From contig JAKFCY010000002.1 of assembly GCA_036676395.1 (NCBI GenBank), positions 256,001 to 320,000 of the forward strand: a stretch of DNA of 64,000 nucleotides, in the 5' to 3' direction. Made by a program: the position numbers and the translations under genes. The notes under the pieces are model-generated. The model was given only the letters and a program-made list of their open reading frames with translations. It was not told the DNA's origin and made no database searches. Positions 1-64,000 of this stretch are shown here, piece after piece (the first letter of the stretch is position 1; the number at the start of each line of letters is the position of its first letter). This DNA is from Bdellovibrio sp. GTDB lineage: Bacteria > Bdellovibrionota > Bdellovibrionia > Bdellovibrionales > Bdellovibrionaceae.

Positions 1-742
1 GGCTGGAACTTTTGTTTACTCTAACTATAATGATAAAGTTACTGATGCAAAAGAAAACTCTATGGGCGTTCGCTTAGGTGCTTTAACTGGCGCTTGGGAT
101 TTCTCTTTAGGTTTAGGTTTATTAAATACTGTTAAAGGTAAATCTGCTGTGACTATCGCTCCAGCTGGTGTAACTACTGGTGACGAAATCGAATTCAAAG
201 GAACAATTGGCGTTTCTGCTTTCGCAGGTTACACAATGGGTTCTCTTTACACATTCGGTGAAGTTGTTTTAGCTGGTGCTAAAATGGAAAACACAACTAC
301 AGCTACTGAAATGGCTAAAGTTGATTCAACTCAAATCACTATCGGTGCTGTTGAATCTGTTAAAAAAGACGGAAACGAATTTTTCTACGGTGTTAGCTTA
401 GTTAGCTCTGATCTTAAAAACAAAACTGCTGACGAGAAAACTACTTCTTTATCTTTACCAGTTATCGTTGGTTTAGAAGCAGAAGCTACTTCTTGGATGG
501 TTTTACGTGGTTCATTAACTCAAACAGTATTAATCAACAACTCTAAAGAGACTGATACTACTGGAACTACTGCTGAAACTTCTCCCGGCTTAAACAATAC
601 AGTTGCTGCAATCGGCGCTGGTTTAAAATTCAACAAAGTAACTGTTGATGGTTCATTACAAGGTTTAACTGGCACTGCAGCTAACCAACAATTAGATGGT
701 AACGATTTATTAACTACTGTGGGATTAACTTACGTATTCTAA
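1..742 (+). CDS. Major outer-membrane beta-barrel protein paralogue (Bdellovibrio major OMP/PopA-like), 5'-truncated by the window edge
   Basis: Frame is open from base 2 (AGTFVYSNYNDK...), upstream of the listed Met. Colinear with the next gene (SLSLP..GLEAEA.SW..LRGS.TQ; ETSPGLN). Ends in the beta-signal LTYVF. Highly expressed codon bias. Confidence 0.75.
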   Translation, partial: AGTFVYSNYNDKVTDAKENSMGVRLGALTGAWDFSLGLGLLNTVKGKSAVTIAPAGVTTGDEIEFKGTIGVSAFAGYTMGSLYTFGEVVLAGAKMENTTTATEMAKVDSTQITIGAVESVKKDGNEFFYGVSLVSSDLKNKTADEKTTSLSLPVIVGLEAEATSWMVLRGSLTQTVLINNSKETDTTGTTAETSPGLNNTVAAIGAGLKFNKVTVDGSLQGLTGTAANQQLDGNDLLTTVGLTYVF

Positions 743-774
743 TCGAATACGTAATTTTAAAAGGATATAAACAC

Positions 775-1881
775 ATGAAATCATTATTAACATTAGCGAT
801 CGTATTAGCTTCAACTTCGGCTTTCGCAACTCGCGCAAGAACTGTTGCTTTAGGTAATGCTGCTCACTTAGTAGATTCATCTACAGTTTTCGCAAAACCT
901 GCTGACATCTTTGCAGTATCTGATTCTTTAACTATCGAATCAGGTCGCCAAGATTTAACTTTAGGTACTCATGCAGCTACTCAAGGTTCTGAAGCATTAA
1001 TGATCCGCTCTGCGGGTGATGCTAAATGGGCTTTAGCTTTAGGTCACGATGATGCAAGATCTTTTGCATTACGTACTGATGCTGACAACGGAGCTGTTGG
1101 TTTAATCGGCCAACAAAATCCATTAGAGTTAACTTACGGCATGAAAACAGGCGATATGGCTTGGGCTGGTACTTTAGTTTACTCTAACTACAACGATAAA
1201 ATTGCTGAAGTTAAAGAGAACACTACTTCTTTAAAATTTGGTGCTGCAACTTCTACTTGGGATGCAACTATCGATTTAGGCTTAGCTGACAAGTGGGAAG
1301 ATAGCGTAAACAATGATGAATTCAAAGGTAAATCTAACGTAGCAGTACGTGCAGGTTTTTGGGTTTCTTCAGATATGTACACTTATGCTGATGTAAGCAT
1401 GACTGGTTATGAAAGAACTGATGCTGGTACAGTAGACAAAGAAATCAAAGCTACTGATATCACTGTTGGAGCTATCAACACGATGAAAAATGAAGGCAAC
1501 GAATTTTTCTGGGGTGCTGGTTTAACTTCTTCAACTTCAAAAGACAGCAAAGCAGTAGCTCCTACTGTTGAGAAGTCTTCTTCTTTATCTTTACCATTCA
1601 TCATTGGTATGGAAGCTAACGCTGCTTCTTGGTTAACATTACGTGGATCTGTAACTCAACACGTACTTATCCAAAATGAAAAATCTGAGTCTTCAGCTGC
1701 AACTTTAACTGAAACTTCTCCTGGTTTAAACAGCACAACTTTCGCAGCTGGCGCTGGTTTAAAACTTGGCAAATTAGCTTTAGATGCTTCTTTATTAAAA
1801 GATGCTACTACTGGTCTTAATACACAAAATGTAAACACAACTGACCTTTTAGGTACAGTTGGTATGACTTACGTATTCTAA
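775..1881 (+). CDS. Major outer-membrane beta-barrel protein (Bdellovibrio major OMP/PopA-like)
   Basis: SD AAGGA; signal peptide ending AFA; mature N-terminus TRARTVALGN resembles the Bdellovibrio major OMP as I recall it; amphipathic strands; C-terminal MTYVF. Confidence 0.75.
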   Translation: MKSLLTLAIVLASTSAFATRARTVALGNAAHLVDSSTVFAKPADIFAVSDSLTIESGRQDLTLGTHAATQGSEALMIRSAGDAKWALALGHDDARSFALRTDADNGAVGLIGQQNPLELTYGMKTGDMAWAGTLVYSNYNDKIAEVKENTTSLKFGAATSTWDATIDLGLADKWEDSVNNDEFKGKSNVAVRAGFWVSSDMYTYADVSMTGYERTDAGTVDKEIKATDITVGAINTMKNEGNEFFWGAGLTSSTSKDSKAVAPTVEKSSSLSLPFIIGMEANAASWLTLRGSVTQHVLIQNEKSESSAATLTETSPGLNSTTFAAGAGLKLGKLALDASLLKDATTGLNTQNVNTTDLLGTVGMTYVF

Positions 1882-1906
1882 TTATTAATTAGAAATGTAA
1901 TTCACG

Positions 1907-1938
1907 AAAGGGCTCGGTTTATACCGGGCCTTTTTTTT
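1907..1938 (+). terminator. Intrinsic terminator of the OMP genes
   Basis: AAAGGGCTCGGT-TTAT-ACCGGGCC followed by T8. Confidence 0.85.
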
Positions 1939-2052
1939 GTCCAAAATCAAAATCAGATTTCGCGCTAATCGTCTCACTGGGTGATTTTTTATTCCAGACA
2001 GCAGTAAGTGCTCGGCACGCGAAGATCGCTTCATCGCAAGCCTGCTAAGACC

Positions 2053-2089
2053 AAAAAAATCCCCGATAGACATATCTACCAGGGATTTT
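2053..2089 (-). terminator. Intrinsic terminator of the nuclease-like gene
   Basis: Minus strand AAAATCCCTGGTAGA-TATG-TCTATCGGGGATTTTTTT. Confidence 0.7.
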
Positions 2090-2113
2090 AATTTTCGTAC
2101 TAAGTCTTAAGAA

Positions 2114-3208
2114 TTATTTCGCCATTTTCTTTTCGTCTTCTGCTTTTACATCGTAGTAGTCAGGCATTACGAAATCAGGAGTGAACGGGTATTTGTAACT
2201 CTTGTAAGCTTTCACTTCAGGAGCACCTGCTTCTAAGTAAATCTTATCCCAGAAAGAAGCTAACAAGATTGCCGCCCTGGCCATTTGTTCGATTTGTAAT
2301 TTTTCGAACTTCTTAAACCCAACTTCTGGTGGTTGGCGTTTGGCTGCTGATTTTAAGCTGATTCCTTTTTCAACCTTGTAAGTTGAAGGAGCCGTCATCG
2401 GATCAAGTTTGAAAACTGTTTTTACTTCTTTAAAAGAAAGTTCAGATAGTGCCTTCATTCTTTCAACAACAGATAACTTATCTTTCATGAAACTTGCGCT
2501 TTTCATTGTTTGCGCTTTTTTCACGATACGATCTTGCATGTCTGGCCCAAAGAATGCCACTGTCGCTTCTTCGTAATAACCATGAATACCACCGTGATTA
2601 CCTTCGTAACCATCGTAATCAGACGTTGAGTGAAATGGTTGAGCGTTGTCGCCAACGAAGTGACCCATTAAACCCATGTTCACGATCATTGAATAAAACG
2701 CTTTATTAAAAGGTAGTTCGTCGTTTTGTTCTTCTTTGCTTGAAGCAGGTGCTGGTTGCATTGCTACTTCTTCGGCTTGTGCTAAAGCTAAACGGTAAAA
2801 TTGATCGGCTCTCCACCAGTTAGATCCAAGGTCTTTAGGCACACTTTGAATGCGCGTGTTGCGTTTGTGCATGTTTTCTTTGCCAGTGTATTTTTCAACG
2901 ATGGCTTTGTAATCTGTCGGAACATCTTTAACTGCGATTCCTAAAATTTCGACGTCGATAAAGTGACCTGGATCACCGTGTTTACGTTCATCAGCAGATA
3001 ATGATTTCCAGTAAGTATCTGGAATGTTGCAAAGGTGACCCATCACTTGCGGTTTATTTAATAAATAATCTTTAAGTGGTTTTGATTGCACTAAGTGAAC
3101 TGCAGATTCACAGATTTGGTGGTGACCGCGGCCACCCCAGGCCATAGCGTTTTGCGCACTGAACGCGAAACCTACAACGGCTAACGAAGTAAAAAGTTTA
3201 AATGACAT
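2114..3208 (-). CDS. Secreted S1/P1 nuclease / Zn-dependent phospholipase C superfamily protein
   Basis: Signal peptide ending AMA, then mature WGGRGHH; Zn-ligand motifs GHFVGDNAQPFH and IHGYYE. Confidence 0.75.
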   Translation of the reverse strand: MSFKLFTSLAVVGFAFSAQNAMAWGGRGHHQICESAVHLVQSKPLKDYLLNKPQVMGHLCNIPDTYWKSLSADERKHGDPGHFIDVEILGIAVKDVPTDYKAIVEKYTGKENMHKRNTRIQSVPKDLGSNWWRADQFYRLALAQAEEVAMQPAPASSKEEQNDELPFNKAFYSMIVNMGLMGHFVGDNAQPFHSTSDYDGYEGNHGGIHGYYEEATVAFFGPDMQDRIVKKAQTMKSASFMKDKLSVVERMKALSELSFKEVKTVFKLDPMTAPSTYKVEKGISLKSAAKRQPPEVGFKKFEKLQIEQMARAAILLASFWDKIYLEAGAPEVKAYKSYKYPFTPDFVMPDYYDVKAEDEKKMAK

Positions 3209-3335
3209 AAAAAAGGCTCCCTTTGCTAATTTTAAGCAGGCCTAGTTTTGCTTTGGCGCTTGGCGCTCATCAAGTTATTTCTTTGTTAGTGCTTACGTGT
3301 TGCGCATGGCCGCGTTTTCTTCTATATAAACGGGT

Positions 3336-4073
3336 GTGACCGATACCCCTACAACCTTCACATTCAAACCTATTGGCTTTATTAAAAGCTGCTACCCCGA
3401 TAAATTCGGGGTGCCGAGGCAATCAGGCTTAGTGAAGCAAACGATTTCTGAATTAGCGATCATGCCTGAATGGCAGCCTGAATTTGCTCTGCAAGGTTTA
3501 GAAGAGTACTCGCATGTGTGGGTGACTTGGGTTTTTCACTTAAATTCGAATACTAAATATCATCCGAAAGTTCATCCACCTAGATTAAAAGGTGAAACGA
3601 TTGGCGTGTTTGCAACACGTTCTCCGCACAGACCAAATCCTTTGGGATTATCTTTAGCTACGGTTGAAAAAATTGAAGGCGGGAAGATTTATCTCGGCGG
3701 TTTGGATTTAGTGGATGGGACGCCGATTCTTGATATTAAACCGTATCTTCCGCAGTTTGAATCTTTGTCTGAATCTCGCGGTGGTTGGGCTACGAAAGAT
3801 GAACATCAGGTTAATAAAATACAAGTGAGCTTTACTGATGATGCGCGTGGTGTTTTGCAATCGTGGTCTTCGCGTTTAGAAAAATCAGAGTTAGAATCTG
3901 TGATTGTTGGTGTTATCAAGCAAGATCCGCGTCCTGTGATTTATCGTGGTTTTGAAGGTTCAGCGGATTCTCCGTACCGTAATGAACACGCTTTTAGACT
4001 ATATGATGGAGATATCCATTTCCGCTTTACTGCTCCTGATGCGGCCGAAGTATTCTCGATTAAGATCGTCTAA
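3336..4073 (+). CDS. tsaA: tRNA (N6-threonylcarbamoyladenosine37-N6)-methyltransferase TrmO/TsaA
   Basis: KFGVPRQSGL, GVFATRSPHRPNPLGLS, DLVDGTPILDIKPY and QDPRP motifs. Confidence 0.92.
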   Translation: MTDTPTTFTFKPIGFIKSCYPDKFGVPRQSGLVKQTISELAIMPEWQPEFALQGLEEYSHVWVTWVFHLNSNTKYHPKVHPPRLKGETIGVFATRSPHRPNPLGLSLATVEKIEGGKIYLGGLDLVDGTPILDIKPYLPQFESLSESRGGWATKDEHQVNKIQVSFTDDARGVLQSWSSRLEKSELESVIVGVIKQDPRPVIYRGFEGSADSPYRNEHAFRLYDGDIHFRFTAPDAAEVFSIKIV

Positions 4074-4281
4074 TTCGAGTTTTACCTGCAGGATTAAGAA
4101 AGTAAATTCAAAAACTCAGCAGAGTATAAATTATTAATATGAGAAACATGGCAAAATCTTGGCCAAGTATTTTAGGCGCGTAAACAAATTTTTTTGATAA
4201 ATCTCATTTTGTGTCTAAAGGTTTTTATATTTACTTCCGCTAAATATACTATCGTCCAACGGAACGTCGATAGGGGAAGAG

Positions 4282-4536
4282 ATGAAGCTGATTCAGGTTG
4301 CTATTGTATTGTGCTTTTTTACATTATTAGGTTGTACAGTAGGCAGTGGCGGAGGATTCAGCGCCATGTTCACAGAAAAAGAACCAGAAGCTAAGGAAGC
4401 TCGAAAGCAAATCGAAGATATTCAGTCCAACATTAATACAGATTCACGTTACGTCTTAAATTCAGACGAAGTTGTTTTTTTATCCGAACAAGGTGTTGTT
4501 ACTGATGAAGTAGAATTAAAAGGCTGGGTGAAATAA
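4282..4536 (+). CDS. Small lipoprotein, translationally coupled to the Rhs/teneurin-like gene
   Basis: SD AGGGGA; lipobox LLGC; stop overlaps the next start (TAATG). Confidence 0.7.
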   Translation: MKLIQVAIVLCFFTLLGCTVGSGGGFSAMFTEKEPEAKEARKQIEDIQSNINTDSRYVLNSDEVVFLSEQGVVTDEVELKGWVK

Positions 4537-7500
4537 TGAGAACACCAAGCTTATTTATTATATCCATCCTGTTCTTAGTTTCCCCCTTTGTAAGCGCAAG
4601 TAGTTTTCAAGGAAAAGCTCCAGAAAGTGGAATAATAATATCTATAAATCCGGAAAAAATTCCTTCTAAATCAGGCGAAAGTATACTGATTAACGGGACT
4701 ATTAAGTATGTCAAAAAGTCTCAATCTAAACCAAAGGATGATGTGTCTAATGGAAGTGATAAGAAAAATGGTCTACTTGAAGAATTTAAAGCTCAGGGTA
4801 TAGACATTGTAGGGGCATTTCCAAGCTCTGCAGTGGATATTTCAAGTGAATTGACTCTTGAAAGTTCATCAGACAACGAAATTCGATTCAGCTATCAAAG
4901 TAAAAATATTATTGCAGATGATCTTAATCAATTTTCATTAAAAGTTTATAATAATCATACTAATAAGAGCGCACTTAAAAAGTTATCTATCATTCAAGGA
5001 AAAATAGAAAAGCGCATACAGCTTTTGACCAAATTAAAAAACAAATTTGAAAGTGGTAAAGCTAAAAAGGAAGCTATCGCAGTTATTGAGAAAGAAATTG
5101 CCAAGCTTACTGCAATTTCCAGCAAAATCGCGAATAAGCTAAATACCAATGGAAATCTAATGGCAGAAAATACGTATGCTATTCAGGTTGATAATTTAAC
5201 TGCAAATTTCAGTAAAATTTCGACTGTTATGAATGATTTTCGCTTTGTCATTGATTCAAATATCGGCAGTGTTATTCAGGGCATGAGTGTGAATTTTAAA
5301 GCAAAAATAGTAAGTCTTTCTCATGCTAATGAAAACAGTGACTCTACTGAAGGCGGTGACGGTTATTTGGCTGAGTTTTATTTTAATGACCAAAAAGTAT
5401 CTTCGCAAAAAGTTATTGAACCGCGAAAAAATTTAAATATAGTTTTTGATTATGCAACAGCATCATTACAGTCAGCTGATCAAAATGTTTTCTCAATAGC
5501 ATTGTATCATCTTGATGATGCTGGTCAAAAAGGTCGAAAAATAGGAAGTTTAAATTATAAAATTCCTGTTATTACTGATTCTGTTAAACCAACTTGGTTA
5601 AGTGGCGCTGTGCCAAATCATCAAGATCGCTACGTTCAGCTATTAAGAACTATTAATCTTAAAACACAAGATAGCTTTGGTCGAATTGATCCACAGAGCT
5701 TTAAATTATTAGTGAATCGTCAGGGAGCGATCACGAATTTAAGTCATCTGATTTCCACAACAAAATTTGATGATGGGTCACGGTATGAATTTACTGGTGA
5801 TATAAATCCTCTGGAAGAGGGAGAATATAGTCTTTCAGCTAAAGTTTCAGATTTTGCGGGAAATGCTGCAGATACTTATAATGTGATGATTCATATTGAT
5901 CGAACAGTGCCTGTTGTTAATACCACGTTAGTCAATAATACATTAACTAACCAGACCAGCATTGAAGTCCCAATTACTGTAAATGATCTAAGCCCGACGG
6001 CTACAGATATTTATGTAAATAATGAACTTACCATGACCAGCGGACTTAAGGTTTTTTCAGCGAGTGCGACATTAACCATAGAAGGTAATAATATTGTTCG
6101 TATTGAAAGCCGTGACGCTGCGGGAAATGTCGCTCTCGTAAGAGAAATAGTTGTGGTGCGGGATACAACGCCACCAGTATTAAGTAATATATTACCTATC
6201 ACAAATTCAACCATCGACACAATTCAGTTCCCTGTGTCCGCAAATTCAAATGAAAAATTAGGATTCGTAAAAATAAATGACATGGCTGTTGCATTGACTG
6301 GCGAAAAAGTATCTTTTAGTGCAACTTATGCAGCAAAAAGCGAAGGTAATTTGTTGCTTAATATTACTTATGCTGATGAAGCTGGAAATGAAGGTTCAGA
6401 TTCTTATACGGTAAATATTAAAAGTAAGCTTTTAAATATCGATTTAGTGAATATCGGTACTTATGAAGATACTAAACTTTTAGTCACTGGTTTAGAGTAC
6501 GCTACAAGACCAGGCTCTAGAGTAGAAATTAGCACAGGATTTTTTGGATTTAATTCTGCCGAAATGGAATCCAATGAACATAATGGTTCATTTGCCCTAA
6601 CAATGAATTATTTTGAGAGTGCTATTCTCAAAGTAACGGATCTAAGCACCGGGGAAACGGCGCAAGGCACTTTAAGCTTTGATACAACTAAAACGAAATT
6701 GTCTGGAATCGTAAAAGATTCGAATAATGTACCATTGCCTGGTGTAACTGTAAGAATAACGGGCTCTGTGAGTACTTATGTTACTGATGGTGCAGGAATG
6801 TTTTCAATTAATAATGCTCCATCGGGGGATCAAAGTTTATTAGTAGATGGTAGTACAGTTTCCACAGCTGTTGCTGGTCCGAATAATAAATTTTTTGCGA
6901 CGAAAGTTTCGATAAATGTTGGACTTGGACAGAATAATGTTCTCGATAATCCTATTTATTTAACGCCTTTATATCTGGATGGCACGCAAACCGTTGTGCA
7001 AGCTGGTGTTGCAACAACGGTTAGTAGTGTGCATGCACCCGGTGTTGAGTTAAGAGTTCCAGCTAATATAGCAGTTTTTCCAAATGGGTCTAACATTGGA
7101 GCAATTAACGTTGTGAAGTTAAATGCAGATTTCGCTACAATTCCAGTTCCAGATTTTGCTGTACCCAACTTTGTATACGCTTTCGAGCCTTCGGGATTAA
7201 CTTTTAAACAAAGAGTTGAACTAAAGCTACCTAATGAAAATGAACTGCCTCCAGGAATGGAACTTCTTATTTATTCTATGAATAGTGCCAAAGGTAAATG
7301 GGAGGTCGATGGTGCAGCGAAAGTTTCTGAGGACGGCTTGAGTGTCGTGTCGAAACCAGGCTTGGGGATATCACATTTTAGCCCACTATACGCAGTACCA
7401 CTTGCCCCATTAATGTACGAAGTAAAAAATCCTAAATTGGCAGGAGTAGATGCATCGGAAGGAAGTCTTACGAAAAGTATTACGCTTCCAAGTTATAAAT

Positions 7501-10500
7501 CTCTAGGTATCGACATTACGCCGTCCTTAACATATAAAAGTGCATGGGCTGCGCCTTCGACAATCGTTTCAAATATCTTGGGATTACCTGAAACAAAAGT
7601 AGAAATGAATGGTTCATTTATTGATTCGGTATTTCAAGCAAAAACTGTAAATAGACTTTACTGCACGTACGATGAGTCAAACGTACAAACTTGCACTACG
7701 ATAGTAAGAAATTATTTAGATAGAATTGATAGCTCGTTTGTAGGTAATGTAAAAAGCTTTTACGAGCCGGAAGAAATTAAATCGCAATATTTTGTTGGAG
7801 GAATTGGAAACAGTTTAGCAAATGTCAATTTCACCAATTCAGTTTCTACACCTGTTCTGGGTGATTCCAAGTTCGCTGATAGTAATATAGTTTCTAAAGT
7901 TGGGACTTATCCGACCAAGCAGGAACGCAGGCCTCTTAAGTCCCAAGTTGGGTATTTTATCGAGTTAAAAAATCCTGAAAACGACGAATATTTGGAAACT
8001 GGAATTTATCCTAGTTTTGCAAGATACCAAATTACTTTCAAAAATATTCGTATTCTCACGGGCACCCAAGTTGTAACGGCGTATCGAAATGGAAAACGAA
8101 TTGGAGCGATTCGAAGAACCTACGATAATCGAGTTGAGACTCAAGTTTTGGATCAGGCGATGCCAAAAGATGTTTTGGGATCGTTGCTTGTACAATCAAA
8201 AGTTAAATCTAGTTATGGGCGTGGCTGGGATTTAAACGGTGTTCAGCAGATTGTTAATCCAGAAGGAAGTCGAATTCTGATTGAGAATGAAGACAATAGT
8301 CTTGCCACTTATGTACTAAATAATACGATTGAAAATGTATTCAATGCGAATGGAACTGAATTTGATCTTACGACAGCAGTAGATCTTTCACATTGGCCAA
8401 ATGCTTTGTTACAGAAAACGAGTGGTAGCACTAACTCAGTCATTAAATACAACTTATCGACTGGAAGTTGGAGTTCGGTCGGTTTAATCGATAGATATAA
8501 TGGGACAATTGGATCAGAAGGTTTAGATCAATGTCAGGCTCAATATACTGGTCCAACTTGTAGCGGTAGATATGGTCAATGTGGAGCTAGTTATAATGAA
8601 CTAAAGCAGCTGTCTTACATGCCAGTAGCATATAAATATGGCGTAAAACCTAATCTTTCTGGTGTAATTCAAGGGCAAGATGGGAACTATTACGGTTTAG
8701 ATTCGAAAAGCCATATGCTTTTTAAGTTACAGCAAGGAACAATTTCGAAGATGGCTGGTAACAGGTCGTCAGTATATGACTTTGTGAAAAGCAACACTGG
8801 CCTTTGGCGGTTGGAAATGAATCAAAACCAGATGTCTCAGCTTTGTCAGAATATTTTTGGCAAAGACTGTCCGTTTCAGCGCTACGAAACCGAATGGAAG
8901 TGGAAATGTGCGGATATGTCTGGATCCACTTTTTCTCCCGCTATATTCAGAAATGGTAAGAGCGTGTATTATAGGGGTAATTATCGTTTTTGTCCTACCT
9001 TCAATCAAATGGTTGAGAGTGGAGATTATTATGTGAATAATATCGAAGGTATCCAAGCGGTATATGATATTGAATCAAGTTGCGTGTCCCGAGGCGGTCA
9101 AAATGGTTATCATCCAAACCTTATTGCTCCGTTAGCTAATTTTACTGGTGATGTGGGCATCAGCGGATTTGCAGATGGTAATATTGCTAATCCGGACGTG
9201 ATTGGTTTGAATAATCCCCGTTCAATGTTAACTGATTTCGCTGGCAATATTATTTTTGCCGATTATGGTAATAATCGGGTGCGAAGAGTTAATTTAGCTG
9301 GGAATACAATTCAAACAATCGCAGGAAATGGTGCTACTAGCGACTCCGGAGATGGCGGTTCTGCTACATCTGCATCAATCTACCATCCGACAGGCTTAGC
9401 TATTGATGGTTTGGGTCAAATTTATATAGCTACAGAAAATGGTTACATTCGTAAAATTGATGTGAATGGCAATATTTCAACAGTTGCTGGGCGACCATTT
9501 GCTCATGGTGGATTATTAGCAAGTGAAGGAATAGCTACTGAGATGGTTTTGAATAATCCATCTGGACTCGTAGTCGATAGTGACAATTCACTTTTATATA
9601 TTGCTGATACAGGCAATAATAGGATTTTGCGTGTTGATCTTGTGACTAATGCCGCTATTACTGTTGCTGGAACTGGGAATTGCGATCTGTCTGGGCTTGG
9701 AAACAATACACCAGCATTGTCTGCATCACTTTGTGCGCCGTCGAATATCGGTTTAGATACCAACAAAAACTTGATCGTAGTAGATTCTGGCCACAAGATG
9801 ATTCGCCGTGTGGTGCTACATAGTGGTGCCGATCAACTTACGTATCTTCCGTCTAATAAGGATTTATCAAAATTAGTTAAAAGTTCAGATGGCACGTGGA
9901 CTCGTCATTACAGAAATGGATCTAAAGCTTATTTCAATGCAAGTGGTGCGCAGACTTCGATTGCAGATCGGGCAGGTCGTACAATCTCATTTAATTACGA
10001 TGCTGATGGCTTATTAGTGCAAATTAAAAATAATGTCACGAATCAGACTACTATTTTGGATTACAATTCAAATAATCAGCTTAAGAGTTTTAGGGATCCT
10101 GCGCTTCGTACAACAAAATTTTCCTATAGTGGAGAAATGTTAGAGCGGGTGGAATTTCCAGACACCTCTTCAAGATCTTATGCATATGACCTCAAAGGAT
10201 TAATGCTCAGCGAATTTGACCAGCTGTCTGCAGAAACTAAATTTGAATTTAACAAGTTCAACAGAGTTTCGAAAGTTATATTCCCGAATCTAACCGAGAC
10301 AAATGTAACTGATCAAGAAAGTGCGTCACTTTTGGCTGCAGACTTGGGTGACTTAAAAAGCTTCGGTTCCTCTCAAGATAACGTTAAAAGCCAAGTTATT
10401 GATTTAAGAGGCGTGAAAACTGAGTTTGTTAAAGGTTTTGATGGATTAGTAACTGAGGTATCAGATAGTAATGGAGTAGTTTCAAAAATTTACCACGATT

Positions 10501-13178
10501 TAGATGGTCGCATTATAAAAACTATTGATCCCGAGGATAAAGAACTTCAAATGAAGTATGATCCGAATAGTGGTGATCTAATTCAAGCTATTGATGTTGA
10601 AAATGATATAAAAACTTCTTTTACATACAATGTGTTCGGTCAGCCTGTTTCTGCAACTGATGGTTTGGGTACGATTGCATATGCTGAATATGATCCAGTC
10701 AGCGGGTTTTTATCTAAAACTAAATCAAGCGTTCCAGGTGTTGAAACAGAATATTTTTATAATCCCAATGGAACACTTTCTTTAAAAATAAGAAAAAAAG
10801 ATAACGAGAGTTTCAATACATCTTATGTATATGATTCCCTAGGAAATCTTAAAGAAGTTACTGATGCCGATAATAAAAAAGTAACATATCTATACGATGA
10901 TGCCGGTAATGTCGTGAAATCAATTCGACAGATTAGTGGATCTGTATCATCAGAAGTGAATTATGAATACGATGAAATGAATCGTCTGAATAAAGTAACT
11001 TCATCTAAAGGCGAGATTACTACATATAATTACTATCCGTCAGGCAAATTACATAAAGTAACAGATCCAAAAAGCAAAATATCGACATATGTTTACAACA
11101 ACATGGGACAGCTGCTTAGCAAACAACGATCTTCTGGCGAAGTGCAAACATTTGCATATGATCCTCATGGACAGTGGATTCACGAAACTGATCCAAATGG
11201 AGTTGTAAAGAAATACAACTACAATGGGATCAATCGACTATCTAGAGTTGAGCTTCCAGACGATCTAATTACTTATACATATAATTTAAACGGGGAATTA
11301 AAAACAGCCGCTAATAAAAATTCCAAAGTTTCATATGATAGGGATTCAATGGGAAGGTTGGCTGGTGATTATTTTGAGGGACAAGGGACCTTTGAAAATT
11401 TAGAGCCGCTTGCTATTACTTATGAGTATGATAAAAATAGCAATAGAACGAAGACTACGTTAAATGGCATTCAATCATATAATTATGCTTATGACGGATT
11501 AAATCGTTTGACACAAATTTCAAATCCATATGGTGATGTTTTTACATATGAGTATGATTCTTTAAATAGAGTTACTCGTCTAGCGCGCCCAAATGGTGAA
11601 ACGAAATATTCATACAAAGCTAATCACTTAATATCTGAGATTCAGCATAAGCTTAATGGTTTAGTGAAGAGTCAGTATCAATATGATTACGATTTGCGAA
11701 ATTTTATTACTCAAAAAAGGGATCTCGCATCTACTCAATCTTATTCATATGATTTAAATGGTCAACTATCTGGCGTACAAGGGGCAGAATCAGAGGCGTT
11801 CACTTATGATTCAGTTGGTAACCGCATATCCGATCAGGATGGGACCTACTCATATGATGCCACAACTGATAGGCTCATAGAGGATTATAAATATAGTTAC
11901 ATCTACGATAACAACGGTAATTTAATTGCTAAGAATCCTAAGAATCAGTCTGAAAAAGCATATCGTTATGAATATTCATCAACCAATCAGTTAAAACAAG
12001 TCTCTAGGTTTTCTGGACCTTTTGGAGCGGTCGAACAACAAGTAAAATTTGAATACGATGTCTTCGGAAGAAGAATGAAAAAGGAAATTGTAGATTCGAC
12101 AACAACTTCAAAAAATAACTACGCTGTGTATCGGTATGACGGTGATAACGTTATTAGAGAACTGAAATATACTTCTCAACGTTCTTCACTTGATGTAGTT
12201 GCTAACTACACTTATTCGATGGGTACTGATGACGTGCTGGCAGTTAATATTCCGACAACAGGTGAAATAAATAAAAAAGCAAAACAAGCAGGTAATTATT
12301 ATTTCTTAAAAGACCATCTTGGCAGTATCGTAGCTGTTTCGGATGTTCAAGGAGAGATTAAACAGCAGTATTCGTATTCTAGCTATGGAAATATTGTACA
12401 AGTAAAAGATGGTGCTGGAGTGGACATTTTATCAGATCCATTCATTGATAATCAATTTACATATGCCGGACGTGAGTTTGATTCAGAACTAAATCTGTAT
12501 TACAATCGTGCAAGATATTACGATTCTGCAATTGGTCGTTTCCTACAACAAGATCCTTTTCCAGGTAAGATTGGCATACCAAACTCAGTTGTAAACTCAT
12601 ACATATATGGATTAAATAACCCAACAATGTTCAGAGATCCATCTGGAAAATTTCCAGCTTTACTTGTTGCATTTGCTGTTGGGGCAATACTGGGTGGTTT
12701 CATGGCCGCATACCAACCTGGTGCAACATTCGGATCAGTTGTTGCGGGTGCATTGACTGGAGGAGCGCTTGCCGCTGCGGGAACGGCAATTGTTACACTG
12801 GGCGCACTTGGTGGGGCGGGGATAGCTGCAAAATTAGGTGCGACTGCGGGCTCAGCTGGCATGTTTTTAGGTGGAGCAATTGGTGGTGGTCTCGCAAACG
12901 TAGCATGGGGAATGTTTTTAGGTGTTCCCAAGGAATTACTTGCGTTATATGCTATTCAGGGATTTATCGGTGGCGGGATGCTTGCGCAAAGTAATTTCGG
13001 AGGCGCCTTTACAGGTAACAGAGTGGAAAATGTAGCTGAAGGTGTATCGACTGCAAATCAAAGTGCTGTTGGTGTTGCTACAGAGACTACGAATCCGATG
13101 CAAACGATTGAACTTAAAGTTACAGAACAAATAGATAACTGGGTTCAACCAGATGTAAAAGTTAATGTTCTGCCATAA
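4536..13178 (+). CDS. Giant secreted teneurin-like Rhs/YD-repeat protein with Ig domains, NHL propeller and hydrophobic C-terminal putative toxin
   Basis: Sec signal peptide; Ig repeats (DxxxP...DxAGN); carboxypeptidase-regulatory-like domain (LSGIVKDSNNVPLPGVTV); NHL repeats (LNNPRSM..IIFADYGNNRVRRV); YD repeats; Rhs core RARYYDSAIGRFLQQDP...NNPTMFRDPSG. Confidence 0.9.
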   Translation: MRTPSLFIISILFLVSPFVSASSFQGKAPESGIIISINPEKIPSKSGESILINGTIKYVKKSQSKPKDDVSNGSDKKNGLLEEFKAQGIDIVGAFPSSAVDISSELTLESSSDNEIRFSYQSKNIIADDLNQFSLKVYNNHTNKSALKKLSIIQGKIEKRIQLLTKLKNKFESGKAKKEAIAVIEKEIAKLTAISSKIANKLNTNGNLMAENTYAIQVDNLTANFSKISTVMNDFRFVIDSNIGSVIQGMSVNFKAKIVSLSHANENSDSTEGGDGYLAEFYFNDQKVSSQKVIEPRKNLNIVFDYATASLQSADQNVFSIALYHLDDAGQKGRKIGSLNYKIPVITDSVKPTWLSGAVPNHQDRYVQLLRTINLKTQDSFGRIDPQSFKLLVNRQGAITNLSHLISTTKFDDGSRYEFTGDINPLEEGEYSLSAKVSDFAGNAADTYNVMIHIDRTVPVVNTTLVNNTLTNQTSIEVPITVNDLSPTATDIYVNNELTMTSGLKVFSASATLTIEGNNIVRIESRDAAGNVALVREIVVVRDTTPPVLSNILPITNSTIDTIQFPVSANSNEKLGFVKINDMAVALTGEKVSFSATYAAKSEGNLLLNITYADEAGNEGSDSYTVNIKSKLLNIDLVNIGTYEDTKLLVTGLEYATRPGSRVEISTGFFGFNSAEMESNEHNGSFALTMNYFESAILKVTDLSTGETAQGTLSFDTTKTKLSGIVKDSNNVPLPGVTVRITGSVSTYVTDGAGMFSINNAPSGDQSLLVDGSTVSTAVAGPNNKFFATKVSINVGLGQNNVLDNPIYLTPLYLDGTQTVVQAGVATTVSSVHAPGVELRVPANIAVFPNGSNIGAINVVKLNADFATIPVPDFAVPNFVYAFEPSGLTFKQRVELKLPNENELPPGMELLIYSMNSAKGKWEVDGAAKVSEDGLSVVSKPGLGISHFSPLYAVPLAPLMYEVKNPKLAGVDASEGSLTKSITLPSYKSLGIDITPSLTYKSAWAAPSTIVSNILGLPETKVEMNGSFIDSVFQAKTVNRLYCTYDESNVQTCTTIVRNYLDRIDSSFVGNVKSFYEPEEIKSQYFVGGIGNSLANVNFTNSVSTPVLGDSKFADSNIVSKVGTYPTKQERRPLKSQVGYFIELKNPENDEYLETGIYPSFARYQITFKNIRILTGTQVVTAYRNGKRIGAIRRTYDNRVETQVLDQAMPKDVLGSLLVQSKVKSSYGRGWDLNGVQQIVNPEGSRILIENEDNSLATYVLNNTIENVFNANGTEFDLTTAVDLSHWPNALLQKTSGSTNSVIKYNLSTGSWSSVGLIDRYNGTIGSEGLDQCQAQYTGPTCSGRYGQCGASYNELKQLSYMPVAYKYGVKPNLSGVIQGQDGNYYGLDSKSHMLFKLQQGTISKMAGNRSSVYDFVKSNTGLWRLEMNQNQMSQLCQNIFGKDCPFQRYETEWKWKCADMSGSTFSPAIFRNGKSVYYRGNYRFCPTFNQMVESGDYYVNNIEGIQAVYDIESSCVSRGGQNGYHPNLIAPLANFTGDVGISGFADGNIANPDVIGLNNPRSMLTDFAGNIIFADYGNNRVRRVNLAGNTIQTIAGNGATSDSGDGGSATSASIYHPTGLAIDGLGQIYIATENGYIRKIDVNGNISTVAGRPFAHGGLLASEGIATEMVLNNPSGLVVDSDNSLLYIADTGNNRILRVDLVTNAAITVAGTGNCDLSGLGNNTPALSASLCAPSNIGLDTNKNLIVVDSGHKMIRRVVLHSGADQLTYLPSNKDLSKLVKSSDGTWTRHYRNGSKAYFNASGAQTSIADRAGRTISFNYDADGLLVQIKNNVTNQTTILDYNSNNQLKSFRDPALRTTKFSYSGEMLERVEFPDTSSRSYAYDLKGLMLSEFDQLSAETKFEFNKFNRVSKVIFPNLTETNVTDQESASLLAADLGDLKSFGSSQDNVKSQVIDLRGVKTEFVKGFDGLVTEVSDSNGVVSKIYHDLDGRIIKTIDPEDKELQMKYDPNSGDLIQAIDVENDIKTSFTYNVFGQPVSATDGLGTIAYAEYDPVSGFLSKTKSSVPGVETEYFYNPNGTLSLKIRKKDNESFNTSYVYDSLGNLKEVTDADNKKVTYLYDDAGNVVKSIRQISGSVSSEVNYEYDEMNRLNKVTSSKGEITTYNYYPSGKLHKVTDPKSKISTYVYNNMGQLLSKQRSSGEVQTFAYDPHGQWIHETDPNGVVKKYNYNGINRLSRVELPDDLITYTYNLNGELKTAANKNSKVSYDRDSMGRLAGDYFEGQGTFENLEPLAITYEYDKNSNRTKTTLNGIQSYNYAYDGLNRLTQISNPYGDVFTYEYDSLNRVTRLARPNGETKYSYKANHLISEIQHKLNGLVKSQYQYDYDLRNFITQKRDLASTQSYSYDLNGQLSGVQGAESEAFTYDSVGNRISDQDGTYSYDATTDRLIEDYKYSYIYDNNGNLIAKNPKNQSEKAYRYEYSSTNQLKQVSRFSGPFGAVEQQVKFEYDVFGRRMKKEIVDSTTTSKNNYAVYRYDGDNVIRELKYTSQRSSLDVVANYTYSMGTDDVLAVNIPTTGEINKKAKQAGNYYFLKDHLGSIVAVSDVQGEIKQQYSYSSYGNIVQVKDGAGVDILSDPFIDNQFTYAGREFDSELNLYYNRARYYDSAIGRFLQQDPFPGKIGIPNSVVNSYIYGLNNPTMFRDPSGKFPALLVAFAVGAILGGFMAAYQPGATFGSVVAGALTGGALAAAGTAIVTLGALGGAGIAAKLGATAGSAGMFLGGAIGGGLANVAWGMFLGVPKELLALYAIQGFIGGGMLAQSNFGGAFTGNRVENVAEGVSTANQSAVGVATETTNPMQTIELKVTEQIDNWVQPDVKVNVLP

Positions 13179-13186
13179 GGAGCTGA

Positions 13187-13795
13187 ATGCTAGAAATCTC
13201 CCCTGAAATTTATGCTCCTTCATATCCAGATTTTTTATGGCGGCGGCTATTTTCTGGCGCCGCCTTTACTTTTACCTCAGCCATGAAATATTACTTAATT
13301 TGTGTTGGCGCATTTTTTTTTCTTTTAACGATAAGTCCTTATGAGGTCGCAGCTAAGGGCATTGCTGAAAGAGTAATATTTTCTTTAATTGGTACTTTTG
13401 TGTTCTTATCTATATTGATTGTAGCAATTGCGATTCCTTTTTATTTTTTGATTTGGAAGAAAAAATGGCTTTATGGTTCGGACGAAGTAATCATAGTTTC
13501 CAAATCATCAAGTTCAACTCTTTCATATCAGAAACTTCAGAAAATAGTTTTAGATACTCCACGTTCTGCGACATTAGTTTTTGGAGATCCTAATTCAACA
13601 TTTGTGGTAAATACTTTTTGGTATGGTAATGGCGAAAAAGATTGGCTAGAGTTTATCAAATTTATTACGGCAAAACTTCCTTCTGTTGAAGAAAAGATTA
13701 GGGTACAGACTGGAAATGGTTTTCCTCCAGAAGAAATTCAGCTTCCTCCTTTAGAAGCTTACAGGACGATTGTAAGTCGGCTTAAACCTGTCTAA
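13187..13795 (+). CDS. Membrane protein, candidate immunity protein
   Basis: SD AAGGAG; starts 8 nt after the Rhs stop; two hydrophobic helices followed by a soluble domain. Confidence 0.55.
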   Translation: MLEISPEIYAPSYPDFLWRRLFSGAAFTFTSAMKYYLICVGAFFFLLTISPYEVAAKGIAERVIFSLIGTFVFLSILIVAIAIPFYFLIWKKKWLYGSDEVIIVSKSSSSTLSYQKLQKIVLDTPRSATLVFGDPNSTFVVNTFWYGNGEKDWLEFIKFITAKLPSVEEKIRVQTGNGFPPEEIQLPPLEAYRTIVSRLKPV

Positions 13796-13916
13796 CCCCT
13801 ATACACCCCTGAAAAATCGTCATATTCGTGCTTAACACGTCGCCATTCTCTAGAGATTCTGCTCAAATTGTGGTTTATTGGTCAGGTTTAGAAAAACATA
13901 AGGTTAGGGGAGTCTC

Positions 13917-14906
13917 ATGCAACAGCAGGATAAAAACGCCGACAATAAAGCTCAAGCGACGTTACGTAAAGTTCCAACATTAAGCCTTGGTAGCTACACT
14001 CGTGGCTCTGAAGCTGACAAAGTTAAGTTCATCGAACAACTTTTTACTGGAATCAAAGATTACGGCTTTATCGTATTAAAAGACCATGATGTTGATCCTG
14101 CTCTTCTTAAACAAGCTTACGAAGTTTTAGAAAAATTCTATGCATTACCTGATGCAACTAAGCGTTCTTACATTTCTGAAAAAGGTGGCGGTCAACGCGG
14201 CTACACAGCTTTCGGAACAGAGCATGCTAAAGGCGCTGAAGTAAAAGATTTAAAAGAATTCTGGCATGTCGGTCGTGAAGTTCCAGACGATCACCAGTTT
14301 TCTAAATACTATCCAAAAAATATTTGGCCAGATGATAATGTTGGTGAATTTCGTCCAGTGTTCGAGAAATTATTTTCTCAGTTAGAAACTGCCGGCATTC
14401 AAATGATGGAAGCTTTAACTTATCCATTAGAAGTTGAAAAAACTTATTTCAAAAATATGGTGCAAGAAGGTAATTCGATCTTACGTTTACTTCATTACCC
14501 ACCGATTCCTGAAGGCACTGATCCTCGTTGTATCCGAGCTGCAGCTCACGAAGATATTAATTTTATCACGATCTTACCTGCGGCCACGCAATCAGGTCTG
14601 CAATTAAAAGATCGCGATGGCACTTGGTTAGATATCGAATCTGATTTCGGTACGTTAATCGTTGATGCTGGTGACATGTTAGCGCGTATTACGAATGAAG
14701 TGATTCCTTCGACTACACACCGTGTGATTAACCCGCAAGATGGTACGAATAAATCGCGCTACTCAATGCCGTTCTTCATGCATCCACATCCTGAAAGCTT
14801 ATTATCTTGTTTGCCTTCATGCCGCGGTACTGGGGCTAAATACCCAGACATCACAGGTCACGAGTTCTTAATGCAAAGACTTCGTGAAATCGGCTTAATC
14901 AAATAG
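13917..14906 (+). CDS. 2-oxoglutarate/Fe(II) oxygenase, isopenicillin N synthase family
   Basis: LRLLHYPP, HEDINFIT (HxD), STTHRV, RYSMPFF. Confidence 0.9.
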   Translation: MQQQDKNADNKAQATLRKVPTLSLGSYTRGSEADKVKFIEQLFTGIKDYGFIVLKDHDVDPALLKQAYEVLEKFYALPDATKRSYISEKGGGQRGYTAFGTEHAKGAEVKDLKEFWHVGREVPDDHQFSKYYPKNIWPDDNVGEFRPVFEKLFSQLETAGIQMMEALTYPLEVEKTYFKNMVQEGNSILRLLHYPPIPEGTDPRCIRAAAHEDINFITILPAATQSGLQLKDRDGTWLDIESDFGTLIVDAGDMLARITNEVIPSTTHRVINPQDGTNKSRYSMPFFMHPHPESLLSCLPSCRGTGAKYPDITGHEFLMQRLREIGLIK

Positions 14907-14934
14907 TTTTAATTGTTACTCAAGCAAAAAAAAT

Positions 14935-14967
14935 AACGCAGGGTCTAGTAAGGCTTCTGCGTTTTTT
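14935..14967 (+). terminator. Intrinsic terminator
   Basis: AACGCAGGGTCT-AGTA-AGGCTTCTGCGTT followed by a T run. Confidence 0.7.
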
Positions 14968-15000
14968 GCTTTTGGCCACCAGTAATGGTTTGATTAAGGC

Positions 15001-15663
15001 ATGAAGACATTTCTTTTAATTTTATTATCATTAATATCAATTACTCAAAACTCTGTAGCTGCTGACGAGCCAGCTTACTGTGATCCAGAAACTTTTTTTC
15101 AAAAAGAAATTGAGACACAAGCTGGAATTTGGCGCCATCACACCTTTAGATTTGGCGATGTGATTTTATTAGGCGGAGCCATTGGCTATAGTAATCCATT
15201 AAAGGTCACAGGCTTTGCCGAAGAAAATTCGACAGCAACATCAGCAGAGAAGTACTGCACTTGGTATTACAACGACGGAAATGATTTTGCTTCTACGTTG
15301 TTTAATCATCATTACGTTACTAATCCGCAAAAAGTGACAGAAGTCACTGGCCCGCAAGAATATCGCGAAGTTTTAAAAGATCAGTTTGCAAAAGCTAACA
15401 TGAGTTTTTTATCGTGTTTAGAAAATCATAAATATCTGGCGATGGGCTGCAATGGCCAAATGCACCGCGGACCTACAGTTTTTGGAATGTTGTTAAGCTT
15501 TTCAGGCTGTAGCTCGAAAAATTCTTTAGCTATCGTGAATAAGTTGTGGGGTAAGAACGGCGTTAAGCCAGAAGTTCGCCAAGCCATTATCGAAGAAGGT
15601 TACAAGCTAGGAAACGACGACCCACAGGCTCGTCTAAGAATGCAAAAAGTTCTGGGCTATTAG
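15001..15663 (+). CDS. Secreted protein with CX5R (PTP/DSP-like) motif, paralogue 1
   Basis: Signal peptide; MGCNGQMHRGPT; colinear with the next ORF over its whole length. Confidence 0.6.
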   Translation: MKTFLLILLSLISITQNSVAADEPAYCDPETFFQKEIETQAGIWRHHTFRFGDVILLGGAIGYSNPLKVTGFAEENSTATSAEKYCTWYYNDGNDFASTLFNHHYVTNPQKVTEVTGPQEYREVLKDQFAKANMSFLSCLENHKYLAMGCNGQMHRGPTVFGMLLSFSGCSSKNSLAIVNKLWGKNGVKPEVRQAIIEEGYKLGNDDPQARLRMQKVLGY

Positions 15664-15759
15664 TTCAAAGGCTAGTTTTCTAGCCTAAGGTCTGCTGAAT
15701 TTACGCGACTTTCATACCGATAGGATAGGGATTCAATAACCCTAACCATCGGATGTGTG

Positions 15760-16419
15760 ATGAAAGCATTTCTATTAATTTTATTATCTGTAGTTACTTT
15801 AGCCCAGGTCGTCGCTGCTTCAGAGCCGGCTTATTGTGAACCTGAAAACTTTTTTAAGAAAGAATTTGATCCACACGAAAATATTTGGCGCGATCATGCG
15901 TTTAAGTTCGGTGATGTTGTTTTATTAGGTGGAGCGATCGGCTACAGTAACTCGCGCAAAGTGGCTGAATTTGCAGAAGAAAATTCAACAGCTTCGGCAG
16001 CCGAAAAATACTGTACTTGGTACTACAACGAAGGCAATGACAATGCGGCGGGGTTATTTAACCATCATTTCGTTTCGAATCCTAAAAAAGTCACGACGGT
16101 TACAGGCCCTAAAGAGTATCGCGCAGTTTTAAAAGATCAGTTTGCAAAATCAAAGAACAGTTTTTTATCGTGTTTAGAAAAACATAAAATTCTAGTGATG
16201 GGCTGCAATGGCCAAATGCACCGCGGCCCAACCGTGTTCGGAATGTTATTGGGTTTTTCGGGCTGTAGCTCAAAAAATGCGTTAACGATCGTGAATAAGC
16301 TTTGGGGTAAAAATGGTGTTAAACCAGAAGTTCGCCAGGCGATTATCGAAGAAGGCTACAAGTTAGGAAACGAAGATCCAAAGGCCCGCCTAAGAATGCA
16401 AAAGGCTTTAGGTTACTAA
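15760..16419 (+). CDS. Secreted protein with CX5R (PTP/DSP-like) motif, paralogue 2
   Basis: Signal peptide; identical MGCNGQMHRGPTVFGMLL core; tandem duplicate. Confidence 0.6.
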   Translation: MKAFLLILLSVVTLAQVVAASEPAYCEPENFFKKEFDPHENIWRDHAFKFGDVVLLGGAIGYSNSRKVAEFAEENSTASAAEKYCTWYYNEGNDNAAGLFNHHFVSNPKKVTTVTGPKEYRAVLKDQFAKSKNSFLSCLEKHKILVMGCNGQMHRGPTVFGMLLGFSGCSSKNALTIVNKLWGKNGVKPEVRQAIIEEGYKLGNEDPKARLRMQKALGY

Positions 16420-16472
16420 GAGCAGGTAGTCTAGGGTTGTTCGTAAAGTAAAATAAGAGTAATCTTACTTGC

Positions 16473-17249
16473 ATGAGAAAAGATCTATTATTAGGAATTG
16501 GAGCCACGTTATTAGCGATGGCTCTTTTTTATTTCGCGGATAATCCAACTGCAAAATTAAATATCGGAAAAAATAAAATTGATTCTGATTCTGATTATGG
16601 CGTGCCGGCCAATAAAAAAATATTAAATGACGAAGTCGTGCAAGCGCAGGAGATTATAGCTGCACGTTCGGCAGTTTCTGCACCTTCGGAGGCTTTAAAA
16701 GCCGGTACGGCTCGTGATATCATTTCAAAAAATTTCGTAGAGCATTTAAAAACTATCGGCACCTGTTTAAAAATTAATCCTGCGATTGATAACCCAACAA
16801 TCGAACCCACATACGATAACCTATTGATTAGCCTTCGCCCGGCCATTGGTGAGCTTGTGGTGCAAATGGATGATTGGACGCAGATGGATCTACAAAGTCC
16901 CGATGGCAGCCGTAAGCGCATTCGTACAGAGGTAAATTACGAAAATCCGAATGCTCCGGTTAAGTACGTGCAGCTTTATCATATCAACGATCAGGGCTTT
17001 CCTGAAATGCAGCCAGTTGACGCTGAAAAAGCGCGTAACCCATCAGATGATTATATTAATTATTTACGTGGTGGTGCTGATTTAATGTTAAATGAACGCG
17101 GAAGCCGCGTGTATTTTCAAGAGGGCGAAGAGATCGTACTTGTTGAAAGATCTGGTGTGATCGAATCTTTTTCATTAAGCAAAAACGGAAAAACAGTCAG
17201 TTGCACTGGCTTAGACGCCATCAATTCAAACTGTCAGTGTGTTCAGTAG
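16473..17249 (+). CDS. Hypothetical membrane-anchored periplasmic protein
   Basis: N-terminal TM helix; C-terminal C..CQC; 258-aa open frame. Confidence 0.65.
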   Translation: MRKDLLLGIGATLLAMALFYFADNPTAKLNIGKNKIDSDSDYGVPANKKILNDEVVQAQEIIAARSAVSAPSEALKAGTARDIISKNFVEHLKTIGTCLKINPAIDNPTIEPTYDNLLISLRPAIGELVVQMDDWTQMDLQSPDGSRKRIRTEVNYENPNAPVKYVQLYHINDQGFPEMQPVDAEKARNPSDDYINYLRGGADLMLNERGSRVYFQEGEEIVLVERSGVIESFSLSKNGKTVSCTGLDAINSNCQCVQ

Positions 17250-17280
17250 CGTGTTTGCAACACAACAATAACGTGATCGC

Positions 17281-17352
17281 TTAAGCGATCACGATGTGAG
17301 TTACGATAAGAGCAGCAAGTACAACCATTAATGACATATTTAAGTTATTCAT
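17281..17352 (-). CDS. Small hydrophobic peptide (23 aa, MNNLNMSLMVVLAALIVTHIVIA)
   Basis: Strong SD (AGAAAGGGG) upstream of the ATG at 17352; single TM-like stretch. Confidence 0.55.
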   Translation of the reverse strand: MNNLNMSLMVVLAALIVTHIVIA

Positions 17353-17573
17353 AGGATTATTCCCCTTTCTTGGATCTATACATAGAACTATTTTTACGAC
17401 ATTTCCACTGTCATAATCCTGACAGGCATTAACTTCATGAAGTGACAAATATCGAAAATTAGATGTCATCTGATTAGACGATTGGCTTTCTATGCCCGTT
17501 AAAATTAAGCTCACTCTGGCCAGTAAACTGCTTTAATCCTTGCGGAACCTTAAAAGGGCTGAAGGACGTATTT

Positions 17574-19127
17574 GTGAAAAAGCTTGGAATTTATCTATTT
17601 TTAGCGATTTTATTGCAGAGTTTTACTGCCTCAGCAGATCTTTGGACTGTGACCCAACAGTGGTCGCCAGAGCTTGAAACTCAGTATCAAGAGTGGGTAA
17701 AAACACATGCAAAAGTCGACATGTTTTCGCGTGAATTTTTAGATACAAAAAAGACTGTTAAAAATCCTTATTACGGCATGACAACTGACTGTGCTGATAC
17801 GGTTTATGCTTTGCGGGTGATTTTTTCTTTCGAAAATGGCCTTCCGTGGGCCATTAGAAATCCAGCAAATCCCAGAAAAGTTATCGCACAATCGATGACA
17901 CGTTTTGATAGTTACCCAGAGGGTGTTGCGCGCTTGCGTGCTTTTTTTAATATGCTATTTGATATCGTAAGCACAACAAGTTTACAGCACGACACGTATC
18001 CTGTTTCGATTAATAAAATTCACCCAGGTGTGATTATCTTAACTGCGAAAATCAATCATCACTCATGGACAATTGCAGGCATCGACGCTAAAGGAAATCC
18101 CCGTTTAGTGTATAATTCGGTTGTTGGTAAGGCGTCAGGTTCTAAATTACAACAGCGTTCAAGCTGGCCAAACCCGTTCTGGGTTTTCCAGCCAGATGAA
18201 AAGTTAACTGATCCAAATGATCCATTGTCGGCAAAATTTAAAGTTCCGGTCTATGTACCTGACAGTTACGCGGGATTTCGCTACTGGATCCCGGTTGATA
18301 AATTAACAACTGACATGCGCTTACTTCCTGAATACAGCAATGATCAGTACGAGCTAGATTTAAAATCGTGGAAACAAACTATTCAAACTAAATTAGCGAC
18401 TAAAAAAGAATCTCTACAAGAAGTGGTAGAACGTCTACTAAAAGATGCTTGTGACGATGTTAAGCAGCGTATCACAGCAGTTGAAGAAGCTGATCACTAT
18501 AGAAAATTATTAAAACAAGCCCAAGAAAAAGAAGCTAGTTTAATTCTAGCCAAAGCTAGCATGCTGCCGATTACCGAAAATGATCAAGACTTATTAGATA
18601 TTTTAAAAGAATACAATGCTGATAAAAATACTCTGGCTAATCCGCAGTGTTTAACAGCAAAACAATACGACCAGCTTTCTACGCCAAGCCGTGATAAACG
18701 TTTATTTGATGCGGTGATGTTAGCGCGCGCTTACTTTGTACACGCAATGGAAGCCGGTGGCACAAAAGCATTCAGCGTTATTCGGTTAAAACAGTTTAAA
18801 AGAATTTTTGCTCATCATGATAAACCTGCACGCGTTGAATCCGATTTAGCAACAGCTCCGATCGCCGCCGGTGAACTTTCAATTTGTCGTGTAAAAATCG
18901 GTAAAGAAACTTTAGACATGGCTGAAATTAAACGCCGCTTATTTAAAAGTTACCTTTCTTCGAATCCGAATGAAGATTTACTTGGCCGCTGGGGCGGTCG
19001 CGCAGATAAGCCATCAGAACTAGCGGCTAGCTGTTCGACTTACGGCGAAGTTTATAAGGCGTATGATTTAGATCAGGCCGAAGTTGAAGCACAGCATGAA
19101 ATTCAAACTTTTAAAGGTATGAACTAA
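17574..19127 (+). CDS. Secreted hypothetical protein
   Basis: GTG start with AAGGA SD; signal peptide ending ASA; DCAD and HSW motifs may indicate a Cys-His (NlpC/P60-like) fold, unproven. Confidence 0.65.
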   Translation: MKKLGIYLFLAILLQSFTASADLWTVTQQWSPELETQYQEWVKTHAKVDMFSREFLDTKKTVKNPYYGMTTDCADTVYALRVIFSFENGLPWAIRNPANPRKVIAQSMTRFDSYPEGVARLRAFFNMLFDIVSTTSLQHDTYPVSINKIHPGVIILTAKINHHSWTIAGIDAKGNPRLVYNSVVGKASGSKLQQRSSWPNPFWVFQPDEKLTDPNDPLSAKFKVPVYVPDSYAGFRYWIPVDKLTTDMRLLPEYSNDQYELDLKSWKQTIQTKLATKKESLQEVVERLLKDACDDVKQRITAVEEADHYRKLLKQAQEKEASLILAKASMLPITENDQDLLDILKEYNADKNTLANPQCLTAKQYDQLSTPSRDKRLFDAVMLARAYFVHAMEAGGTKAFSVIRLKQFKRIFAHHDKPARVESDLATAPIAAGELSICRVKIGKETLDMAEIKRRLFKSYLSSNPNEDLLGRWGGRADKPSELAASCSTYGEVYKAYDLDQAEVEAQHEIQTFKGMN

Positions 19128-19187
19128 AGTCCAGATTAAAGATGTAACCTCTGGGGAAATTCTCATGACTTCGATAAACTAGAGGTC

Positions 19188-20291
19188 ATGAAGTATTTAT
19201 TATTTTACACGATGGTTTTACTTTCGACTGCGGTCAAAGCTGAGATCGTCGAATTCAAATTACAAACTGAAAATCAAGCCTGCAAAGGTCTTTCACAAGT
19301 TGTCATCACTCAGGATAAAGTGGTGTTGTATCAACTTGAAGTTCCAATGTATGGAACGGGCCAAATCCACTTACTCACTGGCAACTACCAAATCGATGTG
19401 ATCAATAAAGCAGGTTGCACTTATCAGAACATCATTCAAATTTCTGATCTGCCAAATAAATTAATCGACGTAAAATTAGAAATGCAACCGCGTAAGCCTG
19501 CAATGACTTTAGAAGCTTCGGGCGGCATGGGTCAGGGCTTTAATCCGATGAGCTATAATTTATGGCCGTCACCCTGGTGGGGTGGTTGGGGTTATAACCA
19601 ATTCAACACGCCATTTTATTCTCCGTGTGGTTGGAGCATGTATGGCTGTAGTGGCAACTCTTACCCGCACAGTGGCAATATCGCTATGGGAAAACCAAAT
19701 ATTTATTTTAGTGGAAAAGATGAAGGTAAATTTAAATTAAAATTTACCGACGATAATTTTAACTTTTTAGCCACAGTGCCTTCATTTAAGGGAAAAGAAA
19801 TTGGTGGCGAACTTCGTAAAGGCAGTATCTATTCAGAAAACACCTGGTATCCGTATTTATTTTACGATGCCCGTATTAGCGATGACCACTTACAAAATAA
19901 CCAAGGTTTTTGCGGAACCCGCAAAGAAATCTTTCAATTTATGATGGAAGGTTTAAAAAAATATGAGTTTCCAAACGAAGCCAGAACCGATTTTGCCGAA
20001 TACTGGTCAGTAAAAATTCCTGAAGCCCTACGCTACTGCGTTTTTCCACAAGCCAGTGCACAGTTAGATAAAGCGGCGCCACTAGAAATTACTTTTGATG
20101 ATAAATCACAAGTGCGCACTGAACGATTATTCTATTTGGTGATTCCCCAAGATTACAAAGGTAAACGAATTCCTGCTAAGTCGAACAAATTCTCTGATAA
20201 ACCAAAAAATCAATGGAAGCACTATTCGCGCACCGTGATTCCAAAGGTCGCTTACATCTATGAATGGGGAGTCGGTTTTATTTTCGAATAG
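19188..20291 (+). CDS. Secreted protein of the uncharacterised KP(V/N)IY...YPYLF...EWG family
   Basis: Signal peptide; GKPNIYF, YPYLFYD, DFAEYW and terminal EWGVGF motifs. Confidence 0.6.
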   Translation: MKYLLFYTMVLLSTAVKAEIVEFKLQTENQACKGLSQVVITQDKVVLYQLEVPMYGTGQIHLLTGNYQIDVINKAGCTYQNIIQISDLPNKLIDVKLEMQPRKPAMTLEASGGMGQGFNPMSYNLWPSPWWGGWGYNQFNTPFYSPCGWSMYGCSGNSYPHSGNIAMGKPNIYFSGKDEGKFKLKFTDDNFNFLATVPSFKGKEIGGELRKGSIYSENTWYPYLFYDARISDDHLQNNQGFCGTRKEIFQFMMEGLKKYEFPNEARTDFAEYWSVKIPEALRYCVFPQASAQLDKAAPLEITFDDKSQVRTERLFYLVIPQDYKGKRIPAKSNKFSDKPKNQWKHYSRTVIPKVAYIYEWGVGFIFE

Positions 20292-20349
20292 TGCCAGGCC
20301 GTCTTTCTGGTCGCAGAGCAACAAGAAAGACGGCCTGGCACCTTTTTTT
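20291..20349. terminator. 18-bp perfect inverted repeat, terminator between convergent genes
   Basis: GTGCCAGGCCGTCTTTCT (20291-20308) pairs with AGAAAGACGGCCTGGCAC (20324-20341), then C and T7. Confidence 0.75.
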
Positions 20350-23047
20350 ACTGAAAGCGGGTTAAAGCTTCTTTAAGTGAAACTGCCTGAACTTTTGATT
20401 GCGCCAACAATAATCTGTCAGCCGCAATTACATCTTCATCAGCATTAGCTACAAACTTCTCGTTGGATAATTTGTTCGTAAGTAAGTTGATGTCTTTATC
20501 AAGCTTTTCGATGGTTTTTTGAATACGTTTTAGCTCTTCATCAAAATCGACTAAACCTTCAAGCGGGATAATCACTTTCACTTGTGTGTCTTTTACCGAT
20601 ACCGAAGTTACGGCACATTTCATTAAATCGCCATCAGCGCCGATATCTAAAGTTTCTAAACGACCGATCGTCATTAGCGCGGTACGGTTTTCGCTTAACG
20701 TTTTTTGAACAGCCTCATCAGTTACGCCCAGACGAACTTTAAGTTTAATAGCCGGGCTAATGCGGTTTTCACCGCGAATATTACGCATTGCTGTGATTAC
20801 TTCTTTAACGATATCAATTTCGTGCTCTGCTTTTTTACTGCCGAACGCTAAGAATTCACGATCATTAGCCGGTGTTGGGTAATTATCAATAATGCAGGCT
20901 TCTGCTTTTAACGGAAGTTTGGCATAGATCTCTTCAGTGATAAACGGGCAGAACGGGTGCAGAAGTCTTACGATGCGATTTAAAACATGCGCCATCACTA
21001 ATTGCGTCGCTTGTTTTTGTTCGGCGTTTTGGCCAGCCATAATTGGCTTTGAAAATTCAATGTACCAATCACAGAATTGATTCCAGATAAATTGATAAAG
21101 TTCTAAAGCGGCTTCAGAGAACTTTTCGCCCTCTAAGGCTTCTTGCACTTTTTTCTCGGTATCGCCTAGTTTTGAAATAATCCATTGGTCAAATACGCTG
21201 ATATTCGCTTTAGCTGGCATAGCTTTAAGGCCTTCAGCTGGAATCTGCATATCAGAAATGTTTGATAAGACAAAACGAGACGCATTCCAAACTTTATTCA
21301 TAAAGTTACGGTAGCCCTCTAAACGTTGTTCAGAGAATTTAAAATCTTTACCGCTAAATAAATGCGCTAAGAAACTAAAACGTAAAGCATCAGCTCCGTA
21401 TTTATCGATCATTTCAATTGGATCAATCGAGTTACCTAAAGATTTAGACATCTTACGGCCTTGAGCATCGCGAACTAATCCGTGAACATAAACTGTTCTA
21501 AACGGAACATCTTTTTTAAACTCAACGCCCATGACAATCATTCTAGCCACCCAGAAGAAAATAATGTCGTGCCCCGTAACTAAGTAATTTGTTGGGTAAA
21601 ACGTTTTTTGTGTTTCAACAGAGTGTTGATCTTCATTTGGCCAACCCATTGTTGAAAATGGCCAAAGGGCAGATGAAAACCAAGTGTCCAACACATCTTC
21701 TTCCTGAGAAATTTTTGTGCTGTTGCAGTGATCGCAGTGAGTCGGCGTAGTTTCAGCAACCGTGTGCTTTTCGCAATCATGGCAGTGCCACGCGGGAATA
21801 CGATGTCCCCACCATAATTGGCGTGAGATACACCAGTCTTCAATAATATTCATCCAGTGAAGATAAACTTTTGTCCACGATTCTGGTTCAAAACGGATAG
21901 TGCCAGATTCAACCACACGTTTTGCAGGAACAGCGAGCTCTTCCATTTTAAGAAACCATTGCTCAGACATAAATGGTTCAACGATAGCGTCTGTACGCGA
22001 ACAGTGACCCACTGAATGCATGTGTGGTTCTTCTTTAACTAATAGGCCTTGTGCTTTTAAGTCTTCACAAACTTTTTTGCGAGCTTCTATAACTTTTAAA
22101 CCCTGGTAAGGACCAGCGTTTTCATTCAATAGAGTTTTTTTAGTTAAAATATTAATAAATTCTAATTTGTGAGTTTTACCGATTTTGTAATCGTTAAAAT
22201 CATGGGCTGGAGTAATTTTCACCACACCTGAACCAAACGCAAGATCTACATAAGTGTCAGCGATGATTTTAATTTTACGATTGATCAACGGAACAGTTAC
22301 AGTTTTTCCGATCAAGTGTTGGTAACGAGTATCGTCCGGGTGAACACATAATGCTGTATCACCTAACATGGTTTCTGGACGAGTCGTAGCTACAGTTAAC
22401 ATTTCACCAGTGCTATCAACAGGATAGTTGATGTGGTAAAGAGTACCTTTAACTTGTTTGTGTTCAACTTCTAGATCAGAAATTGCAGACTCTAACGGGC
22501 CTGACCAATTGACTAAACGTTGACCTTTGTAGATTAAATTCTTTTTATATAAAGAAACAAAAGTTTTACGAACGGCTTTTGAAACGCCTTCATCTAATGT
22601 GAAAGTTGCGCGTTCCCAATCACATGAATCACCTAAACGACGCATTTGATTGTAAATACGATCGCCGTATTCATGTTTCCATTGCCAAACTTTTTCTACG
22701 AATTTTTCGCGGCCTAAATCATGACGGGTAACGCCGCCGTTTTTCTTTAATTCTTTTTCAACTACGGTTTGCGTAGCAATCCCTGCGTGATCTGTTCCTG
22801 GTAACCACATGGCATTGAAGCCAGACATACGCTTCCAGCGGATTAACAAATCTTGAATGGTGTGATCAAGTGCATGGCCTAAATGTAAAAAGCCAGTGAC
22901 GTTTGGAGGAGGTAAAATAATAGAAAACGGAGGTTTTGTTGATTGATCTTGGGCTTTGAAATAGCCTTTGTCTTCCCACTGTTTGTAAACAGTAGCTTCA
23001 ACGTCTTGTGGATTATATCTATCGGCCAATGTAGTTGGATTTGTCAT
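20348..23047 (-). CDS. valS: Valine--tRNA ligase
   Basis: PPPNVTGFLHLGH (HIGH-like), WCISRQLWWGH, KMSKS, C-terminal coiled coil. Confidence 0.98.
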   Translation of the reverse strand: MTNPTTLADRYNPQDVEATVYKQWEDKGYFKAQDQSTKPPFSIILPPPNVTGFLHLGHALDHTIQDLLIRWKRMSGFNAMWLPGTDHAGIATQTVVEKELKKNGGVTRHDLGREKFVEKVWQWKHEYGDRIYNQMRRLGDSCDWERATFTLDEGVSKAVRKTFVSLYKKNLIYKGQRLVNWSGPLESAISDLEVEHKQVKGTLYHINYPVDSTGEMLTVATTRPETMLGDTALCVHPDDTRYQHLIGKTVTVPLINRKIKIIADTYVDLAFGSGVVKITPAHDFNDYKIGKTHKLEFINILTKKTLLNENAGPYQGLKVIEARKKVCEDLKAQGLLVKEEPHMHSVGHCSRTDAIVEPFMSEQWFLKMEELAVPAKRVVESGTIRFEPESWTKVYLHWMNIIEDWCISRQLWWGHRIPAWHCHDCEKHTVAETTPTHCDHCNSTKISQEEDVLDTWFSSALWPFSTMGWPNEDQHSVETQKTFYPTNYLVTGHDIIFFWVARMIVMGVEFKKDVPFRTVYVHGLVRDAQGRKMSKSLGNSIDPIEMIDKYGADALRFSFLAHLFSGKDFKFSEQRLEGYRNFMNKVWNASRFVLSNISDMQIPAEGLKAMPAKANISVFDQWIISKLGDTEKKVQEALEGEKFSEAALELYQFIWNQFCDWYIEFSKPIMAGQNAEQKQATQLVMAHVLNRIVRLLHPFCPFITEEIYAKLPLKAEACIIDNYPTPANDREFLAFGSKKAEHEIDIVKEVITAMRNIRGENRISPAIKLKVRLGVTDEAVQKTLSENRTALMTIGRLETLDIGADGDLMKCAVTSVSVKDTQVKVIIPLEGLVDFDEELKRIQKTIEKLDKDINLLTNKLSNEKFVANADEDVIAADRLLLAQSKVQAVSLKEALTRFQ

Positions 23048-23066
23048 AGCTATCTAAGATAGCAAT

Positions 23067-23396
23067 TTAGCCTCGGTCAGTCACCATTTGCTGATAACCG
23101 CCATCAATTAGATAGACGTTTGTATAACCTTTTTTTTCTAAACTATTCGCGATGCGCTCAGATTGCTTGCCATCAGGGCATAATAATAAAAGGGCAAAGT
23201 CTTTGGGGATCTTGCGGTCGTCTAATTCTTGCTGGAGCTGGCTTTCGGTAGTCATGACCTGCCAAGCTTCGACATGCATTTTTTGAATCGAAGAATACCA
23301 AGGGGCAATATCGGTTCCAAAATTAAAGAACATAAAGGGAACGCGGTTTTCGATCAGATTATTTAATTGGTAATAGCCGATTTTATTAAAACTCAT
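23067..23396 (-). CDS. Rhodanese-like domain protein
   Basis: LLLCPDGKQS...LEKKGYTNVYLIDGG. Confidence 0.8.
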   Translation of the reverse strand: MSFNKIGYYQLNNLIENRVPFMFFNFGTDIAPWYSSIQKMHVEAWQVMTTESQLQQELDDRKIPKDFALLLLCPDGKQSERIANSLEKKGYTNVYLIDGGYQQMVTDRG

Positions 23397-24622
23397 ACGT
23401 TTACCTTTTTCGCATGATCTGGAAGATCTTTAAAAATCATAAAAATAATCGTTAATGCAAATAACGTGAAAGCACCAGCCAATAAAAATGGAGATCCTTT
23501 GAACGCGCTTTGTAGCAAAAAGCCGCCAATCGGTGGCCCAATGACTCGGCCTAACGCCGATAAACTTTGCGTGGTTCCCATAGCTAAGCCTTGTTCTTCT
23601 GGCGGAACAAGAAGTGAAACACTTCCCATAAAGGCAGGGTTTGTTAAGCCGTGACCTAACGATAACAGCGTCATCGTAATACCCATCGCCGGAATACTTG
23701 GTGCAAATGCAATTCCTGCAAGCCCTAAACCTAATAAAAGTAACCCCAGGCAAAGAACTTTCTTTTCGCCCACTTTAGGTAAAAGACGGCGCACTAAAAA
23801 GCCTTGCGTGAAAACAATGATTACGCCGATATAAGCAAATCCAAAACTGACTTCTTTGATGTTCCAGTTAAAAATTTCTTTCATGTACAGCACCAAAGAA
23901 GATTCCATTAAAGCCATCGCCAGTGTTGCTAGCGCAAAGCAGGTCATCAGGGGGCCAACAGTTTTGGTTTTAAAATAACGAGCTAAGTGTGATAGCTTTT
24001 TTTGTTTTTCAGCGCTGTTCTTAGCGCGTGTTTCTGGGCTGATAGATTCTTTTAAATTAAAGTAAGCAAAAATAAATGTAAATAAACACAATAAAGCTAC
24101 GCCGAAAGAAGAAAAGCCTGCGATAAAGCCCATGTCTGTAGACATTGTCTCGGCCCAAATAGTTAAGCCGCCACCGATCGCTGGTCCGAATAAAAATCCT
24201 AAACCAAAAGCAACGCCGATCACGGCCATACCTTTAGATCTATTTTCTGGAGTCGTCACATCTGAAACATAAGCCGATGCGGTTGAGATTGAAGCTCCGA
24301 AAAAACCGGTTAAAATACGCGCAACAAAAAGCATTTCTATTGAACGCGAATAGGCCAGTACCAAATAAGAAATCATTTCGCCCAAAAGGCAGTACATTAA
24401 AATAGGTCTGCGGCCGTAGCGATCTGATAGTTTTCCCCAAAACGGAGCAAAGATAAATTGCATCAATGAGTAAGACGCCATTAGTAAGCCCGCGATCCAA
24501 GGGGTTGCGCCGTAGTGAACACTTAAAAGCGGAATCACTGGAATGATCATTCCAAAACCTAAAAGGTAAATGAAAACTGTGAAAAATATTACGATAAGTG
24601 GTTTTGAATTTGGGTTGCTCAT
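23393..24622 (-). CDS. MFS transporter, TetA/DHA1-like
   Basis: Motif A GKLSDRYGRRP; GPAIGG; ~12 TM helices; start taken at MSNPNSKP. Confidence 0.9.
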   Translation of the reverse strand: MSNPNSKPLIVIFFTVFIYLLGFGMIIPVIPLLSVHYGATPWIAGLLMASYSLMQFIFAPFWGKLSDRYGRRPILMYCLLGEMISYLVLAYSRSIEMLFVARILTGFFGASISTASAYVSDVTTPENRSKGMAVIGVAFGLGFLFGPAIGGGLTIWAETMSTDMGFIAGFSSFGVALLCLFTFIFAYFNLKESISPETRAKNSAEKQKKLSHLARYFKTKTVGPLMTCFALATLAMALMESSLVLYMKEIFNWNIKEVSFGFAYIGVIIVFTQGFLVRRLLPKVGEKKVLCLGLLLLGLGLAGIAFAPSIPAMGITMTLLSLGHGLTNPAFMGSVSLLVPPEEQGLAMGTTQSLSALGRVIGPPIGGFLLQSAFKGSPFLLAGAFTLFALTIIFMIFKDLPDHAKKVNV

Positions 24623-24686
24623 ATTAGCCGATCTAGACCTTTGTCTTCTGCTTTTCATATATAAACTCGGTTACACTGGTGTGGCT

Positions 24687-25889
24687 ATGAAAAAAACATC
24701 AAATACACTGCGTTCTAAGATTAATTTTGTCGTCTTAACGATGACACTTTTTTCAACTGCTCAAAGCTGGGCGTTTTTTGATCCCTATCAGGTGTATCGC
24801 CAGCAAAGATTCGATTTGGCCGTAGATGCCCAATTTTATAAAACCACAGCCAATTTTGATTCAGGTGGTGAAAAAATCGACTTACCTTTTGAAAATAGCT
24901 TTCAAATTATCGATGTGAATCCCCAATTACGCTGGGGGATGTTTCGTGACCTTGGGGTTCGTTTAGGCACTAACATTGGTTCTTCTGAATCCGTTGACCC
25001 AATTAATACACGCAATAATTCTACCGTAAATCGTGTCGATGTCGGTGCCGATTACCAATTATTAAATTATGAATCTTTCCAAACGATCGTCGATTTTGAA
25101 TATTCTCATCCTATGGAAAAAGTCGACGTCGCTACTGATTCTTCATTAAACAGTAACGGGGCTTCTGAAATTAAACCAACGCTGATCATGAGAATGGATT
25201 TAGGAAGTTTTTATCCGTACGCTTATTTGGGCGCAAACATTCGCAATGAAGGCTTATCAACATTATTAACTTATGGTGTGGGCGGGGAATTTCGCTTTTC
25301 AGAATTAGGATTAGGCGCCGTTGTTGAAGGTTTTAGTTCTGTTAAAGATGATGAATTCACTAATTCAGCTTCACGCCGTGATTTAATCACGACACGAGTG
25401 AATGGTGGCAGTAAAAAGTTTTATTCAATTAATCCAAATGCATTAGCCGCAGAAGTATTTTTAAATTTTGCGATGACAGAATGGATTAAGTTTAAAGCTT
25501 ACGGTGGAGCGGATGTAACAGGGTCAAATACCTCACAAGGATTTTTTGTCGGTGGTGCGCTGACATTGACTCTTGATTATGGCAATGGCAGTGATGATCT
25601 TGAAGAACAACGTGTGATTCGTCGTTCGCAGCGCCCGGCAAAGAAAGTAAAAAAACCAGTCGATAACGGTTTCAAAGAAAGCACTGATGATGGCGTAGAT
25701 CAAAATTATTTTAAATCTGTAGATCCAAGTAATGATGATTACGTGCAACCCATTGAAGAAGAAGAACAGCAGGCAGTACCCCAAAATGGAACCAGTTCTA
25801 GTGTTAATCCAAGTACACAAGGCGATTTGGATCAACTCGGTTACCAAATCAAATTAAAGAAACTTAAAAAGAAAAAGAAAAATCAGTAG
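24687..25889 (+). CDS. Outer-membrane beta-barrel protein with acidic linker and poly-Lys C-terminal tail
   Basis: Signal peptide ending SWA; alternating aromatic beta-strands; C-terminus IKLKKLKKKKKNQ. Start moved to ATG 24687 because the longer ORF overlaps the divergent MFS start. Confidence 0.6.
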   Translation: MKKTSNTLRSKINFVVLTMTLFSTAQSWAFFDPYQVYRQQRFDLAVDAQFYKTTANFDSGGEKIDLPFENSFQIIDVNPQLRWGMFRDLGVRLGTNIGSSESVDPINTRNNSTVNRVDVGADYQLLNYESFQTIVDFEYSHPMEKVDVATDSSLNSNGASEIKPTLIMRMDLGSFYPYAYLGANIRNEGLSTLLTYGVGGEFRFSELGLGAVVEGFSSVKDDEFTNSASRRDLITTRVNGGSKKFYSINPNALAAEVFLNFAMTEWIKFKAYGGADVTGSNTSQGFFVGGALTLTLDYGNGSDDLEEQRVIRRSQRPAKKVKKPVDNGFKESTDDGVDQNYFKSVDPSNDDYVQPIEEEEQQAVPQNGTSSSVNPSTQGDLDQLGYQIKLKKLKKKKKNQ

Positions 25890-25940
25890 GACGCTTCGTG
25901 GCTATTTGCCACAGTAGCCTTTCTTATTACAATCATAACA

Positions 25941-25978
25941 AAATAAATAATGACAAGTTTTATAAGCCTTGATAGCTT
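25941..25978 (+). promoter_or_regulatory. Sigma70-type promoter with extended -10 and A-rich UP element
   Basis: ATGACA (25950-55)-N17-TAGCTT (25973-78), with TG at 25970-71 and AAATAAATA upstream. Confidence 0.55.
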
Positions 25979-26006
25979 GTCTCTATTCTATTGAAAGGAG
26001 AATCAC

Positions 26007-26090
26007 ATGATTACAAATATTAATACGCACGCCTTAGAGCAAACATTAGCCGTCGAAATGTCCGATTCTCCTATGGCACATCAATTCTAG
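26007..26090 (+). CDS. Small ORF (27 aa, MITNINTHALEQTLAVEMSDSPMAHQF)
   Basis: Perfect SD AAAGGAG 6 nt before the ATG; the SD can pair with GATTCTCCT at 26064-72. Confidence 0.4.
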   Translation: MITNINTHALEQTLAVEMSDSPMAHQF

Positions 26091-26487
26091 CAGTCTTGCC
26101 AGAATACAAAAGAGAATCCAAACAAATTTAAAGAATGAATCGCGATAATTAACATTATCGTCAAAGCTCATTGTGGCTTTTTCATTCTAAAATTTCAAAA
26201 AAACAGATCAATTATTTTTATTTAACCGCACTCGGAAACGAGGGCAAAAAGGATATTTTATGAAAAATGCTAAAAATTATTTAGCAGTGTACGAAAATTG
26301 GGAAAACTCAAACGCGGAGGAGCTTTGGCGCCTTTGGAAAAGCGTTCTAAAGTGTATTAGCCTGATCGCTTACTCATTTCACGCTATCGTGAAACTAGCG
26401 ATCGGGTTTTTATTAAATTCTAATTATTTAGTTAAGCACAACGAATTCGGAAAACTACCAGAAGAAATTTCTGGTAGTTTTTCTAAC

Positions 26488-26534
26488 AATCAGAACTGGT
26501 ATCGTAACTAATACCAGTTCTGATTTCTTTTTTT
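26488..26534 (+). terminator. Intrinsic terminator (15-bp perfect stem)
   Basis: AATCAGAACTGGTAT-CGTAACTA-ATACCAGTTCTGATT then TCTTTTTTT. Confidence 0.75.
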
Positions 26535-26584
26535 ATGTCGGACAAGGGAGGGACGATGAAGTATGTATTTTATTTTTGTAAGAA

Positions 26585-27070
26585 CTATTCCAGATCCATG
26601 TTTTGCATGCGCATTTTCGGCATGTAAGTTTCAGCTTGTTCTAATAATGACAAGTGGGCCTGAGCCATGGCTTTAAGATTGGCTTCGAATTGCATTCTTG
26701 ATTTTTTAAGATCAGAAATTTCAGTGTAGATTTTACGTAAAGAATCTTTTGCATCACAAGTGATTGTTTCTGCCTTTTGTTGGGCCTCAGCAATGACTAA
26801 TTTGCATTCGTGTTCTGCTTCTTGTTTCATTTGATCTGATAACTTAGTCGCTTGCGTGATAGCGCTGCGTAAGACATTATCGCGATCACGAAATTCGTGA
26901 AGCTGTAATTCTTTTTCTTTAAGTTCTTCAGTTAGTGTTTGAATTTGTTGTGCAAGATTTTCAGTTTGCGCAGCAATAATCGTCAGAAAATTCACAACTT
27001 GTTCAGGATCAAAGCCCATCATCTTGCGATCAAAGGTCTTATTGATAATCTCAGTTGGGTAAAATTTCAT
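26585..27070 (-). CDS. divIVA: DivIVA domain protein
   Basis: PTEIINKTFDRKMMGFDPEQVVNFL followed by coiled coil; SD GGAGG; follows yggS-proC. Confidence 0.9.
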   Translation of the reverse strand: MKFYPTEIINKTFDRKMMGFDPEQVVNFLTIIAAQTENLAQQIQTLTEELKEKELQLHEFRDRDNVLRSAITQATKLSDQMKQEAEHECKLVIAEAQQKAETITCDAKDSLRKIYTEISDLKKSRMQFEANLKAMAQAHLSLLEQAETYMPKMRMQNMDLE

Positions 27071-27222
27071 TTAATTCCTCCATGAATCAAATTACGAACC
27101 CGTTGGTCTCTATTTAAGTATAGGCAATCCTTGCCCTAAAAAAAAGTCGAGTCCAAGGATGTGGTCATATCCTGTACTTTAGGAGGAGGGCCAAAAGTCG
27201 TGCTGAATTGTGTCGTTTAAAC

Positions 27223-28068
27223 TTAGCTTAGACCTAAGTCTGTCTGGCGTGAGATTTCGCGTGAGCGAAGGGCGGCTTTTTCAAAGCTGATGCGTAAAGC
27301 ACGTTCGATCTCTAATTCGCGCATTGAATTTAAACCAGCTGCTGTAACCCCTTTTTTAGAAGTCACTCGCTGTTGTAATTCTTCGATATCTACACTTGAA
27401 GATTGCGCCGCTAATAGTGATGCACCAACAAACGTTTCGATCGTCATTACTTTGGCCTGTTCAGGTGTAAAGCCATGTTCAATGATCCAATCCTGCCAGT
27501 ACATCATCATTTCAAAAACAAAACCTGTACCGCTAGAGCAAGAAATCATTAAAGCATCAAATTGGTCTTCAGTGTCTAATTCTAAAATTACGCCTAACCC
27601 TGAAAACAGATCTTTCGTGATTTCAATAACAGCAACATCTTTTTTGTGCGCCAGTAATCCTAAAACACCGCGACCGATTAATGATGGCGTGTTTGGCATA
27701 AGTCGAACAAGGCGACCTTGGGGAATTAATTTTTCTAAGGAGTGCATCGGAATGCCAGCAGCTAATGAAATGATGATTTGATTTTCATCGAAAGCAGAAA
27801 CTAAATTTGCCATCGCTGCAGGTAAGTCTTGCGGTTTCATCGCTAAAATCACGATGTCACATTCTTCGACGATCTGTTCGTTATGTTCACGAATTTCGAT
27901 TTGATATAATTCTTTAAGCTTAAGTGGTTTACCCGGAGTGCGGTTCGAGACAAAAATCTGATCAGGTCTCATGAGCTTTGACTCAATCATTCCTTTAATG
28001 AGGGCCTGAGCCATGTGTCCTGCGCCGATGAAACCAATTTTGTAAGACCGAAGTAAAGGGTGAGTCAT
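27223..28068 (-). CDS. proC: Pyrroline-5-carboxylate reductase
   Basis: IGFIGAGHMA, ISLAAG, RLMPNTP, VTSKKGVT; start moved to MTHPLL at 28068. Confidence 0.93.
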   Translation of the reverse strand: MTHPLLRSYKIGFIGAGHMAQALIKGMIESKLMRPDQIFVSNRTPGKPLKLKELYQIEIREHNEQIVEECDIVILAMKPQDLPAAMANLVSAFDENQIIISLAAGIPMHSLEKLIPQGRLVRLMPNTPSLIGRGVLGLLAHKKDVAVIEITKDLFSGLGVILELDTEDQFDALMISCSSGTGFVFEMMMYWQDWIIEHGFTPEQAKVMTIETFVGASLLAAQSSSVDIEELQQRVTSKKGVTAAGLNSMRELEIERALRISFEKAALRSREISRQTDLGLS

Positions 28069-28078
28069 ACTCGTTAGG

Positions 28079-29299
28079 CTACTGTACTTTTTGCCGTTCG
28101 CCAAATAAAACCGTGCCGATTCTGATCCATGTCGCACCTTCTTTGAGGGCGACTTGATAATCGTGGCTTGTGCCCATTGAAAGTTCTTTGACTTGTAAGC
28201 GATCCGCCAAGTTTTTTAATTTTTTAAAATGAACTTGATTGTCTGCAGCGACGTTTTGCAACGGCGGCATGGTCATTAATCCCACAATTCTAACATTTGA
28301 AAGTTTTGTCAGTTTTTCCCATGCGGCAATAACGCTGGCTTCGTCAAAACCCGCCTTAGTAGCCTCGTTCGCAAGGTTGACCTGAATAAAAATCTTTTGC
28401 ACATGGTTGATTTCTGAAGCCTTTTTTGAAACTAATTCGGCTAACTCGAGCGAGTCTATGGCATGTAAATAGGCAAAATGATTTTTTAAAAATTTTATTT
28501 TGTTTTTTTGGATCGGGCCGATCAAGTGCCATTCTAAATTTAAATCTTTCAAGGCTTCGATTTTTTCTAACGCCTCTTGAATATAGTTTTCGCCGAAAGC
28601 GCGCTGACCTTGGCTGGCTAAATCGCGAATTTTTTCGATCGGCTGAAGTTTGCTGACCGCGAGCAAATTCTGACCAGAAGAAAGCTGAGCTTTGATTTGC
28701 GCCAAAGGTGATTTTTCAAAAGTCCAATTTTTACCAGCAAATAATTTTTCTAAAGCTGTCAAAGGCAAGCCCACAACGTTGTTGTAGTCACCCACAAATT
28801 TTTCCACAAATTTTCCGCCCAAACCTTGGATGGCGTAAGAGCCCGCTTTATCCATCGGTTCGCCGGTTTTGATGTAATCCCAGATGTCTTGATCAGTTAA
28901 ATTTTTAAAATAAACCTGCGATGTCTCAATATGAGAAATAATATGACCATTACTTTGGTCCAGAAGGATGATCGCGGTTTTTACTTCGTGCATTTTGCCT
29001 GAAAGTTTTTTCAAAGTATCAAACGCATCCTGTTCGTTTTCAGGTTTTCCGATCGCTAAATTTTCTAAACAAACCATCGTGTCTGAAGCCAAAATAATAC
29101 CGCCTGGATTTTTGTCAGGACATTGGTCTAGGCAAGCCAACGCTTTTCTTTTTGCGATGTCGATTATTTGCTCGTCTAAGCTTAGGTTTTCATTCGGGAT
29201 TTCCGATATAAAGACTGGGAATGAGACAAAATAATATCCGGCTTTTTTTAAGATTTCAGCGCGGCGTGGAGATTGCGAAGCTAGGACAATTTTTTTCAT
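28079..29299 (-). CDS. maf-yggS: Fusion of Maf/YhdE nucleotide pyrophosphatase (N-terminal) and YggS/PLP-binding protein (C-terminal)
   Basis: Maf motifs LASQSPRR, ASDT, GKP, DKAGSYAIQG, NVVGLP; YggS motifs AVSK, FGENYIQE, WHLIG, GLMTMP, LSMGTSHD, RIGTVLFG; one uninterrupted frame. Confidence 0.88.
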   Translation of the reverse strand: MKKIVLASQSPRRAEILKKAGYYFVSFPVFISEIPNENLSLDEQIIDIAKRKALACLDQCPDKNPGGIILASDTMVCLENLAIGKPENEQDAFDTLKKLSGKMHEVKTAIILLDQSNGHIISHIETSQVYFKNLTDQDIWDYIKTGEPMDKAGSYAIQGLGGKFVEKFVGDYNNVVGLPLTALEKLFAGKNWTFEKSPLAQIKAQLSSGQNLLAVSKLQPIEKIRDLASQGQRAFGENYIQEALEKIEALKDLNLEWHLIGPIQKNKIKFLKNHFAYLHAIDSLELAELVSKKASEINHVQKIFIQVNLANEATKAGFDEASVIAAWEKLTKLSNVRIVGLMTMPPLQNVAADNQVHFKKLKNLADRLQVKELSMGTSHDYQVALKEGATWIRIGTVLFGERQKVQ

Positions 29300-29329
29300 T
29301 CAAATTAAATTTAAACCAAAAGAGGATCT

Positions 29330-30235
29330 ATGGGTAGTGCTGAACTCATGTTATTTACCGGGCTCATCTTAGCGGGTGTGTCGGTTTATCTTTTCATGAC
29401 GTCGATTCTGGCGGGTAAACCCGGCGAAGCTCAATTGCAATGGGCCAGCGGCACTGAACCAGTTAAATCTAAAAATGGAATCATCAATCTTTGTCGTCCG
29501 ATGGTGCATCAGTTCACTCTGCAGCATGCGGCAAAATTTAAATCAGAACAGTATCGTAAAAAAATTCGCCATTTGATCAAAACCGGCGGCATGTCATCAG
29601 AGATGAACGAAGATGAATTTATTGGTTACCAATTGTTTTTAGGAATCGCGTTTCCGATTTTTATTAACATCATGAATTTTTCTTTGGATCTTGGTTTTTC
29701 GCCATTGGTTTTATGTATGCTTGGTGTGGTGGGCTGGTTCATGCCACAAATGCACTGTAAGGCGCAAAAAAATGCCCGCACAATGAGTGTACAGGCCGAT
29801 ATGCCGTTTTTTATTGATCTATTAGCCTTGTCAGTCGAAGCCGGTCTTGATTTTTTCGGAGCCATTCAAAAAATCGTCGATAAAGTCGCTGATCCAAATT
29901 CAGTTTTGGCTGATGAATTAAAAACCGTTTTGAAAGATATTAAAGTCGGTTCGTCAAAAACAGATGCATTAAAAGAAATGGCAGCCCGTTTAGATATGCC
30001 CGAAATCACCAGTTTCGTGGCGGTGTTAATCGATGCTGAAGCCACCGGTGCAAGTATCGCGCAAGTGTTAAAAGATCAATCAGTGCAAATGCGTTTAGAA
30101 CGGTTTGTGCGCGCAGAAAAAGCCGGAGCACGCGCTTCGCAATTAATTTTATTACCATTAATGGGTTTTATTTTACCAGCGGTATTTATCATGGTGTTTG
30201 GCCCAGTGGTATTAGGATTTATTTACGGAAAATAG
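29330..30235 (+). CDS. tadC: Tad pilus inner-membrane platform protein TadC (T2SS F family)
   Basis: MPFFIDLLALSVEAGLDF; TGASIAQVLKDQS..RAEKAG; ILPAVFIMVFGP. Confidence 0.88.
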   Translation: MGSAELMLFTGLILAGVSVYLFMTSILAGKPGEAQLQWASGTEPVKSKNGIINLCRPMVHQFTLQHAAKFKSEQYRKKIRHLIKTGGMSSEMNEDEFIGYQLFLGIAFPIFINIMNFSLDLGFSPLVLCMLGVVGWFMPQMHCKAQKNARTMSVQADMPFFIDLLALSVEAGLDFFGAIQKIVDKVADPNSVLADELKTVLKDIKVGSSKTDALKEMAARLDMPEITSFVAVLIDAEATGASIAQVLKDQSVQMRLERFVRAEKAGARASQLILLPLMGFILPAVFIMVFGPVVLGFIYGK

Positions 30236-30248
30236 GAAAATAAGAACT

Positions 30249-30605
30249 ATGGCAAAACTTTATAAAATACAACACGGCGATAAAGCTGAGCTTTTGATTG
30301 AAAATCTAGAGCTGGCCGAATCATTTTTTGCCCGTGGTAAAGGTTTGTTAGGCAGAAAATCTTTAGCGGTTAACAACGCGCTTTGGATCAAACCCTGCAA
30401 CAACATTCATACCTGTTTTATGAATTTTGCTATTGATTGTATTTTCGTAAATAAAAAAATGGAAATTGAAAAAATCGTATCAGGTGTAAAGCCCTATAAG
30501 ATTGTAGGTCCATATTGGAAGTCGGCTTCAGTTTTTGAAACTGCAGCAGGATGTGCGCAAAAATGGAACCTTCAGGTAGGAGATCAGTTATATGTGGTCA
30601 GTTAG
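30249..30605 (+). CDS. DUF192-family protein
   Basis: AESFFARGKGLLGR...IHTCFMNFAIDCIF...VFETAAG. Confidence 0.85.
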   Translation: MAKLYKIQHGDKAELLIENLELAESFFARGKGLLGRKSLAVNNALWIKPCNNIHTCFMNFAIDCIFVNKKMEIEKIVSGVKPYKIVGPYWKSASVFETAAGCAQKWNLQVGDQLYVVS

Positions 30606-32253
30606 AGTCTTATCCGGTCCACAAACCGGACAAATCTTTGATTTAAAAATGGGTAAAAATCTACTGGGTCGGGGAATGAACTGTGATTTCAAAATCACTT
30701 CGGGTGGTATTTCTAAAGATCACTGCGAGATTCATGTTTATAAAGATAAAGTGATCGTGGTTGATTTAAAATCAAGCAACGGAACCTTCGTCAATGGCGT
30801 AAAAATTCAAAATTCAATTATTAAACTGGGTGATAAAGTCAGCGTATTCGATGTGATTATGGATGTGATTCCGTCTCCGGATATTCGTCCAAAACCAGCC
30901 GCACCCCGTCCGGTCGCATTGCGTCCGCGGCCAGCAGCGCAACAACGCCAAATGCCTCCACAAATGTACAACCAGCAACCTCCGGCGTATCCAATGCAAG
31001 GCGGAGCGGCGATGCAAGCGCAAATGTATCAACAACCACTGAATGGAGTTCCACCACAGCAAAATAATTTTGGTGCGGCTATTGAAGTGCCAAAAACCTT
31101 TGGCGAGCGCATTGATGATTATATGGAAAACGTGGTGATGCCGGTATTTTATAAAATGTCGGTGGTGTTTCCATTTAAACAAGTTTTATTGGGCATGATG
31201 ATTTTATTTGTCGTGTTCGTGACGATAGCTTCGATGTTTCCTTTAACAACAATTTTGCGCGAATCTAATTTTAATGAAGCCGCTAAACGAGCAAAAAGTG
31301 TAGCGCGTGCTATGGCGCGTATTAATGAACAGGCCTTATTATCAGGACAAATTAATAACTTAAATGTGAGTGAAGCTTTAAAAGAAGATGGCATTAAAGA
31401 AGCTATCATTATTATGCAATCAGATGGTTCGGTTGTTGCTCCGACTGAAAAAGTCGGTCGTGATATGTCGAAATCTTTTGTGATTCAAGCGCGCAAAGAA
31501 CCGCGTGCGATGGCGGCTCCCGTTGATGATAATACCATCGGGGCAAGTCATCCGATCGCAGCTTATGATCCACTATCAGGTGAAACGACTGTTAAATACG
31601 TAGCGATTGTTTTTTATGATATCAGCTCATTAAATGTGGATGATGGCCGTGTGGTCAGTTTATTTATGCAGACGTTAGTCATCTCGGCGTTATTTGGTAT
31701 TGGATTGTATTTATTGTTTTCGCGTTTAATTGAATTTCCAATTCGTCAGCTGAACAAACAAATCGATACGGCCTTGCGCGAAAAATCTGATCGCACTGAA
31801 GTTGCCTTTGATTACCCAGAATTACAAAAAGCTGTAGCCAATGTGAATCTGCTTTTAAATCGTATGTGGAATGGTTTAAATGATTCTGAAACCATTAAAC
31901 CAAGTCAAAATCGTGATGTCGAATTTTCACAAATGGTGAATATGCTAACTCAGCCTGCTGCTGTCATTTCTGCAAATGGATCAATTACTTCGTGTAATCA
32001 TCAATTTGCAACCTTAGTGCAAACTGTACCCGAAGCTCTGGTGGCGCAAAGTTATATGACAATTACTGATCAGGCGATGGTACAGAATTTAGAAAGTTTA
32101 ATGAGCCGAGCGCGTGAATTAGTTTATGAAACGCATCGAGATAAAATTCCGTTTTCTCAATTTGAATGTGAAATATTTTTACAGGCATTTTTAGACAGTG
32201 CCGGCGCACCAGAATACTTTTTTGTAAGTTTAACCAAGGTGAATGAGGAGTAA
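30592..32253 (+). CDS. FHA-domain membrane protein with periplasmic domain, HAMP-like and PAS-like C-terminus
   Basis: FHA (LGR..ISKDHC..DLKSSNGTFVNG); Q/P-rich linker; two TM helices; PIRQLN; PAAVI..G.I..CN..F. Confidence 0.8.
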   Translation: MWSVRVLSGPQTGQIFDLKMGKNLLGRGMNCDFKITSGGISKDHCEIHVYKDKVIVVDLKSSNGTFVNGVKIQNSIIKLGDKVSVFDVIMDVIPSPDIRPKPAAPRPVALRPRPAAQQRQMPPQMYNQQPPAYPMQGGAAMQAQMYQQPLNGVPPQQNNFGAAIEVPKTFGERIDDYMENVVMPVFYKMSVVFPFKQVLLGMMILFVVFVTIASMFPLTTILRESNFNEAAKRAKSVARAMARINEQALLSGQINNLNVSEALKEDGIKEAIIIMQSDGSVVAPTEKVGRDMSKSFVIQARKEPRAMAAPVDDNTIGASHPIAAYDPLSGETTVKYVAIVFYDISSLNVDDGRVVSLFMQTLVISALFGIGLYLLFSRLIEFPIRQLNKQIDTALREKSDRTEVAFDYPELQKAVANVNLLLNRMWNGLNDSETIKPSQNRDVEFSQMVNMLTQPAAVISANGSITSCNHQFATLVQTVPEALVAQSYMTITDQAMVQNLESLMSRARELVYETHRDKIPFSQFECEIFLQAFLDSAGAPEYFFVSLTKVNEE

Positions 32254-32261
32254 AGCACTAG

Positions 32262-33497
32262 ATGTCGACGGCTGAAAAGCTTAACCCCGCAGTTCAAATT
32301 AAATTGAAAGTGCTGAAAGGACCGCACGAAGGGCAGTCTTTTCACCTTGCAAAGAGCTCGTTTACTTTAGGACGTGGTCCTGAGAACGAGGTCGTGTTAA
32401 TTAATGATCCGCAGATCAGTCGTCAGCATGCGCGTTTACAAGTGGTTGGCCAAGATATCGAAATTATTAATCTCAGCAAAAAAAATAAAGTGATGGTGGG
32501 ATCAGAAGAAATTCAGAAATGGAAACTGATCAATGATTCTACTTTTGTTATAGGTGATACTGAACTTCAAATTGCTTTTGAAATTGAAAAAATCACGCCC
32601 GTAGCGCCGTTGCCGCAATTAGTGCCTATAAGCAATTTACCAGCGTTGCCAACTCCGCCAGTTGAAAGTGGAGCACCTTCTTCTCCAGCTCCGGGCGGTG
32701 CAAGTGGGCCGCAGGCAAACGCACCAAAAATAAAACAACAACCAGCTCAGCGAAAGCCAATGTCTGCGCCAGCAATGCGCCAACAAGCGCCGGCGCAAAG
32801 ACAACAGCAAATGCAACAACGCGGTCCGATGGTTGCGGGTCGGCCGATGCAACAACAAATGCAGCGACCGATGCAGCAGCAACAAAATGCACAGGTAAAT
32901 TTAGGGTATGCAAAACCTCAACAAGCCAGTGGTGGATTTTTTGCAAATCCAAAAGTTCGATTTTATTTAATCGTCGGCATAGCGGTCTTTAGTCTAGTTT
33001 ATTGGCTGAATATGGAAGAGCCCAAAAAAGCTCAATCTACAGAGATTAAGTCGACTTTAAAATATGAAGATGAATATCTTCTTAAACAAAATTCGGTCAC
33101 TGAAAAAGAGCTGGACCTAAAACGTAAAAACCAATTGGAGCAAAAGAACTCGCCGACCAATTTACGTATCCAAGAGAACTTTCAAAAAGGGATGCGTGAT
33201 TTTCAGTTAGGCAATTACACGCGCTCCCTAGACTTTTTTCAGGTTGTTCTGAACTTAGATTCAAGCCACGTCATGGCCCGTAGGCATTTATATTTAGCAA
33301 AAATCCGCTTCGATGAAATCGTAAAAGCGAAATTAGCACTTGGAGAAAGTTATTATCAGAAGCATAATTTTAAAATGTGCCTGGCTAATTACCAGCAAGT
33401 TTTGACTATGCTTCAGGGTAAAAACAACGACCAAAGTTACCAAACAGCCCAAAGCATGTCAGAAAAGTGTCAACTGGCAGCTGAGGGAATTCGTTAA
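32262..33497 (+). CDS. FHA-domain membrane protein with C-terminal TPR
   Basis: FHA (LGRGPEN..ISRQHA); Q/P/M-rich linker; TM; TPR-like helices. Confidence 0.8.
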   Translation: MSTAEKLNPAVQIKLKVLKGPHEGQSFHLAKSSFTLGRGPENEVVLINDPQISRQHARLQVVGQDIEIINLSKKNKVMVGSEEIQKWKLINDSTFVIGDTELQIAFEIEKITPVAPLPQLVPISNLPALPTPPVESGAPSSPAPGGASGPQANAPKIKQQPAQRKPMSAPAMRQQAPAQRQQQMQQRGPMVAGRPMQQQMQRPMQQQQNAQVNLGYAKPQQASGGFFANPKVRFYLIVGIAVFSLVYWLNMEEPKKAQSTEIKSTLKYEDEYLLKQNSVTEKELDLKRKNQLEQKNSPTNLRIQENFQKGMRDFQLGNYTRSLDFFQVVLNLDSSHVMARRHLYLAKIRFDEIVKAKLALGESYYQKHNFKMCLANYQQVLTMLQGKNNDQSYQTAQSMSEKCQLAAEGIR

Positions 33498-33499
33498 AT

Positions 33500-35581
33500 A
33501 TGTCGAGACTGAAAGTTATATTAAGGGGAGCACAGATCAGTGACTTAAACCTTAGCCCCGAGCGTGAATACGTCGGTGGCCGTAAGGAAAGTTGTGATAT
33601 CCGTTTGCAACCTGAAAAAGGAATCTCGCGCGAACATTTCAAATTAAAATTTGAAGAAGGCCGCTGGATATTAACGTCACTCTCACGTTTTGGCGAAATC
33701 TTTTCTTTAGGGCAAAGAGTTGAATCAACACCGCTCGAGCATGGCCAGGTTTTTCAAATTCCACCGTATGAATTTACGTTAAGCGATATACCAGATTCAC
33801 AAAGTGATAGCGTTAATGCCAATGAGATGCCAGAGGCCGGCGAAAATGAACGAACGGTTATTGGCGTAGCCCAGCAAGTACCTTATATCAAAATGATGTC
33901 GTCAGACGGAGCCGTTCGCGAAATGCTTCGTTTAGAAGTGGGCGATGTTTGGGCTGCGGGGCGCGATCCTTCGTGCCAAATTATTATTCCTGATCAGCGT
34001 GTAAGTCGTCGGCAATTTGAAGTTAGAAAAATTAATGGTATTTACACGATCATTGATTTAACGAGCGTGAACGGAACTTTCTTAAATGGTTCACCTATTT
34101 CAAGCACTGATCCGCAACCCTTAAAATCTGGCGATGCGATCACCGTACTTGATAACACCATGTACTTCGAACTTCATGATCCAAACTTTCAATACCGTAT
34201 GGAGCGTATTGAAGTTCCTCCATTGCAAATGGCAGGTGCTGCCGGTATTGATGATCTTGAAGAAATTGGTCTTGATGAAATTCCACTAGAAGAAGAACAA
34301 TACGATCCGAATCAGGATATGAATTACCCGCAAGAAATTGATCAAGGTTATTACCAAGATCAGTTAAATCCGGATGGCAGCCCGTTTACCGGAATGCCAC
34401 AAGAACAAATGCAGGGTGATTACTACAATATGCAACAGGGTGAACAAGCTCCTGAGCAACAAGGCCCACCGCCGACACCCATTGTTCAGGCCTGGAACAG
34501 ATTTAAAAATAACAAACCCGTTTTCTTTTCAGTGATCGCTTTGTTTTTGGTCGGCATGTATTTTTTAAGTGATATGATGAATTCGCCAGCGCCGCAAAAG
34601 AGCGGTCAGCAACAGGCTTTTAATCCGGATGATCCATTGTCTCGCTTAAAACCAGAAGAGCGCGAAAATGTTAATCTTTGGTATAACAATGCTGAAAAAG
34701 CCCTTCGTCAACAGGCGTTCACTATAGCCAAAGAAAATTTAGATAATATTCATAAACTAATGCCATTGGGATATAAAGATTCAAAACTTTATGAAGCTGA
34801 AGCTTTAAATGGTGAACAAACTTTATTAACTCAGCAAGAAACAGAACGTCGTGAAAAAGAACAGGCTGAATTACAGACCCTGATCAAGGCCACATTAGAA
34901 AAATGTGAAAAGGCCATTGTACCAGAAACGACTCCGGAAGGTTTGCAAGATTGCTTAGCGCCAGTGACAATCAATGATCCGACAAATGCCGAGGCCGAAA
35001 GAATGTTAATGCAGGTTAGAAAAACAATTTCTGACCGCTTAGCTAAAGAAGAAGCAGAACGTGTGGCAAAAAATCAGCGAGAAGAATTGAAAGAAATTTT
35101 TGAACGCGCAGAAAAAGTTCATGAAACTGGTTTTCCGAAAAAAGCCATTAAAGCTTATCGCGAAGTTATTGATAGTGATCTTCCGGATCCAGATGGATTA
35201 AAAGACACGGCGGCACTGCGAATTAAATTTATACAAAAAAAGTTAGAAGAACGTAATGCTAATAATATTTCAAGTGCTGAGCTTTATTTAAAAGACGGTA
35301 AATTTAAAGAAGGCATCATGGCTTTACGAGCGGCTTTGCAATTTGATCCCGATAATCAAACGATCAAAGATAAAATCGAGCGTTACTCAAATGATTTGCG
35401 CAATCAGGTGAAGGTGATGTACCAAGAGTCGATCATCGATGAAAATTTTGGTTATGTAGATGGTTCTGATACCCGCCCGGGTGCAAAAGATAAATGGAAA
35501 AAAATTATCGATATCGATTTAGAGGACGGCGATTATTACCGTAAGGCCTTCATTAAGTTAAAACGTTATGGAGTATTATAA
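33500..35581 (+). CDS. Tandem-FHA membrane protein with periplasmic TPR/coiled coil
   Basis: Two FHA domains (GGRKESC..ISREH; AGRDPSC..VSRRQ..SVNGTFLNG); acidic linker; TM; TPR helices. Confidence 0.82.
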   Translation: MSRLKVILRGAQISDLNLSPEREYVGGRKESCDIRLQPEKGISREHFKLKFEEGRWILTSLSRFGEIFSLGQRVESTPLEHGQVFQIPPYEFTLSDIPDSQSDSVNANEMPEAGENERTVIGVAQQVPYIKMMSSDGAVREMLRLEVGDVWAAGRDPSCQIIIPDQRVSRRQFEVRKINGIYTIIDLTSVNGTFLNGSPISSTDPQPLKSGDAITVLDNTMYFELHDPNFQYRMERIEVPPLQMAGAAGIDDLEEIGLDEIPLEEEQYDPNQDMNYPQEIDQGYYQDQLNPDGSPFTGMPQEQMQGDYYNMQQGEQAPEQQGPPPTPIVQAWNRFKNNKPVFFSVIALFLVGMYFLSDMMNSPAPQKSGQQQAFNPDDPLSRLKPEERENVNLWYNNAEKALRQQAFTIAKENLDNIHKLMPLGYKDSKLYEAEALNGEQTLLTQQETERREKEQAELQTLIKATLEKCEKAIVPETTPEGLQDCLAPVTINDPTNAEAERMLMQVRKTISDRLAKEEAERVAKNQREELKEIFERAEKVHETGFPKKAIKAYREVIDSDLPDPDGLKDTAALRIKFIQKKLEERNANNISSAELYLKDGKFKEGIMALRAALQFDPDNQTIKDKIERYSNDLRNQVKVMYQESIIDENFGYVDGSDTRPGAKDKWKKIIDIDLEDGDYYRKAFIKLKRYGVL

Positions 35582-35583
35582 TC

Positions 35584-36162
35584 GTGAAATCAAAAATTAA
35601 CTCACATAACGGCGACCAAAAGTTTCCTCAAACCAGATTACACAGTTTGTTAAATGATAATTTACTGGTGTGCATTCGTTTGTGGAGTGGACCTGAGGCT
35701 GAACAAAAAGCCGTGGATGAAATTTCAAGATATCTTTCTGCGGCAGATGCAGATTTAGAAGTGACGACGCCCTTCGACTATATTGAAAGCCTATCTTCAT
35801 TATCAAATAAAGTGCGGGTAGCTTTGTTGTTGGCTAACGAAGCCATTTATTTAGATAATAAAGAAAGATATACCCAAGGCTATGAAATCGCGATTTGTTA
35901 CAAGCATAACAAAGAAATCAGTATTGGATCAGTGGGCCGTTTTGCATTTACTGCAGAAAAAAAAGATAAACACTTTACGATATTTGAATCAGGCGCATTT
36001 TTAGATGATTTGGTTTTATTACCTACAGATTTATTGGGCATCGAACGCGAAGTAGATATTAAATGCACTTCGGTTTCTACGCGTGATTTAGAAGCCATTC
36101 AAATTAGCTCAACGTTTGACGAAAACACTTATTGGCAAGCGCACCTTAATCAATTTGACTGA
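35584..36162 (+). CDS. Degenerate PP2C-fold-like protein
   Basis: LLLANEAIY...ISIGSVG and LLG segments resemble the PPM/PP2C core, but no DGxG metal motifs are present. Confidence 0.4.
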   Translation: MKSKINSHNGDQKFPQTRLHSLLNDNLLVCIRLWSGPEAEQKAVDEISRYLSAADADLEVTTPFDYIESLSSLSNKVRVALLLANEAIYLDNKERYTQGYEIAICYKHNKEISIGSVGRFAFTAEKKDKHFTIFESGAFLDDLVLLPTDLLGIEREVDIKCTSVSTRDLEAIQISSTFDENTYWQAHLNQFD

Positions 36163-36187
36163 TTAATTGCCAATTCTTCGAATTGAG

Positions 36188-37864
36188 TTATAGTACAAAA
36201 GCCGGATCGATAAAAATCAATGGGTGATACCAAACTTTATTGGGCTGATATAAACCCCACATGTTTTCTAAAGCCAGATTCCAAATCGCGATTTTAATTT
36301 CTTCAAAATATTTTTTACGACTTAACTCATAAGTTAGCTTTGCTTTTTCAGAGCTTAAATCAAATAGACTTGCGTGTTTAAACTTTAAATAATCGACGAA
36401 TAAACTATCATGACAAGATTTTAGCTGTGAAAGGCTTGTCGGTGGTTTGCTGATCAGATTTAAACACCCCGAATAGGCCATATCCAGTTTTGTCAGATCT
36501 AATTTATCGATTTGTTTATTTTTAAGCTGTTGATTTAACCAGTACAGATAAAGCGGATGGTTTTCAGAAATTTTTAACGAGAAAAATTCAGCAGCAGGTA
36601 AAGTGTTTTTTAAATAATCCCGGGCGATCACCGAGCCATTATCTTCAATGGGAGTAATGCTTGTCATAAATAAACGACGAATGCTTGGAATATCCTGCTC
36701 CGCATTTTTTTTGTTATTAAGGTTAACAACTTCAAAGCGATCGGTCGCTAAATTAAAAATTTCGGTTTCATCTTTGCGATCTATAACTAATAATGTCGGG
36801 CTGATAATCGCAAAGTTCAATTGTAGGGGTGATTTGATCCATGTATTAGAGGCTTCAACCAACAGCTGGCGAGTGCCGGCGATGCTGTCAGAGGCTTCAC
36901 TGTAAAATTGACTGAGGTTCAACACTGGAAATCCATCAAGTGTTGAGGGTTCGTCTGACGCGAAGAAATTCTTAAGAGTATACCCTATGTCGGCCAGACT
37001 TATAGGAATGTCGTTCTTCCACGAAATGCCTTCATCGCCTTGCATGCGTGGAGGTTTGATTAAAAGTGACACAAGCGTATTTTCAGAGTGTAAATTTAAA
37101 AAAGCAGTTTCATTTAGGCGGTTATAATTATTGCTGCCGCGCAAACCGACAACGTAAACGTAAGTTTTATCCCAAATGCCGCGATCTTTTAGTTCAGTGA
37201 TAAAGTTAAAGAGTTTTTCGTCTAATCTTTCAAGGTTAGTCGATGTTGTATCAAGCTCATTTAAAGCCTCGATTTCAGAATTGGTAATCACCGCAAAAAA
37301 GGGAGTCGAGTCTTCTTGTTGCCAATCTAAAAAGCTTTCTGAAGTGGTTTTGAAATCTTTGATAATTTGGTTTGAATATTGAGCGGCTGCTGAATCATCG
37401 AAGGTATCAAAGTATTTCGATAAGCCAGTCTTTTTAAGTACATGCGGGTTGCCAGCGAAAAACCCAGTGCGATAACCTTTGTGGTATGCAGCCTCTTGTG
37501 CGGTTTTAACTTGCGAGTTTAATTGATCAAAACTGCGATGCACGCCGTGAACCAGCGGATACTGGCCAGTTAATATTGATCCCATCGCGGCAGCAGGTTG
37601 TAAGGATGTGGTGTAAGCATGAGTAAAGCGCATGAACTCTTTACAAATCAGAGCGATACCCGAATTGTCGTCGTTTTTTTCTTCAGAACAGTTCAGACGT
37701 TCATTGTCGAGTTGGTCAAATGCCAGAATTAACACAGATTTTTTTGTTTCACTTTGGCAAGAGGTCTGGAAAAGAAACAACATAATAAACAAAACAGTGA
37801 CAAAAATCGGTCGTGCCCAGACTTTGGTATATTGAGTAAAATTGAGTTTTTTTGACCGGCTCAT
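36188..37864 (-). CDS. Sulfatase/alkaline-phosphatase superfamily protein (degenerate active site)
   Basis: SVLILAFD, FTHAYT...SILTGQYPLVHG, GYRTGFF, ISLADI, IFNLATDRFE. Confidence 0.75.
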   Translation of the reverse strand: MSRSKKLNFTQYTKVWARPIFVTVLFIMLFLFQTSCQSETKKSVLILAFDQLDNERLNCSEEKNDDNSGIALICKEFMRFTHAYTTSLQPAAAMGSILTGQYPLVHGVHRSFDQLNSQVKTAQEAAYHKGYRTGFFAGNPHVLKKTGLSKYFDTFDDSAAAQYSNQIIKDFKTTSESFLDWQQEDSTPFFAVITNSEIEALNELDTTSTNLERLDEKLFNFITELKDRGIWDKTYVYVVGLRGSNNYNRLNETAFLNLHSENTLVSLLIKPPRMQGDEGISWKNDIPISLADIGYTLKNFFASDEPSTLDGFPVLNLSQFYSEASDSIAGTRQLLVEASNTWIKSPLQLNFAIISPTLLVIDRKDETEIFNLATDRFEVVNLNNKKNAEQDIPSIRRLFMTSITPIEDNGSVIARDYLKNTLPAAEFFSLKISENHPLYLYWLNQQLKNKQIDKLDLTKLDMAYSGCLNLISKPPTSLSQLKSCHDSLFVDYLKFKHASLFDLSSEKAKLTYELSRKKYFEEIKIAIWNLALENMWGLYQPNKVWYHPLIFIDPAFVL

Positions 37865-37917
37865 GAACTAACATCATAATGACTAAGTAATAAATGTAAA
37901 GACTAAAGGAGCCATCC

Positions 37918-38544
37918 ATGTTCACAGAAAAAATATTCGCCGTAGCTCATTACGCAGATCAATTCGTATTATTGGTTTTAGTATTAATGAGTGTGATTTC
38001 AATCGCTATGATTTTTGAAAGATTTATGACTTTAAAAAAAGTCGCATCAGAAAGTGAACGTGTGCGTGCCCGCGTACGTATGGCTTTGCAAACGGGTTCA
38101 GTCAGTGATTATGAAGATATCGCAAAAGATCCAACTTCAATCGAAGGCCGAGCTGCAGGACAAGCGTTAAAACATTTTAAACAAAATGGTGAGCCGGGTT
38201 TTACTGAAGTATTTAACACTTTTATTTTAACTGAAAAACCAGATCTGGAAAAATTTCTTCCGGTATTGGCTACGATTGCATCGAATGCTCCGTTTATCGG
38301 GTTATTCGGTACGGTATTAGGTATCATGAAAGCATTTAATGATTTAGCAATGGCCCCAGAAGCTGGACAACAAACAGTTATGGCCGGTATCTCGGTAGCT
38401 TTAGTTGCCACAGCAGCGGGTCTATTCGTGGCGATTCCAGCCGGTATGTTTTTCAATTATTTCACGCGCAAAGTTCGTACGATTATCAACAGTGTTGAGT
38501 CGGTTAAAGAACTTGGTATCGCATACACTAAAAAAACGAAATAG
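37918..38544 (+). CDS. exbB: MotA/TolQ/ExbB proton channel protein
   Basis: LATIASNAPFIGLFGTVLGIM; ISVALVATAAGLFVAIPA. Confidence 0.88.
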   Translation: MFTEKIFAVAHYADQFVLLVLVLMSVISIAMIFERFMTLKKVASESERVRARVRMALQTGSVSDYEDIAKDPTSIEGRAAGQALKHFKQNGEPGFTEVFNTFILTEKPDLEKFLPVLATIASNAPFIGLFGTVLGIMKAFNDLAMAPEAGQQTVMAGISVALVATAAGLFVAIPAGMFFNYFTRKVRTIINSVESVKELGIAYTKKTK

Positions 38545-38551
38545 GTGAGTT

Positions 38552-38953
38552 ATGGCTTTTAAAGCTGACCAAGATGAAATTATGTCAGAAATTAACGTCG
38601 TCCCATTGGTCGACGTTATTCTGGTTGTATTGATTATTTTTATGGTGACGGCGCCAATGATTATGAAGCCGTCAATTAATGTTAACCTTCCGAAAGCAGC
38701 TTCTGGCGAAGCGACGACACCTTCAAAATTAAATATTACGATCAGCAACGATGGTAAATTAAATTTAGATGGCGAAATCGTTGAAGACGCCCAGGTGCAG
38801 GCGAAAGCTTTAGAAGAAGTCGGTAAAAATCCGGATATCCAGGCGATTATTGCGGCAGATAAAGATGTTCCGCATGGCCGTGTGGTTTCGGTTTTAGATA
38901 TCGTTAAAGGTGCGGGCGTAAAAAAATTCGCGATCAGTATCGATAAAAAATAA
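38552..38953 (+). CDS. exbD: ExbD/TolR protein
   Basis: EINVVPLVDVILVVLIIFMVTAP; ADKDVPHGRVV. Confidence 0.88.
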   Translation: MAFKADQDEIMSEINVVPLVDVILVVLIIFMVTAPMIMKPSINVNLPKAASGEATTPSKLNITISNDGKLNLDGEIVEDAQVQAKALEEVGKNPDIQAIIAADKDVPHGRVVSVLDIVKGAGVKKFAISIDKK

Positions 38954-38970
38954 TTTTGAATTAAAAATGA

Positions 38971-39009
38971 AAATAAAAAGGGTGATCGGCTAGATCACCC
39001 TTTTTATTT
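38971..39009. terminator. Bidirectional intrinsic terminator
   Basis: AAATAAAAAGGGTGATC-GGCTA-GATCACCCTTTTTATTT. Confidence 0.85.
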
Positions 39010-39026
39010 CGAATTTATTTTTTTTG

Positions 39027-39614
39027 TTAGTACCAGTATTTCACAGCGCCATTTACGGTTAATGAGTCGTTTTCCAAGTCTCCTTGTTCTTCAACAAAGT
39101 TGTACCGGGCATTTGCGCCAAGCGTGATATAGTCTTTATCCATATCACTGACTGGAATATCGAATCCAACCATTGGAGCGGCTACACCTAAAGTATCGTC
39201 TTCGTTGATAAGTGCACCGATACCTAAAGCGACCCAGCTATGTTTAATGAACGTTGTGTCACCACCGAATGCGTAACCGGCTTTAAGTAAAGCAGTATGC
39301 ACATCTTCTTCGGCATCACCTGATCCAACTTGCGAAAAACCATATTCAAGCCCTAGCGTGAAATTTTCTTTCGTAGGAACATAGCCGATATCAAGACCGA
39401 TATTAGCTTCATCATCACCATCGCTATCCTCGGGCATCACGGCACCAGCAAGAAGACCTACATGCGGTTTATATTCTGAAGTAAACATATTAGGTTTTCT
39501 CATGCTTAGGTAACCGGAATCGTCTTCGGCTGCTACAGCGGATAAACTAAAACAAGTACATGACGCTACAATAACTAATAACTTAGTAACTAAACTAGAC
39601 ATTCTATTTTTCAT
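39027..39614 (-). CDS. Small (about 8-stranded) outer-membrane beta-barrel protein
   Basis: SD AAGGAGG; signal peptide; amphipathic strands; ends GAVKYWY. Confidence 0.75.
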   Translation of the reverse strand: MKNRMSSLVTKLLVIVASCTCFSLSAVAAEDDSGYLSMRKPNMFTSEYKPHVGLLAGAVMPEDSDGDDEANIGLDIGYVPTKENFTLGLEYGFSQVGSGDAEEDVHTALLKAGYAFGGDTTFIKHSWVALGIGALINEDDTLGVAAPMVGFDIPVSDMDKDYITLGANARYNFVEEQGDLENDSLTVNGAVKYWY

Positions 39615-39759
39615 AAACTCCTCCTTGTAGTTAACCCACTTATAATGAGCAAATCGAAGTACCGAGTCATTTGTCCCAGATTGGGCCGTTTTTATTCTAA
39701 TTTTGTTTTATATTGAGACACTGTGACGACATATGCCGAGAACTATTCCTCAATTGCGT

Positions 39760-39786
39760 TCAATTTCACCAGACCAAATCCGATAA
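39760..39786 (+). promoter_or_regulatory. Sigma28 (FliA)-type promoter
   Basis: TCAA-N15-TCCGATAA, ending 6 nt before the GTG at 39793. Confidence 0.6.
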
Positions 39787-39792
39787 GAACAT

Positions 39793-40317
39793 GTGATCAA
39801 AAACTTACGACGCCGACACAAAAGTATAATCATAGCTGTGCTGTGCTTGATGGTAACATCAGGTGTAAGCGGTTATTATATTTTTAAGCCTGCGCCACGC
39901 CTGCAAAACTTTTCGGGCCGTTCACCGGCCTCGATTCAGCCGCTCGAAGCTGTTCAGGATGAGCCCGCATTTTTTGCTGGGGATGAAATTAAAAAACCAA
40001 CTCCGTTTGAAACAACGTTGGCCTTAGATTGCCAAGAGCTGTTTGCTGAGAATTCTAAAATCAGTTCAGCGAGTGTTTCTTCAGGTCATGTTATTTTAAA
40101 ACTCTCACACTGCGCGAAACAAATCGATTCAGTGAAAAATATTGAGCTGATTAACAAAACGAATGGCTATAATGCGCAATTATTTAAGCTGAGTAAGACG
40201 CAGTTTAATTCAGATTTTATTCAATTGGATAAAGGGGATAATCACCTCGAATTCGAAATCAGCCTAAACGACGGGCAAAAAAAACTGCAAATATTTAAAA
40301 TTCAGCGAATTCAATAG
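39793..40317 (+). CDS. Membrane-anchored hypothetical protein with RSPAS motif
   Basis: N-terminal TM, GRSPAS, beta-rich C-terminal domain. Confidence 0.6.
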   Translation: MIKNLRRRHKSIIIAVLCLMVTSGVSGYYIFKPAPRLQNFSGRSPASIQPLEAVQDEPAFFAGDEIKKPTPFETTLALDCQELFAENSKISSASVSSGHVILKLSHCAKQIDSVKNIELINKTNGYNAQLFKLSKTQFNSDFIQLDKGDNHLEFEISLNDGQKKLQIFKIQRIQ

Positions 40318-40383
40318 GCTAAATAGCCGATTTGACCGCTTTTTGGGTGACAGGAACGCTGGCTTTACATAATTTTATGCGGC

Positions 40384-41061
40384 GTGAATGACACTCAAGG
40401 TTCTCAAAATTTAAACAGTCTGGCTGGCGATTTAAAAAAGCGCTCCGATGTTCATATTGCCCGTAAAATCTGGCATATGACCGGTGTAAGTATTTTCTTT
40501 ATTGGCTGGTCGCTCTTACCTCATTGGTTAAGCATGAGTTTATTGATTCTAGGTTGGTTCGCATTCGTGCCGCCAGATTTAATTCGTTTATATAACCCAA
40601 ATTTAAATCGTATTCTAACCCGTTGGTTTCGTCCCATCATGCGTAAGAACGAACTCGATCGTCCGGCGGGAACAACTTACTTACTGACCGGTGTTATTTT
40701 TATCGGGTTTATTTTTCCACCAGAAATCGTAGGCTTAAGCTTATTGTTTTTAGCGTTTGCTGACCCAATTGCAAGTTATATAGGAATCCGTTATGGCAAA
40801 GATAAAATATTTGGCCATAAATCAGTGCAGGGATTTCTGGCTGCGTTTGTCGTTTGTTTTTTAGCGACATTTATTTACTTATACTTAAAAAATATCAGTG
40901 ATTATATTTTGATCGTAAGTCTTATTGCAGGCCTAATCGGCGCTTTAGCTGAGTTAGTGCCGATTGCAAAAATTGATGATAATTTTACGATGCCAGTATT
41001 AAGCAGCGTCGGTTTGTACTTTATTTTTACTTTTTTTAATATTTTCCAGCACTTAAAATAA
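40384..41061 (+). CDS. CTP-dependent diacylglycerol/polyprenol (dolichol/phytol) kinase family protein
   Basis: RKIWH, ADPIASYIG..YG, KSVQG, IDDNFTMP. Confidence 0.85.
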   Translation: MNDTQGSQNLNSLAGDLKKRSDVHIARKIWHMTGVSIFFIGWSLLPHWLSMSLLILGWFAFVPPDLIRLYNPNLNRILTRWFRPIMRKNELDRPAGTTYLLTGVIFIGFIFPPEIVGLSLLFLAFADPIASYIGIRYGKDKIFGHKSVQGFLAAFVVCFLATFIYLYLKNISDYILIVSLIAGLIGALAELVPIAKIDDNFTMPVLSSVGLYFIFTFFNIFQHLK

Positions 41062-41077
41062 CAACATAGGATTTATT

Positions 41078-41896
41078 ATGGTTGATCAATTCGATGAACT
41101 TGAAGAAAAAACAACATCTGGCAAACGCTTGGGCATGTATGTTTACATTTTGCCAAATCTTGTAACGATTGGAAATTTATTCTGCGGCTTTTTTTCAATT
41201 ATCAAAACTTTTGAAAAAGACTATAAAGTGGCAGCGATTGCAATCGTGATTGCTGCGATTTTTGACCAGTTAGATGGCCGTCTTGCAAGGTTAACTCGTG
41301 CAACTTCTCAGTTCGGTGCTGAACTTGATTCATTATGTGATGCGGTCAGCTTTGGTGTGGCACCCGGAATGTTAATGTATTTCTGGGCCTTGCAGCCATT
41401 CGGACGTTTAGGTTACATGGCGGGCTTTTTATTTGCAGCTTGCGGGGTTTTACGTTTAGCGCGCTTCAATGTTCAAGTTGGAGTGGTCGAGAAAAACTAC
41501 TTTCAAGGCTTACCAATTCCAATGGCAGGCGGAATTATCGCATCTGCAGTTCTAGCTTTTGAAGATATGGGTTGGGTTGCAGAAGGTAATGTCGGTTTAC
41601 TAGTTGTAACAATGTTATTAGCATTCGTGATGGTTTCAAATTTTAGATATCGTTCATTTAAAGATATTGATTTAAAACAACGTCTGCCATTTAAATATTT
41701 AATTGCCGGCGTGATAGTTTTATTTGTTGTGGCACTTCGTCCTGAGATGATGCTGTTTGTCTTGTTCTTTGGTTACGCAGCATTGGGTGCTGTTTTCGGA
41801 GTTTTTCGTTGGGGTAAGAACCGCAAACAATTACCAGCCAGCGTTTACGCTCCGGCACAAACGAACGAAAAAGATTTACAAGAAGAGGTCGACTAA
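41078..41896 (+). CDS. pssA: CDP-diacylglycerol--serine O-phosphatidyltransferase
   Basis: DQLDGRLAR...GAELDSLCDAVSFGVAP; LRLARFN; FQGLPIP. Confidence 0.92.
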   Translation: MVDQFDELEEKTTSGKRLGMYVYILPNLVTIGNLFCGFFSIIKTFEKDYKVAAIAIVIAAIFDQLDGRLARLTRATSQFGAELDSLCDAVSFGVAPGMLMYFWALQPFGRLGYMAGFLFAACGVLRLARFNVQVGVVEKNYFQGLPIPMAGGIIASAVLAFEDMGWVAEGNVGLLVVTMLLAFVMVSNFRYRSFKDIDLKQRLPFKYLIAGVIVLFVVALRPEMMLFVLFFGYAALGAVFGVFRWGKNRKQLPASVYAPAQTNEKDLQEEVD

Positions 41897-42900
41897 TGAA
41901 ACCTTGGAAAAAGGCTTTAAAAGTTGGTTTAGTTGGAGCTACTGGCGTTGTCGGTGAAACTTTCATTAACATGTTAGAAGAATACGCCTTACCGATCGAA
42001 GAACTGCGTCCGTTTGCTTCACAAAATTCATTGGGCATCAAGCTTGAGCTAGCAGGTAAAGAGTGGGCTTGTCAGGTTTTAAAACAAGGCTGTTTTGATG
42101 GCCTTGATATGGTGTTCTTTTCTTCAGGTGATGACATTTCAAAAGAATGGGCGCCTCACGCTGTAAAAGCTGGAGCATTCGCGATTGATAATTCAAACGC
42201 GTTTCGTATGGATGAAGGCATTAATCTTGTTGTTCCAGAAGTAAATGGCAATTTGCTTGATCAAAATTCTAAACCACAAATTATCGCTAATCCAAATTGT
42301 TCAACAATTCAGTTAGTTGTAGCCCTTAAACCATTACAAGATAAATTCGGTATCACTGATGTAACAGTTTCTAGTTACCAGGCGGTGAGTGGTGCAGGTC
42401 TTCCGGGTTTTGATGAATTACTTGATCAAACTAAAAATTTTCAAACTCCTGATCACGAACCAAAGATTTTTCCTAAACAAATTCTTTTTAACTGTATTCC
42501 GCAAATTGGGGGCTTCGGCGCAGATGGTTTCTGCACTGAAGAAACTAAGATCATGAATGAAACTGTTAAAATCATGGGTGATAAAGACATTAAAGTGTCG
42601 GCATTTACGGTGCGTATTCCGGCTTTGAATTCTCATTCTGAAGCCGTGTGGGTGACTTTAAAAAAATCAGCGACAAAAGACGAAGTGGTCAACGCTTTAG
42701 GTTCTTTTGAAGGTTTAGCAGTGATGCAAGATGATTACCCGACTGCATTAGACGTTTCTGGAGAAGAACCGGTTTTTGTTGGGCGTATTCACCAAGACCG
42801 CCACAATCCAAATCGTTGGTTAATGTGGGTTGTTTCAGACAATCTTAAAAAAGGTGCGGCGTTAAACGGCTTACAAATCGCAGAACGCATTTTTTCCTAG
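41896..42900 (+). CDS. asd: Aspartate-semialdehyde dehydrogenase
   Basis: GATGVVG, IANPNCSTIQ, SYQAVSGAG, DNLKKGAALN. Confidence 0.95.
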   Translation: MKPWKKALKVGLVGATGVVGETFINMLEEYALPIEELRPFASQNSLGIKLELAGKEWACQVLKQGCFDGLDMVFFSSGDDISKEWAPHAVKAGAFAIDNSNAFRMDEGINLVVPEVNGNLLDQNSKPQIIANPNCSTIQLVVALKPLQDKFGITDVTVSSYQAVSGAGLPGFDELLDQTKNFQTPDHEPKIFPKQILFNCIPQIGGFGADGFCTEETKIMNETVKIMGDKDIKVSAFTVRIPALNSHSEAVWVTLKKSATKDEVVNALGSFEGLAVMQDDYPTALDVSGEEPVFVGRIHQDRHNPNRWLMWVVSDNLKKGAALNGLQIAERIFS

Positions 42901-42933
42901 CAAAGCCTAGTCTCCTATGCTGCAATATTTAAA

Positions 42934-45123
42934 GTGATGTTGCAGCGTAGTTTAATCCTTACATTTTTCTTATTAGTTCAAAATTTGCACGCAGCAACTT
43001 TTGAGATCATCAATGCAACGGGCGGAAGTTACACTGAAACCGATAGCAGTGGTAACGTCACTTTGTACGGCGGCTTAGCCGGAACTTGCGCAAGCCCTTC
43101 ATCAACATCAACTTGTAATACTTGTACAGACACCTCAGTGCCGCCAGTAGCCTGTAACCCGACGGCTATTAATGGCACTTTAAATATTGGCATTACCGTT
43201 CGCACTGGCACAGCGATTCCAGTTGCGGGAGCTAAAGTTCGTGTTTACACCGAAACTTCTAGTGCTAACCGCGTTCAGATTGGTCTTGATGGCACAATTC
43301 CGGCGACAGCAGCAAGTTCGACGGTAACGATTCCTGTGACTTTTAACTGGGGCAACATTTGCCAAAATGACTCTCGCTTTTCAAATACAACTTGTGTGGT
43401 GGCTTCGCCAGGTCCAAGTAATGGAACTGCTTTTGAAACTGCTCGAAAAATTGTGATCGGTATCGACGAAAATGGTGATGGCGATATCGATGAAGATGAT
43501 GAAATTGAAACAATGCCTGTGAAATATCATTATCTTGATTCGACTCAAGCGTCGGTTTCACAGCAATCAGTATGTACTGCGACAGATAATTCAAAGTTAG
43601 GCGCTTGCGGATTTGCATTAGATGTTGGCGGCGACGAAAAACTATTTATGCGTGATGTGATTTTATCTTCATCAACGCCTTTAGTTCCTGCCGATGCGCC
43701 TGAGTGGTACGGGGTTGCGTTCTTTTATCAAGATCAAACAGGCCAGGCTTTAACTCCAGGCAACGTTTCAACCGGTACAAATCCACCGATCATTAAAACT
43801 TACGATACAACTGATTATAGTATCGATGCGACGTTAAACGGTTTTACCAATTACCACGATTATTGTTTAATCATGGGTAATATTAATAAGTCTCAAAATA
43901 TTTTTTATTTAACCACTGGTGGAGTTTCCGCGGATAACTGCGGAACTCCTTCAGAGGTCGTAGGTCTGTTAGATGATAAAAGCTGTTTCATTTCAACAGC
44001 AGCTTTTGGTTCAGACATGGCGTTAGAGGTTGAAACGTTTAGACAATTTCGTAATCATTATTTGATTCCGTATGATTTTGGCCGTGATTTTATCAAAGCG
44101 TATTATGAATTTAGTCCACCAGCGGCTAATTTTATTGCCCAGTCTGAAGTGTTAAGGTTTGCGGCTCGCGTACTGCTGTATCCTTTTTATTTTTTTTCGG
44201 TGTTAAGTCTTAAATTCGGCTTTTTATTCGCTCTATTGTCAGTGGTGATGACTTTACTGTTTGTTCGTCAATTGAAATTATTTATGCAGATCTGGAAAAG
44301 TTTTGGTTTAAGTAACCGTTCACGCTTAAAAATCTGGATTCTTTTATTTTCATTAGCGTTTATTGCGCAATCACGTTCATACGCACAGATTTTTCCTAAC
44401 GAAAAAAAGGTGCAAAAGCCAGGTGCCGAAGCGGATGGCTTGGTTAAAATTGATAAAGACGGCGTTTATATCTATAAGCCTGAGCTGCAAAATGCAAAAC
44501 ACTCAAGTCATGTGCGTTTCGGCATGGTTTCAAATCCAGATGTTGAGTCTGAAATCTGCGATGAAAATGATTCAAACTGCCAGACGATTTCTTTTGATGA
44601 TATCTACAGTGGTGCTTCAGGAGTGGGTTTTGAATATGTGTATGAGTACTTCTTTTTTACTGATAGCGGGACTAACTTCGGTAAACTAGGCGGCCAACTT
44701 GGTATTTCAGCAAGTTATGCCCAGGGCCAAGGGCGCTTAGTTTCAAATTTAAATGCTGAATCTGTCGAATCATTTACTTTTTTAACGGTTCCGATGTTTG
44801 CCGGTGCTGTTTATCGTTTTGAATATCGCGATCGCCAAGTTTTGGTTCCGTATGCAGGCGGCGGCGGTGTTTACACGGTCTTAGCCGAAAAGCGTGAGGA
44901 TCGTTCAGACATTAAAGGGATCGGTGCTCCGGGCTTTTATGCGATTGGGGGCGGTTTACTAAATATCTCGGCCTTAGATCGTGATTTAGGGGCAGATTTC
45001 GAAGCGGAATATGATATTAAAAATTTATGGTTAAGTGCTGAATTCAAATTTATCAGCGTTAGCTCTGAAGCTTTTTCATTAGAAAATGGCTACGTCCAGG
45101 CCGGAATGGGTTTTGACTTCTAG
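42934..45123 (+). CDS. Cys-rich exported protein with internal CFI-box domain fused to a C-terminal OM beta-barrel
   Basis: Signal peptide; SCFISTAAFGS...FRQFRN...GRDFIKAYYEFSPP; TM segment; second signal-like segment; barrel ending GMGFDF. Confidence 0.7.
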   Translation: MMLQRSLILTFFLLVQNLHAATFEIINATGGSYTETDSSGNVTLYGGLAGTCASPSSTSTCNTCTDTSVPPVACNPTAINGTLNIGITVRTGTAIPVAGAKVRVYTETSSANRVQIGLDGTIPATAASSTVTIPVTFNWGNICQNDSRFSNTTCVVASPGPSNGTAFETARKIVIGIDENGDGDIDEDDEIETMPVKYHYLDSTQASVSQQSVCTATDNSKLGACGFALDVGGDEKLFMRDVILSSSTPLVPADAPEWYGVAFFYQDQTGQALTPGNVSTGTNPPIIKTYDTTDYSIDATLNGFTNYHDYCLIMGNINKSQNIFYLTTGGVSADNCGTPSEVVGLLDDKSCFISTAAFGSDMALEVETFRQFRNHYLIPYDFGRDFIKAYYEFSPPAANFIAQSEVLRFAARVLLYPFYFFSVLSLKFGFLFALLSVVMTLLFVRQLKLFMQIWKSFGLSNRSRLKIWILLFSLAFIAQSRSYAQIFPNEKKVQKPGAEADGLVKIDKDGVYIYKPELQNAKHSSHVRFGMVSNPDVESEICDENDSNCQTISFDDIYSGASGVGFEYVYEYFFFTDSGTNFGKLGGQLGISASYAQGQGRLVSNLNAESVESFTFLTVPMFAGAVYRFEYRDRQVLVPYAGGGGVYTVLAEKREDRSDIKGIGAPGFYAIGGGLLNISALDRDLGADFEAEYDIKNLWLSAEFKFISVSSEAFSLENGYVQAGMGFDF

Positions 45124-45162
45124 TCGATAGACTTCGCACCACAACTATATTAAAAGTTCTTC

Positions 45163-45960
45163 ATGCCTAGAATTAAATTTATCGTAAGCTATGACGGAAC
45201 TGACTATTGTGGTTGGCAACGGCAAACGGCAACTCATGAAAACAACACCAAGCCCAGCGTTAGCCAGACGATCTCTAAAGCTTTAGAAAAAATATTTAAA
45301 CACGATATTAATTTAAATGCCTCGGGCCGAACTGATGCAGGCGTGCATGCACTTAATCAGGTTTGTCACTTCGATACAACTCGTCCAGAAGAGAAAATGA
45401 TTGGCTGGGATTTAGGTTGGGCCCTGCAATCAAAACTTCCTGAATCTATAGTTATTAAAAAAGCGTGGATCGCGCCCCCTGAATTTCACGCAACAATTTC
45501 GGCCGATAAAAAAACTTACCGCTACTTAGTCTTAAATACTCACACTCCGAGCGCGATCAATGCGCGCAACATGGGGTGGATGCGTAAGCCTATGAATTTG
45601 AATTATTTTAATGAGTGCACTAAATATATAATCGGTGAGCATGACTTCAAAAGCTTCCAATCTGTAGGCACTGTGGTGCCTCATACGGTGCGTACGGTGC
45701 ACGAAGCTAAGTGGGAATGGCGCAATGAAAAAGTTGCCCAATTTACGATCACAGGCTCGGGATTTTTAAAACAAATGGTCAGAAATATCGTGGGAACGCA
45801 ATTACTGGCATTTCGCAAGGACTGGAAGCCAGAAACTATGCAAGAAATCCTGATGGCGCAGGACCGCCGCAAAGCCGGTCCCCCAGCCGAAGCCCGGGGT
45901 CTTTATTTATTGCGAGTTTATTATCCCCAAGACCTTGACAATAGGTGCCGTCAACTTTAA
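45163..45960 (+). CDS. truA: tRNA pseudouridine(38-40) synthase
   Basis: YDGTDYCGWQ, SGRTDAGVHA, GEHDFKSF, FLKQMVRNIVG. Confidence 0.96.
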   Translation: MPRIKFIVSYDGTDYCGWQRQTATHENNTKPSVSQTISKALEKIFKHDINLNASGRTDAGVHALNQVCHFDTTRPEEKMIGWDLGWALQSKLPESIVIKKAWIAPPEFHATISADKKTYRYLVLNTHTPSAINARNMGWMRKPMNLNYFNECTKYIIGEHDFKSFQSVGTVVPHTVRTVHEAKWEWRNEKVAQFTITGSGFLKQMVRNIVGTQLLAFRKDWKPETMQEILMAQDRRKAGPPAEARGLYLLRVYYPQDLDNRCRQL

Positions 45961-45963
45961 AAC
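45935..45963 (+). promoter_or_regulatory. Sigma70 promoter for rplM-rpsI inside the truA 3' end
   Basis: TTGACA-N17-TAAAAC. Confidence 0.55.
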
Positions 45964-45988
45964 ACTCATTCTATCTTTGGAGATATAA

Positions 45989-46435
45989 ATGAAAACTTGG
46001 AACGCAAAAACTGAAGAAACAGACAGACAGTGGTACGTTGTAGACGCTTCTGGCTTAAGATTAGGTCGCTTAGCGACACACGTAGCAAATGTTTTACGTG
46101 GCAAAAATTTACCTACATTCACACCTAATGCTGACGCTGGTGGTTTTGTTGTTGTTATCAACTCTGACAAAATTGAAATGACTGGTAATAAATGGAACAC
46201 AAAAAAGTACTACAGACATTCTCGCTTTTTTGGATCATTAAAAGAAAAAACAGCTGAGATCATGAGAGCAGAAAATTCTGCATTCATTATCGAAGATGCA
46301 GTAAAAGGTATGTTACCAGTTAACAAACTTTCTAAAACATTAATTACAAAACTTAAAGTATACCCTGGTGCTGAGCATCCTCATGCTGCTCAAAAACCTC
46401 AAGCGCTTACAATCAAAGTTAAGACTACGAAATAA
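45989..46435 (+). CDS. rplM: 50S ribosomal protein L13
   Basis: WYVVDA..LGRLAT..LRGK; KLKVYPGAEHPHAAQKP. Confidence 0.97.
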   Translation: MKTWNAKTEETDRQWYVVDASGLRLGRLATHVANVLRGKNLPTFTPNADAGGFVVVINSDKIEMTGNKWNTKKYYRHSRFFGSLKEKTAEIMRAENSAFIIEDAVKGMLPVNKLSKTLITKLKVYPGAEHPHAAQKPQALTIKVKTTK

Positions 46436-46443
46436 GAAGGTAA

Positions 46444-46851
46444 ATGAATATGGCAGCAGCAGCAGAAAAATTATTTTATGCAACTGGTAGAAGAAAAACG
46501 AGCTCAGCTCGTGTTTACTTAAAACCAGGTAAAGGCAAAGTAACTATCAATGGTAAAGAATCAGATAGCTATTTAACTCGTTTACAATCTCGCATGGTGA
46601 TCATGCAACCTATCGAACTATTAGGCCAAGCTGGTAAATTTGATTTACGAGTTATGGTTGCTGGTGGTGGTGAGTCAGGCCAAGCCGGAGCTATCCGTCA
46701 CGGTGTTACTCGCGCTTTAATTTTATTCAATCCTGAGTTCAAAGGTGAACTTAAAAAAGCTGGATTTGTTACGCGTGACCCTCGTATGGTTGAACGTAAA
46801 AAATACGGTATCCGTGGTGCTCGTCGTCGCGGTCAATACTCAAAACGTTAA
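46444..46851 (+). CDS. rpsI: 30S ribosomal protein S9
   Basis: [38 protein letters not shown]...QYSKR. Confidence 0.97.
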
Positions 46852-46906
46852 TCGTTTTGTCCAGCTACGCTGGCAATACAAAAAATCATTCCAAAGATGG
46901 TTTACG

Positions 46907-46938
46907 AAAAACCCAATCGAAAGATTGGGTTTTTTTTT
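46907..46938 (+). terminator. Intrinsic terminator of rplM-rpsI
   Basis: AAAAACCCAATC-GAAA-GATTGGG followed by T9. Confidence 0.9.
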
Positions 46939-47417
46939 GTTTAAAATAGGAAGCTTCATTCGAAGAGTTTCATTCTCCGTTCTCTTGTTAGTTTAGTTTT
47001 TCATTTTAAATTTTGTGGTTCGAACGGGTAAATGGAATTGCTGTGCAATTCCATTTATTGTTTGGGGAAGTTAATTTTTCTTCATGGATACTTGGGTGGG
47101 TTTGTTGGTTGATTGGTAAAAATCCTTGTCTCATTGCGAGAGTTTACTCGTCGTTGGTCCAGTTTTGCCGTAATCGGCTGGCTGTTTCCGGCAAGATTGC
47201 GAAAAATTCGGGGTGCGGTAAGTTTGCGGAATTAGTGGGCATTTCAAAAGCCGAGGTTTAAATAAGATTGTGTGTAGAAAACTTAACAGCTTTTTGACAA
47301 TATTGCTTTATTAAATCAAGTCCTGTTGCTAAACTGTATTCAAGTAACCGGTTAAACCTCAGAAATATTCTATAAGTGAGGTTTTATTTATAGGAATGGT
47401 TACTTGAAGGAGCACAA

Positions 47418-47741
47418 ATGTTAACAACACAGACAACAAACCAGATAGAGATCCTTGCTAAGTTCTTGAAAGAAAAACGTGTACAATCAGGTTTATCACA
47501 AAAAGACGTTGCAGAACGCTTAGGTTATTCAACTTCTCAATTCATTTCGAACTGGGAAAGAGGTATTTCTCACCCACCATTAAATACGTTGAGAAGTTTA
47601 TCTCAGCTTTACAAAATCAACCCAGAAGAGATGTTTGAAGTCTTATTAAAGGCGACAGTAGCTCAGGTTGAAGTAGATCTGAAAAAGAAATTCTATGCTG
47701 CTGCAACAACAGCTGCACCAGAAGCTGCGCACGGTTCTTAG
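47418..47741 (+). CDS. XRE/Cro-family HTH regulator
   Basis: LKEKRVQSGLSQKDVAERLGYSTSQFISNWERG; SD GAAGGAG. Confidence 0.88.
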   Translation: MLTTQTTNQIEILAKFLKEKRVQSGLSQKDVAERLGYSTSQFISNWERGISHPPLNTLRSLSQLYKINPEEMFEVLLKATVAQVEVDLKKKFYAAATTAAPEAAHGS

Positions 47742-47810
47742 TACCTGAATTAAAAAGAGGCCGGACTTACGTCCGGACTCTAAATAGCAAAAATTCTCTA
47801 TCACATTTTG

Positions 47811-47857
47811 ACTCTCTCTAAAAATGGTTATAACCAGATTTCGAGAGAGTTTTTTTA
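47811..47857 (+). terminator. Hairpin plus U-tract after the XRE gene
   Basis: ACTCTCTC...GAGAGAGT followed by a T run; a second hairpin CCGGAC-TTAC-GTCCGG lies at 47761-47776. Confidence 0.6.
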
Positions 47858-47885
47858 TGTAAATAAAAAAACATCTATATGCTAT

Positions 47886-47912
47886 TCAGCAACGTCCTAT
47901 TAGTGCCGATAT
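47886..47912 (+). promoter_or_regulatory. Sigma28-type promoter
   Basis: TCAG-N15-GCCGATAT, 7 nt before the ATG. Confidence 0.55.
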
Positions 47913-47919
47913 ATTTTTT

Positions 47920-48456
47920 ATGAAGATTAAATACATTTTTCTATCGGTAATCGTGCTGCTGTCCTTTTATCAGAACTGTTCACAGAAGCGGAATAATGAG
48001 AATGAAAATCGGCGAAGTCTAGGTGATCTTCAGATTGAAAAAGTAAGATTACATGATCAGGATCCGACAGAATTAATAAAAGGTTCAGCTGTCCCGGCCT
48101 TAATGAGTATGAATCAATATTTGTTAGATTCAGCTACGGGTGTTCTTGTTGAGTACAATGGATCGGGTGATAAAGTTGCCACATATTGTTTAACGCAGGA
48201 TCTGTTAACTGAAGCTCGCAATATTCTTTCAAAGTCAGAAGTGTGCAAGCCACTTCCGATGCCTCCTGAGACAGTGTGCGCAGCAGTTGTTATTCCTCCT
48301 TGGGCAGAACTAGTTACTCAAGACGAAGAAGTTATCAAACTAGGTTATGGTGGCTGTGATGGGGCTCTAAACCTTTGTGATGGCCAAGCGGTCGTTTTTA
48401 AGCAATGGATATATGATGTTCGAATGCGGCTACCCCAACTGGTTTGTGGCCCATAG
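47920..48456 (+). CDS. Lipoprotein with YQNCS box, paralogue 1
   Basis: SFYQNCSQK after a hydrophobic stretch; conserved Cys pattern shared with the next gene. Confidence 0.7.
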   Translation: MKIKYIFLSVIVLLSFYQNCSQKRNNENENRRSLGDLQIEKVRLHDQDPTELIKGSAVPALMSMNQYLLDSATGVLVEYNGSGDKVATYCLTQDLLTEARNILSKSEVCKPLPMPPETVCAAVVIPPWAELVTQDEEVIKLGYGGCDGALNLCDGQAVVFKQWIYDVRMRLPQLVCGP

Positions 48457-48496
48457 TTGCACTGAATTTTAACTAAAATTTTCACCTTTTTATCAT

Positions 48497-48523
48497 TTAG
48501 AAACGTCTCATTTATGCCGATAG
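48497..48523 (+). promoter_or_regulatory. Sigma28-type promoter
   Basis: TTAG-N15-GCCGATAG, flanked by CGTCTCA and TGAGACG. Confidence 0.5.
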
Positions 48524-48562
48524 TCTATTGAGACGAACTGGATCATGAAAAGGGGCATTAAA

Positions 48563-49126
48563 ATGAAAATTAAATCCATCATATTTTTAGTTGTCGTTTT
48601 ATTTTTCTCATACCAAAACTGTTCGCAAAAACAATTTGCTGACGAAACTTCACAAAAATCACAAAACGTTGTCAGCAGTCAGAAATTATCTGATCTGCAA
48701 GTGCAGAACTTAAAGTTTTTTACTGAAAAAGATTCTGAAATTCAAAAGGGTGACCATAAGTTTTACGTTAAAACTAAAACGTTATATTCTTTAGATACTG
48801 AATCTGGGGTTTTAGCCGAGCATGATCAGGCGGCTGATACTTTAAATACGTTTTGTTTAAATACTGAATTACTCAATGAAATTCGTTCTTTAATTTCGAG
48901 TTCATCGATTTGTCGTAGTGGCCCGTCAACGGCTGAAGCGTGTGCGCAAGTGATTACCGATCCTTACGCTGAGTTGGTTACAGCAGGCGATCTGATTCAA
49001 TTGGGCTCAGCTTCAGATGCATGTGGATCAAATAAAATCGACCTTTGTGATGATCAATCCAGCGTTTTAAAAGGCTGGATTGAATCTGTTCATTCACAAT
49101 TACCGCAATTAGGTTGCGGTATATAA
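48563..49126 (+). CDS. Lipoprotein with YQNCS box, paralogue 2
   Basis: SD AAGGGG; start at MKIKS; SYQNCSQK; same Cys skeleton (FCL..ICR..ACA..CG..LCD..LGCG). Confidence 0.7.
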   Translation: MKIKSIIFLVVVLFFSYQNCSQKQFADETSQKSQNVVSSQKLSDLQVQNLKFFTEKDSEIQKGDHKFYVKTKTLYSLDTESGVLAEHDQAADTLNTFCLNTELLNEIRSLISSSSICRSGPSTAEACAQVITDPYAELVTAGDLIQLGSASDACGSNKIDLCDDQSSVLKGWIESVHSQLPQLGCGI

Positions 49127-49134
49127 TTTAAAAA

Positions 49135-49926
49135 TTAGTCGCAGTGAGGAACTCCGGCTAAGCCATTATTATATTTATCTAAATCCGTAGCTAAGTTTGT
49201 CATTATCATTCCTGCAGGTGATGCCGGTGCAACAAAAGCTGCTCCCACTGGTGGAATCAGCAAAGCTCCAATGGCTGTGTCTGCATTTGCGATTGTTGTA
49301 AGTATCGGAGCACTGCTTGCATTCGCCAAAATATTAGCTTTTGCTGCAATTAACTGATGTGCCAAAATTAACAAAGCATTTCCAGCCGCAGGTGCATCAA
49401 GAATGCTATCTAACTGCACGGCTGTGTAAGCGTTCGCTCCTAAAGCTAAAGTTGCTGGCGCTGGTATTAATGCTTTAAGTAAAGCTTGTCCTTGCGGACT
49501 GCTTCCCCAAAAACCTTGGGTGCGTGTGCAGCCAAGATCAGTATCAGTTCTGCGTCTGTTGCCGAAGACGATCATCTCGCTTGAATCTTTTGAGGTTATT
49601 TCGTACTCGACACACTGCGGAGTTGTTGGAACCCATGGCGTGTTCAGAGGCAGAACCTCGCAGACAATATAATTTTGAAACGGAAGATTCGTAAAAAGAT
49701 AGCGGCCCTGGGCATCGGTAATATCACTATCAGCATAAGGAATTCCGCCAACATTTTGGATAACGATCTGAATGCCGGGTATACGGGGTTCGGCATTGTC
49801 TACACCATTGCCATTTAGATCATTAAATTTATGTCCGTGAATTGTGCCCCAGGGAGCTGCATGAGCAACAGTGGTAGCGAAAATTAAAAGAAAAACAGTA
49901 ATGATTTTGTTAACGAAAGATTGCAT
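49135..49926 (-). CDS. Secreted SdrD-B/Cna-B domain protein with GCTxTxGFW C-terminal domain
   Basis: Signal peptide; GTIHGHKFNDLNGNGVDNAEPRIPG..TDAQGRYLFTNL..FGN; GCTRTQGFW. Confidence 0.75.
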   Translation of the reverse strand: MQSFVNKIITVFLLIFATTVAHAAPWGTIHGHKFNDLNGNGVDNAEPRIPGIQIVIQNVGGIPYADSDITDAQGRYLFTNLPFQNYIVCEVLPLNTPWVPTTPQCVEYEITSKDSSEMIVFGNRRRTDTDLGCTRTQGFWGSSPQGQALLKALIPAPATLALGANAYTAVQLDSILDAPAAGNALLILAHQLIAAKANILANASSAPILTTIANADTAIGALLIPPVGAAFVAPASPAGMIMTNLATDLDKYNNGLAGVPHCD

Positions 49927-50045
49927 GTGATTTTTTTCCCTTCAGTGCAAAGAATTTTTTTATAAACTCTTTGCACTGCCAGCTTTATGCCAAGGAAGAT
50001 AAAGATCACACGCCTATGTTGCTGGGCGCGAAGGGGAATTAAGTC

Positions 50046-52793
50046 CTAAGAAATTCCCAATTTCGTTTGCACAACCTTGTTAGCTTCATTGATTTTGGTG
50101 CGATCAGGTACAGCACCTTGAGCAAAATCTGGTCTGCCGCCACCTTTACCGCCAAGCACTTGCGCGAAATCTTTTAATAATGTTCCGGCTTGAAACTGAG
50201 ACGTTAAATCTTTACTTACACTTATAATCACAGGATGAGTGGCTTCGCCTGAACCCATCACGATAACTACGCCTTTTTGAATTTTATTTTTCAATTGATC
50301 TGTGATTTGTGCTAACACATCACGATCATCTAAACCCACATCCGCAAATACGTATTTTGCATCGCCCGCAAATGTTTGAGCGGTTTTTGCAATTTCATCG
50401 ACGTTGATTTGGCCAGACTGAGCTTTTTTGATTTGTTTTTGTAAATCTTTAACTTCGTCTTTTTTAGCTTCGATCCATTCAACGATTGATTTATCTGAAG
50501 CTAAGCCTGTCGCTAAGCGAGCTTGTTTTACTTCTTCAGTGTTTTTCATAAAGAATTCAATCACCGCATCACCAGTGATAGCTTCGATACGACGAACGCC
50601 GGCGCTAACGCCAGATTCAGAGATCACTTTGAAAGCTCTGATTTCAGCTGTGTTATGCACGTGGGTTCCACCGCATAATTCGATCGAGAAGGGTTTTTCA
50701 TTCGCAGATAGAACTGGTTGGCCCATTGTTAATACACGAACTTCATCGCCGTATTTTTCACCGAATAAGGCCATGGCGCCTTTATCGATCGCTGCTTTGT
50801 GCGACAGCGTTTCAACTTGCACCGTATGAGCATGTGAAATTTCAGTGTTTACTAATTCTTCGATTTTTTTAATTTCTTCAGAAGTTAGGGGTTTGTTATG
50901 AGTAAAATCGAAACGAGTTTTTGAGCTATCAACTAAAGAACCCGCTTGAGTCACATGTGTGCCTAGCACTAAACGTAATGCCGAGTGCATAAGATGTGTT
51001 GCCGAGTGATTGCTCGCTGTTTGGCGGCGTTCTTTTGATTCAACGTGCGCATTAACAGAGTCTTGGGCTTTAAGTTCGCCAGTCAGCACTTCAATTTGGT
51101 GTAAAAATACGGATCCTTGCTTGATACAGTCGTGAATTTTAGCATCAACATTCGGTGATAATAATAAACCATGGTCACCAGCTTGGCCGCCGCCTTCAGC
51201 GTAAAACGGAGTTTGATCTAAAATAGCATAACCAGTTTCGCCAGCTTTTAGCGAAGTCACTTCTTTTGAACCGTTTGATAAGGCTAAAACTTTTGATTTA
51301 GAAACTAAATGATCATAACCAATAAATTTTGTCGGGTTTTTTGAATGCGTTTGGCCGAATTCGATCACATGCTTTTCATCAGCTTGTAATGATTTAGCTT
51401 TCCAAGATGATTTTGCTTTTTCTTTGGCAGCTTGCATGACTTTTTCAAAGCCTGCTTCATCAACAGCAAAGCCTTGTTCGGCAGCCATAAGCGCTGTTAA
51501 ATCGACCGGAAATCCGTAAGTGTCATAAAGTTTAAAAATTGTTTCGCCAGAGATAGACGTTTGTTTACTGGCTTTTAATTTTTTGATTTCTTCCTGAAAA
51601 ATCACTGTGCCGTTATCAAGAGTTTGTAAGAAGCGGGCTTCTTCGTCTCTGATTGTTGATAAAATATGATCTTTGCGAGATTTTAATTCTGGATAAAAAT
51701 CTGACATCGCCACAATTAAGGCTTCAGACATTGGCATCAATAACGATTTGTCAGTCGAAATTTTTCTGCCGTAACGAATTGCACGACGCATGATACGACG
51801 TAAGACGTAACCACGGCCTTCGTTTGAGGGAAGAGCACCATCTGCTAGTAAAAATGAAGTCGATCTGCAGTGATCAGCTAATACACGAACTGCGGTTAGT
51901 TCTTCAAACTTTTGTTTTTGTTCTTCAGACAATTTTGCATCTGAATTTAAAGTTTTAATATTAGCGCGTTCCCATTTGATCATGTCGGCGTAATTCAATT
52001 TTGAACCGGCTTTAGTTAGGCCTGTCGTAATAATTTCTTGAAATAAATCTGTGTTGTAATTGTTCCAGCAATCTTGAACTGCTGCCGTTAAACGTTCAAA
52101 ACCAGAACCCGTATCTACAGATGGTTTTGGCAGCGGATTCATTACACCTGGTGCTGTTTCTTCGAATTGCATGAATACTAAATTCCAGATTTCAACATAG
52201 CGGTCTTCACCGGCTTTGATTGATTCGAAAGGATCAGCGATTTTTCCAAAGTCTGGGCCGTGATCATAGAAAATTTCAGAACATGGCCCACATGGGCCGA
52301 CATCGCCCATTCTCCAGAAGTTATCTTTTTCGCCTAAACGAAAAATGCGATCTTTAGGAACACCTTCTTGTTTGTGCCAGATATCTGCAGCTTCATCATC
52401 GTTTAAAAAAACTGTAACATATAATTTTTCTTTTGGAATTTTTAATTCAACCGTCAAAAACTCCCAAGCGTAATGGATCGCATCTTTTTTGAAGTAATCG
52501 CCGAAAGAGAAGTTTCCTAACATTTCAAAAAATGTGTGATGGCGCGCTGTAAAACCTACGTTATCTAAATCGTTATGCTTACCGCCGGCACGAACACACT
52601 TTTGTGAAGTTACGGCTTTAACATAGTCGCGTTTTTCTAACCCTAAAAAACAGTTTTTAAACTGATTCATACCGGCGTTCGTGAAAAGTAAAGTCGGGTC
52701 ATTCTCGGGGATCAAGCTTGAGCTTGAAACGGGGGTATGGCCATTTTTTTTGAAATAATTAATAAATGCACTTCTAACTTCAGTATTTTTCAT
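50046..52793 (-). CDS. alaS: Alanine--tRNA ligase
   Basis: DPTLLFTNAGMNQFK, HHTFFEMLGNFSFGDYFK, HSATHLMH, ELCGGTH, GGKGGGRPDFAQG; start at MKNTEVR. Confidence 0.98.
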   Translation of the reverse strand: MKNTEVRSAFINYFKKNGHTPVSSSSLIPENDPTLLFTNAGMNQFKNCFLGLEKRDYVKAVTSQKCVRAGGKHNDLDNVGFTARHHTFFEMLGNFSFGDYFKKDAIHYAWEFLTVELKIPKEKLYVTVFLNDDEAADIWHKQEGVPKDRIFRLGEKDNFWRMGDVGPCGPCSEIFYDHGPDFGKIADPFESIKAGEDRYVEIWNLVFMQFEETAPGVMNPLPKPSVDTGSGFERLTAAVQDCWNNYNTDLFQEIITTGLTKAGSKLNYADMIKWERANIKTLNSDAKLSEEQKQKFEELTAVRVLADHCRSTSFLLADGALPSNEGRGYVLRRIMRRAIRYGRKISTDKSLLMPMSEALIVAMSDFYPELKSRKDHILSTIRDEEARFLQTLDNGTVIFQEEIKKLKASKQTSISGETIFKLYDTYGFPVDLTALMAAEQGFAVDEAGFEKVMQAAKEKAKSSWKAKSLQADEKHVIEFGQTHSKNPTKFIGYDHLVSKSKVLALSNGSKEVTSLKAGETGYAILDQTPFYAEGGGQAGDHGLLLSPNVDAKIHDCIKQGSVFLHQIEVLTGELKAQDSVNAHVESKERRQTASNHSATHLMHSALRLVLGTHVTQAGSLVDSSKTRFDFTHNKPLTSEEIKKIEELVNTEISHAHTVQVETLSHKAAIDKGAMALFGEKYGDEVRVLTMGQPVLSANEKPFSIELCGGTHVHNTAEIRAFKVISESGVSAGVRRIEAITGDAVIEFFMKNTEEVKQARLATGLASDKSIVEWIEAKKDEVKDLQKQIKKAQSGQINVDEIAKTAQTFAGDAKYVFADVGLDDRDVLAQITDQLKNKIQKGVVIVMGSGEATHPVIISVSKDLTSQFQAGTLLKDFAQVLGGKGGGRPDFAQGAVPDRTKINEANKVVQTKLGIS

Positions 52794-52856
52794 AATAAAT
52801 AACATACAAGGTTGGTCTGAAAGCTGCAATTAATTGATGTTATGCGAGGTGATTTT

Positions 52857-54056
52857 ATGAAAGACACTCAACGTTTCATTTTGAGACAATCAGTGCTAGC
52901 TGTATTGCTTTTAAGCTCAACAGCCTACGGGCAGCTTGCTTGCGGCCAGTTGTTTGAGAACAATATTGCGCCTGCTGCACACGAACAAGTCAAAGTGGCG
53001 ATCGGGTCTGATAAATTAACAAAATTAGCGCGCAGTAATGCCCCCCAGTCTTGGGCTTGGTTTAAAACTTATTCTGGCAAATACCTTTCAAAAGATATTC
53101 TAAAATTCGAAGGCATGATTGATGGTGATCCACATAATGGTAACTACGGCCCAACAACAGTTAACGGCAAAGTGAAATGGAAATCACTAGACTATGACGA
53201 CGCGGGAACTGGCCCTTATATTTTGGATTATGCTAAATTTTTAATTTCAATTAAAGCTGTCGACAGCGTAAAAAAAGTAAAAGCCAGCGAATTGTGGGAG
53301 CATTACCAACGGGGTCTTGAAGGCAAAGATTATAAAGAAACTCCGGGGTTGATTTCAGAACTTTTAAGTATGTCAGCAAAAGATTTTCGTAATTTAGAAG
53401 TTAAAAAAGCCGCTAAATTTTCAACGGGCGATAAATTAATTAATGATGGTGAACGATCTACAAAAATCACTGATAAAAAAATGCATAATTTAATTTTAGA
53501 AGTCTTTCGCAGACATTTACCAGAAGGCACACAAGTCCTTGATGTTGGCGGCCGCGAAAAAGAAGGTGGCGGCTCAGGTTCAGTCAACGGTGAAGGCGGA
53601 GCTTTGCGTTTTGTCGCGTTAGTTAAAGGTGCTGACGGGCGCAATACATTATTTGAATTAAAACAAGATGCAGAATCAGGAATTCAAAATTACCAACCGC
53701 AAACAGTCACGTTGCAAGAAGTGTTAAATTTTCACGTGATCGATAAAGGCGGAAACGATAAAAACTACCAAGAAGTAAATGTGAATATTAACGGCGATAA
53801 ACGGTTTGTGTTACGCCCAAAGCCAATTTATTTTTATGATTACGCAAATAAGGCTAAAACCATGAGCCAATTTGCAGAGTTCGAAGCCTTGAGTCTTTAT
53901 AATGCATGGTACAAAGGAATGATGCACGGAAAGCAAGAAAACGGACAACAGTACCTGAAAGCTATTCAGGCAGACACAAACGGCGAAATTTTTGAAGGCT
54001 TAAAGAATGTGACTTGGGCGTACCTTGAGCATCTAGAAACCTTCTTGCCGAAGTAA
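52857..54056 (+). CDS. Secreted DUF2252-like (protein-kinase-like fold) protein
   Basis: SD GAGGTG; signal peptide; GDPHNGNYG...DYDDA..GPYILD; GSGSV...FELKQ. Confidence 0.65.
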   Translation: MKDTQRFILRQSVLAVLLLSSTAYGQLACGQLFENNIAPAAHEQVKVAIGSDKLTKLARSNAPQSWAWFKTYSGKYLSKDILKFEGMIDGDPHNGNYGPTTVNGKVKWKSLDYDDAGTGPYILDYAKFLISIKAVDSVKKVKASELWEHYQRGLEGKDYKETPGLISELLSMSAKDFRNLEVKKAAKFSTGDKLINDGERSTKITDKKMHNLILEVFRRHLPEGTQVLDVGGREKEGGGSGSVNGEGGALRFVALVKGADGRNTLFELKQDAESGIQNYQPQTVTLQEVLNFHVIDKGGNDKNYQEVNVNINGDKRFVLRPKPIYFYDYANKAKTMSQFAEFEALSLYNAWYKGMMHGKQENGQQYLKAIQADTNGEIFEGLKNVTWAYLEHLETFLPK

Positions 54057-54102
54057 GTTTTTAAACGCTAACATGGGCACACCTAAATTAAGGGGAGTGT
54101 TC

Positions 54103-55044
54103 ATGTTAGAATCATTAAGTGTTACAACAATTATTATTGCGTTAGTTGTGTTGTCTGTAGTTGGTGGATTATTTGTAACCGTTAATCAGGGAACGATCAG
54201 TGTCGTTACCATGTTCGGTAAATACCGCCGTATCCTTTACCCAGGATTAAATTTGAAAATTCCGTTTATCGAAACAGTTTTTCGCAGAGTCTCTGTGCAA
54301 AATCAATCGATCGAATTACAATTCCAGGCGATCACGCTTGATCAAGCCAATGTAAATTTCAAAGCGATGTTATTATATTCTGTTATCGATCAACGCGAAG
54401 AAACTATCAAAGACGTAGCGTTCAAATTTATCGATTTCAGCTCTTTAATGCAGACGTTAAATCGCACTGTTGAAGGCAGCGTGCGTGGATTCGTTGCGAC
54501 GAAAAAACAAAACGAAATTTTAGCTTTACGTAAAGACATCGTAAATGCTGTTAAAGAACAGCTTGATGAAGAATTAAGATCATGGGGTTATCACTTAATC
54601 GATATGCAGTTAAATGATATTACTTTTGATGAAACGATCATGGCATCAATGGCGCAAGTTGTGGCCTCAAGCAATTTACGTGCAGCTGCAGAAAATGAAG
54701 CGCTGGCTTTATTAATCAAAAAAACAAAAGCTGCTGAAGCTGATGGTATCGCGATTAAAATTTCTGCTGAAGCTGAAAAGTTAGCGGCAAAACTTCGCGG
54801 TGAAGGTATTGCCCTTTTCAGAGAAGAAGTGGCAAAAGGTATGGCTAAAGCTGCTGACGAAATGAAAAACGCGGGCCTTGATAGTTCGTTTATTTTATTT
54901 TCAATGTGGACTGATGCTCTTAAACATTTTGCTGAAACTGGCCAAGGAAATACGATTTTCTTAGACGGTTCTACTGAAGGTTTAGAAAAAACTATGAAAC
55001 AAATGACTGTGCTTTCAAATCCAAAAACAGTAGGAAAAGCTTAA
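54103..55044 (+). CDS. SPFH/Band 7 domain membrane protein
   Basis: N-terminal TM; VTMFGKYRRILYPGLNLKIPFIE; AE-rich coiled coil; SD AGGGGAG. Confidence 0.9.
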   Translation: MLESLSVTTIIIALVVLSVVGGLFVTVNQGTISVVTMFGKYRRILYPGLNLKIPFIETVFRRVSVQNQSIELQFQAITLDQANVNFKAMLLYSVIDQREETIKDVAFKFIDFSSLMQTLNRTVEGSVRGFVATKKQNEILALRKDIVNAVKEQLDEELRSWGYHLIDMQLNDITFDETIMASMAQVVASSNLRAAAENEALALLIKKTKAAEADGIAIKISAEAEKLAAKLRGEGIALFREEVAKGMAKAADEMKNAGLDSSFILFSMWTDALKHFAETGQGNTIFLDGSTEGLEKTMKQMTVLSNPKTVGKA

Positions 55045-55123
55045 TTTTCTACTTGGTCCGCGACTTGCTTTGATTTCTCTCTATAACATGACTAAGTGTC
55101 ATACTGACTATAGAGGGGAATCT

Positions 55124-55699
55124 ATGCTTAAGTTTTTTATCGTATCGGTGTTATCTTTATGTGCAAATTTCGCATTTGCTCAACAAAACTGTATGAACAG
55201 TTGTTCTACTGAGTGTGTTCGCGCAGCACAGCAGGTTTTAGTGAACTGCAGTGGAGCCACTCCACCACCAACCCAACCATCACAAAAAACAGCTCTTTAT
55301 CATTCTGATTCTTGTAATGAAGGTGATTTAATTGCCAACTTAAGATCTGGTACAGATTGTTCCAGTCAAGCCATGACGTCAGCCCAACGCACGTGGGGCG
55401 TGAAAGTTCGTGGAACTTGTTATGATGTTTCTGATTTAGAAACTCCAACAGCTTGCGTGAAATATAAAGCTGCAGGCAATGCGAGCGCGACACTCTTTTA
55501 TCATAGTGATTCTTGTCAGACATCAGAACTTATGGCCGCAGTTGATGAAACTACAGACTGTGAAGCTTTGGCAAAAGTATCGAGTGATCGCGTTTGGGGT
55601 GTAGTAACGGATGGTCAATGCATTGATATTTCGGATATGGATTTAAAAGAAGCTTGTTCGCGTTATAAAGATGCTTTTGTTTTTGAGAAGAAAAAATAG
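55124..55699 (+). CDS. Secreted Cys-rich protein with two internal repeats
   Basis: SD GAGGGG; signal peptide ending AFA; repeat YHSDSC...DC...RxWGV...GxCxDxSD...AC..YK occurs twice. Confidence 0.7.
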   Translation: MLKFFIVSVLSLCANFAFAQQNCMNSCSTECVRAAQQVLVNCSGATPPPTQPSQKTALYHSDSCNEGDLIANLRSGTDCSSQAMTSAQRTWGVKVRGTCYDVSDLETPTACVKYKAAGNASATLFYHSDSCQTSELMAAVDETTDCEALAKVSSDRVWGVVTDGQCIDISDMDLKEACSRYKDAFVFEKKK

Positions 55700-55741
55700 T
55701 TTTTATCTCTTCTTGTGGGCTGTCTTTCTGATGGCCCGCTC

Positions 55742-55834
55742 TTATAATCCTAATATATATAACCAGTATTTAAGTCCTTTAAGTTGTTTCAAAATTTCGC
55801 TTCTATATTTTACTTCGTAAGTAAGTTGTTCCAT
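55742..55834 (-). CDS. Small protein (30 aa, MEQLTYEVKYRSEILKQLKGLKYWLYILGL)
   Basis: SD AAGGAG 9 nt before the ATG; divergent from the HTH regulator. Confidence 0.55.
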   Translation of the reverse strand: MEQLTYEVKYRSEILKQLKGLKYWLYILGL

Positions 55835-55897
55835 TTGTGTTATCTCCTTGTTGAAAACAAAGTAGCGCTATTTGATATTTTTTAAAATAGTGGCGAT

Positions 55898-55922
55898 AAA
55901 GGTATCAATATATGATACCTTT
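55898..55922. promoter_or_regulatory. Palindromic operator
   Basis: AAAGGTATCA-ATATA-TGATACCTTT (perfect 10-bp arms); weaker copy GTAGCG-N5-TGATAT at 55862-55878. Confidence 0.7.
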
Positions 55923-55943
55923 TAGGGATAAAAGGAACGAATT

Positions 55944-56765
55944 ATGAATTCTCGCAGTCAGACCTTACAAGATTCTTTAAAAGACGCCATTAAGTCAGTA
56001 CTTAAACAGCAGAAGAAAACCTATGACGATTTAGCCGAAGAATTAGAAATCTCGGTACCCACGGTTAAAAGAATTCTTACTAAAGAAGAGATGGGCTTAT
56101 CGCGCTTATTACAGATTTGTGATTATTTAAAAATATCTCTGACTGAATTAGAAAAAATCGCCAATCACAATAAAAATACAGCAACAAACAGGTTCACAGA
56201 AAAACAAGAAGAGTTTCTGGCGAAAAATCCAAATTACTTAACATTCTTGTTGATGATGTATTCCGACTTATCGCCGGAAGAAATTATGAAGCAAACTAAA
56301 ATCGACGACAAAAGTTTAAAGCTCTATTTGTTACGTTTAGAAAAACTTGATTTAATTACTTATCGTAACGGTAAATATGCACTGCCCTTTGAGCTTTTTC
56401 CGAATTTGATTCCATACGGAAAAATTCATGAAGCTAACTTTAATAACATTATTGAGTCAGGCGCAAATTTCTTTAAGCGCTATAATAGGCAACGTATTTT
56501 AGCCAAAAATACAGAGCGCGATAAAGGATCTACGATGGGATTAACCATGTTAACTTTGAGTCGTGAAAGTTATCTTGAGTGGTTTGATAAAATTAAAAAG
56601 TTATATCAAGAGCTGCAGGATACTTCGATCGTCGAAGAAAAAATGCCGAAATTAAAAAATAAAAAAACAGTTGTGATTATGAGCTGTCACGGCGTTATCG
56701 AGTCTGATGACCCGGAAGTAGAGTTTTTGCAGAATTCATTTGGTGTGGTAAAGAATATTACCTAG
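55944..56765 (+). CDS. XRE-family HTH transcriptional regulator with C-terminal domain
   Basis: LKQQKKTYDDLAEELEISVPTVKRIL..LSRLLQIC; FTEKQEEFL; second winged-HTH-like segment. Confidence 0.82.
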   Translation: MNSRSQTLQDSLKDAIKSVLKQQKKTYDDLAEELEISVPTVKRILTKEEMGLSRLLQICDYLKISLTELEKIANHNKNTATNRFTEKQEEFLAKNPNYLTFLLMMYSDLSPEEIMKQTKIDDKSLKLYLLRLEKLDLITYRNGKYALPFELFPNLIPYGKIHEANFNNIIESGANFFKRYNRQRILAKNTERDKGSTMGLTMLTLSRESYLEWFDKIKKLYQELQDTSIVEEKMPKLKNKKTVVIMSCHGVIESDDPEVEFLQNSFGVVKNIT

Positions 56766-56837
56766 AGAAAGAAAAAAATCGAGCCGGGCAGTCGTTGAAG
56801 TTTACTTGACCGCCCGCTCATGGAACTAAAAAAAGAA

Positions 56838-57161
56838 CTATTGAGCTTTTGCTCCGCCTTTGTATCCGTAAGCAACTGTGCACCAAGTGTGTTTGATGAA
56901 TAGTAAGCTTGAAGAGTGTTGGTCAATGTGTGAAACGATTGACATACCACCAGCTTTTGCAGCTTCAGCAACAGAAGCATCACCAGTAGCGTAAGCGCCT
57001 AACCAGCTAGTTGCACAAGCTTCACCACGCAAAGGACCTTTGGGTAAGTGAGTAGTTGCTACTGGACCGTGAACGTCAGAGTAGATAAATCCCCCAACAG
57101 GTTGAGTTGAAGCACAGCCAGCTAAAGTTACTAAAGCTAATACAGCGATTAAAATTTTCAT
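56838..57161 (-). CDS. TRL-like family lipoprotein
   Basis: Lipobox LAGC; GEACATSWLG..ATGDASV..AAKAGG...HID...CTVAYG. Confidence 0.8.
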   Translation of the reverse strand: MKILIAVLALVTLAGCASTQPVGGFIYSDVHGPVATTHLPKGPLRGEACATSWLGAYATGDASVAEAAKAGGMSIVSHIDQHSSSLLFIKHTWCTVAYGYKGGAKAQ

Positions 57162-57301
57162 TGAGAATCCCTTCGTTGAATAAATAATTTTGCAAAATTG
57201 CAAATAAACTTGAAACAGTATGATTTCTAATCACTTTTTCGTCCAGTCATGATGCCTCTGAGCTAGACCTTGGGCTTGGTTGTAAGCATAATAAATAACA
57301 G

Positions 57302-58345
57302 ATGAGCAGTTACCAAGAATCAGAAAAAATAATTCTTTTTGAACTTCGGCGCGAGTTTTTAGAAATCGCGCGCACGCGCAAGCTGAAATTTCAGTTAGCG
57401 AATGTGCAATTATTTGATTCACAAAGTAAATGGGGCGAGTACGACCATTTAACCCGCGCAATTTCTATTTCACGTAAACTAGTGCAAAATTTTTCGTGGA
57501 CGCATGTCGTGGGAGTACTGAAACATGAGATGGCTCATCAATGGGTTTATGAAAACTATTCAGACAGTGATGTTTCAGCGCACGGTAAAGAATTTCATCA
57601 GGCGTGTGAAAAATTAAAACTGCAAGCGATATACTGTTCAAGTAAAGTTGAGCTTGCGGCAGAAAATCCAAATTTTCATGTAGTTGATGAAATAAATCCG
57701 CTGATTGAAAAAGTTAAAAAATTAATGTCATTAGCCACTTCGACAAATGAACACGAAGCAAGTCTTGCAGCTACAAAAGTTCGCGAGTTGTATTTAAAAT
57801 ATAATCTTGAGCAAACTGATCTTGGTAAAACCAGTGAAGTTACCCATTTAATTATTTCTACGCGTAAAAAACGTCTTTCGCTGATCGAGAAAAAGATCAT
57901 CGCGATGTTAGTTGAATTTTATTTTGTGCAAGTGATCGTGGTGCAAGAATTTGATTCAAAAACATTAGTGCATTACCAAGCTTTAGAAGTTATCGGTTTA
58001 AAAGAAAATACGCTTATGGCTGAATATGTGTATCAGTTTTTATATCGCGCAACTCAAAGTTATGCCGGGACTTCGATGAAGCTTGGTTTATTAGATGGTT
58101 TTGCACAAAAGCTTAAAGCTCCTGTCACAGCGAGCGCTTCAAATGAGAAAGCGTTAATGATTCGGGCTGAGGCTGCACTTGAAGATTATGTGCATGATTA
58201 CTTTCCACGTTTGCGCAGCTTGCGTTCATCATCACGACAAATTTCAAGCAGTGATTACAATCATGGCGTAAGCCAAGGGCAAAAACTCAATTTAAATAAA
58301 CCGATTTCTGAAAAGAATCGTGGCGCAACAAAACTTATAGGTTAA
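57302..58345 (+). CDS. SprT-like HExxH metallopeptidase plus DUF2786 domain protein
   Basis: LKHEMAHQ...HGKEF; IEKVKKLMSLATSTNEHEASLA...LKYNL. Confidence 0.8.
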   Translation: MSSYQESEKIILFELRREFLEIARTRKLKFQLANVQLFDSQSKWGEYDHLTRAISISRKLVQNFSWTHVVGVLKHEMAHQWVYENYSDSDVSAHGKEFHQACEKLKLQAIYCSSKVELAAENPNFHVVDEINPLIEKVKKLMSLATSTNEHEASLAATKVRELYLKYNLEQTDLGKTSEVTHLIISTRKKRLSLIEKKIIAMLVEFYFVQVIVVQEFDSKTLVHYQALEVIGLKENTLMAEYVYQFLYRATQSYAGTSMKLGLLDGFAQKLKAPVTASASNEKALMIRAEAALEDYVHDYFPRLRSLRSSSRQISSSDYNHGVSQGQKLNLNKPISEKNRGATKLIG

Positions 58346-58355
58346 TAATTCAGGT

Positions 58356-58841
58356 ATGAAACAGAAAATAATAATCTTATTAGCCACTTTTTTTGGTTCG
58401 GGAAAACTGCCTAAATCTCCGGGCACATGGGGAACATTAGCGACAATTCCTTTATGGTATTTGTTGGCTTCGCAGCTTCATGCCGTGACTTATATGATCG
58501 TCACTTTAGTTTTATGTGTGGCTGCAATTTTAATTGCGCAGGCCTACGAAAACATGACCAACACGCATGATTCAAAAGAAATTGTGATTGATGAAGTGGT
58601 GGGGTTTTTAATCACGATGACGTGGCTACCGTTAACATGGCAAAGCTTGATCGCTGGTTTTATTTTATTTCGTATCGTCGATATCACGAAACCACCTCCA
58701 ATTAGACAATTAGACCAAAAAGTAAAGGGCGGGGTCGGCGTAGTGATCGATGATATTGCTGCCGGATTAGTGTGCAATGTAGTTCTGCAGCTTGTTTATA
58801 CCTACACGCCATGGCTTGGGGCGCAAACCCAGACTTTATAA
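58356..58841 (+). CDS. pgpA: Phosphatidylglycerophosphatase A
   Basis: PKSPGTWGT; HDSKEIVIDEVVG; FRIVDITKPPPI; GVVIDDIAAG. Confidence 0.93.
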   Translation: MKQKIIILLATFFGSGKLPKSPGTWGTLATIPLWYLLASQLHAVTYMIVTLVLCVAAILIAQAYENMTNTHDSKEIVIDEVVGFLITMTWLPLTWQSLIAGFILFRIVDITKPPPIRQLDQKVKGGVGVVIDDIAAGLVCNVVLQLVYTYTPWLGAQTQTL

Positions 58842-58867
58842 TAGATTAGTTAAAAAAAGCTCTTTAC

Positions 58868-58913
58868 ATATGTGTAAGTGATATGTAAGTTTATATGTAA
58901 GTTATATGAAAGT
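58868..58913. repeat. Four phased TGTAAGT direct repeats
   Basis: TGTAAGT at 58873, 58884 and 58896; TGAAAGT at 58907 (spacing 11/12/11). Confidence 0.7.
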
Positions 58914-58928
58914 AATTACGGATTAAGC

Positions 58929-59492
58929 ATGAAGACATTAAAAGTTGTGCAGTTAAATGTGCAAACTGAAGATCTGAATTCTCGAATGAAAACTGCTCTA
59001 AAAAGAGCGGTTCAGGTTGTTCGTGACAAGGATATGTTGGTGGGGTTTGCTGAGAGCTGTACCGGGGGACTTTTAGCAAGTTCGCTAACTCAACAATCAG
59101 GGGTCTCAGATATTTTCTGGGGCTCAGTTGTTTGTTATGCGAATGAAAGTAAGAGTACTTTTTTGGGTGTGCAAGAGTCTGTGTTTAAAGAATTCGGTGC
59201 TGTCAGCAACGAATGCGCAAAACAGATGGCTGAAGGATTGGCCGCACAAATCAAAAAAACAACATCGAAAGATGTCGTAACGGTTTCAGTGACCGGAATA
59301 GCAGGACCGAGCGGCGGAACACCAACAAAGCCAGTAGGAACTGTATTCATTGCGGTGGCTGGTACGAAGTTAGCAACTCAAGTATTTCATCACGAATTCG
59401 TAACTACAGTTAAAGATAAAGAACTTACTCGCGAAGAGGTTCAACAAGCAGCGGCCGTTGCAGCGTTAGAACATCTAAGTGAATTAATTTAA
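58929..59492 (+). CDS. cinA: CinA C-terminal domain protein (PncC-type NMN deamidase)
   Basis: AESCTGGL, YANESK..LGV, GAVS..CAKQMAEG, TGIAGPSGGT..KPVGTV; no N-terminal MoCF domain. Confidence 0.85.
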   Translation: MKTLKVVQLNVQTEDLNSRMKTALKRAVQVVRDKDMLVGFAESCTGGLLASSLTQQSGVSDIFWGSVVCYANESKSTFLGVQESVFKEFGAVSNECAKQMAEGLAAQIKKTTSKDVVTVSVTGIAGPSGGTPTKPVGTVFIAVAGTKLATQVFHHEFVTTVKDKELTREEVQQAAAVAALEHLSELI

Positions 59493-59536
59493 TAAATTTT
59501 TTTATTATATAAATATATATAAGAGGAGCAAAAAAC

Positions 59537-60694
59537 ATGGCAAATCCACAAGAACAAAAAGCACAAGGCGAAAAACTAAAAGCATTAGAACTAGCAGTTT
59601 CTACTATCGAAAAACAATTCGGTAAAGGTTCGATCATGCGTTTAGGCAGCAACGATTCTTTACATAAAGACGTAGAAGTTATTTCTTCTGGTTCTTTATC
59701 ATTAGACGTAGCACTTGGTATCGGTGGTCTTCCTAAAGGTCGTATCGTTGAAATCTTTGGCCCAGAATCTTCTGGTAAAACAACTTTAGCTCTTTCTACA
59801 ATTGCACAAGCTCAGAAAAAAGGTGGCGTTGTTGCATTCGTAGATGCAGAACATGCATTAGATACAAATTACGCCCGTAAATTAGGTGTTAACGTTGCAG
59901 ATCTTTTAATTTCACAACCAGACACTGGTGAACAAGCTTTAGAAATTGTTGAAACGTTAGTTCGTTCTGGCGCAGTAGATGTATTAGTTGTCGATTCAGT
60001 AGCGGCATTGGTTCCGCGCGCTGAGATCGAAGGTGAAATGGGTGATTCTCACATGGGTTTACAAGCTCGTTTGATGTCACAAGCCTTACGTAAATTAACG
60101 GCGGCGATTTCTCGTTCAAACACTTTAGTTATTTTCATCAATCAGATCCGCATGAAAATCGGTGTTATGTTCGGAAATCCAGAAACTACAACTGGTGGTA
60201 ACGCTTTAAAATTCTACGCTTCAGTTCGTTTAGATGTACGTCGTGTTGGCGCCATCAAAAATGGTGAAGAAGTTACTGGTAACAGAACAGCTGTTAAAGT
60301 TGTGAAAAATAAAATGGCTTCTCCGTTTACAAAAGTTGAATTCGACTTAATGTATGGTGAAGGTATTTCTGAAGAAGGTGATATCTTAGATTTAGCTGTG
60401 ACTGCGAACATGGTTGAAAAATCAGGTGCATGGTACTCTTACAAAGGTGAACGTTTAGGCCAAGGCCGCGACCAAGCTAAAGAATACTTAAAAGCAAATC
60501 CACAAGCTAAAACAGAATTAAGAGCTGCGATTCTAGCTAAAAACGGTATCGGTGCATTGTTGTTAACTAACGATATGAATGATGCTGTTACTGATGAAGA
60601 TTCTGTTGAGATGGAAACTCCAAAAAAAGGTAAAAAAGCTAAAGCCGAAGCGACTCCGAAAGAAGCTAAAGCTGAGAAAGAAAAATTGAACTAA
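59537..60694 (+). CDS. recA: Recombinase A
   Basis: [45 protein letters not shown]. Confidence 0.99.
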
Positions 60695-60721
60695 TTGTTT
60701 GATTTGAAATTTTAGATATTT

Positions 60722-60755
60722 AAAAGCCTCGGTGATGAACCGGGGCTTTTTTTTT
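60722..60755 (+). terminator. Intrinsic terminator of recA
   Basis: AAAAGCCTCGGT-GATGA-ACCGGGGC followed by T9. Confidence 0.88.
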
Positions 60756-60786
60756 AACCACTGGCGTATCGAGTTGAGACAACGAC

Positions 60787-60814
60787 TAAAGTCTATACTG
60801 TTTGTAGCCGATAA
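60787..60814 (+). promoter_or_regulatory. Sigma28-type promoter
   Basis: TAAA-N16-GCCGATAA (consensus -10). Confidence 0.6.
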
Positions 60815-60820
60815 ATTTGT

Positions 60821-62716
60821 GTGTGGGGTATGAATGTTATGAAATACATTTTATTTCTATTTTGCATTCTATTCTTTAATCTATCAGCCTTGGCCGAAGA
60901 CGAAACTGCTTCAGCAGACAATATTCGAATCAATTTAGGAAATTACAAATCAAATTCAGGAACGGATTCTGATCCTTTCAGCCTGAATACACCGCCCGAT
61001 TTTTCTTTCGCAAACACTAGTGGCACAATGAATTTTGGTGGGGCTTATTGTTCATCTCAAAATCTGAATGCATGTAAGACACAATATTTTTGCATGAAAG
61101 AGGGTGGTCATTGGGATTATTTGAGTGAAAGTTGTAAAAGAGCGAGCTGTCATTTCGGAACAACTGCGGATATGGCCGATCCAGAAAAATGCATTTGTAA
61201 TGGTGAAACTTTCGCTTACGTAGAGCGCGGTAACTTTTTACAAAGCTGCCCGGTTCGCTGTCAGGCTTCAGAAAATAAATCATACGCATTTTTTTCGCGA
61301 AGTTGTGTATGTAACGATGGCTTTACGATGGCGACAAACGGGGCCTGTGTTGCCAACCGACCTGCACAAACAGCTCCGAATATCAGTGAATGCTGGCGTG
61401 AATTAGCTGAAAAAGCTACGGCTTGTGAAACTGCGGCAGACACAGCTGTGGCCGAGTGCGAACCCGGTGAAAATGATTCATTACAGGCCCTACAAGGGTT
61501 ATTAGCTGGCACGAGTGGCAGCGCTATAGATAACTGCGAACGTGCAGCAACTGCAAGTACTTCGGGTTACCATCATGTAGAAGATACTCGTCGCGTCTGT
61601 GATGAGAAAATTAATTCATGTAAAACAGGCTGTGTTGATGCCACGGCTTTTCTTAATGCGAATAAAGCGCGTGTTTATAATGCTTGTCGTGAAAGGGCCT
61701 ATCAGGCACAAATTCAGGCAGGGCCGCCACTGCCTCAGGATCGATTTAATCCCATGTGGGATAATGATAACAAAGCAAATTTGGATAGCCAGTTTCAAAG
61801 TTTACTCACAAAAATTGAGAGCTCTCGCGCAACATGTGAAACAGGCACAGCGGCTAAAAATCGTGAAGAATTATCGACAGCAATGAATGAAATGAATACG
61901 AGCTCAAGAAATGCTAACCAGTGTGTGTGTCAGTTAGGCTCAACAAGTGCAGATTGTGCTAAGTCTGTCGTGGGGCCAGCAGATTGTTCAGCTGATCCGT
62001 CGCGACCAGGTTGCACGGCGGTTGCAGACAATTGTTTCGACGCGAATAATGTTTCTTTAAAATGTATCTGTTTTAGAAATCCAGAAAGCGCTCAATGTAA
62101 GGGTTCAGCAAATCTGAACGTTAAGGCTAATGAAATGGATGCAAGTGGATTTGCCGCAAAGAAAAATAGCATCGACACCCGCAGTAATAATTCTGAAGTC
62201 AGTGGTATGGCGGCAGGTAAAGCTACCGAGGGCTTTAGCAACATAGATAATGCTGGTCAAAAACCTGAAATTTATGCTCAATCTGAATTAATTTCTGAAG
62301 CAGCCAGCGGATCAACGATAAGTTCTGCCGGAAACACTGGCGGCGAAAAATCAGCTGTGGCTGCTGCGAGTGCCAGCTCTGGTGGTGCCGGCAACGTTTC
62401 AAAAAGCGCTAATCCTTCGCCAGCAACAGCAAAAAACAACGTTAGTGTAGGCAGTAAATTGAGTGGATTTTTTAATACAGCAAAATCAGCTATTGGTGGA
62501 ATTTTTAAAAAAGGTTCTGGCAATAAGGAATCGTCTGATGATTACCGTGATGGCAGTAATCCATCTTTTGATCAGAAAAAATTTCGACCACGTGGAATGG
62601 TTCGTGGAATTGCCAGTGTTGATGGGCTTGCTGGCAAACACGAAGACATCTGGAAAGTTATGAATAAACAATACAAAGTTCAAGACCAAAAAGACAATTT
62701 TATTTTCGAAAAATAG
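60821..62716 (+). CDS. Large secreted Cys-rich protein
   Basis: Signal peptide (start may be ATG 60839); many CxC / EGF-like Cys clusters; S/G/A-rich tail with RGIAS. Confidence 0.7.
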   Translation: MWGMNVMKYILFLFCILFFNLSALAEDETASADNIRINLGNYKSNSGTDSDPFSLNTPPDFSFANTSGTMNFGGAYCSSQNLNACKTQYFCMKEGGHWDYLSESCKRASCHFGTTADMADPEKCICNGETFAYVERGNFLQSCPVRCQASENKSYAFFSRSCVCNDGFTMATNGACVANRPAQTAPNISECWRELAEKATACETAADTAVAECEPGENDSLQALQGLLAGTSGSAIDNCERAATASTSGYHHVEDTRRVCDEKINSCKTGCVDATAFLNANKARVYNACRERAYQAQIQAGPPLPQDRFNPMWDNDNKANLDSQFQSLLTKIESSRATCETGTAAKNREELSTAMNEMNTSSRNANQCVCQLGSTSADCAKSVVGPADCSADPSRPGCTAVADNCFDANNVSLKCICFRNPESAQCKGSANLNVKANEMDASGFAAKKNSIDTRSNNSEVSGMAAGKATEGFSNIDNAGQKPEIYAQSELISEAASGSTISSAGNTGGEKSAVAAASASSGGAGNVSKSANPSPATAKNNVSVGSKLSGFFNTAKSAIGGIFKKGSGNKESSDDYRDGSNPSFDQKKFRPRGMVRGIASVDGLAGKHEDIWKVMNKQYKVQDQKDNFIFEK

Positions 62717-62719
62717 TCA

Positions 62720-63247
62720 CTAAAGCGCGAAGCTATAAATTGTTGTTAGCTGACCTTTTACCGAGGCGTCTAATGAACATTGAGCATCACCGCAGGGGAT
62801 GTCGTATCTAGCATTTGGTGGTCTGAAAATTTTATTCATTGCCGATTGTTCTAAAGCTTCGATAAGTGTTTTTGTTAGGGCTTGGCCTTCTGTTGTTGTT
62901 GGCGTTGCTTTAAGTAACTCGATCGCTTTTGCGAAAGCTACGTCAGACATAAAATCATTTTGTTTTAGATTTGAGAATGTAAAGCTGTAGCTATAGTGGG
63001 CGCAGCCGCCTGTAGTGAAAGCTAATTTTACTTTTCCTTTTTTTAGAACTGCTTTTTGTGTCAGAACTTTTTCTTTGTTATTACGCACTGGTTTTTTGAT
63101 TGAGAGAAAGTCTTTTGATTTTTGATCTAACGCTGATTTTGCATTCGGAAAATCGTACGCGCACTGGTCTTGTGCTTGTGGAGCTTCAGCAAAAGCATTG
63201 GCTCCAGTTAGTAACGCTACACAAATTAGGGTGATTATTTTTTTCAT
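62720..63247 (-). CDS. Secreted hypothetical protein
   Basis: Start at MKKIITL; signal peptide ending AFA; GGCAHY and CGDAQC motifs; directly follows the peroxidase gene. Confidence 0.65.
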   Translation of the reverse strand: MKKIITLICVALLTGANAFAEAPQAQDQCAYDFPNAKSALDQKSKDFLSIKKPVRNNKEKVLTQKAVLKKGKVKLAFTTGGCAHYSYSFTFSNLKQNDFMSDVAFAKAIELLKATPTTTEGQALTKTLIEALEQSAMNKIFRPPNARYDIPCGDAQCSLDASVKGQLTTIYSFAL

Positions 63248-63248
63248 A

Positions 63249-63737
63249 CTATTTGCCGAGTGCTTTTTTAATGGTCTCGTTGATCGCAGCTGGCTCAGTG
63301 TTTGGCGCGAAACGCTCAATCACTTTACCGTCTTTGCCAACTAAGAATTTTGTGAAGTTCCATTTAACGGCTTCTGTACCTAAAATTCCCGGAGCTTCTG
63401 CTTTTAAATGCTTATAAACTTCTGCTGCTTCTCCGCCATTCACTGCAACTTTATCTAAAACGGGGAATGTTACGCCGTAGTTCATTTCGCAGAAAGATTG
63501 AATTTCGTCACTTGTGCCGGGTTCTTGTGAACCGAATTGGTTGCATGGAAAACCTAAGATCACTAGGCCATTATCTTTGTGTTCTTGATACAATGCTTCT
63601 AGGCCTTTGTATTGTGGAGTAAAGCCACATTTACTGGCTACATTCACGACCAAAACAACTTTGTCTTTATGTTGTGATAAGTCATAGTCTTTGGCCTGGG
63701 CATCTTTAACTGTAAAATCAAAAAAACTTTTTTTCAT
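63249..63737 (-). CDS. Glutathione peroxidase family protein (Cys type)
   Basis: VNVASKCGFTPQY, GFPCNQFG.QEPG, KWNFTKFLV; SD GAGAGG; start at MKKSFF. Confidence 0.93.
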   Translation of the reverse strand: MKKSFFDFTVKDAQAKDYDLSQHKDKVVLVVNVASKCGFTPQYKGLEALYQEHKDNGLVILGFPCNQFGSQEPGTSDEIQSFCEMNYGVTFPVLDKVAVNGGEAAEVYKHLKAEAPGILGTEAVKWNFTKFLVGKDGKVIERFAPNTEPAAINETIKKALGK

Positions 63738-63915
63738 ATCGGTCCTCTCGTGTGGATATTTTGCTTCTGATGGCACCTGATAGTTTGTTCCTATCGGTTG
63801 ATCAAGTTATCGCAAACTCCTGCTTTGTATGTAGCCCACTATAACAGTTTTATTGTACGATAACATAGTACTTTCTAAAGGCTAAAACCTTTAGTTATAG
63901 ATGAATAGAGAATAG

Positions 63916-64000
63916 CTATATGTCACTAAGCAACATACCACAGACCGTTTCTTTAACTCGTAATCCGAACTTGTCGGCACCGAAAGTTGATCGCACCTCA
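63916..64000 (-). CDS. Possible 3' end of a gene entering from beyond the window
   Basis: Open frame EVRSTFGADKFGLRVKETVCGMLLSDI* runs to the edge; too short to verify. Confidence 0.25.
   Translation of the reverse strand, partial: EVRSTFGADKFGLRVKETVCGMLLSDI

Follow-up and report, generated by a model that had tools for sequence, protein, structure and literature searches.

A divergent, probable teneurin-like toxin cassette in Bdellovibrio and the pairing of its N-domain with a candidate surface-anchoring lipoprotein

The window analysed here is a 64,000-nucleotide stretch of a Bdellovibrio sp. contig (JAKFCY010000002.1, assembly GCA_036676395.1), within which three consecutive genes encode a short lipoprotein, a giant carrier protein and a small downstream protein (Table 1). 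The three-gene layout given in the preliminary description, including a TAATG overlap between the lipoprotein and carrier genes and an 8-nt gap before the downstream gene, is present in the sequence, and the proposal that the block was acquired is also supported, as the genes form an insert in a variable site flanked by trmO and a 2OG oxygenase gene, where the cassette is missing in 10/10 genus relatives examined. The insert has neither terminal repeats nor an integrase, and promoter or terminator sites were not enriched. The GC content of the block is 0.373, and that of 285 equally sized bins along the contig is 0.398 +/- 0.011, with 1% of the bins lower. Among 2618 ORFs the carrier gene falls in the 3rd percentile for GC3, the 93rd for its share of ATA and the 94th for its share of AGA/AGG. 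The impression of an AT-rich block with frequent ATA and AGA codons is borne out by these values for the block and the carrier gene, but does not extend to the lipoprotein gene, which contains neither codon. The genome is 99.3% complete, and in two public runs, from which this DNA may derive, the 12-kb stretch is recovered within a single contig.

Table 1. Features of the cassette, in positions of the window
Feature	Positions	Strand	Description
Insert extent	4064..13787	.	homology of relatives stops at ~4063 (trmO end) and restarts at 13786-13788
Lipoprotein ORF	4282..4536	+	84 aa, lipobox LLG-C18
Carrier ORF	4536-13178	+	2880 aa
Carrier signal peptide, Sec/SPI-type	4536..4598	+	residues 1-21, without lipobox; read by eye
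N-domain	4614..5591	+	residues 27-352; AF2 model, alignment
Bacterial Ig-like repeats (stalk)	5592..6677	+	Big_13 at 408-455; tandem sub-repeats
TTR-like domain (715-812) and TIP/ZU5-like domain (813-955)	6678..7400	+	hhalign
FN-plug equivalent (956-1260)	7401..8315	+	model; Foldseek and VIA matches to 9ifo and teneurins
NHL beta-propeller (1261-1771)	8316..9848	+	Pfam match, model
YD shell and Rhs core	9849..12647	+	Arg2660, Asp2673, Asp2701; DPSG 2701-2704
C-terminal tip	12648..13178	+	176 aa, 17.2 kDa
Downstream ORF	13187-13795	+	202 aa

Pfam and NCBIfam matches place Big_13, CarboxypepD_reg, TEN_NHL, RHS_repeat and Rhs_assc_core along the carrier in the order that had been proposed, and the Sec signal claimed for its N-terminus is visible by eye, with the first Cys of the protein at residue 1043. 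A propeller of the teneurin type is found in 40/40 clade members (in this carrier TEN_NHL scores 50.4 bits, cut-off 27.1) and superimposes on 6fb3 in VIA with Z 29.9 and rmsd 3.0 over 303 aligned residues. It is followed by the YD shell and Rhs core, as seen from RHS_repeat and TIGR03696 matches and from the alignment of 9pt5 over residues 1569-2706, while the TTR and TIP domains that precede the plug are related by hhalign to those of four canonical bacterial teneurin-like proteins (prob 89.5, E 2e-6, and prob 71.4, E 3.6e-5, respectively), and a ZU5 match occurs in 16/40 clade members. The best PDB sequence matches of the carrier are the Bacillus teneurin-like entries 9pt5/9ifo (E 2e-54), and in a Foldseek search with a model of residues 715-1790, 9ifo ranks first and teneurins next, in agreement with the superfold expected from the sequence. 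VIA aligns positions 246-1076 of this model with 9ifo 709-1278 (Z 30.7, rmsd 12.0, 473 residues, of which about 300 belong to the propeller), and four VIA entries begin at model position 246-256, the modelled part excluding the shell. The carrier belongs, as a divergent representative, to the bacterial teneurin-like polymorphic toxins (TLPs), whose characterisation as toxin/immunity systems dates from 2026 (PMC13018210); therefore, the toxin part of the cassette is of a known kind.

Divergence is most evident in the plug. The plug-like region named in the preliminary description is recovered by fold (Foldseek, VIA) but does not match the teneurin FN-plug at the level of sequence: profile comparisons with one and with four canonical TLPs gave no match, and Pfam FN-plug_TEN is absent among the matches listed (25 of 28 families, 40 members). 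The FN-plug equivalent contains two long beta-hairpins, one of which varies from 40 to 112 aa across 40 members. A second cleavage site with a conserved Ser in the plug is a TLP feature (PMC13018210), and the EGS at residues 975-977 resembles the E722-G723-S724 site of BiTLP; this triplet is not conserved (2/40 members), and in a by-eye alignment it lies ~7 residues beyond the site equivalent to the canonical CGSII.

BiTLP of Bacillus inaquosorum (9ifo/9pt5; PMC13018210) has in common with the carrier a signal peptide, Ig repeats, TTR, TIP, plug, NHL and YD shell, as well as the Rhs autoprotease, a variable hydrophobic tip of ~15-17 kDa, a downstream gene and no delivery machine. In contrast, the carrier plug is unrecognisable by sequence and lengthened by its hairpins, the propeller contains an insertion, the autoprotease Asp spacing is 28 instead of 24, and the conserved plug Ser is not evident. 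Bdellovibrionota are not among the six phyla of the TLP study, nor do they appear in its 11 searched supplements (PMC13018210).

The residues of the Rhs aspartyl autoprotease are kept (R2660, D2673, D2701), with the Arg preceding the first Asp by 13 positions, the same distance as in BiTLP, and the spacing between the two Asp residues is 28 in 28/29 loci. The tip beyond this site consists of 36% Gly+Ala and has three hydrophobic segments and 10 GxxxG motifs; no Pfam or NCBIfam family and no enzyme fold was found for it. Twenty-eight relatives are 36-50% identical to this carrier over the last 300 core residues and 19-36% in the tip, whose length in the clade ranges from 126 to 218 aa. Tips and downstream genes both turn over among relatives, as expected from the claim of a variable C-terminus with swapped partners. 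For example, orphan core-tip cassettes lie 3' of the gene in L016, L051, L061 and L064, and two loci of different families (L069 and L087) have in common the tip (E 3e-25) as well as the downstream gene (E 9e-10). Tip and downstream gene can also be uncoupled, since L017 and L048 have the same downstream gene with another tip and L017 and L067 show the reverse. A hydrophobic segment is present in 27/29 tips and in 22/26 downstream proteins, the other four of which have a lipobox, an OMP-barrel match or a signal-like start (by eye). By eye, the tips of some relatives show PLA2-like or HExxH motifs.

The 202-aa downstream protein has two hydrophobic segments, in line with the 2-TM gene described earlier, and family and homologue searches matched only the protein itself (an orphan). 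At the right junction, the last two codons and the stop of its gene are part of host-conserved DNA; the end of the gene coincides exactly with the point of insertion, and the gene may be clipped. BiTLP has a hydrophobic tip that permeabilised E. coli only when supplied with a signal peptide (PMC13018210). The tip of this carrier is likely a membrane-acting antibacterial toxin, and the 202-aa protein is its likely immunity protein. A similar layout of YD shell, Rhs core, tip and immunity gene is found in T6SS Rhs effectors such as Tse5, Tse15, RhsA and Tre23; unlike these, the carrier has a Sec signal, NHL propeller and plug. Its genome lacks any VipB/TssC, PAAR or VgrG (Phage_base_V) match, which extends to the whole genome the T6SS independence that had been claimed.

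A feature missed in the preliminary description is the pairing of the lipoprotein with one specific N-terminal domain of the carrier, a pairing not tied to the toxin. The lipoprotein consists of lipobox Cys18, a Gly/Ser-rich linker (CTVGSGGG) and an acidic, helical C-terminal domain of ~45 aa, and its lipobox Cys is invariant in 28/28 lipoproteins, in an alignment whose rows were cut at a Cys. The 325-aa N-domain (AF2 pLDDT 87.3, pTM 0.86) is an Ig-like sandwich with an inserted basic helical hairpin of 60 aa (residues 144-203; 4965-5144) containing an invariant Lys156, followed by a second Ig-like sandwich. Neither protein part matched a family in Pfam, NCBIfam, the Atlas or homologue searches, and a fold search of PDB and the Atlas returned only generic Ig and hairpin matches with no match to the whole N-domain, which does not amount to a new fold.

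Across Bdellovibrionota, 24/25 lipoprotein matches lie 78-168 nt upstream of an N-domain match, and 24/25 N-domain matches have a lipoprotein upstream, including six such loci outside the training alignments; the N-domain was not found in plasmids. The lipoprotein is present at 30/32 N-domain loci and at 0/14 informative loci without this domain; six independent pairs on starred branches of a quick tree agree in direction (sign test, median p 0.03). Lipoprotein identity follows that of the N-domain (partial r 0.74) and not that of the core (-0.06), and the lipoprotein tail is acidic in 28/28 cases and the hairpin basic in 31/32. Two further proteins with the N-domain, P0035 and P0041, are labelled in their sources as Bdellovibrio proteins. 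The same pair is also found ahead of canonical TLPs and of PKD/RCC1 giants that have no Rhs shell, and in P0094, a single sequence from one contig, a lipobox, the lipoprotein domain (E 6e-11) and the N-domain are fused in one chain. An N-terminal extension in L072 was rejected as a fused lipoprotein domain (E 0.85), and two ORFs flagged upstream of L062 and L076 were discarded for lack of homology. Six of the 14 relatives without the pair have their own lipobox and no anchor was identified in the other 8/14; anchoring is thus not a universal trait.

In complex models, the lipoprotein is predicted to grip the hairpin in the carrier's first domain. The score is 0.83 versus 0.46 for the best control (the mark for this score is reached by 116/157 solved pairs and 2/215 mismatched pairs), contacts agree by at least 98% between runs with a partner pLDDT of at least 84, and invariant Lys156 is modelled in contact with conserved Tyr57 of the lipoprotein. 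Together with the pairing and the P0094 fusion, this model lends support to the tether or chaperone role that had been suggested for the lipoprotein.

With respect to export, GspD and GspN matches over cut-off are present in the genome, and a Pfam T2SSN search of it gave no match. More than four Gly/Ser occur in the seven residues after the Cys in 11/26 members of the lipoprotein family and in 3/126 other predicted lipoproteins of the genome. In Acinetobacter, surface display through GspN requires a motif of this kind (PMC12802150), and the stretch resembles that sorting signal, although Gly/Ser linkers are common in general, the family members are related to one another and the rule was derived in other phyla. 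The motif is absent from seven self-lipidated relatives (0-2 Gly/Ser/Asp/Asn in the seven residues after Cys), which weakens both the equivalence of lipobox and pair and the T2SS route. Surface lipoproteins exported by T2SS/GspN, such as PulA and InvL (PMC12802150), have the Gly/Ser-rich stretch and the presence of GspD and GspN in common with this system; there the passenger itself is acylated, whereas here the lipid would sit on a separate 67-residue protein. For TLPs, the anchors described are the proteins' own lipoprotein signals or S-layer/cell-wall domains (PMC13018210).

On balance, we think it probable that the locus is a teneurin-like toxin cassette in which a lipoprotein clamp holds the carrier on the cell surface, the shell stores a membrane-damaging tip and the downstream gene provides immunity. 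Lipoprotein and carrier would both cross the inner membrane by Sec, and once acylated, the lipoprotein would bind the carrier, already folded, in the periplasm. Both would then exit together by type II secretion (GspD, GspN), a step in which a 314-kDa shell would have to pass through the secretin, and remain anchored on the surface by the lipids, with the Ig repeats forming a stalk. Cleavage by the Rhs core would take place after Gly2704 and leave the tip stored in the shell; on contact, the tip may enter the inner membrane of a rival from the periplasmic side, and the 202-aa protein would neutralise it. Somewhat more tentatively, the lipoprotein and N-domain could be a portable two-part anchor that carries non-lipidated giants of 200-500 kDa out by T2SS for display; its passengers would be two kinds of teneurin-like toxin plus PKD/Ig and RCC1 adhesins.

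The toxin could be as described above while the lipoprotein acts as a periplasmic secretion chaperone or pilot that keeps the folded carrier at the membrane until export and is left behind when the carrier is released, which we regard as unlikely even though all co-occurrence and complex evidence fits it equally. Membrane-bound T2SS chaperones encoded beside their substrate exist, and in the available part of the source CpaB/LipB are, like the lipoprotein, small membrane-anchored partners with a gene adjoining that of the secreted protein (PMC4713064). The relatives that lack both pair and lipobox (8/14) also fit release. However, as far as that part of the source describes them, CpaB/LipB have an N-terminal transmembrane helix and a specific client (PMC4713064), whereas the protein studied here lacks such an anchor, has a lipobox Cys, and is partnered by one portable domain on very different passengers, not by a fold-specific client. 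The P0094 fusion, the lipobox of six relatives and the Gly/Ser-rich stretch that is like a surface-sorting signal also point to anchoring.

It is improbable, in our estimate, that the carrier functions chiefly in adhesion or recognition, with a non-toxic tip (a membrane anchor or fusion segment) and a downstream gene that is no antidote. The tip without enzyme fold and the same anchor pair on PKD/RCC1 giants would agree with this, as would mosquito SGS1, which in the available part of its description keeps predicted TM helices in the shell right after the Rhs core (PMC9935623), and which aligns with the start of the tip, a low-complexity match (bias 15.5). SGS1 differs, according to the same part of that source, in being eukaryotic, with a Tc-like shell, no signal peptide and a further domain after the helices (PMC9935623). 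Toxicity of the hydrophobic BiTLP tip (PMC13018210) argues for the toxin reading, as do the turnover of tips and downstream genes, the orphan cassettes, the co-transferred pair in L069/L087 and recognisable toxin tips in some relatives, among which P0104 has an Ntox37 match that is below cut-off (E 0.0027). The Bdellovibrio lineage is predatory, and the toxin could be a weapon against prey cells, which we judge very improbable. The enrichment of TLPs in predatory Myxococcota (PMC13018210) is consistent with such a use, but the teneurin-like clade occurs in only 27/401 Bdellovibrionota genomes and is missing at this site in the genus relatives, and a dedicated downstream gene implies that the producer's own kind is susceptible. 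The target of the toxin is more likely to be competing bacteria, kin included, than prey in general.

The literature searched contains no description of a lipoprotein plus N-domain system, which, if true, would be an undescribed surface-anchoring mode for giant proteins. The TLP study leaves display and delivery open and places TLPs on the surface by bioinformatics only (PMC13018210), and this clade offers a specific, small anchor and export route at that point; if the clamp works as predicted, it would be a tag of general use for displaying large, folded proteins. The carrier also extends teneurin-like toxins to predatory Bdellovibrionota, where a remodelled plug escapes sequence profiles, which is relevant when bacterial ancestors of the animal teneurins are sampled. 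The insertion in the NHL propeller is Cys-rich and comprises 151 aa in this carrier, compared to 59-105 aa in 39 relatives.

In a presumably predatory host, the main interest of this cassette lies in a portable candidate anchor composed of the upstream 84-aa lipoprotein and the ~325-aa first domain of the 2880-aa carrier (the N-domain; together, the 'pair'), and not in the toxin architecture of the carrier, which has been known since 2026. This putative anchor is apparently undescribed; no description of teneurin-like proteins (TLPs) in Bdellovibrionota, or of the pair, was found in a search of largely open-access literature, and the accessible parts of PMC3818213, PMC3482391 and PMC12419801 concern other Rhs or lipocone proteins.

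Carriers that start with the N-domain make up 32 of 50 non-duplicate loci, and the small lipoprotein is encoded directly upstream in 30 of these 32 (27 by script, three by reading). The exceptions are L052, where a reverse transcriptase of a group II intron takes the upstream position, and L072, whose carrier has its own lipobox. Among the 18 carriers without the N-domain, four were dropped because the N-terminus or upstream DNA was missing, and the 14 informative ones have the lipoprotein in 0/14, their own lipobox in 6/14 and no identified anchor in 8/14. Separate lipoprotein and N-domain profiles gave 25 matches each in 401 genomes, with 24 paired at 78-168 nt; 18 of these paired loci were already in the training sets, and the six outside them precede a canonical TLP (L092, with Pfam FN-plug and TTR matches), a further Rhs protein (L095), two PKD/Ig giants (L090, L094), a fragment with Ig repeats and a truncated gene. 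A representative library contained 133 N-domain proteins, of which the 66 of at least 900 aa were sorted by script into 51 from this clade, 3 other YD-rich proteins and 12 without Rhs, the last including some fragments or weak matches; among the full-length N-domain proteins are RCC1/PKD giants 2500-4900 aa long. The core tree implies 7-9 changes of the pair trait, and the six independent contrasts on it agree in direction (p 0.03). In a single sequence, P0094, lipoprotein and N-domain are fused in one chain. The N-domain closest to that of the window (P0023, 66%) is nonetheless followed by a different, PLA2-like tip, and five proteins (P0080, P0154, P0157, P0166, P0185) have an additional ~290-aa module ahead of the N-domain.

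The N-domain is modelled as an Ig fold, a helical hairpin and a second Ig fold (pLDDT 87.3), and no whole-domain match was found in PDB or Atlas. Its modelled complex with the lipoprotein scores 0.83, versus 0.46 for the best control, against a mark reached by 116/157 solved pairs and 2/215 mismatched pairs; runs agree in at least 98% of contacts, and partner pLDDT is at least 84. The predicted interface is the hairpin, where an invariant Lys156 lies against Tyr57, and the charges of lipoprotein and hairpin are complementary throughout the family. The modelling supports a predicted binding of the lipoprotein to the N-domain hairpin; we know of no comparable solved complex.

The lack of T6SS genes noted for the window extends to the whole genome, where T6SS markers are absent. 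GspD and GspN are both over the cut-off and lie 11 kb apart; Pfam T2SSN did not detect GspN in the genome. According to the accessible part of PMC12802150, T2SS surface display requires that the lipobox be followed by a stretch rich in Gly/Ser or Asn/Asp. More than four Gly/Ser follow the lipobox in 11/26 family members (one unscored) versus 3/126 pattern-predicted lipoproteins of this genome, a contrast that is inflated by kinship and involves flexible linkers of a generic kind. The stretch is lacking in all seven self-lipidated carriers, which counts against T2SS sorting. By analogy, the lipoprotein might instead be a chaperone for type II secretion of the carrier, since adjacent membrane-bound chaperones are needed for type II secretion in the system described in the accessible part of PMC4713064.

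The best PDB sequence matches of the carrier are 9pt5 and 9ifo, from a Bacillus TLP. As far as its accessible text goes, PMC13018210 takes an FN-plug, an NHL propeller and a YD shell as the defining parts of a TLP and demonstrates autocleavage at the Rhs core. It reports that several tips (the variable C-terminal segments) are toxic and that the downstream gene gives rescue, and it does not settle how TLPs are displayed or delivered. Bdellovibrionota is not among the six phyla that it lists; eleven of its supplements contain no Bdellovibrio-type name, and one scanned file outside the search may bear on this point. The domain order proposed in the preliminary description was recovered along the carrier (Big_13, CarboxypepD_reg, TEN_NHL, RHS repeats, Rhs-associated core), and when residues 715-1790 were modelled with AF2 from 40 sequences (pLDDT 77.1, pTM 0.59), Foldseek placed 9ifo first and teneurins in 8 of the next 9 places, in line with the teneurin-like fold of that description. 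Its plug-like region stood in the fold alignment but not by sequence: VIA aligns 9ifo with the model over 473 residues (Z 30.7, rmsd 12.0), a span that runs from the plug start beyond the NHL, with the propeller supplying most of the score, and the plug gave no profile match to canonical TLPs, while TTR and TIP did. The plug has two long hairpins, one varying from 40 to 112 residues, and the Cys-rich NHL insertion is longer here than in the relatives compared; these elements may form a variable binding surface. Arg2660, Asp2673 and Asp2701, the Rhs autoprotease residues, are all retained.

A TTR-plug profile matched 27/401 phylum genomes, spanning 22 genera. Core and tip are visible in 64 of the 68 proteins with Rhs or plug-region coverage among the 120 best matches listed; these 64 tips (119-223 aa) are mostly hydrophobic and Gly/Ala-rich, and a few have enzyme-like motifs by eye. 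Over 29 complete loci, identity to the window is 36-50% in the core and 19-36% in the tip, and orphan core-tip cassettes lie behind the main gene at four loci. On the swapping of tips and immunity genes that the preliminary description proposed to look for, tips diverge, two loci from different families share both tip and downstream gene, and two further pairs of loci share one of these elements alone. All 26 of 26 downstream genes look envelope-targeted (22 by hydropathy, 4 by lipobox, Pfam or eye), which with the hydrophobic tips would fit toxins with a membrane or periplasmic target. Pfam/NCBIfam and homologue searches gave no family for the tip or the downstream protein of the window; the tip start, a low-complexity region, aligns with the mosquito SGS1 transmembrane helices, which the accessible part of PMC9935623 describes as stored.

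The three ORFs, TAATG overlap and 8-nt gap of the preliminary description are borne out in the sequence, and a single contig spans the stretch in each of two public runs of the same study, which may be where this DNA originated. The block lies in the 1st percentile of GC (versus 285 equal bins), and the noted AT- and ATA/AGA-richness holds for the big gene (low GC3, high ATA and AGA/AGG) but not the lipoprotein gene. trmO is present in 52/52 genus genomes; in the 10 compared at the insertion site (six closest, four others), it adjoins the 2OG oxygenase gene in 7/10 (0.1-0.6 kb), whereas 3/10 carry 5.6-6.4 kb of other cargo, and none has the cassette there. Homology to relatives restarts at 13786-13788, which places the final two codons and the stop of the downstream gene in DNA that is conserved in the host; no terminal repeats were found at the insert ends. 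A quick tree built on the stretch from TTR to NHL places the window protein with members from other genera of the family, apart from most genus members, which fits lateral gain, as the preliminary description proposed.

Additional features at the insertion site, in relatives and elsewhere in the genome holding the window (G000, contigs C2 and C3)
Location	Feature	Observation
window:62-1881	Tandem outer-membrane-like paralogous genes	No Pfam matches; kept in relatives
window:15001-16419	Tandem 220-aa paralogues, two copies	First without Pfam match; missing between 2OG gene and next gene in 7/7 relatives covering the stretch, hence a second insertion
L024:6005-11613, L025:5647-11291, L027:891-5483	Different cassette at trmO-2OG site, three genus relatives	Solute-binding protein (family 5), YcaO-like protein, orphan histidine kinase, GNAT; small secreted-looking peptide ORF ahead in 2/3, Fic/HTH pair after in 2/3; divergent among the three; resembles a module for signalling or for modifying peptides
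L018:10548-12370, L044:5800-6590 (also P0023, P0053, P0078)	OMP-barrel-like genes and short duplicated tip end after tips	Tips presumably bear a PLA2-like motif
L090:2041-10855	PKD giant with pair, then two paralogous lipoproteins	D-rich motif common with the giant's C-terminus
L091:1428-2928	Pair, same genome as L090	Giant reduced to 197 aa
C2:1277049-1281002, C3:55197-59153, C3:51252-52466	Further Rhs genes	Two of ~1317 aa, one partial; different tips and downstream genes, without lipoprotein or N-domain
C2, e.g. 2131743-2139800, 1297329-1304516	More than 10 long secreted-looking proteins	Common N-terminal TTYQAKI-like motif

Follow-up and report, generated by a model that had tools for sequence, protein, structure and literature searches.

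The locus at positions 25941-26534 is best explained, with good confidence, as a translationally self-locked bicistronic mRNA that would encode a 27-aa leader and an 83-aa small protein, and not as a non-coding RNA. The window, i.e., the whole stretch of 64,000 nucleotides from Bdellovibrio sp. that was analyzed, carries all parts of a module composed of an upstream open reading frame (uORF), a helix between its Shine-Dalgarno (SD) sequence and an anti-SD, a spacer, a second open reading frame (ORF2) and a terminator. The dissection of 31 such modules, each with a promoter, a uORF of 25-49 aa, a spacer of 92-309 nt and ORF2, has shown at the sequence level that the layout is conserved over at least three genera of predatory bacteria. 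Coding signatures are present in both open reading frames.

Results

Organization and folding of the transcription unit

The locus is an autonomous transcription unit of approximately 550 nt that has a promoter-like site and a terminator of its own. Two SD-led open reading frames, the uORF (26007-26090) and ORF2 (26260-26511), both on the + strand, take up most of it; they were overlooked in the earlier note, which had described an orphan unit folded almost end to end. As that note had stated, no same-strand gene follows downstream, and the unit is faced convergently by divIVA (Pfam DivIVA, E 2.4e-32). The features of the unit are the following:

25950..25978, + strand: candidate promoter, -35 ATGACA (25950-55), N17, -10 TAGCTT (25973-78), predicted start at ~25985
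25952..25981, no strand assigned: inverted repeat GACAAGTT / AACTTGTC, which extends over the promoter boxes
25994..26004, + strand: uORF SD region AAAGGAGAATC, 5' arm of the predicted locking helix, invariant in 7/7 clade genomes
26007..26090, + strand: uORF (ORF1) of 27 aa, MITNINTHALEQTLAVEMSDSPMAHQF, stop codon TAG, open in 7/7 clade genomes
26064..26072, + strand: anti-SD GATTCTCCT, uORF codons Asp-Ser-Pro, 3' arm of the predicted locking helix
26091..26259, + strand: non-coding spacer of 169 nt with a multibranch and two inner hairpins, the hairpin 26228-26245 and the SD of ORF2 (SD2)
26260..26511, + strand: ORF2 of 83 aa, predicted small protein of the Bd3714 family (dN/dS, in-frame indels, profile links)
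26361..26486, + strand: stems inside the ORF2 coding sequence, nested hairpin 26361-26406 and long hairpin 26446-26486
26488..26534, + strand: predicted intrinsic terminator, 15-bp stem 26488-26525 plus T-run, found by terminator scan

Re-reading of the sequence confirmed every stem that had been listed for the fold, including the CTCG-GAAA-CGAG hairpin (26231-42), the TGCTAAA/TTTAGCA stem (26268-86), the nested hairpin CCTGATCGCT...AGCGATCGGG (26361-26406) and a 13-bp stem, which is present as the long stem 26446-26486; the 15-bp stem with its U-tract (26488-26534) was recovered by the terminator scan. The proposed comparison with shuffled sequence also came out as expected: the minimum free energy was -154.9 kcal/mol as compared to -106.5 ± 4.8 kcal/mol in 100 dinucleotide shuffles (z = -10.06), none of which equaled the native value. 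The minus strand of the locus gave z = -5.6. The locus was also compared with 227 natural windows of 560 nt from the same stretch of 64 kb. In raw folding energy, 16 of them were equal or better, because the GC content of the locus is only 34%; after GC correction, its residual was -3.2 sd, and the windows overlapping the locus were the most extreme. Strong folding of the mRNA is family-wide and was found in every member tested, with z values of -8.4, -6.4, and -6.0 in three distant modules and of -3.4 to -8.6 in 11 modules.

In agreement with the claim that no known RNA family is involved, the whole window gave no Rfam match at gathering score; at E ≤ 1, only the 3' hairpins gave matches, three in number and all sub-threshold, with best scores of 19-24 bits where the thresholds are 55-80. 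The clade structure was 95.5% paired as compared to 37-48% when slid, and its covariation was modest: there were 13 pairs as compared to 9.7 in shuffles, and 18 of 500 shuffles reached 13. Both figures come from the alignment of seven clade sequences from which the structure itself had been derived. The alignment was limited to seven genomes because scans of metagenome contigs added no DNA copies: a protein-pattern scan gave 82 pattern matches of which none was confirmed, and a degenerate 26-nt DNA pattern gave none.

Promoter and transcript data

The promoter ATGACA-N17-TAGCTT put forward in the earlier note was missed by a generic promoter scan, which gave TTGCCA-N16-TACAAT at 25906-25933 instead and whose matches in the region were at chance level (5 vs. 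5.2 ± 2.3 in shuffles). The proposed site fits better than that of the scan because its boxes recur in relatives and RNA contigs start at 26004-26016. The -35 GACA and a GATA/TAG -10 are conserved in 7/7 clade genomes, and analogous boxes at the same distance to the SD were found in genomes G014 and G020 ((T)AGACA-N17-GATAGT/CATAGT) and in the Bdellovibrio group (GTTTAC-N17-GATATT). The inverted repeat over the boxes is kept in six of the seven clade genomes, three pairs being broken in G041, and is absent from the upstream regions of G014 and G020; it may serve as an operator or, should transcription begin further upstream, as a 5' hairpin. A long-range pairing of a 5' TCATAA block with the ORF2 start, seen as an alifold helix, was set aside because transcription probably starts downstream of this block.

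Contigs from RNA libraries (four runs of four studies) cover only 26004-26442, and one of them, 432 nt long, spans uORF and ORF2, with the upstream gene uncovered; the orphan unit, autonomous and conservedly folded, is thus represented in RNA libraries. These contigs stem from a related strain in metatranscriptomes possibly containing DNA, and they carry neither strand nor ends; since they cannot show ends or absence, the uncovered 3' hairpins and upstream gene give a weak hint only. In Bdellovibrio bacteriovorus HD100, the mRNA of the ORF2 homologue Bd3714 is strongly induced in growth phase along with neighboring genes: its RPKM values are 20.9 vs. 4644 (PMC3627812, Table S1), where a column order of AP then GP3 is deduced from dnaA, which reads 4.1 vs. 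224. The growth-phase value is approximately 20-fold over that of dnaA in the same table (PMC3627812). None of the eight attack-phase sRNAs in Table 2 of Karunker 2013 maps to the Bd3714 locus, and Bd3714 was not found in the searchable supplementary files of one proteome paper. A text search of the accessible literature did not find "Bd3714," for which there are only expression data and no published function.

The leader uORF and its locking helix

A uORF of 25-49 aa stands at the equivalent position in 31/31 modules, and each has an SD-like sequence 5-8 nt ahead of its ATG. The uORF lengths in the seven clade genomes are 27, 27, 41, 31, 35, 31, and 32 aa, and the frame is maintained, since every uORF indel is a multiple of three. 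Within the genus, uORF and ORF2 co-occur strictly: the uORF profile gave exactly one copy each in 7 of 52 genomes, which are the same seven that carry ORF2.

The uORF SD forms a perfect 9-bp complement, AGGAGAATC (25996-26004) / GATTCTCCT (26064-72), which is kept in 7/7 clade genomes, and an SD/anti-SD helix of 7-10 bp, with the anti-SD located within the uORF, is present in 31/31 modules. The predicted unpaired probability of this SD is 0.01-0.07 in six of the seven orthologues and 0.43 in G018. Helix pairs were tallied by an SD-anchored count, since the anti-SDs of the two major groups did not fall into the same columns when the uORF region was aligned with MAFFT over the whole family. Among 23 distinct contexts, the count gave 6 A-U and 16 G-C pairs at GGAG+4, 7 A-U and 15 C-G at GGAG+5, 7 U-A or U-G and 15 C-G at GGAG+6, and 4 C-G and 19 A-U at GGAG+7, while the residues encoded by the anti-SD differ (Ser-Pro vs. 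Ala-Ser) and pairing persists. This pattern indicates that compensatory changes at four positions maintain the predicted SD/anti-SD helix; because the modules fall into few lineages, they represent about four or more independent events and not 23. In register, 95% of the cells were paired vs. 43-50% when slid, the former figure being favored because the register was picked by a best-helix search, and the shuffle frequencies per module ranged from 0 to 0.31 (G020, 0.31; G005, 0.28; G115 and G052, 0.12). In the window, 15 nt lie between the end of the anti-SD and the uORF stop; in 26/31 modules, this distance is 12 or 15 nt.

The leader peptide has a conserved, M-I/M-rich N-terminus and a mid-part unconstrained in sequence and length, with loose dN/dS values (0.28-1.1). 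It is not hydrophobic (mean KD -0.06), and no runs of one amino acid were found in the uORF peptides. The peptide itself may be unimportant, because the uORF residues that are conserved most strongly coincide with the anti-SD. The alternative that it is functional in its own right, as an ORF2 partner or modulator or as a signal peptide and not merely as a cis-acting regulatory ORF, appears unlikely in view of the free middle, the dictation of other conserved residues by the anti-SD and the lack of adjacent modifying or export genes. What it would account for is the strict co-occurrence with ORF2, the conserved N-terminus and the C-terminal residue, which is Phe in 23/31 peptides (Gln-Phe in 18 of these) across genera where the remainder has diverged; no conserved pairing partner was found for the uORF stop region, nor one by which the CAATTCTAG ending could be accounted for at the level of the RNA. 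The other eight of the 31 peptides, however, have the endings IQS, ALC, and VVR.

The spacer and the ribosome-binding site of ORF2

The multibranch of the spacer is closed by AGAATGAA (26132-39) / TTCATTCT (26181-88) and encloses the hairpins CGATAAT/ATTATCG and AAAGC/GCTTT, and the hairpin 26228-26245 stands directly 5' of SD2 (AAGGA, 26249-53). The spacer stems are conserved in the clade, with some compensatory changes (helices 7-10). The spacer lengths, 169, 183, 244, 232, 245, 191, and 235 nt in the seven clade genomes (range over the 31 modules, 92-309 nt), differ by amounts that are not multiples of three, and the related strain of the RNA contigs has a 14-nt insertion immediately 3' of the uORF stop.

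SD2 is not consistently sequestered in the window's clade (unpaired probability 0.28-0.88), in whose seven genomes no conserved partner for it was found in uORF or spacer; likewise, neither a conserved link of uORF translation to ORF2 nor an alternative structure to SD2 or the terminator was found there. In the Bdellovibrio and g30 modules, SD2 pairs to ORF2 +122 to +125 (codons ~41-44) in 20/20 cases. Three candidate elements were rejected. A 9-bp pairing of SD2 with uORF codons 15-19 occurs in G000 and G018 only and is lost in the other five clade genomes; the GGA of a CsrA-type hairpin ahead of SD2 is not conserved in G016-type sequences; and the invariant spacer CGATAA, which is one hairpin arm, was not accepted as part of a sigma-28 promoter because its distance to the TAAA box varies among genomes.

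The ORF2 protein and its family

The dN/dS of ORF2 is 0.10-0.21 in divergent pairs, six of the seven differences between G000 and G018 fall at third codon positions, and so do all three in the RNA contigs of the related strain, where all were read as synonymous. The 17 protein clusters of ORF2 share 74-100% identity and have their indels in frame. These alignments indicate that purifying selection acts on the predicted protein. Its layout comprises a charged N-terminal helix, a hydrophobic segment (33-51) and a disordered tail, and the AF2 model showed one helix over residues 2-62 (pLDDT 78.7, pTM 0.42). The Kyte-Doolittle 19-mer maximum was 1.80, in a hydrophobic 19-mer that carries Lys and His; a TM-like hydrophobicity score was obtained for 23 of 30 distinct family proteins, the HD100 type reaching only 1.02. 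ORF2 is thus predicted to be a protein that is probably membrane-associated via one hydrophobic helix.

No family match was found for ORF2 in Pfam, NCBIfam, PADLOC, or the PDB sequences, nor a usable match in the ESM Atlas; matches to HEPN_Apea (E 0.005, in one of 12 members), PEX11, and TrbF were below threshold and treated as noise. A chain of profiles led from the window ORF2 to P0019, then to G014/G020, then to G005, G013, G093, G146, and G147, and finally to 62 of the 384 genomes of the order, with one copy per genome; the E-value of the window ORF2 itself is not independent, since the profile contains that protein. The HD100 genome (G077) matched at E 2.0e-18 with Bd3714, and by these profile links the window ORF2 belongs to the unnamed family of B. 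bacteriovorus HD100 Bd3714. In other genera, where the DNA can no longer be aligned, protein homologues show 22-45% identity. A divergent copy in G013, with 22-33% identity, indicates that the unit evolves fast, and its homology is supported by synteny between the 439-aa gene and divIVA. The unit sits at different loci in different genomes, and in G018 and G052 another gene stands between it and divIVA.

Several of these properties bear on a type I toxin-antitoxin-like reading, in which a membrane-damaging small protein would be made from ORF2 or the leader, the mRNA would be kept inert by its SD-sequestering fold, and an antisense or overlapping RNA would serve as putative antitoxin. Type I toxins are small hydrophobic proteins, typically under 60 aa. 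The ORF2 proteins, of 83-100 aa and with long hydrophilic N- and C-terminal parts, exceed this size, are present in a single copy per genome and have no PADLOC match. The hidden uORF SD, with its conserved covarying helix and low predicted accessibility, fits such a system, as do the very strong folding of the mRNA, the hydrophobic helix of ORF2, and a compact, autonomous unit that stands at varied loci and evolves fast (22-33% identity at the syntenic site). A convergent divIVA transcript could overlap the 3' end of the unit; however, the extra gene in G018 and G052 separates the two, minus-strand promoter-like sites were at chance level with no antisense promoter standing out, and the HD100 mRNA is highly growth-phase-induced together with neighboring genes. 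Thus, although hiding of the SD by an ORF-embedded anti-SD is the mechanism described for aapA3 (PMC6733600), we regard this reading as quite unlikely.

RNA structure within ORF2 and at its end

Helices 14, 15, and 17 in ORF2 are maintained across the clade, and compensatory changes occur in the last of them. Among the ORF2 third codon positions, 20 of 55 paired ones are variable vs. 20 of 28 unpaired ones (p = 0.005), indicating that synonymous sites are constrained within the predicted stems. The 5' arm of the terminator encodes the last ORF2 codons, and the ORF2 stop codon lies in its loop; in 30/31 modules, a terminator-like hairpin is found no more than 82 nt from the ORF2 stop, and in at least nine it overlaps the end of ORF2.

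Folding beyond the apparent need of an mRNA, conserved in the family, might point to an RNA of dual function that is both coding and a trans base-pairing regulator or a protein/RNA sponge, like RNAIII/hld, with which the unit compares in size, hairpin count and a ~27-aa ORF near the 5' end; the RNA contigs of the four runs also lie on the unit and not on the upstream gene. It is an improbable reading, since the locus sequence and the clade alignment show no obvious seed or repeated loop motif, the hairpins other than the SD helix differ among distant modules, and ORF2, which makes up 45% of the RNA, is under clear protein-level selection. A purely non-coding large structured RNA with accidental ORFs, for which the exceptional folding, the lack of an Rfam family and the orphan position would speak, is very improbable and already contradicted by the coding signatures, namely the ORF2 dN/dS of 0.10-0.21 with third-position bias, protein homologues at 22-45% identity in genera with unalignable DNA, the maintained uORF frame and an SD correctly spaced before both ATGs in all modules. 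The novel large non-coding, regulatory or sponge RNA of the earlier note is therefore not supported, the homologues having the protein-type conservation that it had named as counter-evidence, while its fallback of a tightly repressed small-protein mRNA essentially holds, given the selection on ORF2, the uORF frame and the conserved locking helix.

Discussion

Proposed mechanism and significance

In the proposed self-locked bicistronic mRNA, transcription would run from the promoter at ~25950-25978 to the terminator that overlaps the ORF2 stop, and the SD/anti-SD helix would close as soon as the anti-SD is transcribed. Because of this closure, we infer that leader translation starts only co-transcriptionally or on melting of the helix. 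With 12 or 15 nt between the anti-SD and the stop in 26/31 modules, a ribosome terminating on the leader would sit on the anti-SD and so leave the site accessible to the one that follows, and leader translation would thereby become switch-like. How stable and how translatable ORF2 is would then depend on leader translation together with folding; in the Bdellovibrio group, the SD of ORF2 itself would likewise be paired, to ORF2 codons ~41-44. With a much lower probability, the module may be a hitherto unrecognized, family-wide translational switch of predatory bacteria, in which the leader locks its own ribosome-binding site in an all-or-none manner, opening it only during transcription or with a ribosome on the anti-SD, and so times or limits a small membrane protein that is needed, or toxic, in intraperiplasmic growth; this would be, in effect, a hok/mok-like or "ribosome-availability sensor" device without an antisense RNA partner.

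These results correct a likely mis-call, as the extreme folding z-score and the absence of an annotated gene had pointed to a new class of non-coding RNA, and the unit is of a small-protein operon type that is mishandled by gene callers and sRNA screens alike. They define a conserved unannotated uORF and a covarying SD-sequestering helix ahead of Bd3714. For the Bdellovibrio field, this offers a mutationally testable element of post-transcriptional control in growth-phase expression, and for the field of small proteins and type I toxins, a two-cistron variant of control by an ORF-embedded anti-SD.

Comparison with known systems

RNAIII/hld of S. aureus is a multi-hairpin RNA of ~500 nt with a ~26-aa ORF near its 5' end; the module differs from it in having a second, longer ORF under protein-level selection and no seed or loop motif.

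Operons controlled by a leader peptide (uORF) include tnaC-tnaA, secM-secA, mifM-yidC2, and speFL-speF. The module resembles them in that a short ORF is located 100-250 nt upstream on one transcript, its C-terminal end is conserved in most modules and the spacer is structured, and the short predicted ORF upstream on the same transcript is borne out by frame conservation, an SD in 31/31 modules and one contig that spans both ORFs. In contrast to these operons, no arrest motif is evidently conserved across the Bd3714 family, and the module has no evident alternative structure that links the leader to SD2 or the terminator. The element that it conserves instead is a leader whose own SD is sequestered, and such sequestration is not known from the tnaC, secM, mifM, or speFL systems.

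In hok/Sok, the upstream or overlapping leader ORF mok is needed for hok expression; the hok and mok ORFs overlap, whereas the two ORFs of the module are separated by 92-309 nt. Like the type I toxin mRNAs, the window unit is a highly folded mRNA for a small protein, but ORF2 is larger (83-100 aa), is present in one chromosomal copy and, in HD100, is induced in growth phase. The likeness to aapA3/IsoA3 of Helicobacter pylori (PMC6733600) lies in an anti-SD within the coding region that masks the ribosome-binding site.

Bd3714 of HD100 (NP_970427.1 / CAE81081.1, "hypothetical protein"; orthologues, e.g., Bdt_3603) has only ~25% identity to the window ORF2 and different neighbors, LysR Bd3712 and Bd3715 in HD100 vs. 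an unnamed 439-aa gene and divIVA in the window; in addition, SD2 of the Bdellovibrio group has an ORF-embedded anti-SD, while that of the window's clade is without one. It is nevertheless a homologue of ORF2 detectable by profile, with the same protein layout, and its locus shares with that of the window an unannotated uORF, in HD100 of 25 aa, with an SD/anti-SD helix, a spacer, in HD100 of 229 nt, and a terminator.

Two small open reading frames in a strongly folded unit

The unit at 25941-26534, which the earlier note had put forward as a candidate novel large structured RNA, carries two plus-strand open reading frames that were missed in that reading. Both look coding from their sequence, so an interpretation as a novel non-coding RNA gives way to that of a bicistronic small-protein mRNA. 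The conserved, unannotated upstream ORF (uORF) and its self-locking helix ahead of the Bd3714 family are new here. The features of the locus are as follows.

24570-25889, + strand: upstream gene, 439 aa, no Pfam or NCBIfam match, Lys-rich C-terminal tail (KLKKLKKKKKNQ)
25900-25919: small terminator hairpin of the 439-aa gene
26007-26090, + strand: ORF1 (uORF), 27 aa, preceded by AAAGGAGAATCAC
26260-26511, + strand: ORF2, 83 aa, preceded by AAAAAGGATATTTT
26488-26525: 15-bp stem followed by a T-run, the last stem of the earlier note and a canonical terminator

A single-sequence search found ORF2 in 7 of 52 genomes of the window's genus, and a set of 5.8 billion proteins contained 17 clusters of it (74-100% identity, with in-frame indels), all unnamed or 'hypothetical'. 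Pairwise dN/dS was 0.10-0.21 among divergent members, and six of the seven differences between genomes G000 and G018 fall at third codon positions; values for the close relatives G016, G067 and G062 were noisy (0.18-1.0, from 8-10 differences). The uORF is open in all seven genomes with close orthologues of the module (the clade), at lengths of 27, 27, 41, 31, 35, 31 and 32 aa, so every indel in it is a multiple of three. Its Shine-Dalgarno sequence (SD), ATG and TAG stop are conserved, the middle being weakly constrained (dN/dS 0.28-1.1), and a uORF profile gave a single match in each of the seven genomes that have ORF2. The spacer between the ORFs (169, 183, 244, 232, 245, 191 and 235 nt) changes by non-multiples of three.

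Folding of the transcript

The inverted repeats listed in the earlier note were all found where it had placed them. The 560 nt at 25975-26534 had a minimum free energy (MFE) of -154.9 kcal/mol, compared to -106.5 +/- 4.8 for 100 dinucleotide shuffles, none of which folded as well (z = -10.06); the opposite strand gave z = -5.6. Set against 227 natural 560-nt windows from across the 64 kb, the locus had a GC-corrected residual of -3.2 sd, and it was the windows overlapping it that were most extreme. In raw energy, 16 of the 227 folded at least as well, because the GC content of the locus is only 34%. The locus occurs once in its genome and, in line with the earlier note, matches no Rfam family: across the whole window there was no match at gathering score and, at E<=1, there were only three sub-threshold matches, each on the 3' hairpins.

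RNAalifold predicted 123 pairs on the seven-genome alignment (A3), with 95.5% of cells paired versus 37-48% when partners were slid. Compensatory changes occurred in 13 pairs versus 9.7 in shuffles, a figure reached by 18 of 500 shuffles; this is a modest signal, for a structure derived from the same alignment. Comparison of single-sequence MFE structures with ORF2 third-position variation is less circular. With G000 as reference, 20 of 55 paired sites were variable versus 20 of 28 unpaired ones (p = 0.005), and paired positions were less variable with all seven references (p = 0.005-0.27). The ORF2 coding sequence therefore bears an overlaid RNA-level constraint.

Family and predicted protein

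From a set of 1.84 billion representatives, a profile search retrieved P0019, a 91-aa relative. Searches from P0019 and iterated profiles revealed modules in genomes G014 and G020, and further rounds in G005, G013, G093, G146 and G147. The final profile had matches in 62 of the order's 384 genomes, including 58 of 181 in the family; by genus, the counts were 26/44 in g18 (Bdellovibrio, per cluster names), 19/51 in g1 and 3/7 in g30. The member in B. bacteriovorus HD100 is Bd3714 (CAE81081.1 / NP_970427.1), annotated 'hypothetical protein'; searches of Pfam, NCBIfam, PADLOC and the PDB sequences gave no match for the family. P0020, a 640-aa protein of about eight tandem ~80-aa repeats, gave a weak profile match to the C-terminal half of ORF2 (E 3e-5), possibly by chance given its repetitiveness.

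The AF2 model of ORF2 showed one long helix (residues 2-62) followed by a disordered tail (pLDDT 78.7, pTM 0.42). Of 30 distinct family proteins, 23 contain a 19-residue window with Kyte-Doolittle >= 1.6, and a Lys lies within it every time; the HD100-type protein scores 1.02, and a membrane protein is therefore just the probable product.

Module layout and genomic context

Thirty-one modules were dissected (7 clade, 4 other g1, 18 Bdellovibrio, 2 g30). In each, a strong SD precedes a uORF of 25-49 aa, and a 92-309-nt spacer then leads to an ORF2 of 83-100 aa. A similar promoter-like box pair recurs at constant distance from the SD. A terminator-like hairpin lies at most 82 nt from the ORF2 stop in 30 of 31, and overlaps the ORF2 end in at least nine, including that of the window. 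Strong folding is a trait of the whole family, seen in every module tested, with z = -8.4, -6.4 and -6.0, and -3.4 to -8.6 for a set of 11 that includes HD100. The uORF C-terminus is QF in 18/31 modules and F in 23/31. The nucleotides of this ending, CAATTCTAG (Gln-Phe-stop; 26085-26090), are conserved between genera with otherwise unalignable uORFs; no conserved pairing partner was found for them.

The unit is convergent with divIVA (Pfam E 2.4e-32), as the earlier note had it. The 439-aa gene is conserved across the genus. In G013 the module occupies the same syntenic site, between a 439-aa-type gene and divIVA, and in G005 it is likewise downstream of such a gene; in G012, which lacks it, the two genes are directly adjacent, only 13 nt apart. 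The module lies elsewhere in G020 and in Bdellovibrio. The clade genomes G018 (locus L034, 1774-2439) and G052 (L038, 1775-2338) have an extra minus-strand gene (221 or 187 aa, N-terminus lipoprotein-like by eye) between module and divIVA, so the 3' hairpins of the module are not simply the terminator of divIVA.

Just upstream of the -35 box, 25 of the 33 columns of block TTCTTATTACAATCATAACAAAATAAAT (25919-25949) are invariant in the clade (76%, versus 68% for ORF2), and the block could be an UP element or a regulator site. By eye, a 406-aa ORF (28079-29299, - strand) located downstream of proC resembles a fusion of a Maf-type N-terminal half with a YggS-type PLP-binding C-terminal half.

A helix predicted to hide the leader ribosome-binding site

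In all 31 modules, the uORF SD region is able to pair (7-10 bp) with a segment in the 3' part of the uORF itself (anti-SD), which ends 12-47 nt from the uORF stop (12 or 15 nt in 26/31). The helix sequence varies by lineage and pairing is retained.

Arms of the locking helix by lineage (SD arm; anti-SD arm)
Window clade: AGGAGAAUC(G); (C)GAUUCUCCU
G014: AAGGAGAAUA; UAUUCUCCUU
G013: GGAGGACAUC; GAUGUCCUUC
Bdellovibrio: GGAGGCCAU(C); (G)RUGGCCUCY
G146: GGAGGCUAUC; GAUGGCCUCC
G147: GGAGGCUACG; CGUGGCCUCU

Pairs at variable helix positions (23 distinct contexts, anchored on GGAG)
+4: A-U (6), G-C (16)
+5: A-U (7), C-G (15)
+6: U-A or U-G (7), C-G (15)
+7: C-G (4), A-U (19)

Cells of the helix were 95% paired in register versus 43-50% when slid. 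A best-helix search had picked the register, and shuffle frequencies lay between 0 and 0.31 per module. Counted by lineage, the independent compensatory events number about four or more rather than 23. The anti-SD encodes Asp-Ser-Pro in the window clade and Val/Met-Ala-Ser in Bdellovibrio. The encoded residues thus change while pairing stays, so it is the RNA pairing and not the peptide that is conserved. Partition-function folding gave unpaired probabilities of 0.01-0.07 for the uORF SD in six of seven clade orthologues and 0.43 in G018. This conserved, covarying helix is predicted to hide the ribosome-binding site of the leader. Together with the two coding-like ORFs, it backs the fallback reading of the earlier note, a tightly repressed small-protein mRNA. 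The ORF2 SD (GAGGAAGCU) pairs with AGCUUCCUC at ORF2 +122 to +125 in all 20 Bdellovibrio and g30 modules, a pairing absent from all 11 g1 modules.

Representation in RNA libraries and expression in HD100

A transcript is supported by contigs of a close relative from four soil metatranscriptome runs of four studies (X17-X20), jointly covering 26004-26442, with nothing of the upstream gene (25400-25889) and a divIVA piece in X17 only; strand, ends and levels are not visible in contigs, and RNA libraries can contain DNA. A single 432-nt contig takes in uORF, spacer and the greater part of ORF2. It differs from the window ORF2 at three sites, all third-position and read as synonymous from the window sequence, and has a 14-nt insertion right after the uORF stop (26090/26091), consistent with a non-coding spacer. 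A different 14-nt spacer insertion precedes the CGATAAT hairpin in G018 (L034, about 1375-1388).

In HD100 (G077, locus L092), the module lies between the LysR regulator Bd3712 (11-670) and the convergent 192-aa gene Bd3715 (1413-1991). Table S1 of Karunker et al. (2013; PMC3627812) gives Bd3714 RPKM values of 20.9 and 4644 (21 and 1390 reads) in two columns, which the sheet name and dnaA (4.1 versus 224) suggest are attack phase and 3-h growth phase. Bd3712 and Bd3715 are likewise growth-phase genes in that source, which makes the LysR protein a candidate for regulating the module; none of the eight attack-phase sRNAs taken from it maps at the Bd3714 locus. 'Bd3714' was not found in the text of the literature searched, nor in those supplements to one proteome paper that could be searched, one PDF being unreadable.

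Proposed mechanism and nearest known systems

The helix would shut once the anti-SD is transcribed, so that leader translation would start only during transcription or once the helix has melted. While a ribosome occupied the last leader codons, it would cover the anti-SD and leave the SD free for a following ribosome, so that the system would act as a switch, and leader translation and folding together would set ORF2 output. In the window clade, no conserved structure was found that ties leader translation to the ORF2 SD, which leaves coupling as the model's weakest step. The module is not established as a member of either of its closest mechanistic parallels, which are leader-peptide operons and type I toxin mRNAs whose anti-SD hairpins lie within the ORF, as described for aapA3 (PMC6733600).
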